From IMG/VR virus record IMGVR_UViG_3300045988_152913, positions 1-12,097 of that record: DNA of 12,097 nt; one strand, written 5' to 3'. The notes under the pieces are model-generated. The model was not told the origin of the DNA. It worked only from the letters and a program-made list of their open reading frames with translations, and did no database searches. Shown piece by piece: positions 1 through 12,097 of this stretch (positions are counted from its first letter, which is position 1; each line of letters starts with the position of its first letter). Made by a program: the position numbers and the translations under genes. This DNA comes from a virus.

Positions 1-57
1 AAAGTAATAAGAGGGGGAAAAGTTAGTTCGAACTAACTCGCACTTTATCACGCTAAA
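1..57. repeat. Left inverted terminal repeat (ITR) of a linear protein-primed replicon
   Basis: Bases 1-57 match the reverse complement of 12041-12097 except for the dinucleotide at 29-30 (CG versus GA). The terminus reads 5'-AAAGTAAT, sharing AAAGTA with the phi29 ends. Weaker similarity continues to about position 76. Confidence 0.9.
21..38. repeat. 18-bp perfect palindrome inside the left ITR (AGTTAGTT-CG-AACTAACT)
   Basis: The sequence agttagttcgaactaact is its own reverse complement. Confidence 0.85.
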
Positions 58-76
58 ATGGTAAACCAATAAAGTG
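53..76. repeat. Degenerate three-unit 8-mer array (nTAAAGTG-like) at the inner edge of the left ITR
   Basis: The units are ctaaaatg, gtaaacca and ataaagtg. They sit at the position that mirrors the 7-unit array at the right end, and an inverted unit cactttat lies at 41-48. Confidence 0.45.
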
Positions 77-88
77 TTGAAGTAAGAC

Positions 89-117
89 TTGACAAAAAAT
101 CTCGTTTGTGCTATACT
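89..117 (+). promoter_or_regulatory. Near-consensus sigma-A/sigma-70 promoter for the structural operon
   Basis: TTGACA (89-94), a 17-nt spacer, then TATACT (112-117) with TG at 109-110 giving an extended -10 (TGcTATACT). It lies 22 bp upstream of the first plus-strand gene. Confidence 0.7.
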
Positions 118-139
118 TATATAAAAAGGGGGTGATTAG

Positions 140-322
140 GTGGAAATGTCAAGTATCCTTGAAATTATTTCAAGTGTTGGTTTTCCTATTGCTTGTTGTA
201 TTGCTATGTTTTTACAGCAAAACAAGATAACCGAAAATCACAAAAACGAAATGTCCGAAATGAAGAGCGCTATTGACAATAACACGGTGGCGTTAACAAA
301 ACTTATTGAAAAATTAAAGTAA
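140..322 (+). CDS. Small single-pass membrane protein, YvrJ-family-like; holin candidate
   Basis: The N-terminal hydrophobic segment ILEIISSVGFPIACCIAMFL resembles the YvrJ signature (ISxVGFPI) and is followed by a polar helical tail. The SD GGGGGTGA lies at 128-135. The start could be GTG 140 or ATG 146. Confidence 0.6.
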   Translation: MEMSSILEIISSVGFPIACCIAMFLQQNKITENHKNEMSEMKSAIDNNTVALTKLIEKLK

Positions 323-338
323 AGAAAGGATTTTTATT

Positions 339-1523
339 ATGACACTTGAACAAATAAGCACAATACTTAATACAAGTATTGTACCCGCAATTATGGGAGC
401 GGACTATACAATCAATCCCGACTTATCGAACATCGTTGACTTCGGCACGAAAATATCCGAGATGACCGCCGACCAGTTTAAAACCTACTTCAACGAATTT
501 TGCGCCGCTGTAAGAACGGTTTCCGATACAAGAGAGTACAGCCCCGAAGAATTACCGCTGTATGTTGACAGTGAGGAATACGGCGGTCTTGTCCAGTCTA
601 TAAAATCAGATTTTACTGAAACGAGAAATTCAAATCTCTACTCCCTCGTTGACGGTCAGACTTACAACGATGTAAATAAATACTTTGGTACATCTTTTGA
701 TAACAAAATTTTTGAAAAGGACGTTACATGGGGTATGGCAAAATCTATCCCCAACACTATGTGGAAAAAGGCTTTTTTAAATGCTGAAGGTGTATCACAG
801 CTTGTAGCACTCGTTGAAGTGTGGTATCGAAACACAATCCGCAGAAACAGCTCCGCTATGGAACACAATCTGATAAGCGGTCTTATCACAAAAGGCAAGG
901 ATATAAATCTTGTTACAATGTACAATGATATGCTTGCAACGGGCAAAATTGCACAGTCCGCAAGTACTGGTACTATTGGTGAAAACGCCACTGCGTGGAC
1001 AGAAGGCGAACAGGTCGCAGTGACAAGTGACAACTGCATATACAATAAGTATTTTATGCAGTGGGCGAGTGAAACAATTGCAAATATTATTAAGGTCGCC
1101 CGCTTTGCGAACAAGAAATATAATGACGGCACTGTATCAACATACACAACGGAAAGCGACAGTATTATGATTTATAATACTATGTTTGCGAACAGAATGA
1201 AGGCATTAAACATTGCCGACCCAACAGGCGCAAAAATATATGATACTCCGTTTTGGAATGCACAGACTGATAGTTTGATACCTACAATCAAAAACAGTGC
1301 GCACGTTATCTATACCGATGATGGAGCGGAAACAGGCAACAAAAGTAAGGATTATGTTATTGGTGTTTTATATGACCGCTGGGCTGTCGGCTATACTCTC
1401 ACACCGATTGCTCCCCGTATGGCATACAATGCGGACGGCGATTTTTACACACAGTTTACAGATTTTAACAACCGTTACTGGGTAGACACACGCAACACGG
1501 CAATTGTATTTACGCTTAACTAA
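339..1523 (+). CDS. Major capsid protein (phi29 gp8-like, HK97-fold candidate)
   Basis: It is 394 aa and the first large gene of the structural operon. The segment WKKAFLNAEGVSQLVALVEVWYRNTIRRNSSAMEHNLI resembles phi29 gp8 [38 protein letters not shown]. A strong hairpin follows the gene. Confidence 0.7.
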   Translation: MTLEQISTILNTSIVPAIMGADYTINPDLSNIVDFGTKISEMTADQFKTYFNEFCAAVRTVSDTREYSPEELPLYVDSEEYGGLVQSIKSDFTETRNSNLYSLVDGQTYNDVNKYFGTSFDNKIFEKDVTWGMAKSIPNTMWKKAFLNAEGVSQLVALVEVWYRNTIRRNSSAMEHNLISGLITKGKDINLVTMYNDMLATGKIAQSASTGTIGENATAWTEGEQVAVTSDNCIYNKYFMQWASETIANIIKVARFANKKYNDGTVSTYTTESDSIMIYNTMFANRMKALNIADPTGAKIYDTPFWNAQTDSLIPTIKNSAHVIYTDDGAETGNKSKDYVIGVLYDRWAVGYTLTPIAPRMAYNADGDFYTQFTDFNNRYWVDTRNTAIVFTLN

Positions 1524-1532
1524 CCTCAAAAA

Positions 1533-1565
1533 TATACCCCGTAATATATTACGGGGTATAATATT
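1533..1565 (+). terminator. Perfect 14-bp-stem hairpin after the capsid gene (partial terminator or mRNA stabiliser)
   Basis: tataccccgtaata/tattacggggtata pairs perfectly across 1533-1560 and is followed by the A/T-rich atatt. There is no clean U-tract, so read-through is likely. Confidence 0.4.
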
Positions 1566-1584
1566 ATAAGAAAGGAAGTGTTTT

Positions 1585-2055
1585 ATGAAAGCAACTTTTT
1601 ATAGTTCAACTGCCGAAAAAAATAAACTTGATAAAACAGAATTTTTGACAGGCAAAGCTGTAACAAATATACAGCTAAAAGAAAGCTGTGGAATGCTGAC
1701 CCCTGTTATAATTATGTCGGCGAATGTCACTGGTAAAAATTACGTTCATATACCTTTATTGGCAAGATATTACTTTATAACAAATATAACAAGGCTTGAC
1801 AATGACAGAATAGAAGTATCTTGCAAGGTTGATGTTTTAATGTCATTTAAAGATGATATATTAAAACTTAAAGTGATTGCTACACGGTCAAGTGATAAAT
1901 TTAATTATTATTTGCGTGATAGCGCAATAGCGATACAAGCTAATACGTTTCCGATTGTTCGCAGGCTTTCAAAAGGTCTTTTTCAAAGCAATTTAATCAC
2001 AGAAAATGATTACACATATGCTTTGACAGTAATAAACAAAAAGAAGGTGTTATAA
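1585..2055 (+). CDS. Tail-knob protein, N-terminal-domain-like (phi29 gp9 N-terminus)
   Basis: YYFITNITRLDNDRIEVSCKVDVLMSFKDDI resembles phi29 gp9 [33 protein letters not shown]. The SD is AAAGGAAGTG. The stop TAA overlaps the next ATG (TAATG). Confidence 0.5.
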   Translation: MKATFYSSTAEKNKLDKTEFLTGKAVTNIQLKESCGMLTPVIIMSANVTGKNYVHIPLLARYYFITNITRLDNDRIEVSCKVDVLMSFKDDILKLKVIATRSSDKFNYYLRDSAIAIQANTFPIVRRLSKGLFQSNLITENDYTYALTVINKKKVL

Positions 2056-4100
2056 TGGTAAAATGGAACGATATATTAAACGATGATTATAAAATCAAAA
2101 CTAACAAGGACTACCTTTCCGAATATTTTACTATTGCTGACCGATTTTATAGGAATTTAAGAGCGGCAGGGTTCGTATCCTGCAAAGAAGATTATAGATA
2201 CGGCAGTATATCCGCTTATAATGTTGGTTATTGTTATGCAGTGGACATTGACAAAGATACACTTCCGAGTTGCAAACCGTATGCCGCAGGAATAGATGGT
2301 TTTGGCTTTGAAGCTTTTCCTTTCGGAAAAAGTGACCCGCTTACAGGTTCAGGAAGTTGGAAGTTGTTCGGAAACTTTGTTAATATTTCCAATGCCTTAA
2401 CAAAAGGTGTTAATCATAATTTAGTAATATATTTGCAGTTGGAAAGTATGGCGGATAACGATATGCAGTATAGACAAAAAGCAATTTCTCCGCCCCTAGT
2501 ACCCGCAACAGAAGTAACTCACGATATGGGATTTGGTGGTAGTTACGAAAACACTTTAAACGATGATAAATTTGAAAATTATTATCGTGTTACTGCAATA
2601 ACTTACTATATCAATGATAATGATGGAAATTACAATGAATTAAATCCTAGGGAAATTTATAATGCAGATAGCGGATATTATACAAGCGTTGTTGTCCCTT
2701 TTTATTTGAACGGTTGGAAAGATAGCAGTACGTCCGAGTATGAAACAAAGGTGGCTTGTGTCGGAATATCTTTGGATAATTTGCTAGGAATTTATGCAAG
2801 TATTAAAACAAGCGATTATTATAATTATCGAGAACACGTTAATTACACCAATGGTATTAATGCCGACATATATGGATATGAAAATTTATCCTATTATGAG
2901 AATCCAACAGGGCAGCTATTTGGAAATTTAAATGAGGTTATAGGAAATACAAGATTAAGAAAAACAGTATATTTTACCAAAGAAACATTAACAAAAATAT
3001 TAAATGACATAGGAATACCATACACTTTTAACATAAATGAAGCCCTAAACAATAACACTTCTAATTTTACGAATTATAAACCGAGCGGAAAACCCGAAAA
3101 TCCCATATATCCACCATCGGGCGATGGCGATAATAGCTCAGATGATTTTGAGATTATTACACCTACATACAGCCCGTATGACAGCTACACAACAACATAC
3201 CTTTGCCGCAAAGCGGATATAAATAATTTGTCGAATTATATGTGGAGCGATGATTTTATAAATCAAGTAATCAGACTTTTTGAGAACCCGTCTGAGCTTA
3301 TAACAAACAATATATTTTTTCCGTATTCGCTTACGGAAAATCAAACTTTACCTGAACCCGAACAAATCACAATAGGCAATGTAAATGCTCCGACAAATAC
3401 AACTGGCATACCCTTAACGGCTTTATATAATCGCAGGCGCACAACTGACCCTTACGTTTATACCTCTTACTTTGGGTCATTTTTAGACTATGAGCCTTAC
3501 AGCCACTATCTTTTATATCTGCCTTATATAGGCTTTGTAAAGATAGACGGAAACGATGTTATAAAACACGCTTTACGGGTGGAGTATGTTAGCGAGTTAG
3601 AAACAGGAAATTGCACCGCTTATATTTACAGCGATACCCGATTAGTTGCACAGTATAACGGGGAGCTTGGAACACCTATAGGACTATCAAATACAAATCA
3701 AATACTTAAAAACTTAAAACTAACAGGTGCAACCGTTCAGGTTGCTTCGGGCATTGCGGGTGCAATTGCAAGTAAAGGCGCAGGCGGAACAAGCGCAATA
3801 TCAAGCGGTATTAGTGACTTTATTTCGTCATTTGCGGAACAAACAATTCACGCAGGCGATAAAGTCGGCGGTTTAAATAGTTTGTATTCGCCGCAAGATG
3901 TTTATTTAGTTGTTTTTCATGCAATTCCTGCTGAAGCGACAGGCACAACGGAAATCTTTGGCAAATCAGCAAGCTACGGCGGAACGGTCGCAGATTTTAG
4001 CGGCTTTTTACAGTGTTCTGCTGTTGACGGATACACAAAAGGAACAGACGATGAAAATAATGAAATTTTTGAATTATTGAGAGGTGGCATATATGTTTAA
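2055..4100 (+). CDS. Tail-knob protein, C-terminal part (gp9-like) with a large N-terminal extra module
   Basis: The Gly/Ala/Ser-rich loop ASGIAGAIASKGAGGTSAISSGI and the C-terminal end FLQCSAVDGYTKGTDDENNEIFELLRGGIYV parallel phi29 gp9 (GGGISAGASAAGGSALG ... [32 protein letters not shown]). A Pro-rich linker KPSGKPENPIYPPSGDGD lies mid-protein. Confidence 0.65.
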   Translation: MVKWNDILNDDYKIKTNKDYLSEYFTIADRFYRNLRAAGFVSCKEDYRYGSISAYNVGYCYAVDIDKDTLPSCKPYAAGIDGFGFEAFPFGKSDPLTGSGSWKLFGNFVNISNALTKGVNHNLVIYLQLESMADNDMQYRQKAISPPLVPATEVTHDMGFGGSYENTLNDDKFENYYRVTAITYYINDNDGNYNELNPREIYNADSGYYTSVVVPFYLNGWKDSSTSEYETKVACVGISLDNLLGIYASIKTSDYYNYREHVNYTNGINADIYGYENLSYYENPTGQLFGNLNEVIGNTRLRKTVYFTKETLTKILNDIGIPYTFNINEALNNNTSNFTNYKPSGKPENPIYPPSGDGDNSSDDFEIITPTYSPYDSYTTTYLCRKADINNLSNYMWSDDFINQVIRLFENPSELITNNIFFPYSLTENQTLPEPEQITIGNVNAPTNTTGIPLTALYNRRRTTDPYVYTSYFGSFLDYEPYSHYLLYLPYIGFVKIDGNDVIKHALRVEYVSELETGNCTAYIYSDTRLVAQYNGELGTPIGLSNTNQILKNLKLTGATVQVASGIAGAIASKGAGGTSAISSGISDFISSFAEQTIHAGDKVGGLNSLYSPQDVYLVVFHAIPAEATGTTEIFGKSASYGGTVADFSGFLQCSAVDGYTKGTDDENNEIFELLRGGIYV

Positions 4101-5067
4101 TAATAGCATTTTTGGCGGAACGTATGCAATAGATGATAATATAGATATATCAGTTATGCGTACAAGGCAGTATTTTGACTATTTAATAAAATATTGTTTT
4201 AATCGTTTTAAGTGGGATTTACCCGAAAAAAGCAGAATGCCGTATTTTTTGCCTGAATACCTTTTATCAATATTCGGACACTATGCAATATTTTATTCCA
4301 AAGATATTCCCAATGAAATAGTTTTTGTAACTGGTGGTTTTACGGGTAAAATAAATAGTTGGGGAATGTATACGGGCTATATAGGAATGACTCCGAACGG
4401 TGAAACCTACGAAGGCACAATAGGCGAAGATTGTGTTGTTATCGGTAATAACTCACTTTACAGACCTGATAAACAGATAGTTTGCAGATTTGCACATTTG
4501 TTAAACGAAATAGATAAGTCTTTAGACTTAAATATTTATAATACTCGATTAACAAAGGGTTTTATTGCCGACAATGATAAAGATAAAATGGCAATTGAAA
4601 CAGCATATAAAGCAGTCGGTGACGGAAAGCCGTTTGTCGCTGTCGCTCCTACGCATAGACCTATGACGGACGTACTAGACACTACGCAAGACGGGCTTTA
4701 TACTCCTTTTGATTTTACTACAGTAAAAGATGCTGATAAACTGCAATACTTATCCCGCCTTTATGATGACATAATCGGCAGATTTTTAGCGATGTACGGC
4801 ATTGACACAGGCAACGTTAATAAGGGTTCGCAGATTTTGGAAAATGAAATTTCCCGACTTGCAGAAGCTAGTGCTGTGCCGATAGAGGACGCATACCTCG
4901 CAAGAAAATACGGAATAGAGCAGTATAAAAAAGTTTTTAACCGTGACGATATTAAAATAACACGCTCTCCGCTTTATGGCTGTGATACGGCAATTAATGA
5001 AATCACTGAGGAAAGCAACGAGGGCGGAGAAATCAAAACCGAGGAAGGAGAAAATGAAAATGGCTAA
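4093..5067 (+). CDS. Portal / upper collar connector protein (phi29 gp10-like)
   Basis: YFDYLIKYCFNRFKWDLPE...FLPEYLLSIFGHYAIFY parallels gp10 [23 protein letters not shown]...FLEKSIHQFGYVGFY. VVIGNNSLYRP...FAHLLNEIDKSL parallels VVIYNNDMAFP...FAAELAELKEII. ATG 4093 follows the SD GAGAGGTGG; the ORF track opens at GTG 4084. Confidence 0.85.
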   Translation: MFNNSIFGGTYAIDDNIDISVMRTRQYFDYLIKYCFNRFKWDLPEKSRMPYFLPEYLLSIFGHYAIFYSKDIPNEIVFVTGGFTGKINSWGMYTGYIGMTPNGETYEGTIGEDCVVIGNNSLYRPDKQIVCRFAHLLNEIDKSLDLNIYNTRLTKGFIADNDKDKMAIETAYKAVGDGKPFVAVAPTHRPMTDVLDTTQDGLYTPFDFTTVKDADKLQYLSRLYDDIIGRFLAMYGIDTGNVNKGSQILENEISRLAEASAVPIEDAYLARKYGIEQYKKVFNRDDIKITRSPLYGCDTAINEITEESNEGGEIKTEEGENENG

Positions 5068-5932
5068 CTTGCTTAACTATACAGGCGAAAAAAGCCCCAT
5101 CACTATAGGAGATATGCAGATTTCAGACTCCCTCGGAACAAAACTGCTTGCCACTAGTTTAACTTTCGCAGACGCTTCCGTTTTTGCCAGTGGTAATGAT
5201 TTGTGTATGTTTTTTGGTGATTATACTAAGTCCACCTATGTATATAATCAGGGAAGTATATCACCAAGCAGTGATTTTATAACAACATTAAATAGATATT
5301 GGGATATAAGAAAAGTGGAATATGAAAAAATTAAAAATGCTATTATGGCAGAATATAACCCCATTAATAATTACAGTATGGAAGAAAGACACACAGGAAC
5401 GGACACAACCGAAAGCAAGAACAGCGGAACAGACACAACAACAGACACGCACACAGGAACGGACACACTTGCAAAAACTGGCAATGTTGAAAACGCAAAA
5501 GGCACAACACAGACAAACACGGCAGGCATAACAGCGACAACAACAAATGCGGCAGCGGAAATTACTAGCGTTAATCAAGTATCTGCATATGATAGCAATG
5601 ATTTTACAAATCACGATAAAAACACAACATCGACCCCTGAAACAACGCAGACGGTTGCAAATAGCGGAGCGGATACAATCGCTTACAGCGGTAAAGATAC
5701 AATAACAAACAATTTAACCGATACAACAACATATAACACAACTCAAGTAAGCAGTGTAAAATACGGACACAACACAGACAATACTACTACATACGATACA
5801 CTGTTAACCCGTGTAGGTAACATCGGTGTTACCACTTCGCAACAAATGATAGAAAGCGAATATATTTTGAGATTAAAACATTCGCTTATCGAATTATTCT
5901 TAACCGAATTTATAAGAAATTATTGTTTTTAA
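5054..5932 (+). CDS. Lower collar (gp11-like) protein candidate with a Thr-rich repeat core
   Basis: It lies immediately after the portal, as in phi29. A Thr/Asn-rich repeated middle (HTGTDTT twice) is followed by a conserved-looking C-terminus RVGNIGVTTSQQMIESE. The likely start is ATG 5054 or 5060 after GAGGAAGGAG; the 4976 start in the track lies inside the portal gene. Confidence 0.55.
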   Translation: MKMANLLNYTGEKSPITIGDMQISDSLGTKLLATSLTFADASVFASGNDLCMFFGDYTKSTYVYNQGSISPSSDFITTLNRYWDIRKVEYEKIKNAIMAEYNPINNYSMEERHTGTDTTESKNSGTDTTTDTHTGTDTLAKTGNVENAKGTTQTNTAGITATTTNAAAEITSVNQVSAYDSNDFTNHDKNTTSTPETTQTVANSGADTIAYSGKDTITNNLTDTTTYNTTQVSSVKYGHNTDNTTTYDTLLTRVGNIGVTTSQQMIESEYILRLKHSLIELFLTEFIRNYCF

Positions 5933-5947
5933 GAAAGGAAAATTATT

Positions 5948-6694
5948 ATGTTTAAAAATCATGTTATAGGTGCAAGAGATGAATTTATATCAGCCGACTA
6001 TAAAACGAGAAATCCCGATTACCCTACGCACAACGGAATTGACCTTGTAAGCTCCTCGGGTAAAGATTTATCAATCATTGCCATAGAGGGAGGAACGGTT
6101 GTAACAGCAGTTGACGGAATTGCGGGTCACGATGAATACAACACTTGCGGTAATTTTGTAAAAATCCGTCACGCTGACGGCAAGTTTACTAGGTATCTGC
6201 ATATGCTTAAGGATAGTGTTTGCGTAAAGGTCGGCGAAAAGGTCAAAAAGGGCGCAAAGCTAGGAATGATGGGAAACACTGGGTACAGCTTTGGAAAGCA
6301 CTTGCATTTTGATGTGTCAGACGGAACAGCTTTCGAAGACCCGTTGCCTTATCTTAAGGGCGATAAAAACTTCAATGTTCCACGTGGAACAGATTTTAAA
6401 AAGGGCGAAAAAGTAATGCTTAACAACGGCGCAAAATTTTCAGATGGTAGTACTCCTTTTGATTATGTATATACTACTGTGTATACTATATTAAATATAA
6501 GTAATGACAAAACAGAAGTTTTAATCGGAATTGACAATGCCCCGACAGGCTGGGTATACGCAAAAGACCTCACAAAAATAAATGATACTCCAGACGTTAA
6601 AGTCGGCGATACAATCAAAATCAACGGGAATATATGGGGTGTTGTAATCGGAATTAATGCAAAGGGCGATATAATAAAAGGCGAAAAGTTATGA
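5948..6694 (+). CDS. M23 (LytM-type) metallopeptidase peptidoglycan hydrolase with an SH3-like C-terminal domain
   Basis: The HxxxD motif (HNGIDL) and HxH motif (GKHLHFDV) are in the canonical order. The C-terminal ~100 aa have an SH3b-like pattern (GEKVMLNNGAKF...GWVYAKDL...VGDTIKING). Confidence 0.85.
   Translation: MFKNHVIGARDEFISADYKTRNPDYPTHNGIDLVSSSGKDLSIIAIEGGTVVTAVDGIAGHDEYNTCGNFVKIRHADGKFTRYLHMLKDSVCVKVGEKVKKGAKLGMMGNTGYSFGKHLHFDVSDGTAFEDPLPYLKGDKNFNVPRGTDFKKGEKVMLNNGAKFSDGSTPFDYVYTTVYTILNISNDKTEVLIGIDNAPTGWVYAKDLTKINDTPDVKVGDTIKINGNIWGVVIGINAKGDIIKGEKL
6376..6391. promoter_or_regulatory. Palindrome copy 1: TGTTCCA-CG-TGGAACA (perfect 16-mer), inside the M23 gene
   Basis: The 16-mer tgttccacgtggaaca is its own reverse complement. 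The same arms recur at 7853-7868 and 11016-11033. Confidence 0.4.
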
Positions 6695-7851
6695 CAGATA
6701 AAGAATACAAAGAAGCGATAAAGCTATACAAGTCTTTGCACTGCCCGTCAGACACTTTAAACATAATTGGTGATATTTTGCCGTATGAAAAAGCGTGGAA
6801 TATGATTCTTTCCCCCCGCTCAAGGGGAAAGACCACTAATCTTATTTTATGGGGTATGTGTTTAAATGCGACTTGCGGTACACAAATACAATATATCCGT
6901 CAAAGAGATAGTCAGTTAGTACCTAAACTATGTGGTAAATTATGCGATGTTATAAATATGCCAAAGTACAAATACATTGAAAAAATAACAAATGGCAGAT
7001 ATAATAATGTATGGTATTACGGAAGAAAATGGTATTATCGCCTAATTGATGAAAACGGAGAAGTTATAGAAAAATCCGAAACACCTTTTATGTCTTGCAT
7101 AGCTGTAGACCAAAACCAAAACTTAAAATCGGTGTACAATGCGCCTAACGGAGATTTTATAATCTTTGACGAGTTTTTAACAAAAAATGGATATTTGCCT
7201 GACGAATTTGTACTTTTAAATGACTTACTGAGTACAATAATCCGACAACGTGATACAGCTAGTATATATCTTGTAGGTAACTTAATAGACAAATATAGTA
7301 TATATTTTGACGAATTATACCTAACAGATATTATACAGGAAATAACATGGGGCGAGCACAGAAACGTAAATTGCGGCGGTACTGAGCTACACCTATTTAC
7401 ATTGCCACTTGATATGACAGCAAAGCGGCAGAAAGTAAATAAAAAATATTTTGGTTGGAATAACCAAATGTTAACAAGTATAACGGGCAATAAAGGCTTG
7501 TGGCAAATGAAGCAATATCCGAAACCGCCTAAAGGAGATTTTGAAGTTATTGACAAGGCATATATCTATAAAAACGGAAAGTATTGCGCAAGAGAGATTC
7601 GCAAAGACGAAACGAATCACTTATATATTATGATATATAGTGATACTTACGGATACAATCCTGACAGGCATATATTATATACGTTAAATAGCAAGGTGGG
7701 ATATAATAAAAAAATCCGCTTTGGGTTTGGCTTTACCTATACAGACGATTGCGTAAAGCGTTTAATTTTAGCCAAAAGGATATTTTTTGCAGATAATTCT
7801 TGCGGCGCTTTCCTTGACAGCTATATAAAAGATATTTCAACCTATAAATAA
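6691..7851 (+). CDS. DNA packaging (encapsidation) ATPase, phi29 gp16-like
   Basis: Walker A SPRSRGKTT (phi29 GARGIGKSY). QIQYIRQRDSQL parallels QFIYVRRYKPEL. Walker B plus downstream DFIIFDEFLTKNGYLPDEFVLLNDLLSTIIRQRD parallels IVFDEFIREKDNSNYIPNEVSALLNLMDTVFRNRE. The start overlaps the upstream stop (ATGA). Confidence 0.9.
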   Translation: MTDKEYKEAIKLYKSLHCPSDTLNIIGDILPYEKAWNMILSPRSRGKTTNLILWGMCLNATCGTQIQYIRQRDSQLVPKLCGKLCDVINMPKYKYIEKITNGRYNNVWYYGRKWYYRLIDENGEVIEKSETPFMSCIAVDQNQNLKSVYNAPNGDFIIFDEFLTKNGYLPDEFVLLNDLLSTIIRQRDTASIYLVGNLIDKYSIYFDELYLTDIIQEITWGEHRNVNCGGTELHLFTLPLDMTAKRQKVNKKYFGWNNQMLTSITGNKGLWQMKQYPKPPKGDFEVIDKAYIYKNGKYCAREIRKDETNHLYIMIYSDTYGYNPDRHILYTLNSKVGYNKKIRFGFGFTYTDDCVKRLILAKRIFFADNSCGAFLDSYIKDISTYK

Positions 7852-7852
7852 A

Positions 7853-7868
7853 TGTTCCACGAGGAACA
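7853..7868. promoter_or_regulatory. Palindrome copy 2: TGTTCCA-CG-AGGAACA (one arm mismatch)
   Basis: It starts two bases after the ATPase stop codon and lies just upstream of the bidirectional terminator. Confidence 0.4.
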
Positions 7869-7870
7869 AA

Positions 7871-7905
7871 AGAAGAGCGGTCATTTGCCGCTCTTTTCGT
7901 TTATC
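7871..7905. terminator. Bidirectional rho-independent terminator between the convergent operons
   Basis: The stem AAGAGCGG/CCGCTCTT (7873-7880 / 7888-7895) has a 7-nt loop. It is followed by TTCGTTTATCTTT on the plus strand and by CTTTTGTT on the minus strand. Confidence 0.7.
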
Positions 7906-7954
7906 TTTATTATAATGTATGCGCAGACGGTATATATTATACAAGTCAAAATAA

Positions 7955-9961
7955 CTAACATTTAAGCATTTTCCTTTCGTAAATGCAGTTTAAAAAAGCC
8001 TTTTCAACGGTCATTGTAAACGGAACAGAATATATATAGCAACCGCCTAGAGTGTGCATTTCTTGACCGTTAATAATTGCTGTGCTTTCTCCGTGGTAAG
8101 TGTGCGCATTTTTACCGCTGACAAAAAATGACATTTCGGGCTTAAAATTATCGTAAAGTGCATTCTCCCCGTTTTCCTTTACATAATCTTTAATTGTCTT
8201 CTTCGGCATTCCCGCAATCACTGCTTTTGTTTTATCATCAACTGTATAAATGTATCTTTTCGCCCCCCACGTTTTAAATTTATTATATGTTTCTTCAAGG
8301 TCAAATAATCCCAAATCTTTATATATCTCAAAATCTAACTTTAATTCATTGCAGATTTTTTTATTCAAATTTAATGTCTTTTCGTTATATTCGTTAAATA
8401 TAGTATTGCAACCTTTTAACACTTTGATACTGTCAGTATCACTATATAATGCTTTTTCTTTGCACTTGTATATATTACTTAATATTATATATCTGCAATA
8501 AGCAGTAATATAAATTCCCCAGTAGGGAGAAAGTATTTGATTTTTTATAACCTTTTCGTAAGTATCCCCTTGTTCCTCTATCCATTCCCCATTTTTAAAG
8601 GTAATTTCTTCCAAATTTAAGCGTGAAACACACATTCCATAACACGAATTTAATTTTCCTTTGCTTTCAAAATAATTCTGCATCCATATATCTGTATCTT
8701 CTTTATTTTCTTTTAAATACTTTTTGTTTTTATAAAATTCCGCAACGGAATTAATTAAGTAAAAAGGTAATTTCTTTTTTACTGCTGTTTTCATCCCTTG
8801 TATTTCCATTTTATCCCATTTGTAAAACATTTCGTAAATTTTATAATCAAGCTCCGTAAGCATTACCGTTATTTCCGTTGCAAATGCAAGCCGACCATTT
8901 TCAAACAATGCGTTTTTCATATTCATTATTTTGTGTTTACTTTCTATAACGTGATGTTCTTTAGCGGTAATATTATAAAATGTATATATTGCTATCGTTG
9001 ACACATTCTCGTTTTTTATTCTTTTATCCCACAATTTAATATCTTCCTCTTCATATTCCGTCATTGGGAATTTATACTGTAGCATTATTGACGGATAAGC
9101 ACTTGTTAAATCATAACTATCAATATTCGTCAAAATATCGCCACAGATGGCGGTCTGAGCGTGTGTAAATCCGCCACGAAATAACCACTTCATAGTAAAA
9201 TTATAAGAAGCTACATCTTTCGGATAAAGTTTCGAAACATCTTTTTTTATACAGTATAACCGCTTGCTAGGTATTTGCTCCTTTATATACTGTCTTACAA
9301 TTCCTGTCGATGTAAAAGGTATTCGCTTGTTTTGCCTTGTGTACTTGTTATGTATGTAATCGGCATATTCCGATAATATAACAACATCATTTATACAGTA
9401 TTGTAATTCTTTATCTGTTAATTCTGTTAAATGATTTCGTTCTATATTATAATCAAGGTCGCCGACTAGCTTTTTTGTTTTACAAAAATTATCAGCAAGC
9501 GTTGCAAGCGATACTCCCGATAAAGCCGCAGAATCCCTAAAAATAAAGCCGTTTGTTAGCTGTACTTCTAGCGGTTGATATTTCGCTTTTGCGAATACCT
9601 TTTTTAATAATCCTTTGCATTCAAGGTAAGGAAGTAAGAAAGACATTTCGAAACCCAAATTATGAACGAATATTATAATATTTGCCTTTGAAAACATTCG
9701 AGGAAGTTTTAAAAATTCAAGCAGATTAAAAAAATCTTCCCATGTTCTTCCGATAATAACCGTTCCGTTTATAGAAAATTGCCAAATGTAAATAAAAGCG
9801 GTTTTTGTTTCTGCGTGGTTTGTTGTTTCTACGTCAAAGCCACAACATAAATCATAGCACTTGTAAGCATTTTCACCTCTGCCTATTTGATAAATTTCGG
9901 GCGGTATAATATTTTTGTTTACTATACAATTCCAACCTTTATTATTATCATAGATTCGCAT
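7955..9961 (-). CDS. Family B protein-primed DNA polymerase (phi29 gp2-like)
   Basis: Motifs in order: ExoI FDVETT, ExoII HNLGFE, ExoIII YCINDVVIL, YxGG FRGGFT, motif A DLTSAYPS, motif B KLNSCYG, motif C YSDTDSI, KxY GAKRYIY. This is the phi29 polymerase order. Confidence 0.95.
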   Translation of the reverse strand: MRIYDNNKGWNCIVNKNIIPPEIYQIGRGENAYKCYDLCCGFDVETTNHAETKTAFIYIWQFSINGTVIIGRTWEDFFNLLEFLKLPRMFSKANIIIFVHNLGFEMSFLLPYLECKGLLKKVFAKAKYQPLEVQLTNGFIFRDSAALSGVSLATLADNFCKTKKLVGDLDYNIERNHLTELTDKELQYCINDVVILSEYADYIHNKYTRQNKRIPFTSTGIVRQYIKEQIPSKRLYCIKKDVSKLYPKDVASYNFTMKWLFRGGFTHAQTAICGDILTNIDSYDLTSAYPSIMLQYKFPMTEYEEEDIKLWDKRIKNENVSTIAIYTFYNITAKEHHVIESKHKIMNMKNALFENGRLAFATEITVMLTELDYKIYEMFYKWDKMEIQGMKTAVKKKLPFYLINSVAEFYKNKKYLKENKEDTDIWMQNYFESKGKLNSCYGMCVSRLNLEEITFKNGEWIEEQGDTYEKVIKNQILSPYWGIYITAYCRYIILSNIYKCKEKALYSDTDSIKVLKGCNTIFNEYNEKTLNLNKKICNELKLDFEIYKDLGLFDLEETYNKFKTWGAKRYIYTVDDKTKAVIAGMPKKTIKDYVKENGENALYDNFKPEMSFFVSGKNAHTYHGESTAIINGQEMHTLGGCYIYSVPFTMTVEKAFLNCIYERKMLKC

Positions 9962-10626
9962 TAAAAAGGCAATCCTTTCTTTCCTTGCTTATAATCGGCA
10001 AGTTGTTTCAAAGCGTCTTCACGCTGTGCTTGTTGACGTTTTTCAAATTCTTCGTCCAGTTCTTCTATGTAATTTTTTTCTTCAAGCTCCGCCTGATTTG
10101 CTACCGTGTTTATCTTTTTGACTATATCGTCAAGCTCGGATAATTCTTCTTTTTTCTTTCCTTTTCTTTTCTCAACAAATTCTTCTAAAATTCCACTGTA
10201 GCGGGGGTCATTTTGAACTCTGTACAAAATATCAAGATTAGAGGTAAGATTATTCCACGCTTTCGCCCCCCTGTGTTCTTCTTCGATTTCGGCTTGCGTG
10301 ACATCTTTCAAGGGCTTATTTTCTCTTGCGCTGATTTTCTTTTTATATTCAAATTTTATATCGCCTTTTGTTTTTGTTTTTTGATTTGCAAGGCTCTTTT
10401 TAAGGGCGGTCACCTTTTGCCTGTTTTCTTTTGTGTTTGCTATCGCAAAAGTGCCTTGCGGAGCGGTTTTAGTAATTTTAAAATCATAGTTGATACCCGC
10501 ACTATCAAGTGCTTTCTTATATGCGGCTACCTCGTTACTGTCAAACCCCATATAACCAGCAACCTCCGCAAGTCGCTGATTTATCTTTTTTATGTACTTT
10601 TGCGCTTCTTTTTGTGCGTTTGTCAT
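9961..10626 (-). CDS. Terminal protein candidate (phi29 gp3 position)
   Basis: It lies directly upstream of the polymerase and is translationally coupled to it (TAATG overlap). It is highly charged and Lys-rich. Faint resemblances to phi29 TP are VQNDPRYS versus MRTDPQYY, EELDEEFEK versus ISFEEFDSE, and the C-terminal end YKQGKKGLPF versus YRRGDFDLSLKGF. Confidence 0.55.
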   Translation of the reverse strand: MTNAQKEAQKYIKKINQRLAEVAGYMGFDSNEVAAYKKALDSAGINYDFKITKTAPQGTFAIANTKENRQKVTALKKSLANQKTKTKGDIKFEYKKKISARENKPLKDVTQAEIEEEHRGAKAWNNLTSNLDILYRVQNDPRYSGILEEFVEKRKGKKKEELSELDDIVKKINTVANQAELEEKNYIEELDEEFEKRQQAQREDALKQLADYKQGKKGLPF

Positions 10627-10643
10627 ATAAAATACCTCTTTTT

Positions 10644-10675
10644 AAAAATTAAGGGACGGCGCAAAACCGTCCCTT
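10644..10675 (-). terminator. Minus-strand intrinsic terminator/attenuator between the SSB and terminal-protein genes
   Basis: The 9-bp GC-rich stem AAGGGACGG/CCGTCCCTT (10651-10659 / 10667-10675) is followed on the minus strand by AAUUUUUAAAAA. There is no U-tract on the plus strand. Confidence 0.6.
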
Positions 10676-10688
10676 GATTGAAACAAAA

Positions 10689-11003
10689 TTACTTGATGTA
10701 AAGGGAAAGGAACGTTCTGCCACTCTTGCTTTCTCTGTGTAGTACCTCAACTTCCAGTGTACCTAACTCGTCTATGAGGTCAACGAGCTTGTTTACTGTG
10801 CTTAACACTGTTGCAGACACCGAGCCGTAAACGCCCTCTGTGGTAAAGAGATATGCGACCTCTTTTTCCTCTCCTGTTTCCGTGTCTATCACGGTATCAG
10901 TTGCAACACCTGTAACGGTAAGGTCGGTAGCCTTTTCAAGCGACATCGAGCTTGAAGAAGCGTTGAAAAGGTCTTTTGCTGTGAGATTTGTTGTTTTTGT
11001 CAT
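10689..11003 (-). CDS. Single-stranded DNA-binding protein, phi29 p5-like
   Basis: AYLFTTEGVYGSVSATVLSTVNKLVDLIDELGTLEVEVLHRESKSGRTFLSLYIK parallels phi29 p5 [59 protein letters not shown]. ATG 11003 follows the SD AGGAG with a 7-nt spacer. The track start at 11033 has no SD and lies inside the palindrome. Confidence 0.8.
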   Translation of the reverse strand: MTKTTNLTAKDLFNASSSSMSLEKATDLTVTGVATDTVIDTETGEEKEVAYLFTTEGVYGSVSATVLSTVNKLVDLIDELGTLEVEVLHRESKSGRTFLSLYIK

Positions 11004-11015
11004 AATAAAACTCCT

Positions 11016-11033
11016 ATGTTCCATGTGGAACAT
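11016..11033. promoter_or_regulatory. Palindrome copy 3: ATGTTCCA-TG-TGGAACAT, abutting the SSB ribosome-binding site
   Basis: The 8-bp arms are perfect. On the minus strand the sequence reads ATGTTCCACATGGAACAT followed directly by AGGAG. Confidence 0.45.
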
Positions 11034-11080
11034 TGCTATTTGTCGGATAGCTCCGTATTTATACCCTGTCGGGTTGGGGT

Positions 11081-11103
11081 GCGGCTGTTAAAAGGACAAC
11101 CGC
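11081..11103 (-). other. Strand-biased RNA hairpin downstream of the 65-aa gene
   Basis: The 8-bp stem GCGGUUGU/ACAGCCGC holds on the minus-strand RNA, where one pair is a G-U wobble. On the plus strand that pair is a C-A mismatch. No U-tract follows. Confidence 0.3.
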
Positions 11104-11111
11104 TCAGAACC

Positions 11112-11309
11112 TTAAAAAATATACTCGAATGTTGCGCCTGTTGAGATTTTGAGTATCTTTACTTTTTTAGTATACTCACCGCACTCAAACCTTGCGGCGA
11201 TTTCCATCGCCGAAGAAAAACAGTCCGTAAAAGCGGGGATAACGTTCCCGTTTCGCTTTTCGCACGTTACCAAATATCCGAGGTTTGCGCTTCCTTTTTC
11301 CATTTTCAT
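11112..11309 (-). CDS. Hypothetical early protein (65 aa)
   Basis: The SD AAGGAGGTG lies 6 nt upstream of the ATG, and the gene is tightly packed in the early operon. I recognise no motif. Confidence 0.6.
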   Translation of the reverse strand: MKMEKGSANLGYLVTCEKRNGNVIPAFTDCFSSAMEIAARFECGEYTKKVKILKISTGATFEYIF

Positions 11310-11312
11310 TTG

Positions 11313-11564
11313 TTACACCTCCTTGCATTCGTTTATTCGAGCAATTAATTTTGTTAAGGACGTCACAAAATTTGTTGCGCAAGCACTGCTAAGTGTGACA
11401 TTTGTGCTTGCTTTTTGCAGATACTCAAGGTCTTTTGCCGTGTTCGTGATATGCTTTGTCAACTCTGATATGATGTAATTAACGTTAATCTGTACATTTT
11501 CCATGTCAATATTAACATTTTTCATTGCATTGTCCTGTGCTTCATAAAGTCTGTAGTTTTTCAT
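11313..11564 (-). CDS. Hypothetical early protein (83 aa, predicted helical)
   Basis: The SD GGAAGAGG lies 6 nt upstream of the ATG. The stop codon is embedded in the SD of the next gene. I recognise no motif. Confidence 0.6.
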   Translation of the reverse strand: MKNYRLYEAQDNAMKNVNIDMENVQINVNYIISELTKHITNTAKDLEYLQKASTNVTLSSACATNFVTSLTKLIARINECKEV

Positions 11565-11598
11565 GTTAAACCTCTTCCTGTCATTTTGTTTTGAGGTG

Positions 11599-11687
11599 TT
11601 ACCTCTCGTTTCATTGTCTATATATTACACCTTTTATATGTAATCTGTATGATAGTTTTGTGTTAATTATGTGAAATTTGTTTTACC
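11599..11687. repeat. Copy A of a duplicated ~89-bp promoter/leader module
   Basis: It shares with 11902-11990 the blocks ttacctctc(g)tttcattg(t/a)ctatat, a 28-bp core tgatagttttgtgNNaattatgtgaaat (26/28 identical) and a terminal ttacc. Confidence 0.75.
11622..11677 (-). promoter_or_regulatory. Candidate internal early promoter (copy A)
   Basis: The minus strand carries a -10-like TAATAT (11627-11622) preceded by GGTG. There is no good -35, and an upstream TTTCAC box lies in the conserved core. It sits ahead of the 83-aa gene. Confidence 0.35.
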
Positions 11688-11887
11688 TCCTTTTTAAGTC
11701 GGTCAAGCACAACTTGTCCGTTTACCCCTGTCATTTTCTCAAAATACGAGGATTTTAAAAACCTCGCTACCTCGGAGCGCATATTAGGTTCATTGCGGTA
11801 GTCATTAACCGCTTGATTGATTACGGCAATCCATAGTTGTGTATAACCTCCGTTGGTTTTTATCGGACTTTTCTTAAGTGGTCTAAT
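11663..11887 (-). CDS. Hypothetical first early protein (~74 aa) with a non-canonical start (ATT or CTG)
   Basis: An 87-codon open frame on the minus strand has protein-like sequence (...GGYTQLWIAVINQAVNDYRNEPNMRSEVARFLKSSYFEKMTGVNGQVVLDRLKKEVKQISHN). The strong SD AAAGGAG (11903-11897) is followed by CTG 11896, ATT 11893 and ATT 11887. There is no ATG/GTG/TTG until codon 49, and that ATG has no SD. Confidence 0.45.
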   Translation of the reverse strand: MRPLKKSPIKTNGGYTQLWIAVINQAVNDYRNEPNMRSEVARFLKSSYFEKMTGVNGQVVLDRLKKEVKQISHN

Positions 11888-11901
11888 TTTAATCAGCTCC
11901 T

Positions 11902-11990
11902 TTACCTCTCTTTCATTGACTATATTGTACCAAACCCGTATGAAAACTATTTGATAGTTTTGTGAAAATTATGTGAAATATTAACTTACC
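11902..11990. repeat. Copy B of the duplicated ~89-bp promoter/leader module
   Basis: See copy A. Copy B also contains the inverted repeat AAAACTAT-ttg-ATAGTTTT (11943-11961) and two GTGAAA boxes 10 bp apart (11963-11968 and 11973-11978). Confidence 0.75.
11924..11979 (-). promoter_or_regulatory. Candidate telomere-proximal early promoter (copy B)
   Basis: The minus strand carries an extended -10, TGgTACAAT (11932-11924). There is no recognisable -35, and two TTTCAC boxes lie upstream. It sits ahead of the first early ORF. Confidence 0.4.
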
Positions 11991-12046
11991 ACTTTACCAC
12001 TTTATCACTTTATCACTTTACCACTTTAGCACTTTAGCACTTTAGC
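11984..12046. repeat. Tandem 8-bp repeat array (ACTTTAnC, 7 full units plus one degenerate unit) abutting the right ITR
   Basis: Units across 11991-12046: actttacc, actttatc, actttatc, actttacc, actttagc, actttagc, actttagc. A 7-nt unit acttacc precedes them at 11984-11990. The last unit faces an inverted unit (taaagtg, 12051-12057) inside the ITR. Confidence 0.9.
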
Positions 12047-12097
12047 GTGATAAAGTGCGAGTTAGTTTCAACTAACTTTTCCCCCTCTTATTACTTT
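12041..12097. repeat. Right inverted terminal repeat (ITR)
   Basis: The reverse complement of the last 57 bases equals bases 1-57 with two adjacent mismatches. The window starts and ends exactly at the repeat, which implies a full-length linear genome. Confidence 0.9.
12060..12077. repeat. Palindrome inside the right ITR (AGTTAGTT-TC-AACTAACT)
   Basis: The 8-bp arms are identical to the left copy. Only the central dinucleotide differs, and these two bases are the only mismatches in the ITR core. Confidence 0.85.

Follow-up and report, generated by a model that had tools for sequence, protein, structure and literature searches.

A new lineage of small phi29-like podophages represented by a 12.1-kb linear genome with inverted terminal repeats

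The 12,097-nt sequence of IMG/VR record IMGVR_UViG_3300045988_152913 (positions 1 to 12,097; this whole stretch is called the window) is a real, complete genome and represents a new lineage within an already known kind of phage. It is very probably the whole linear dsDNA genome, or all but a few bases of it, of a small podophage of the phi29 type, belonging to a large and mostly uncultured clade that is gut-associated and has genomes of 10-14 kb. An initial annotation had described the window as a complete phi29-like genome bounded by an inverted terminal repeat (ITR), and both parts of this description have held. The ITR is genuine and lies at the exact ends, where independent contigs stop at the same base, and the hallmark proteins have family and structure matches to the phi29 group.

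Genome organization

Fourteen genes cover 93.5% of the sequence and are arranged in two operons that face each other. Starting at the left end, the late operon reads rightward through 8 genes of the + strand (140-7851); the early replication operon starts at the right end and reads leftward through 6 genes of the - strand (7955-11887). They meet at a bidirectional hairpin terminator (7871-7897), which is terminator-like on both strands and at which the sign of the GC skew flips. All six hallmark proteins of the phi29 group are encoded, namely the capsid protein, upper collar (portal), lower collar, tail knob, family-B polymerase, and gp16-like ATPase, together with a p5-like SSB, an M23 peptidase, and a small membrane protein. 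Family matches, detailed below, substantiate the protein-primed type of polymerase, SSB, ATPase, portal, and capsid protein that had been claimed. A search of the window for a prohead RNA found none, and the window has hardly any non-coding sequence that could accommodate one; consequently, packaging may differ from that of phi29.

Genome size and clade

The initial annotation had also regarded the genome as unusually compact and as a minimal model, a view that must be abandoned, since 12.1 kb is only slightly under the 12.7-kb median of 45 ITR-bounded relatives. These 45 come from a set of 103 fetched relatives with lengths of at least 10 kb, and they carry ITRs of 27-353 nt at both contig ends and have genomes of 10.7-13.5 kb; a direct terminal repeat was seen in none of the relatives examined. 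Among 2360 polymerase homologs, the longest contigs of the best 120 are all <14.2 kb. A genome scan confirmed 191 relatives, and the 80 of these that were listed all lie on contigs of at most 15.3 kb, never chromosome-sized. Cultured relatives of 10.4-12.3 kb include Vibrio K58 g2, Salmonella astrithr, Acinetobacter Phanie, and Amedibacillus AD70P2/P3. A 2024 review (PMC11476376) has already described >2000 phi29-like entries, including clusters of 11-14 kb, and the smallest isolated tailed phage has been given as 11.6 kb (bioRxiv 10.1101/2025.06.18.659913). Because 12.1 kb is normal for this large, described 10-14 kb group, the window is a new member of it rather than an unusually small virus. 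Its nearest deposited phage genomes have a polymerase identity of only ~33%.

Genome ends

The left ITR (1-57, starting 5'-AAAGTAATAAGAG) and the right ITR (12041-12097) are reverse complements with 2 mismatches, confined to positions 29-30 (cg versus ga), and their arms begin at base 1 and base 12097, the exact termini. A repeat search stretches the arms to 83 nt at 88% identity, the likeness being weaker from base 57 up to base 83. In other assemblies, contig L065 (OGWU01008950.1) starts at window base 1 with AAAGTAATAAGAG, and contig L064 (OIEL01001317.1) ends at the last base of the window with the AAAGTAATAAGAG terminus. The same terminal base is thus found in three assemblies, counting the window; the first 12 nt of the genome are present in three assemblies only. 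Contigs of five more close relatives (L003, L004, L060, L062, and L063) stop within the ITR region. Reads or assembly-graph paths extending beyond either end had been named at the outset as the finding that would speak against completeness; no contig among the close relatives compared goes past either end. The genome ends are genuine, although a few terminal bases may be missing.

It could be postulated instead that the ITR is an assembly artefact, either a fold-back chimera or adaptor-derived ends, and that the true genome is longer or circular. Assemblers do mishandle such ends, as in L064, where the right-end 178 bp has been grafted onto the left end. In addition, L060 keeps Nextera adaptors at both ends, fused ~16 nt from the end on each side, and window bases 7-13 (ATAAGAG) equal 7 nt of the Nextera mosaic end. 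However, outside ATAAGAG, the adaptor agrees at just 2 of 10 other aligned positions, and a fold-back is disfavoured because the arms differ at two internal positions and part after base 57. Furthermore, the stop base is identical in three independent assemblies, ITRs are a trait of the clade, found also in the cultured Phanie (171 nt), and none of the listed relatives above lies on a contig of >15.3 kb, nor does any of those examined have a direct terminal repeat. Taken together, these results make an artefact highly improbable.

The first six bases, AAAGTA, had been equated with the phi29 terminal repeat, and the annotation of EU771092 bears this out; the phi29 repeat is also stated in PMC11476376. 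Within the ITR lies a palindrome, AGTTAGT-nnnn-ACTAACT (21-38, with a mirror copy at 12060-12077), whose arms are conserved in relatives and whose central 4 nt are variable. Since it folds weakly as single-stranded DNA (z -1.66), the palindrome is more likely to be a site for a dimeric protein than a hairpin. An array of 7.4 copies of the 8-bp unit TTACCACT (GTAAAGTG on the other strand; 11986-12044, TRF score 90) adjoins the right ITR core. Degenerate copies of the unit are present at the left end (54-85), and its copy number varies among relatives. The motif TAAAGTG occurs 15 times versus 2.5 expected, with 10 of the 15 occurrences within 110 nt of the ends.

The late operon

The top promoter-like site in the window (TTGACA - 17 nt - TATACT with TG ahead of the -10 hexamer; 89-117, + strand) agrees with the consensus at 11 of 12 positions and, by this consensus match only, is likely the late promoter. 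The gene at 140-322 encodes a 60-aa protein with one transmembrane helix, a candidate holin that is kept at the same position in 34 loci and weakly resembles Pfam YvrJ (E 0.017, below the cutoff). The 394-aa, gp8-like major capsid protein (339-1523) matches Pfam Phi29_MCP (E 2.5e-8; 34.1 bits, cutoff 27) and, in tblastn, the annotated major head proteins of astrithr, Phanie, and K58 g2. The gp10-like portal, or upper collar (4084-5067), matches Pfam Phage_connector (E 9e-8), phrog_2038 (1e-19), and the GA-1 portal 7PV2 (6.5e-4); the ATG at 4093 is the probable start codon, and the resulting length of 324 aa agrees with the gene calls of relatives. For the gp11-like lower collar, or tail tube (290 aa, 5060-5932), the ATG at 5060 is taken from a longest ORF that runs from 4976; in relatives, too, it is called as 290 aa and overlaps the portal gene by 8 nt. 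Its profile (A5) matches phi29 gp11 (6QZ9) over residues 28-292 (E 1e-14).

Downstream lies the gene for a 248-aa M23 metallopeptidase (5948-6694; Pfam Peptidase_M23, 3e-21), which also matches PHROG endolysin and peptidase families and has a C-terminal domain that fits no identified family. It would serve either as the endolysin or, comparably to the C-terminal domain of gp13, as a wall hydrolase associated with the tail; more distant relatives carry Glyco_hydro_25 in place of M23. The gp16-like DNA packaging ATPase (386 aa, 6691-7851; phrog_2150, 6e-18) scores 24.7 bits against Pfam Podovirus_Gp16, just under the curated cutoff of 25, and its top PDB matches are phi29 gp16 (5HD9, 3.5e-4; 7JQQ, 1.6e-3).

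The split tail knob

A gp9-like tail knob in pieces had been proposed, and two genes, encoding 156 and 681 aa, indeed specify it. The proximal piece (156 aa, 1585-2055) is the equivalent of the gp9 N-terminal domain, and its profile (A2) matches the tail knob of phage C1 (4EO2; residues 52-164, E 6e-4); it also matches Phanie gp9, a 'putative tail knob protein' (probability 99.1%, E 5e-19). In the distal piece (681 aa, 2055-4100), the C-terminal ~300 aa are conserved and gp9-C-like. Profile A3 (residues 375-681) matches Phanie gp10 at 594-852 (probability 99.3%, E 5e-20), there is a weak, collinear match to phi29 gp9 residues 491-583, and in Foldseek, the model (pLDDT 59.5) has phi29 gp9 (5FB5) as its top PDB match (E 0.21). 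The N-terminal and beta-rich middle parts are variable and likely constitute a host-recognition module. Nine relatives, the cultured Amedibacillus phage AD70P2 among them, have homologs of the two pieces fused into one chain.

The split knob, shared with Phanie and with strong profile matches for both pieces, raises the question of whether this phage depends on a helper, as reported for Phanie, such that virions would be infectious only once docked on the tail of another phage. This possibility has been raised for Phanie-like genomes (PMC11476376), and it would account for the missing gp12-type appendage gene, given that family searches of the window detected no tail-fibre or appendage family. 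However, in 76 loci of the clade the split knob is encoded by two neighbouring genes, and Salmonella Astrid/astrithr are described as non-satellite (bioRxiv 10.1101/2025.06.18.659913). In addition, the large variable N-terminal region of the distal piece could itself bind the host and shares nothing with the N-terminal domains of Phanie gp10, only the C-terminus being alignable. The lower collar is also full-length at 290 aa, whereas that of the Gram-negative satellites is shortened to ~185 aa. A satellite-like lifestyle is therefore quite improbable.

The early operon and the terminal-protein candidate

The family-B DNA polymerase of protein-primed type (668 aa, 7955-9961, - strand) matches phrog_1907 (2e-64) and Pfam DNA_pol_B_2 (1.4e-10), plus an exonuclease domain, and the invariant catalytic columns are present in its alignment. 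In the PDB, only phi29 polymerase matches it (1e-6), and the alignment runs through the ExoIII and polymerase motifs (YSDTDS etc.).

The gene directly upstream encodes a 221-aa protein of pI 9.2 (9961-10626, - strand), and its stop codon overlaps the polymerase start codon. The initial annotation made this protein the terminal-protein candidate, a call that is the weak point of the analysis and for which position, size, charge, and the invariant Y135 speak. HMM, profile-profile, and fold searches against known terminal proteins, including that of phi29, gave no similarity; nor is any detectable to the upstream-of-polymerase ORFs of a far larger family, to which those of Phanie and AD70P2 belong. 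The AlphaFold model is poor (pLDDT 65.6). Another small early protein might thus be the primer, with the 221-aa protein serving some other role in replication, e.g. as a DNA-binding organiser; the weak, non-significant matches in the fold search were MarR-type DNA binders. However, the gene occupies a strictly conserved slot immediately upstream of the polymerase gene, which it overlaps, an arrangement that matches phi29 gene 3 and gene 2. In 120 of 146 loci, phi29 included, this slot is filled by an ORF of 162-295 aa, a range that includes 221 aa. Furthermore, the family, which comprises >110 distinct clusters at 90% identity, is found nowhere else in these genomes, and N16 and Y135 are its only invariant residues across 30 distant homologs. 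The other early ORFs are just 65-83 aa and are kept only in close relatives. A different function for the 221-aa protein is accordingly judged unlikely, and the protein is retained as the terminal-protein candidate.

Between this gene and that for the SSB, the top terminator-like site found (10651-10675, - strand) is a hairpin of 10 pairs, 6 of them G-C, with a T-run, and may be a partial terminator. The p5-like SSB (10689-11033, - strand) matches Pfam Phi29_Phage_SSB (E 1.5e-10; 41.8 bits, cutoff 25) and probably starts at 11003, giving 104 aa, as in the gene calls of relatives. Two early ORFs on the same strand, of 65 aa (11112-11309) and 83 aa (11313-11564), are kept in 5 and 3 close relatives, respectively, and had no match in a family search. 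A third early gene (~74 aa, 11663-11887, - strand) lacks ATG, GTG, or TTG at its head and likely starts with ATT, 9 nt past AAAGGAG. Its substitutions in relatives favour the third codon position (e.g. 13/7/33), and the stretch before its first ATG is conserved as protein. The predicted right-end early promoter region (11919-11979, - strand) contains, by consensus only, the -10-like boxes tggTACAAT and tgTAATAT, with a promoter-like match at 11946-11919. Its upstream sequence recurs with 85% identity (direct repeat D2) at 11637-11677, where it precedes the 83-aa gene.

A proposed model for replication and packaging

By analogy with phi29, the 221-aa protein and the polymerase would form a heterodimer that recognises the ITR ends. 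Opposite an internal T in the 3'-TTTCAT end, the polymerase would then join dAMP to a hydroxyl residue in the 221-aa protein, most plausibly the invariant Tyr135, and the initiation complex would slide back on the TTT run to recover the terminal base. Each strand would be copied continuously by strand displacement, with the SSB covering the displaced strand. The gp16-like ATPase would pump the terminal-protein-capped DNA through the portal, and the M23 peptidase and small membrane protein would lyse the cell.

Comparison with known systems

Like phi29 (Bacillus, Salasmaviridae, 19.3 kb), the window has the terminal hexamer AAAGTA, a protein-primed-type PolB with the presumed primer-protein gene directly upstream, and a p5-type SSB. 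The late gene order is also alike (capsid, tail knob, portal, lower collar, wall hydrolase, ATPase), as is the bidirectional terminator after the ATPase gene (gene 16 in phi29). However, the window genome is 7 kb smaller, its ITR is 57 nt rather than 6 nt, it has two operons rather than three blocks, and its tail knob is split across two genes. No homologs of the scaffold (gp7), head fibre (gp8.5), appendage (gp12), p4, or p6 were detected in the window, nor was a prohead RNA. In sequence, the terminal-protein candidate bears no relation to the phi29 terminal protein, and the alignment with phi29 polymerase covers motifs only.

The best matches among deposited phage genomes are Astrithrvirus and its allies (Salmonella astrithr/Astrid, Pectobacterium DU_PP_III, Acinetobacter Phanie, and Vibrio K58 g2), with ~33% identity in the polymerase and 21-24% in the capsid protein. 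These phages are in the same size class (10.4-11.9 kb) and also have ITRs, and in Phanie and Astrithrvirus, the tail knob is likewise encoded by two genes. In contrast, they have no nucleotide similarity to the window, their lower collar is short (~185 aa versus 290 aa), their lysin is of the amidase or CHAP type rather than M23, and their upstream-of-polymerase protein is from another sequence family. Gene order and strand layout differ as well, the main genes of Phanie all being on one strand with the replication genes first.

Amedibacillus AD70P2/AD70P3 (Guelinviridae, 12.2-12.3 kb) and uncultured human-gut 'Bacteriophage sp.' (12-15 kb) are also of the window's size class and share its gut or sewage origin; their polymerases are 28-34% and their capsid proteins ~23% identical to those of the window. 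The lower collar, too, fits the same profile. AD70P2, however, has a single-chain tail knob of 442 aa, an upstream-of-polymerase protein of another family, and all genes but one on a single strand.

Finally, close uncultured relatives (e.g. IMGVR_UViG_3300039361_000114, OIEL01001317.1, and ENA and Logan contigs) have polymerases 88-96% identical to that of the window. They differ from it in the number of 8-bp repeats and in the small early genes, L062 having ~1 kb of extra early ORFs, and they share its 14-gene layout, ITR core, and 8-bp arrays.

Genome ends and inverted terminal repeats

The 5' end of the window reads AAAGTAATAAGAGGGGGAAAAGTTAGTTCGAACTAACTCGCACTTTATCACGCTAAA and its first 57 bases are repeated on the reverse complement, except at positions 29-30, which places the two arms at 1-57 and 12041-12097. 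A repeat finder stretches these arms to 83 nt at 88% identity. Beyond base 57 the ends differ, with 8-bp repeats in unequal copy number on each side: 7.4 copies of TTACCACT on the right (11986-12044), against about four degenerate ones at the left end. The initial annotation had considered that the inverted terminal repeat (ITR) might be a fold-back artefact. However, the arms are unlike each other and diverge after base 57, and a fold-back assembly error would not be expected to yield such a pair.

The ends were checked by searching a public metagenome collection with a degenerate ITR-internal pattern from which the terminal 17 nt had been left out. The search brought up two contigs assembled in other projects (OIEL01001317.1 and OGWU01008950.1), each of which stops exactly at AAAGTAATAAGAGGGGG, the terminal base of the window. 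In IMG/VR, neither the exact terminal 26-mer nor the degenerate ITR pattern had a match. Five more close relatives, with polymerases 88-96% identical, end within the ITR region; two stop at the G-run (bases 13-14), one at base 38, one in the 8-bp array, and one, on either side, at a Nextera adaptor join ~16 nt short of the terminus. None of these five reads past the ITR, and the paths beyond the ends that would have spoken against the earlier proposal of a genome ending at its ITR were thus not encountered in any close-relative contig. That proposal stands, given 57-bp arms at the termini and two independent contigs that end at the same base. Taken together, these results identify the window as a linear genome, complete or nearly so, that has inverted terminal repeats, as is characteristic of phi29-like phages, although a few terminal bases may be missing, since the ends are judged from contigs. 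It provides a clean end-to-end reference genome, its exact termini backed by independent assemblies, for an abundant gut lineage of mini phi29-like phages.

Two of the public records deserve separate comment. ENA ERZ27285686 k141_58035, from a close relative, is adaptor-contaminated: the Nextera transposase adaptor (…GTCTCGTGGGCTCGGAGATGTGTATAAGAGACAG) has been left on both ends, joined to the ITR ~16 nt from the true terminus, and this junction is an indirect sign of a nearby physical DNA end. OIEL01001317.1 is mis-assembled, in that it begins at the equivalent of window position 11902 and extends to the left end, where the left-end 68 bp have been replaced by the right-end 178 bp. Such a graft indicates that the ITR confuses assemblers rather than being created by them.

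Within the ITR lie two palindromes, AGTTAGT-n4-ACTAACT at 21-38 and GCACTTTA-n6-TAAAGTGC, both of which are found in relatives with their arms kept and their centres variable. As for the 8-bp arrays, the heptamer TAAAGTG occurs 15 times against 2.5 expected, with 10 of the 15 occurrences within 110 nt of the ends. Judged by sequence, the palindromes and the 8-bp arrays look like putative protein-binding sites. A stable single-strand hairpin at the first palindrome was also considered and ruled out, its stability as ssDNA not being unusual (z -1.66).

Gene layout and the phi29-like gene set

The 14 genes, a count that agrees with the initial estimate of about 14, occupy 93.5% of the DNA; no tRNA genes were found in the window. 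A strong sigma-70-like promoter at 89-117 precedes the eight rightward genes, while the other six are read leftward, starting from the right end; the two sets converge at a bidirectional hairpin terminator (7871-7897), where the sign of the GC skew flips.

The hallmark set of phi29-like phages consists of p8, p9, p10, p11, p2 and p16 (PMC11476376). The p8 equivalent, the major capsid protein, scores 34.1 bits with Pfam Phi29_MCP (cutoff 27). The p10 equivalent, the upper collar or portal (4084-5067, +), is recognized by Pfam Phage_connector (32.3 bits, cutoff 25.6), phrog_2038 (1e-19) and the GA-1 portal structure 7PV2. The p2 equivalent is a family-B DNA polymerase (7955-9961, -), matching Pfam DNA_pol_B_2 (1.4e-10) and phrog_1907 (2e-64), and its sole PDB match is the phi29 polymerase. 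The p16 equivalent, the packaging ATPase (6691-7851, +), matches phrog_2150 (6e-18) and has phi29 gp16 as its best PDB matches, with a Pfam Gp16 score of 24.7, 0.3 bits below cutoff; no ORF for a separate small terminase was present among the ORFs of the window. Furthermore, the single-stranded DNA-binding protein (SSB; 10689-11033, -) scores 41.8 bits with Phi29_Phage_SSB (cutoff 25), and an M23 peptidase (5948-6694, +) has a family match at 3e-21. These Pfam, PHROG and PDB matches bear out the initial assignments of a capsid protein, a gp10-like portal, a p5-like SSB, a gp16-like ATPase (its Pfam score just sub-cutoff) and a polymerase of the protein-primed family-B type.

Three late proteins, the products of the 318-, 156- and 681-aa ORFs, gave no direct family match, and family alignments for them were made from ORFs of the fetched relatives. 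The profile of the 318-aa ORF aligns with phi29 gp11 (6QZ9) at E 1e-14 over residues 28-292, nearly the full length, which by sequence makes this protein the lower collar (p11). Gene calls in relatives would start it at 5060, giving 290 aa.

Several smaller features of this layout were also noted. A hairpin of 10 pairs followed by a T-run (10651-10675, -) separates the SSB gene from the genes for the terminal-protein candidate and the polymerase, and another of 12 pairs (1533-1560) lies immediately 3' of the capsid gene; these two strong intra-operon hairpins may help to set protein ratios, either as partial terminators or as RNA-stability elements. A short palindrome, AATGTTCCACGTGGAACA(TT), occurs three times: within the M23 peptidase gene (6373-6391), where the ATPase gene ends (7851-7868) and where the SSB ORF begins (11015-11035). 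The conserved early gene at 11663-11899 (-) opens without any ATG, GTG or TTG. Its frame is open 5' of the first ATG, and that stretch is kept as protein in relatives 77-83% identical in DNA, with substitutions favouring the third codon position (e.g. 13/7/33). An ATT lying 9 nt after AAAGGAG is the earliest plausible start, and the corresponding codon specifies Ile in every relative too.

The split tail knob

The initial annotation had also recognized gp9-like tail knob pieces, and both now have profile matches. The 156-aa ORF (1585-2055, +) aligns with residues 52-164 of the phage C1 knob (4EO2) at E 6e-4 and with gp9 of Acinetobacter phage Phanie, annotated as 'putative tail knob protein', at 99.1%; on this basis it is assigned as the N-terminal portion of the knob. 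In the 681-aa ORF (2055-4100, +), the last 300 aa align with the Phanie gp10 C-terminus at 99.3%, a region that has been equated with the C-terminal part of phi29 p9 (PMC11476376). In nine relatives, including the cultured Amedibacillus phage AD70P2, the two parts are fused in one ORF of 442-857 aa. Direct comparison of phi29 gp9 with the pieces is collinear and weak. The 681-aa protein has no PDB sequence match, and its AlphaFold model (mediocre, pLDDT 59.5) has phi29 gp9 as its top PDB match in Foldseek, a result that is not taken as proof because its E value is 0.21. By its profile matches and the fused ORFs, the pair is a p9-type tail knob split into two genes.

Adjacent separate knob genes are the commonest arrangement among the relatives fetched (76 loci versus the nine fused ORFs). 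It has been proposed that the split knob originated in phages of Gram-negative hosts, in which a short collar has been noted (PMC11476376). The window has both a split knob and a lower collar of full length. In three relatives (genome contigs L140, L070 and L134), the large knob protein ends, at its C-terminus, with the knob N-domain, opposite to the phi29 order. The domains could be truly permuted, or the genes could lie in reverse order and be joined by read-through.

Relatives, genome size and novelty

No exact record of the polymerase sequence was found by look-up, and megablast of the whole window against 50,697 phage records gave no nucleotide match. No nucleotide or high protein similarity was seen to any member of Salasmaviridae, Rountreeviridae, Guelinviridae or Astrithrvirus. 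The best polymerase identity to deposited phage genomes is ~33%. The nearest of these are mini phi29-like phages, with polymerases 28-34% and capsid proteins 21-24% identical; among the best matches are Salmonella astrithr, Astrid and assan (11.6-11.7 kb), Pectobacterium DU_PP_III (11.5 kb), Acinetobacter Phanie (11.9 kb), Vibrio K58 g2 (10.4 kb), Amedibacillus AD70P2/P3 (12.2-12.3 kb) and human-faecal 'Bacteriophage sp.' genomes (12-15 kb).

Uncultured relatives are numerous. At E <= 1e-20 there are 2360 polymerase homologs, the best 120 of which lie on contigs of at most 14.2 kb, and 191 relatives were confirmed among 185,579 species genomes scanned. Of these, the 80 that were listed are on contigs of at most 15.3 kb, never chromosome-sized. 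The bins that hold them (Clostridia, Treponema, Akkermansia, Bacteroides, Methanobrevibacter and others) are scattered over unrelated taxa, as expected of binning noise, and a host call from these labels was consequently dropped. Among 103 relatives of at least 10 kb, 45 have an ITR at both contig ends (27-353 nt, median 141), and the genomes of these 45 measure 10.7-13.5 kb (median 12.7 kb). No direct terminal repeat was found among the clade relatives examined. For the 221-aa protein encoded upstream of the polymerase, clustering at 90% identity gives more than 110 distinct groups. The window is a new lineage, deeply divergent yet well-sampled, inside a known group: more than 2000 phi29-like database entries, clusters of 11-14 kb and the split knob had already been reported (PMC11476376, 2024).

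The genome had initially been regarded as unusually compact and as a useful minimal model. Neither view survives comparison, because 12.1 kb is ordinary for mini phi29-like phages, both against the median of its relatives and against known phages of 10.4-12.3 kb, and the genome is no simpler than phages already in culture. The smallest isolated tailed phage is taken to be 11.6 kb (bioRxiv 10.1101/2025.06.18.659913), and the window does not lower the known size limit of tailed phages. One close relative of 13,122 bp (Logan SRR19487447_1924) has, at 180-2060 and between the right end and the SSB gene, additional small early ORFs (61-145 aa) that amount to ~1 kb, which indicates that genome size in the lineage varies chiefly through the early accessory region.

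The terminal-protein candidate

The 221-aa protein (9961-10626, -) is basic (pI 9.2), and the stop codon of its gene overlaps the start codon of the polymerase gene. An ORF of 162-295 aa fills this upstream slot in 120 of 146 loci, phi29 gene 3 included, and the family of the 221-aa protein is seen in this slot only. When 30 remote homologs, taken from 1.84 billion representative proteins, are aligned, Asn16 and Tyr135 are the sole invariant residues; a conserved [F/Y] can be seen near the C-terminus as well. Searches of Pfam and PHROGs with the protein and its 30 remote homologs, and a PDB profile search, were negative or non-significant. Hhalign detected no relation to phi29 p3, Phanie gp2 or AD70P2 gp13, nor did iterated HMM searches and cluster-versus-cluster hhalign across the 120 upstream ORFs, and Foldseek found no significant fold similarity for the AlphaFold model (pLDDT 65.6). 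Although it is the weak link among the gene calls, the 221-aa candidate fits by gene position, size and its invariant Tyr, and is probably the terminal protein. The conservation pattern makes Tyr135 a reasonable candidate for the priming residue; the phi29 terminal protein primes through a serine.

A separate family of 79 upstream-of-polymerase ORFs, to which the Phanie and AD70P2 ones belong, has no sequence relation to the 221-aa family. The terminal-protein slot is consequently filled by at least two unrelated sequence families in one clade, and that of the window belongs to the second.

The polymerase itself departs from phi29 in its ExoII motif (HNLGFEMSF), where Glu105 aligns with Asp66 of phi29. 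This Glu is invariant in all 35 aligned clade polymerases, and the remaining exonuclease motifs, DxE and YxxxD, are canonical.

Proposed replication and packaging, compared with phi29

The phi29 replication model has been reviewed in PMC4974454 and in PMC11476376, and from this established model we infer how the window would be replicated and packaged. The polymerase and the terminal protein would form a heterodimer. At a genome end whose 5' strand starts AAA, synthesis would start opposite an internal T of the 3'-TTTCAT end, and the complex would then slide back to regain the terminal base. Processive strand-displacement synthesis would follow, with the displaced strand coated by SSB, and the gp16-like ATPase would package the protein-capped DNA.

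Packaging may differ from that of phi29. An Rfam scan for prohead RNA in the window, at E up to 10, returned chance-level matches to unrelated families only. Non-coding DNA makes up 6.5% of the genome, mainly ITR and promoters, leaving hardly any space for such an RNA. Prohead RNA has been reported in phi29 and related Bacillus phages only (PMC11476376). The Salasmaviridae (phi29 and its Bacillus relatives) possess a prohead RNA gene; none was detected in the window, whose lineage lacks a recognisable one.

These observations can be joined in a single, rather doubtful reading. In it, the 221-aa protein would found a terminal-protein family of its own, not detectably related either to phi29 p3 or to the far commoner Phanie/AD70P2 family; it would prime via the invariant Tyr135, and the DNA would be packaged by a gp16-type ATPase with no prohead RNA. 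If so, the terminal protein would have been swapped between 12-kb replication and packaging modules that are otherwise homologous.

Follow-up and report, generated by a model that had tools for sequence, protein, structure and literature searches.

Cis-acting partition sites scattered over a phage genome, such as the sopC-like sites of N15 and the parS of P1, provide plasmid-like inheritance, and these prophages encode their own ParA and ParB (SopA and SopB) together with their own site sequences. On bacterial chromosomes, ParB loads onto parS and spreads along the DNA; the Noc site has the consensus ATTTCCCGGGAAAT. The general chromosomal parS consensus is TGTTNCACGTGAAACA; for Pseudomonas putida and P. 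aeruginosa, the chromosomal site given is TGTTCCACGTGGAACA itself (PMC7022226, Table 1). Phi29 offers the closest described case among phages: according to the statements made on it in PMC2731898 and PMC9437464, its genome has five parS sites, through which host Spo0J segregates the phage genome into the prespore, and for this entrapment of phi29 in the spore by Spo0J both cite Meijer et al. 2005. A scan of the phi29 record located TGTTTCACGTGGAACA four times, at 10445, 15903, 17243 and 18760; the right half of this sequence is the TGGAACA arm of the motif described below. Host-type parS on a phi29-like phage is therefore already known. Here it is found in an uncultured family, and what is added is that the trait is widespread in this family from gut-type metagenomes and that its placement past the stop codon of the packaging ATPase gene is conserved.

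The stretch of DNA analyzed here, referred to as the window, is 12,097 bp in length and constitutes a complete linear phage genome of phi29-like type with inverted terminal repeats at both ends (1-57 and 12041-12097; ~57 nt, with two mismatches at positions 29-30). The repeats begin with AAAGTAATAAG, where phi29 begins with AAAGTAAG. The encoded proteins include a phi29-type major capsid protein, connector, gp16-type ATPase and SSB, along with a protein-primed family B polymerase. Homologues of this polymerase (n = 2,360) reside on contigs that are nearly all 11-13 kb, and several of the source records are labeled human gut metagenome. The window represents an uncultured phi29-like podovirus of gut-type metagenomes that uses protein-primed replication; a megablast search of GenBank phages with the whole window found no match.

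Early and late genes are arranged in two operons that run toward each other. The rightward, late operon (genes 339-7851, + strand), with a consensus promoter at 89-117, includes an M23 peptidase gene (5948-6694, + strand; PF01551, E = 3e-21) and ends with the gp16-type DNA packaging ATPase gene (6691-7851, + strand), which was assigned by phrog_2150 (E = 6e-18) and by PF05894 with a score of 24.7 bits, slightly below the 25-bit cutoff of the family. The leftward, early operon on the minus strand starts from the right end and holds the genes for the polymerase, a putative terminal protein and SSB as well as three small ORFs. Both operons converge on a bidirectional intrinsic terminator (7871-7897) composed of stem-loops with T runs on both strands, which is kept in relatives. 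The phi29-type SSB gene (10689-11003, minus strand; PF17427, E = 2e-10) has the SD AGGAG at 11015-11011 and its true start ATG at 11003-11001, yielding a protein of 104 aa, the same length as in all homologues. Strong purine-rich SDs, which are usual in phages of Firmicutes, precede nearly every gene of the window.

A search of the whole window for TGTTCCANNTGGAACA with up to two mismatches returned exactly three sites. The first, parS-1 (6376-6391), is the perfect 16-bp palindrome TGTTCCACGTGGAACA; it occupies codons 143-148 (N-V-P-R-G-T) of the M23 gene and falls in the linker that joins the M23 domain to the C-terminal domain. The second, parS-2 (TGTTCCACGAGGAACA; 7853-7868), has one mismatch at the innermost arm base, starts one base past the ATPase TAA (7849-7851) and ends two bases before the terminator. 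The third, parS-3, has a core without mismatches (TGTTCCATGTGGAACA; 11017-11032), which extends to the 18-mer ATGTTCCATGTGGAACAT with 8-bp arms at 11016-11033. On the minus strand (11033-11016) parS-3 reads ATGTTCCACATGGAACAT and is directly followed by AGGAG, 7 nt and the SSB ATG. Its core contains a single central transition from CACGTG, and parS-2 and parS-3 are each one base off parS-1. The original prediction, made from the sequence of the window, had placed three copies of TGTTCCA-N2-TGGAACA at these positions, with one mismatch in the second and 8-bp arms in the third, and all of this was found again. The three contexts it had given (the M23 gene, the interval between ATPase stop and terminator, and the SSB SD) are also correct; the strand read at the third site was not, as the SSB gene lies on the minus strand.

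That three such sites are unlikely to occur by chance was likewise confirmed: 200 dinucleotide shuffles of the window contained a mean of 0.05 matches, and none of the 200 reached three. A chance origin of the palindromes is rejected. Outside the three palindromes there are only two occurrences of the half-site TGGAACA, and this rarity identifies the full dyad, not the heptamer, as the recurring unit.

Judged by their sequence, the three palindromes represent parS, the chromosomal centromere of bacteria, which is bound by ParB/Spo0J. Each is a 16-bp inverted repeat within 1-2 mismatches of TGTTNCACGTGAAACA or of known variants, TGTTCCACGTGGAACA being one mismatch from this B. subtilis consensus. 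All three sites carry parS-type bases (TGTT...CAYRTG/CACGAG...AACA; the parS type is marked by G at position 2 and a CACGTG core) and not those of the Noc type. The original prediction had not recognized the motif as a known operator, where in fact the sequence of this chromosomal centromere is published; in agreement with that prediction, the motif is not a LexA, cre or PadR box. Compared with the centromeres of B. subtilis (TGTTNCACGTGAAACA) and Pseudomonas (TGTTCCACGTGGAACA), the 16-mers of the window are identical or within one mismatch, and multiple copies occur in both settings. Chromosomal ParABS centromeres, however, surround the chromosomal origin, whereas the sites of the window lie on a small lytic-type phage genome without parAB. 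Two of the three differ at one base, in the CACGTG core or in the arm, and their affinity for ParB is a predicted one. The exact 16-mer TGTTCCACGTGGAACA is also present in at least 120 other IMG/VR viral contigs of widely varying length, most of which have one copy among the matches listed (L134-L213 and further); these contigs could be phage-plasmids with a ParB of their own or additional instances of host-site mimicry.

When related phage genomes were searched for the motif, as had been proposed with the original prediction, its position proved to be conserved: relatives with 79-99% SSB identity have a site at all three corresponding positions, between variable flanks. In the M23 gene, parS-1 is kept in 13 distinct relatives at synonymous positions. 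Across the 13 distinct genes, 58 four-fold codons specify an invariant amino acid; the third base is invariant in six of these, three of which are inside parS-1, and mean pairwise diversity at M23 four-fold sites is 0.07 in parS-1 vs 0.42 in the whole gene. This low synonymous diversity relative to the gene indicates selection on the DNA and not on the protein. Together with the recurrence of the motif at different positions across lineages, described below, it shows that selection acts on the DNA itself, independently of the local coding or regulatory context. Mismatches are few and affect the innermost or outermost arm base or consist of single transitions of the central CG, the core variants being ACGT (46), ATGT (15) and ACAT (12).

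Some close relatives have lost sites. parS-2 is deleted in L004 and L010 and has a 1-nt spacer deletion in L001 and L024; a fourth site is present in L026. L010, whose SSB is 90% identical, is without all three good sites: parS-2 is deleted, the core of parS-1 is changed, and parS-3 is replaced by GTGTCCCAAGAGGGGCAC, which is no longer parS but keeps the dyad. The losses in L010 could reflect a host shift or relaxed selection, and the loss of sites in some close relatives indicates that the parS trait is dispensable.

The leader upstream of parS-3 (11034-11111) is itself conserved. It contains a stem-loop on the minus strand, GCGGTTGT-CCTTTTA-ACAGCCGC (11081-11103), in which four pairs show compensatory changes across relatives, followed by the highly conserved stretch CCCGACAGGGTATAAATACGGAGCTATCCGACAAATAG. 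This stem-loop has no Rfam match. At a permissive threshold, Rfam gave only sub-threshold terminator-like matches, with no pRNA or other family at or near the sites.

The strongest argument against a gene-specific role is provided by more distant relatives. Across the wider family, 125 related loci (1.25 Mb) contain 48 exact and 41 one-mismatch matches to TGTTYCACGTGRAACA, for which 0.001 and 0.05 are expected in 1.25 Mb, respectively; ten shuffles gave none. Positions 5 and 12 switch together, with C/G in 53 sites, T/A in 27 and mixed pairs in few, and these two combinations correspond to the two known half-site variants of chromosomal parS (PMC7022226). The sites recur at changing positions. 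In L028 (124-139 and 11853-11868), L030 and L031 (52-53% polymerase identity), parS is found at the inner edge of both inverted terminal repeats, exactly at the repeat boundary and just upstream of the terminal promoters. L017 shows this arrangement as well, here with canonical TGTTTCACGTGAAACA. A further clade, consisting of L013, L060, L069, L072 and L073 (37-39% polymerase identity) and called the L060 clade below, carries 4-6 canonical copies. Many lineages of the phage family examined have no parS. Among cultured relatives, sites are present in three Firmicutes phages (phi29, Clostridium phage HM2 and Amedibacillus phage AD70P3); no parS was found in Bacillus phage WhyPhy or in four small relatives with Gram-negative hosts (Salmonella, Pectobacterium, Acinetobacter and Vibrio).

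One placement is common to the window and phi29. In phi29, the end of gene 16 (ATPase) at 17242 is followed by parS at 17243-17258 and by terminator TD1 at 17262-17301; the corresponding positions in the window are 7851 for the end of the ATPase gene, 7853-7868 for parS-2 and 7871-7897 for the terminator. The ATPase homologue of the L060 clade (phrog_2150) is encoded by a gene with parS 0 nt after its stop. The two L060 sites are at 5169-5184 and 5206-5221, and the second forms the stem of a bidirectional terminator. The window clade, the L060 clade and phi29 thus all have a parS that follows the ATPase stop at 0-2 nt and precedes the terminator. The odds of one site falling directly past the ATPase stop are roughly 3 in 12,000, and the occurrence of so rare a placement in three lineages with different gene orders points to common descent or to a functional reason.

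The resemblance to phi29 extends further. Both phages use protein-primed replication, have no par genes of their own and carry several dispersed 16-mers of chromosomal parS type, one of which lies between the ATPase stop and a bidirectional terminator while others are inside late genes. The window, like phi29, therefore combines multiple host-type parS sites with a lytic, protein-primed genome. Differences are seen in genome size (12.1 kb in the window vs 19.3 kb in phi29) and in gene order, and the early and late operons of the window converge from the two genome ends, unlike those of phi29. The sites of the window are of the fully symmetric C/G variant and number three, compared with five in phi29; in a further departure from phi29, no p4 or p6 homologues were detected in the window. 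A search of the window for Spo0A boxes yielded one TGTCGAA (at 3229, where there is no promoter) vs 1.5 expected, and eight TGNCGAA vs 5.7 expected, none of them at promoters. Spo0A boxes suppressing the lytic cycle were thus not found at the early or late promoters of the window, which counts against a full phi29-like strategy.

Since neither Pfam nor PHROGs revealed a ParA, ParB or HTH family in any ORF of the window, and since the motif corresponds to the centromere of the host, binding by host ParB is the most economical interpretation. On the evidence of the DNA sequence, the palindromes are probably parS sites recognized by host ParB, which would couple the phage DNA to host segregation. 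As with the plasmid prophages N15 and P1, cis-acting partition sites are dispersed over the genome; in contrast to N15 and P1, the window phage would rely on a protein of its host and carries the sequence of the host site. Among possible mechanisms, segregation or spore entrapment of the phage DNA through binding of host ParB is the most likely. In this model, host ParB dimers would bind the three sites after injection, load and spread over the 12-kb phage DNA, and thereby couple the phage genome to the host origin-segregation machinery (ParA/Soj, SMC), so that it would be handled like an origin region. With a delayed lytic programme, the phage genome would then be partitioned along with the host chromosome to daughter cells or, in a sporulating host, to the forespore, as described for phi29 and Spo0J. 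It is in this segregation or spore entrapment that we infer the benefit to the phage to lie. In addition, the position of parS-3 against the SSB ribosome-binding site may have a local effect on expression of the replication genes, and that of parS-2 at the convergent terminator may likewise act locally. As to the host, the metagenome-assembled genome bins that hold relatives, found in a scan with the polymerase profile, are mostly Clostridia; this assignment is noisy, with Treponema, Akkermansia and Bacteroidales bins appearing as well. No informative host emerged from a tblastn of the M23 protein against phages.

Host ParB might also bind these sites for a selected function that is regulatory and not segregational, serving to couple phage development to the host cell cycle; we consider this unlikely. 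ParB located at parS-3, or spread from it, would lower the transcription or translation of the genes for SSB, terminal protein and polymerase; at parS-2 it would insulate the convergent operons, and from the terminal-repeat sites it could modulate terminal promoters or replication origins. ParB has been reported on half-parS sites in P. aeruginosa (PMC7022226). Several placements are consistent with such a role: parS-3 adjoins the SSB SD in every close relative, the L060 clade has another parS just upstream of the SD of a gene, and in L028, L031, L017, L035 and L039 a site separates the genome end from the first promoter. In addition, the window has no Spo0A boxes to supply the lytic-cycle suppression that phi29 needs. 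However, parS-1 lies deep in a coding region with no evidence of a promoter, and binding of Spo0J in B. subtilis is generally reported to have little effect on the expression of neighboring genes.

Another explanation holds that the palindromes act as RNA or single-stranded DNA hairpins with a 6-bp stem and a 4-nt loop, and that the likeness to parS is incidental. They would then be mRNA stabilizers, processing sites, auxiliary terminators or a translational operator for SSB, and the original prediction had indeed raised both an RNA hairpin or RNase III-type site and SSB autoregulation in the manner of T4 gp32. Each copy folds to -7 to -10 kcal/mol, the only arm mismatches are at the innermost base, which would be part of the loop, and parS-2 and parS-3 were flagged as weak terminator-like hairpins. 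Moreover, parS forms the terminator stem in the L060 clade, site 2 of L001 and L024 is still a hairpin despite the 1-nt deletion, and in L010 the dyad persists at site 3 after the loss of parS. The sequence of the arms argues otherwise. Over 91 distinct instances the arms are essentially invariant, toggling only between two known half-sites, where a structural element would be expected to covary freely, as the neighboring leader stem-loop does; for this reason a hairpin or RNase III-type site is not accepted as the primary role. The sites are also on transcripts of opposite strands, parS-2 lies beyond the terminator for the early transcript, and the exact 16-mer is a protein-binding site known across bacteria (PMC7022226). 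An SSB translational operator as the primary role fares no better. Other lineages carry the 16-mer at unrelated places, namely in terminal repeats and past the ATPase stop, and only the close clade has the site in its SSB leader. Neither the covarying structure nor the fixed position relative to a gene that a T4 gp32-like element would display was seen, L010 alone showing a dyad-preserving change, and the shift of site positions between lineages means that a role specific to the SSB gene is not expected. We therefore regard the hairpin explanation as quite improbable. The dyad kept at site 3 of L010 hints at a structural role there, as an RNA or DNA hairpin, and the site may thus have a secondary function as an RNA hairpin in the SSB leader.

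The original prediction of a site for a dimeric DNA-binding protein of host or phage was plausibly right as to the type of site, but an operator for a phage-encoded dimeric regulator is highly improbable: although palindromic 16-mers are typical operators and three small early ORFs to which no function is assigned (orf70, orf83 and orf65) lie upstream of parS-3, the products of these ORFs match no HTH or DNA-binding family in Pfam or PHROGs and have no detected homologue in the remaining lineages with the motif (most close relatives in which the three sites are intact do not even have orf83), only one of the three sites is at a promoter, and the motif is identical to the universal host parS.

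If host ParB does bind the sites, inheritance by dividing or sporulating hosts would be available to a large phage family without lysogeny genes. This would bear on the persistence of 'virulent' phages in gut communities, on carrier states and on spore-borne transmission between animals. The module of ATPase stop, parS and terminator, taken together with the parS sites at the inner edges of terminal repeats, suggests that ParB loading is built into the genome architecture, and these conserved placements, past the ATPase stop and at terminal-repeat boundaries, represent a testable clue to a use of ParB beyond passive hitch-hiking. We propose only tentatively that the hijacking of host ParB is both ancient and common among small protein-primed podoviruses of gut and rumen Firmicutes, and not peculiar to phi29; nominally lytic gut phages could then persist as segregating linear episomes or inside spores, and ParB may also gate their replication genes, as parS-3 on the SSB ribosome-binding site would allow here.

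Several other features of the genome were observed. The first gene of the rightward operon (140-322, + strand) encodes a 60-aa protein with a hydrophobic N-terminal segment and has homologues in distant relatives, including Amedibacillus phage AD70P3; its product is possibly a holin, and besides the M23 peptidase gene and this candidate no lysis genes are evident in the window. On the minus strand, a 70-codon ORF (11687-11896) matches phrog_7024 (E = 2e-12) and has the SD AAAGGAG with no ATG, GTG or TTG start behind it, so that its start may be CTG or ATT. The SSB gene is separated from that of the putative terminal protein by a strong terminator-like hairpin on the minus strand (10651-10675), which could determine how much SSB is made relative to the replication proteins.

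Some eight copies of an 8-nt unit (GNTAAAGT) are arranged in tandem at ~11985-12046 on the minus strand, immediately inward of the right terminal repeat; the left genome end shows degenerate traces only. These units could be sites for an origin-binding or genome-organizing protein. An early promoter module, ATTTCACATAATTNNCACAAAACTATCA followed by an extended -10, is duplicated on the minus strand (11918-11979 and 11618-11677) and contains repeated TTTCACA-like elements. L002, L005, L007, L008 and L026 have an optional extra gene cassette under the control of this module; the insertion separates the polymerase gene from the terminator, and parS still adjoins the terminator in the relatives that have it.

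Follow-up and report, generated by a model that had tools for sequence, protein, structure and literature searches.

A conserved subterminal TAAAGTG module in small protein-primed gut phages, a candidate factor-binding site at the genome ends

The window, by which we mean the whole stretch of DNA analysed here (12,097 bp), is the complete linear genome of a 12.1-kb protein-primed, phi29-like phage of the human gut. Its genes read inward from each end:

Left end: a holin-like gene of 60 aa, the phi29-type major capsid protein, tail and collar proteins, the connector, an M23 peptidase and a gp16-type packaging ATPase.
Right end: three small early genes, a p5-like single-strand binding protein (SSB), a 221-aa protein at the terminal-protein (TP) position and a 668-aa protein-primed family-B polymerase.

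Searches of GenBank phages by DNA BLAST, with the window and with its right end, revealed no relative. More than 100 close relatives (contigs of 11-13 kb, TP 80-97% identical) were detected in human-gut assemblies. A search of the window against Rfam found neither pRNA nor any other family, and exact-protein look-ups with the 83-aa early protein (e83) and the holin returned no record.

The genome starts with AAAGTA, as does the terminus of phi29, and is bounded by inverted terminal repeats (ITRs):

1-57: left ITR; it matches the reverse complement of 12041-12097 at all positions but 29-30, up to a break at 58.
12041-12097: right ITR, the mate of 1-57.
21-38: ITR palindrome AGTTAGTT-CG-AACTAACT; its right-end copy lies at 12060-12077 and has the centre GA.

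The only internal mismatches of the 57-bp ITR, at positions 29-30, are the centre of this palindrome, and the end of the ITR coincides exactly with the start of a repeat array. Tandem Repeats Finder reported this array at the right end with a period of 8 (11986-12044; 7.4 copies, 94% matches, score 90). The window contains 15 exact copies of the heptamer TAAAGTG where 2.5 +/- 1.6 would be expected, and none of 200 shuffles reached 15. The units and their inverted partners are arranged as follows:

11982-12045, minus strand: right (early-end) array, with seven perfect TAAAGTG units (11990-12044) and a decayed TAAGTTA (11982-11988).
11990, 11998, 12006, 12014, 12022, 12030 and 12038, minus strand: the perfect right-end units, exact TAAAGTG.
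12038-12057, minus strand: right dyad, CACTTTA-TCACGC-TAAAGTG when read from the end; exact, with the inverted copy at 12051-12057.
41-60, plus strand: left dyad, with CACTTTA at 41-47, the spacer TCACGC and TAAAATG at 54-60 (one mismatch).
54-84, plus strand: left (late-end) decayed array, with TAAAATG (54-60), TAAACCA (62-68), TAAAGTG (70-76) and TGAAGTA (78-84) in a common 8-bp phase.

A preliminary description of this DNA had noted an 8-bp array at the right end (11984-12046) and a few degenerate units at the left (53-76). The repeat finder and the shuffles confirmed the right-end array as real, non-random and tied to the termini; the coordinates proved correct within 1-2 bases, and the left end carries three to four decayed units in 8-bp phase. 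The first unit was also said to face an inverted copy inside the ITR (CACTTTA-N6-TAAAGTG) at both ends, which holds exactly at the right end and with one mismatch at the left. Read inward, the spacer bases of the right array are C C G A A G G. As a single strand, the right dyad forms a hairpin with an 8-bp stem and a 6-nt loop.

Inward of the arrays lie the terminal promoters, with a second, distinct set of boxes at the early end:

89-117, plus strand: late-end inward promoter, TTGACA-17-TATACT with an extended TG; 11/12 matches.
11924-11932, minus strand: extended -10 of the early promoter (TGgTACAAT), aligned to TATAAT in relatives.
11939-11978, minus strand: four TTTCACA-type boxes with an 11-bp period (11972-11978, 11961-11967, 11950-11956 and 11939-11945).

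Only 4 nt separate the end of the left array from the -35 of the late promoter, which is 13 nt from the last intact unit (70-76). The TTTCACA boxes are directly upstream of the early promoter, do not belong to the TAAAGTG module and, in close relatives, are conserved jointly with that promoter. Phages of 15 kb without arrays (L052-54) also have this early cassette of promoter and four TTTCACA boxes, at an internal position.

Copy number was compared among relatives that share the ITR of the window. The arrays are shorter than a typical read, so the counts should be reliable, with a probable 1-bp assembly error in L039; the contig ends of the genomes compared may be incomplete. The early ends carry:

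Eight units: L040 (six perfect and two variant).
Seven units: the window and L039.
Four units: L037, L044 and L048.
Three units: L041.
Two units: L031 and L033.

These differences are clean multiples of 8 bp, and the flanking ITR and promoter are conserved. Variation in copy number, which the preliminary description had suggested looking for in related genomes, thus ranges from two to eight whole units under identical ITRs and is of the slippage type. The paired spacers (CC, AA, GG) together with the whole-unit polymorphism fit slippage unit by unit. Judged from the sequence comparison, the conserved core is two or three boxes; it consists of one inverted and two direct boxes. The extra copies are best read as products of replication slippage, neutral or merely tuning occupancy, and the difference between left and right as incidental.

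The late ends of the window, L031 and L044 each hold three units; in L031 the late end, with three, exceeds the early end, with two. Most of the distant relatives have identical arrays within ITRs of 100-550 bp, and L017 shows a one-unit difference between its ends. Because of the reversal in L031 and the identical arrays in long ITRs, the asymmetry of seven versus three units cannot be a conserved polarity mark. The earlier proposal that it signals the polarity of packaging or ejection is not supported, given that reversal and the absence of the asymmetry in most relatives. The seven-copy asymmetry is the most striking yet least meaningful part of the feature.

Two further ideas tied the array to the terminus itself. 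A telomere-like buffer arising through sliding-back initiation does not agree with an array that never reaches the terminus and starts at a fixed offset. We likewise rejected terminal reiteration or sliding-back repeats, since the terminus is the unique sequence AAAGTAATAAG..., with the inverted box starting at nt 41 and the first box at nt 54. The presence of AAAGT within the unit and of AAAGTA at the genome start, noted earlier as an echo, was verified at both places, and many relatives also start with AAAGTA. The echo is probably coincidental, because the TAAAGTG unit is abundant between genes of unrelated large phages and phi29 has this terminus without an array.

To place the array in a wider context, we searched IMG/VR for exact matches with three units and then with the dyad plus two units. 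About 30 related contigs of 11-14.4 kb carry the module. In about 20 of these that are full length, it lies 10-75 nt from both ends, with TAAAGTG always pointing inward on the 5'-ended strand. An alignment of 80 instances gave the consensus YRCTTTA-N6-TAAAGTG-N-(TAAAGTG-N)n, with near-maximal information in the heptamers and zero in the flanks; the rest of the ITR is unalignable. The GC content of the module-bearing genomes of 11-14 kb ranges from 25 to 48%. What they have in common with the window is limited to the polymerase (25-37% identity), the ATPase, capsid, connector and tail proteins and the holin. The TP, SSB and small genes of the distant bearers could not be aligned to those of the window, also when profiles were compared.

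The position of the module is constrained as well, being anchored to the terminus. In all nine independent genomes whose contigs start with AAAG(T), namely the window, L037, L040, L021, L208, L239, L240, L187 (after an adapter) and L196, the inverted unit starts after 38-40 nt of otherwise unrelated sequence. Between the last box and the first strong inward promoter, by contrast, there are from 13 nt, at the left end of the window, to about 180 nt. In the small phages the dyads are found exclusively at the ends. The modules of L027 and of the L025/L028 type lie 0.2-1.5 kb from the contig ends, so that the offset is not universal unless these contigs are incomplete. Many module-bearing members display a second inverted unit (CTTTCC-CACTTTA); two modules per end are present in L005 and L009, and the whole module is repeated in tandem in L002 and L025/L028.

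Among cultured relatives, Amedibacillus phage AD70P3, Clostridium phage HM2, astrithr and phi29 have no arrays. In a simple distance tree of the polymerases (neighbour-joining), most array bearers form one clade, within which the array-less Salmonella phage astrithr is nested, and the array bearers L019 and L027 fall outside it. The presence of the array is hence not congruent with the polymerase tree.

The module is not confined to these phages. About 45 of the 88 IMG/VR contigs with the dyad and two boxes belong to unrelated larger phages of 17-180 kb, both AT-rich and GC-rich. In the parts of their contigs that were examined, 102 of 104 dyads are intergenic, often with one or two extra boxes, and they occur at nearly every gene boundary (28 dyads in 11 kb of L185, 15 in L228 and 11 in L202). 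L213 carries the arrangement GGGGGG-T-AGTTAGTTTTAACTAACT-(10 nt)-TACTTTA-GTGTAC-TAAAGTG, which mirrors positions 13-60 of the window. The AGTTAG..CTAACT palindrome of the window ITR has TAAAGTG dyads beside it also in L240 and in three large phages (L213, L191 and L203). No proteins were found that are common to the small phages and to the neighbours of the large-phage modules. The large-phage modules showed no orientation bias towards sigma70-like promoters (36 versus 31 of 157), so that their job may differ from that in small phages.

Since the dyad fills intergenic regions of unrelated large phages, the heptamer is not private to protein-primed replication. The simplest reading of these sequences would be that several phage types make use of a factor supplied by the host, or of a DNA-binding domain of very wide distribution; the occurrence in unrelated large phages points to a widely exploited regulator not described in the literature searched. 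The large-phage dyads stand among other palindromes: GAACATATGTTC resembles the Firmicute LexA box, and TTGTTAAAAATTTAACAA, found beside these dyads and in the termini of L011 and L021, resembles a Rex box.

For the small phages we favour, at a roughly even chance, the reading that a conserved subterminal module for factor binding has one arm expanded into the array, and that this module would control protein-primed initiation and perhaps the terminal promoters. A sequence-specific DNA-binding protein would nucleate on the dyad and then fill the neighbouring boxes. The resulting nucleoprotein complex would form about five helical turns (about 50 bp) from the protein-capped end, and would promote or gate the opening of the end and the recruitment of the complex of terminal protein and polymerase. 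As the boxes lie upstream of both inward terminal promoters, the complex could also modulate these.

The usual description of a protein-primed phage origin is a terminal protein and a few bases at the terminus, aided by a protein of low specificity such as p6. The module described here is sharply defined, sequence-specific and set at a fixed distance from each end, and is carried by a large clade of uncultured phages that are the smallest tailed ones known. Neither the motif nor a subterminal array in a protein-primed phage turned up in literature searches. The kind of feature is already known, namely factor-binding boxes at protein-primed origins, to which the module is assigned by its putative function; its form is new.

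The closest comparison is with phi29, where four consecutive 7-bp 0A boxes form a region of about 40 bp located 30 bp from both ends, and block formation of the p6 complex and initiation when occupied by Spo0A (PMC2731898). The number of 0A boxes varies between phage groups, and deletions of 25-50 bp remove boxes in related phages (PMC2731898). The recognition or nucleation regions of p6 itself extend over positions 62-125 and 46-68; p6 reads bendability with a 12/24-bp repeat and no conserved sequence signal (PMC4974454). Both p6 and Spo0A also repress the terminal C2 promoter (PMC4974454, PMC2731898).

Like the 0A boxes, the units described here are consecutive 7-bp boxes in a zone of about 40 bp, some 30-40 bp from both capped ends; their number varies between related phages, and phi29 uses its 0A boxes near promoters as well. 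They differ in sequence and geometry (TAAAGTG with an 8-bp period and one inverted partner, against TGTCGAA with a period of about 10 bp), and the module of the window spans a far wider range of phages while being absent from phi29. A TGTCGAA array is absent from the ends of the window. The comparison with the p6 zone that had been suggested also proved apt in position, as the right array covers positions 54-117 from its end and the left array 54-84, compared with 62-125 and 46-68 for p6 in phi29; the Spo0A boxes lie in this zone too. As with the p6 regions, the arrays are subterminal, unequal between the ends and next to a terminal early promoter, and by analogy end opening and promoter repression would be the expected roles. 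An invariant heptamer at a strict 8-bp period across 25-48% GC, in a phage with no detectable p6 homologue, sets them apart.

In adenovirus, the ITR contains sites for the host transcription factors NFI and Oct-1 at a fixed distance from the core origin; one of them is dyad-symmetric, and the motif is also found at ordinary promoters. The module resembles this auxiliary origin in having, by analogy, putative sites for a host-type factor within the ITR of a protein-primed genome, at a fixed offset and with a dyad. The adenovirus origin is unlike it in being eukaryotic and in having single sites for two factors and no tandem array, and the binding proposed here is putative.

Contiguous direct and inverted sub-sites, two to ten in number and bound cooperatively in a spiral round the helix, are typical of the 8-bp metboxes of MetJ and the 7-bp heptads of omega (pSM19035). 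The module recalls these ribbon-helix-helix (RHH) operators in part: its direct units are contiguous at 8 bp and variable in number, but its inverted unit lies 6 bp away (13 bp centre to centre). Metboxes are palindromic and TAAAGTG is not, and no RHH protein was found in the phage; one encoded by the host is conceivable. Iterons of plasmid or phage Rep proteins (units of 17-22 bp) were rejected, as the units here are 8 bp long and the phage has a protein-primed family-B polymerase, a putative TP and a p5-like SSB and no Rep-type initiator.

An alternative that we regard as unlikely is that the module serves purely as a transcriptional operator or enhancer of the inward terminal promoters, without a role in replication, and is located in the ITR merely because these promoters are terminal. 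The near-consensus promoter at 89-117 only 4 nt beyond the left array, the early promoter downstream of the right array and the repression of C2 by p6 and Spo0A in phi29 are compatible with it. So are the intergenic location of 102 of the 104 large-phage dyads and the dyads of L202 and L213, which stand 20-70 nt upstream of TTGACA promoters. It does not account for a promoter distance of 13 to about 180 nt beside a terminus distance fixed at 38-40 nt. Moreover, the early promoter cassette is internal and without array in L052-54, and the large-phage modules have no promoter orientation bias.

Less probable is a structural element that acts in single strands. The inverted unit would pair with a direct unit, AGTTAG..CTAACT would form a second hairpin, and both would stabilise the open origin without a dedicated protein; a 20-nt 3' tail would be left as priming template, and extra units would provide alternative pairing registers. 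Folding of the 3' template strand of the right end indeed gave both hairpins (-13.7 kcal/mol, z = -6.6) with a 20-nt tail, and the left end folds alike using its sole perfect unit. The AGTTAG..CTAACT stems show compensatory inner changes across phages, and the dyad was flagged by prediction as a terminator-like hairpin. One direct unit would, however, suffice for such pairing, yet at least two are conserved in strict 8-bp phase. By eye, stem positions 1-2 and 6'-7' covary only partly in the large phages; the AT-rich 7-bp stem is weak compared with the duplex, and the fact that the very bases of TAAAGTG stay constant from 25 to 48% GC points to readout by a protein. Hairpins may contribute to function, and do not explain the conserved extra boxes.

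We consider it very improbable that the array is coated by a protein of the phage itself, p6-like or one of the small early ones, and that the asymmetry of seven versus three marks the end for packaging or ejection. The arrays do coincide in position with the p6 regions of phi29, themselves unequal in size, and the 65-aa gene takes the place of gene 6, immediately upstream of the gene for the p5-like SSB. As described above, L031 has the opposite asymmetry and most relatives have none. The role proposed earlier for a p6-like protein conflicts with both the genes and the signal: no p6 or p4 homologue was detectable in the window with Pfam, PHROGs or hhalign, and the signal is a heptamer at 8 bp, whereas p6 reads bendability at a 24-bp repeat.

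The small early proteins of 74, 83 and 65 aa (e74, e83 and e65), which had been put forward as binders, fare no better. A search for homologues of e74 led to the 15-kb gut phages L052-54, in which e74 is 87% and e65 82% identical and the SSB is related; a homologue of e83 is present in L053 only. TAAAGTG units are absent from the ITR ends of these phages, which have a phi29-type polymerase (27% identity to that of the window) and an unrelated TP. As the early cassette has been exchanged between array-bearing and array-less lineages, it is not co-adapted to the array.

Further distant homologues of e74 occur in unrelated siphoviruses. Comparison of the small early proteins with Pfam, PHROGs and PDB sequences gave phrog_7024 as sole match, to e74 and without annotated function. 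The model of e65 (pLDDT 84) shows a bbabb fold whose best matches, non-significant, are T4 Dmd and the UDG inhibitor p56, which are not DNA binders; e65 is not an RHH protein, and none of the small ORFs of the window matched an RHH family. With hhalign, profiles of e74, e83 and e65 reached a probability of at most 0.7% against phi29 p6. From these comparisons, the three small early proteins appear not to be the partners of the array.

A neutral origin has a very slim chance. A slippage-prone 8-bp repeat tolerated in non-coding subterminal DNA, that is a functionless minisatellite, would agree with the whole-unit polymorphism among near-identical genomes, with the spacers C C G A A G G that suggest duplication unit by unit, and with the many unrelated bacterial genomes, among the matches listed, in which three TAAAGTG units are simply repeated and no dyad accompanies them. 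The heptamer, its dyad partner, the length of the 6-bp spacer, the orientation and the offset of 38-40 nt are nevertheless conserved at 25-37% polymerase identity, and a neutral repeat would not survive such divergence, where the ITRs themselves are unalignable. This reading holds only for the copies past the first two or three.

It is scarcely conceivable that the heptamers are an end-protection decoy, Chi-like or nuclease-modulating, that attenuates a host exonuclease of the AddAB/RecBCD type from a damaged or uncapped end: the strict orientation to the end, the multiple copies in flexible number and a motif common to phages without common proteins would fit, but the inverted unit, the fixed offset and the dense intergenic spread in both orientations in large phages would stay unexplained, the genome ends are protein-capped, and the Chi sites known from Firmicutes are rich in G and vary from genus to genus.

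If the array is a factor-binding arm of an origin module, as we favour, the remaining phage-encoded candidates for the binder are the TP, the polymerase and the packaging ATPase only. A BLAST screen for presence and absence revealed no protein family specific to array-bearing genomes. Comparisons by hhalign among TP candidates of different sub-clades, and against the early proteins of phi29, revealed no relationship except that of the SSB with p5. The AlphaFold model of the TP (pLDDT 75) has an N-terminal region of the type a-a-b-hairpin-a, with insignificant winged-helix-like matches only; its matches to MarR/KH-like folds were insignificant as well (E >= 0.46, TM <= 0.3), and we do not count this model as evidence of DNA binding.

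The binder is most likely a host protein, or else a very widespread domain. It is possible, though we hold this only tentatively, that the module is the site of one conserved DNA-binding protein of gut and rumen Firmicutes, co-opted by many unrelated phages. If so, phage replication and transcription would be coupled to the physiological state of the host, as with Spo0A and phi29 and on a much broader scale. Several points weigh against the favoured reading of a factor-binding module. Hosts spanning 25-48% GC would need to have one factor of unchanged specificity in common, and the 8-bp period places successive boxes on different helical faces, a spacing that few known families of binders use. 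The mismatch between array presence and the polymerase tree, the missing orientation bias in large phages and the modules of L027 and the L025/L028 type far from the contig ends count against it too. The DnaA box, parS, CIRCE, the NrdR box, boxA, the MotA box, Chi and the CRP/FNR geometry were compared by eye and were rejected or gave weak leads.

The module offers a handle for finding the factor, from phage or host, that binds or gates the origin. It could also be of use for minimal orthogonal protein-primed replicons for Firmicutes and for recognising complete genome ends in metagenomes. A scan of bacterial genomes for three units yielded at least 120 matches, which among those listed were mostly plain repeats without a dyad in unrelated phyla; the host clue among them came from only three phage-like contigs binned to Clostridia/Lachnospiraceae.

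The 15-kb gut phages that lack a TAAAGTG array (L052-L054) share with the window (11112-11896) the genes for the 74-aa early protein e74, the 65-aa early protein e65 and SSB, sometimes that for the 83-aa early protein e83, and the promoter, at 48-87% identity. Since the polymerases, terminal proteins and structural genes of the two lineages are all different, the common cassette indicates that small gut phages exchange early genes as modules. The following features belong to this early region:

Window 11939-11978, minus strand: four TTTCACA-type hexamer boxes with an exact 11-bp period, located where the early promoter would otherwise have its -35 region.
L052, about 8480-8540: the same TTTCACA box cassette.
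Window 11112-11309, minus strand: e65, 65-aa protein at the position of phi29 gene 6 (model pLDDT 84).

The entire cassette of TTTCACA boxes and TATAAT is kept in close relatives of the window, and in the array-less 15-kb phages it is found at an internal position. In their arrangement the boxes are similar to the direct repeats to which response regulators of the OmpR/PhoP type bind.

The ORF listing of the window omits e74 (phrog_7024), which is the first of the early genes. Its start region (window 11885-11896, minus strand) reads GGAGCTGATTAAA in the window versus GGAGATGATTAAA in L052. Because CTG stands where the relatives have ATG, e74 either uses a non-canonical start (CTG, or ATT 9 nt downstream) or is poorly expressed in this strain. 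The predicted structure of e65 displays a bbabb fold, and its top structural matches, all non-significant, were the T4 Dmd antitoxin and the p56 UDG inhibitor of phi29/PZA. According to this model, e65 may be a small inhibitor of a host protein rather than a DNA binder.

Palindromes adjoin the TAAAGTG dyads (inverted unit, 6-bp spacer, direct unit) in several phages. The inverted terminal repeats of the window contain one of them:

Window 21-38 and 12060-12077: palindrome AGTTAGTT-NN-AACTAACT.

Its left and right copies differ solely in the two central bases. The same hairpin, AGTTAG..CTAACT, adjoins the dyads of unrelated large phages (L213, about 6590; L191, L203) and of the 14.4-kb phage L240, with compensatory changes in the inner stem across these phages. 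In the intergenic regions of two further large phage contigs from IMG/VR, L202 and L185, each dyad is accompanied by two near-perfect palindromes, one similar to the Firmicute LexA box (GAACATATGTTC) and one similar to the Rex box (TTGTTAAAAATTTAACAA); the latter is also the terminal palindrome (positions 7-24) of the small phages L011 and L021.

The 21-kb IMG/VR contig L010 carries about 30 units of 8 bp at about 1300-1560 (TAAAGTG, GAAAGTA, TACAGTG and similar), with a dyad in front. A CRISPR array with the repeat GTTTTTAG(C/T)T(G/T)ACCTATGAGGAATTGAAAC lies about 130 nt from these units.

In public assemblies, the contig ends of L004, L011, L019, L031 and L187 showed sequencing adapters joined directly to phage sequence, of the TruSeq (...CTTCCGATCT) and Nextera (...AGATGTGTATAAGAGACAG) types; in L187, AAAGT directly follows the adapter. 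Junctions with ligated TruSeq adapters can mark physical DNA ends, and Nextera junctions can lie at any position. Adapters of both types are contamination of public records.

Two further features of the window are:

Window 7955-9961, minus strand: polymerase.
Window 5382-5467, plus strand: 30-bp tandem repeat (2.8 copies) with a 12-bp sub-repeat, within a 318-aa gene.

In the clade to which the window's polymerase belongs, the N terminus is extended by about 37 aa and the C terminus by 40-90 aa, and the TPR1-like insertion of phi29 polymerase is absent. This clade includes the Gram-negative 11.5-kb phages Salmonella astrithr, Pectobacterium DU_PP_III and Acinetobacter Phanie (about 33% identity). 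The 318-aa gene sits at the lower-collar (phi29 gp11) position, and its repeats encode a low-complexity stretch rich in Thr, Asn and Gly.
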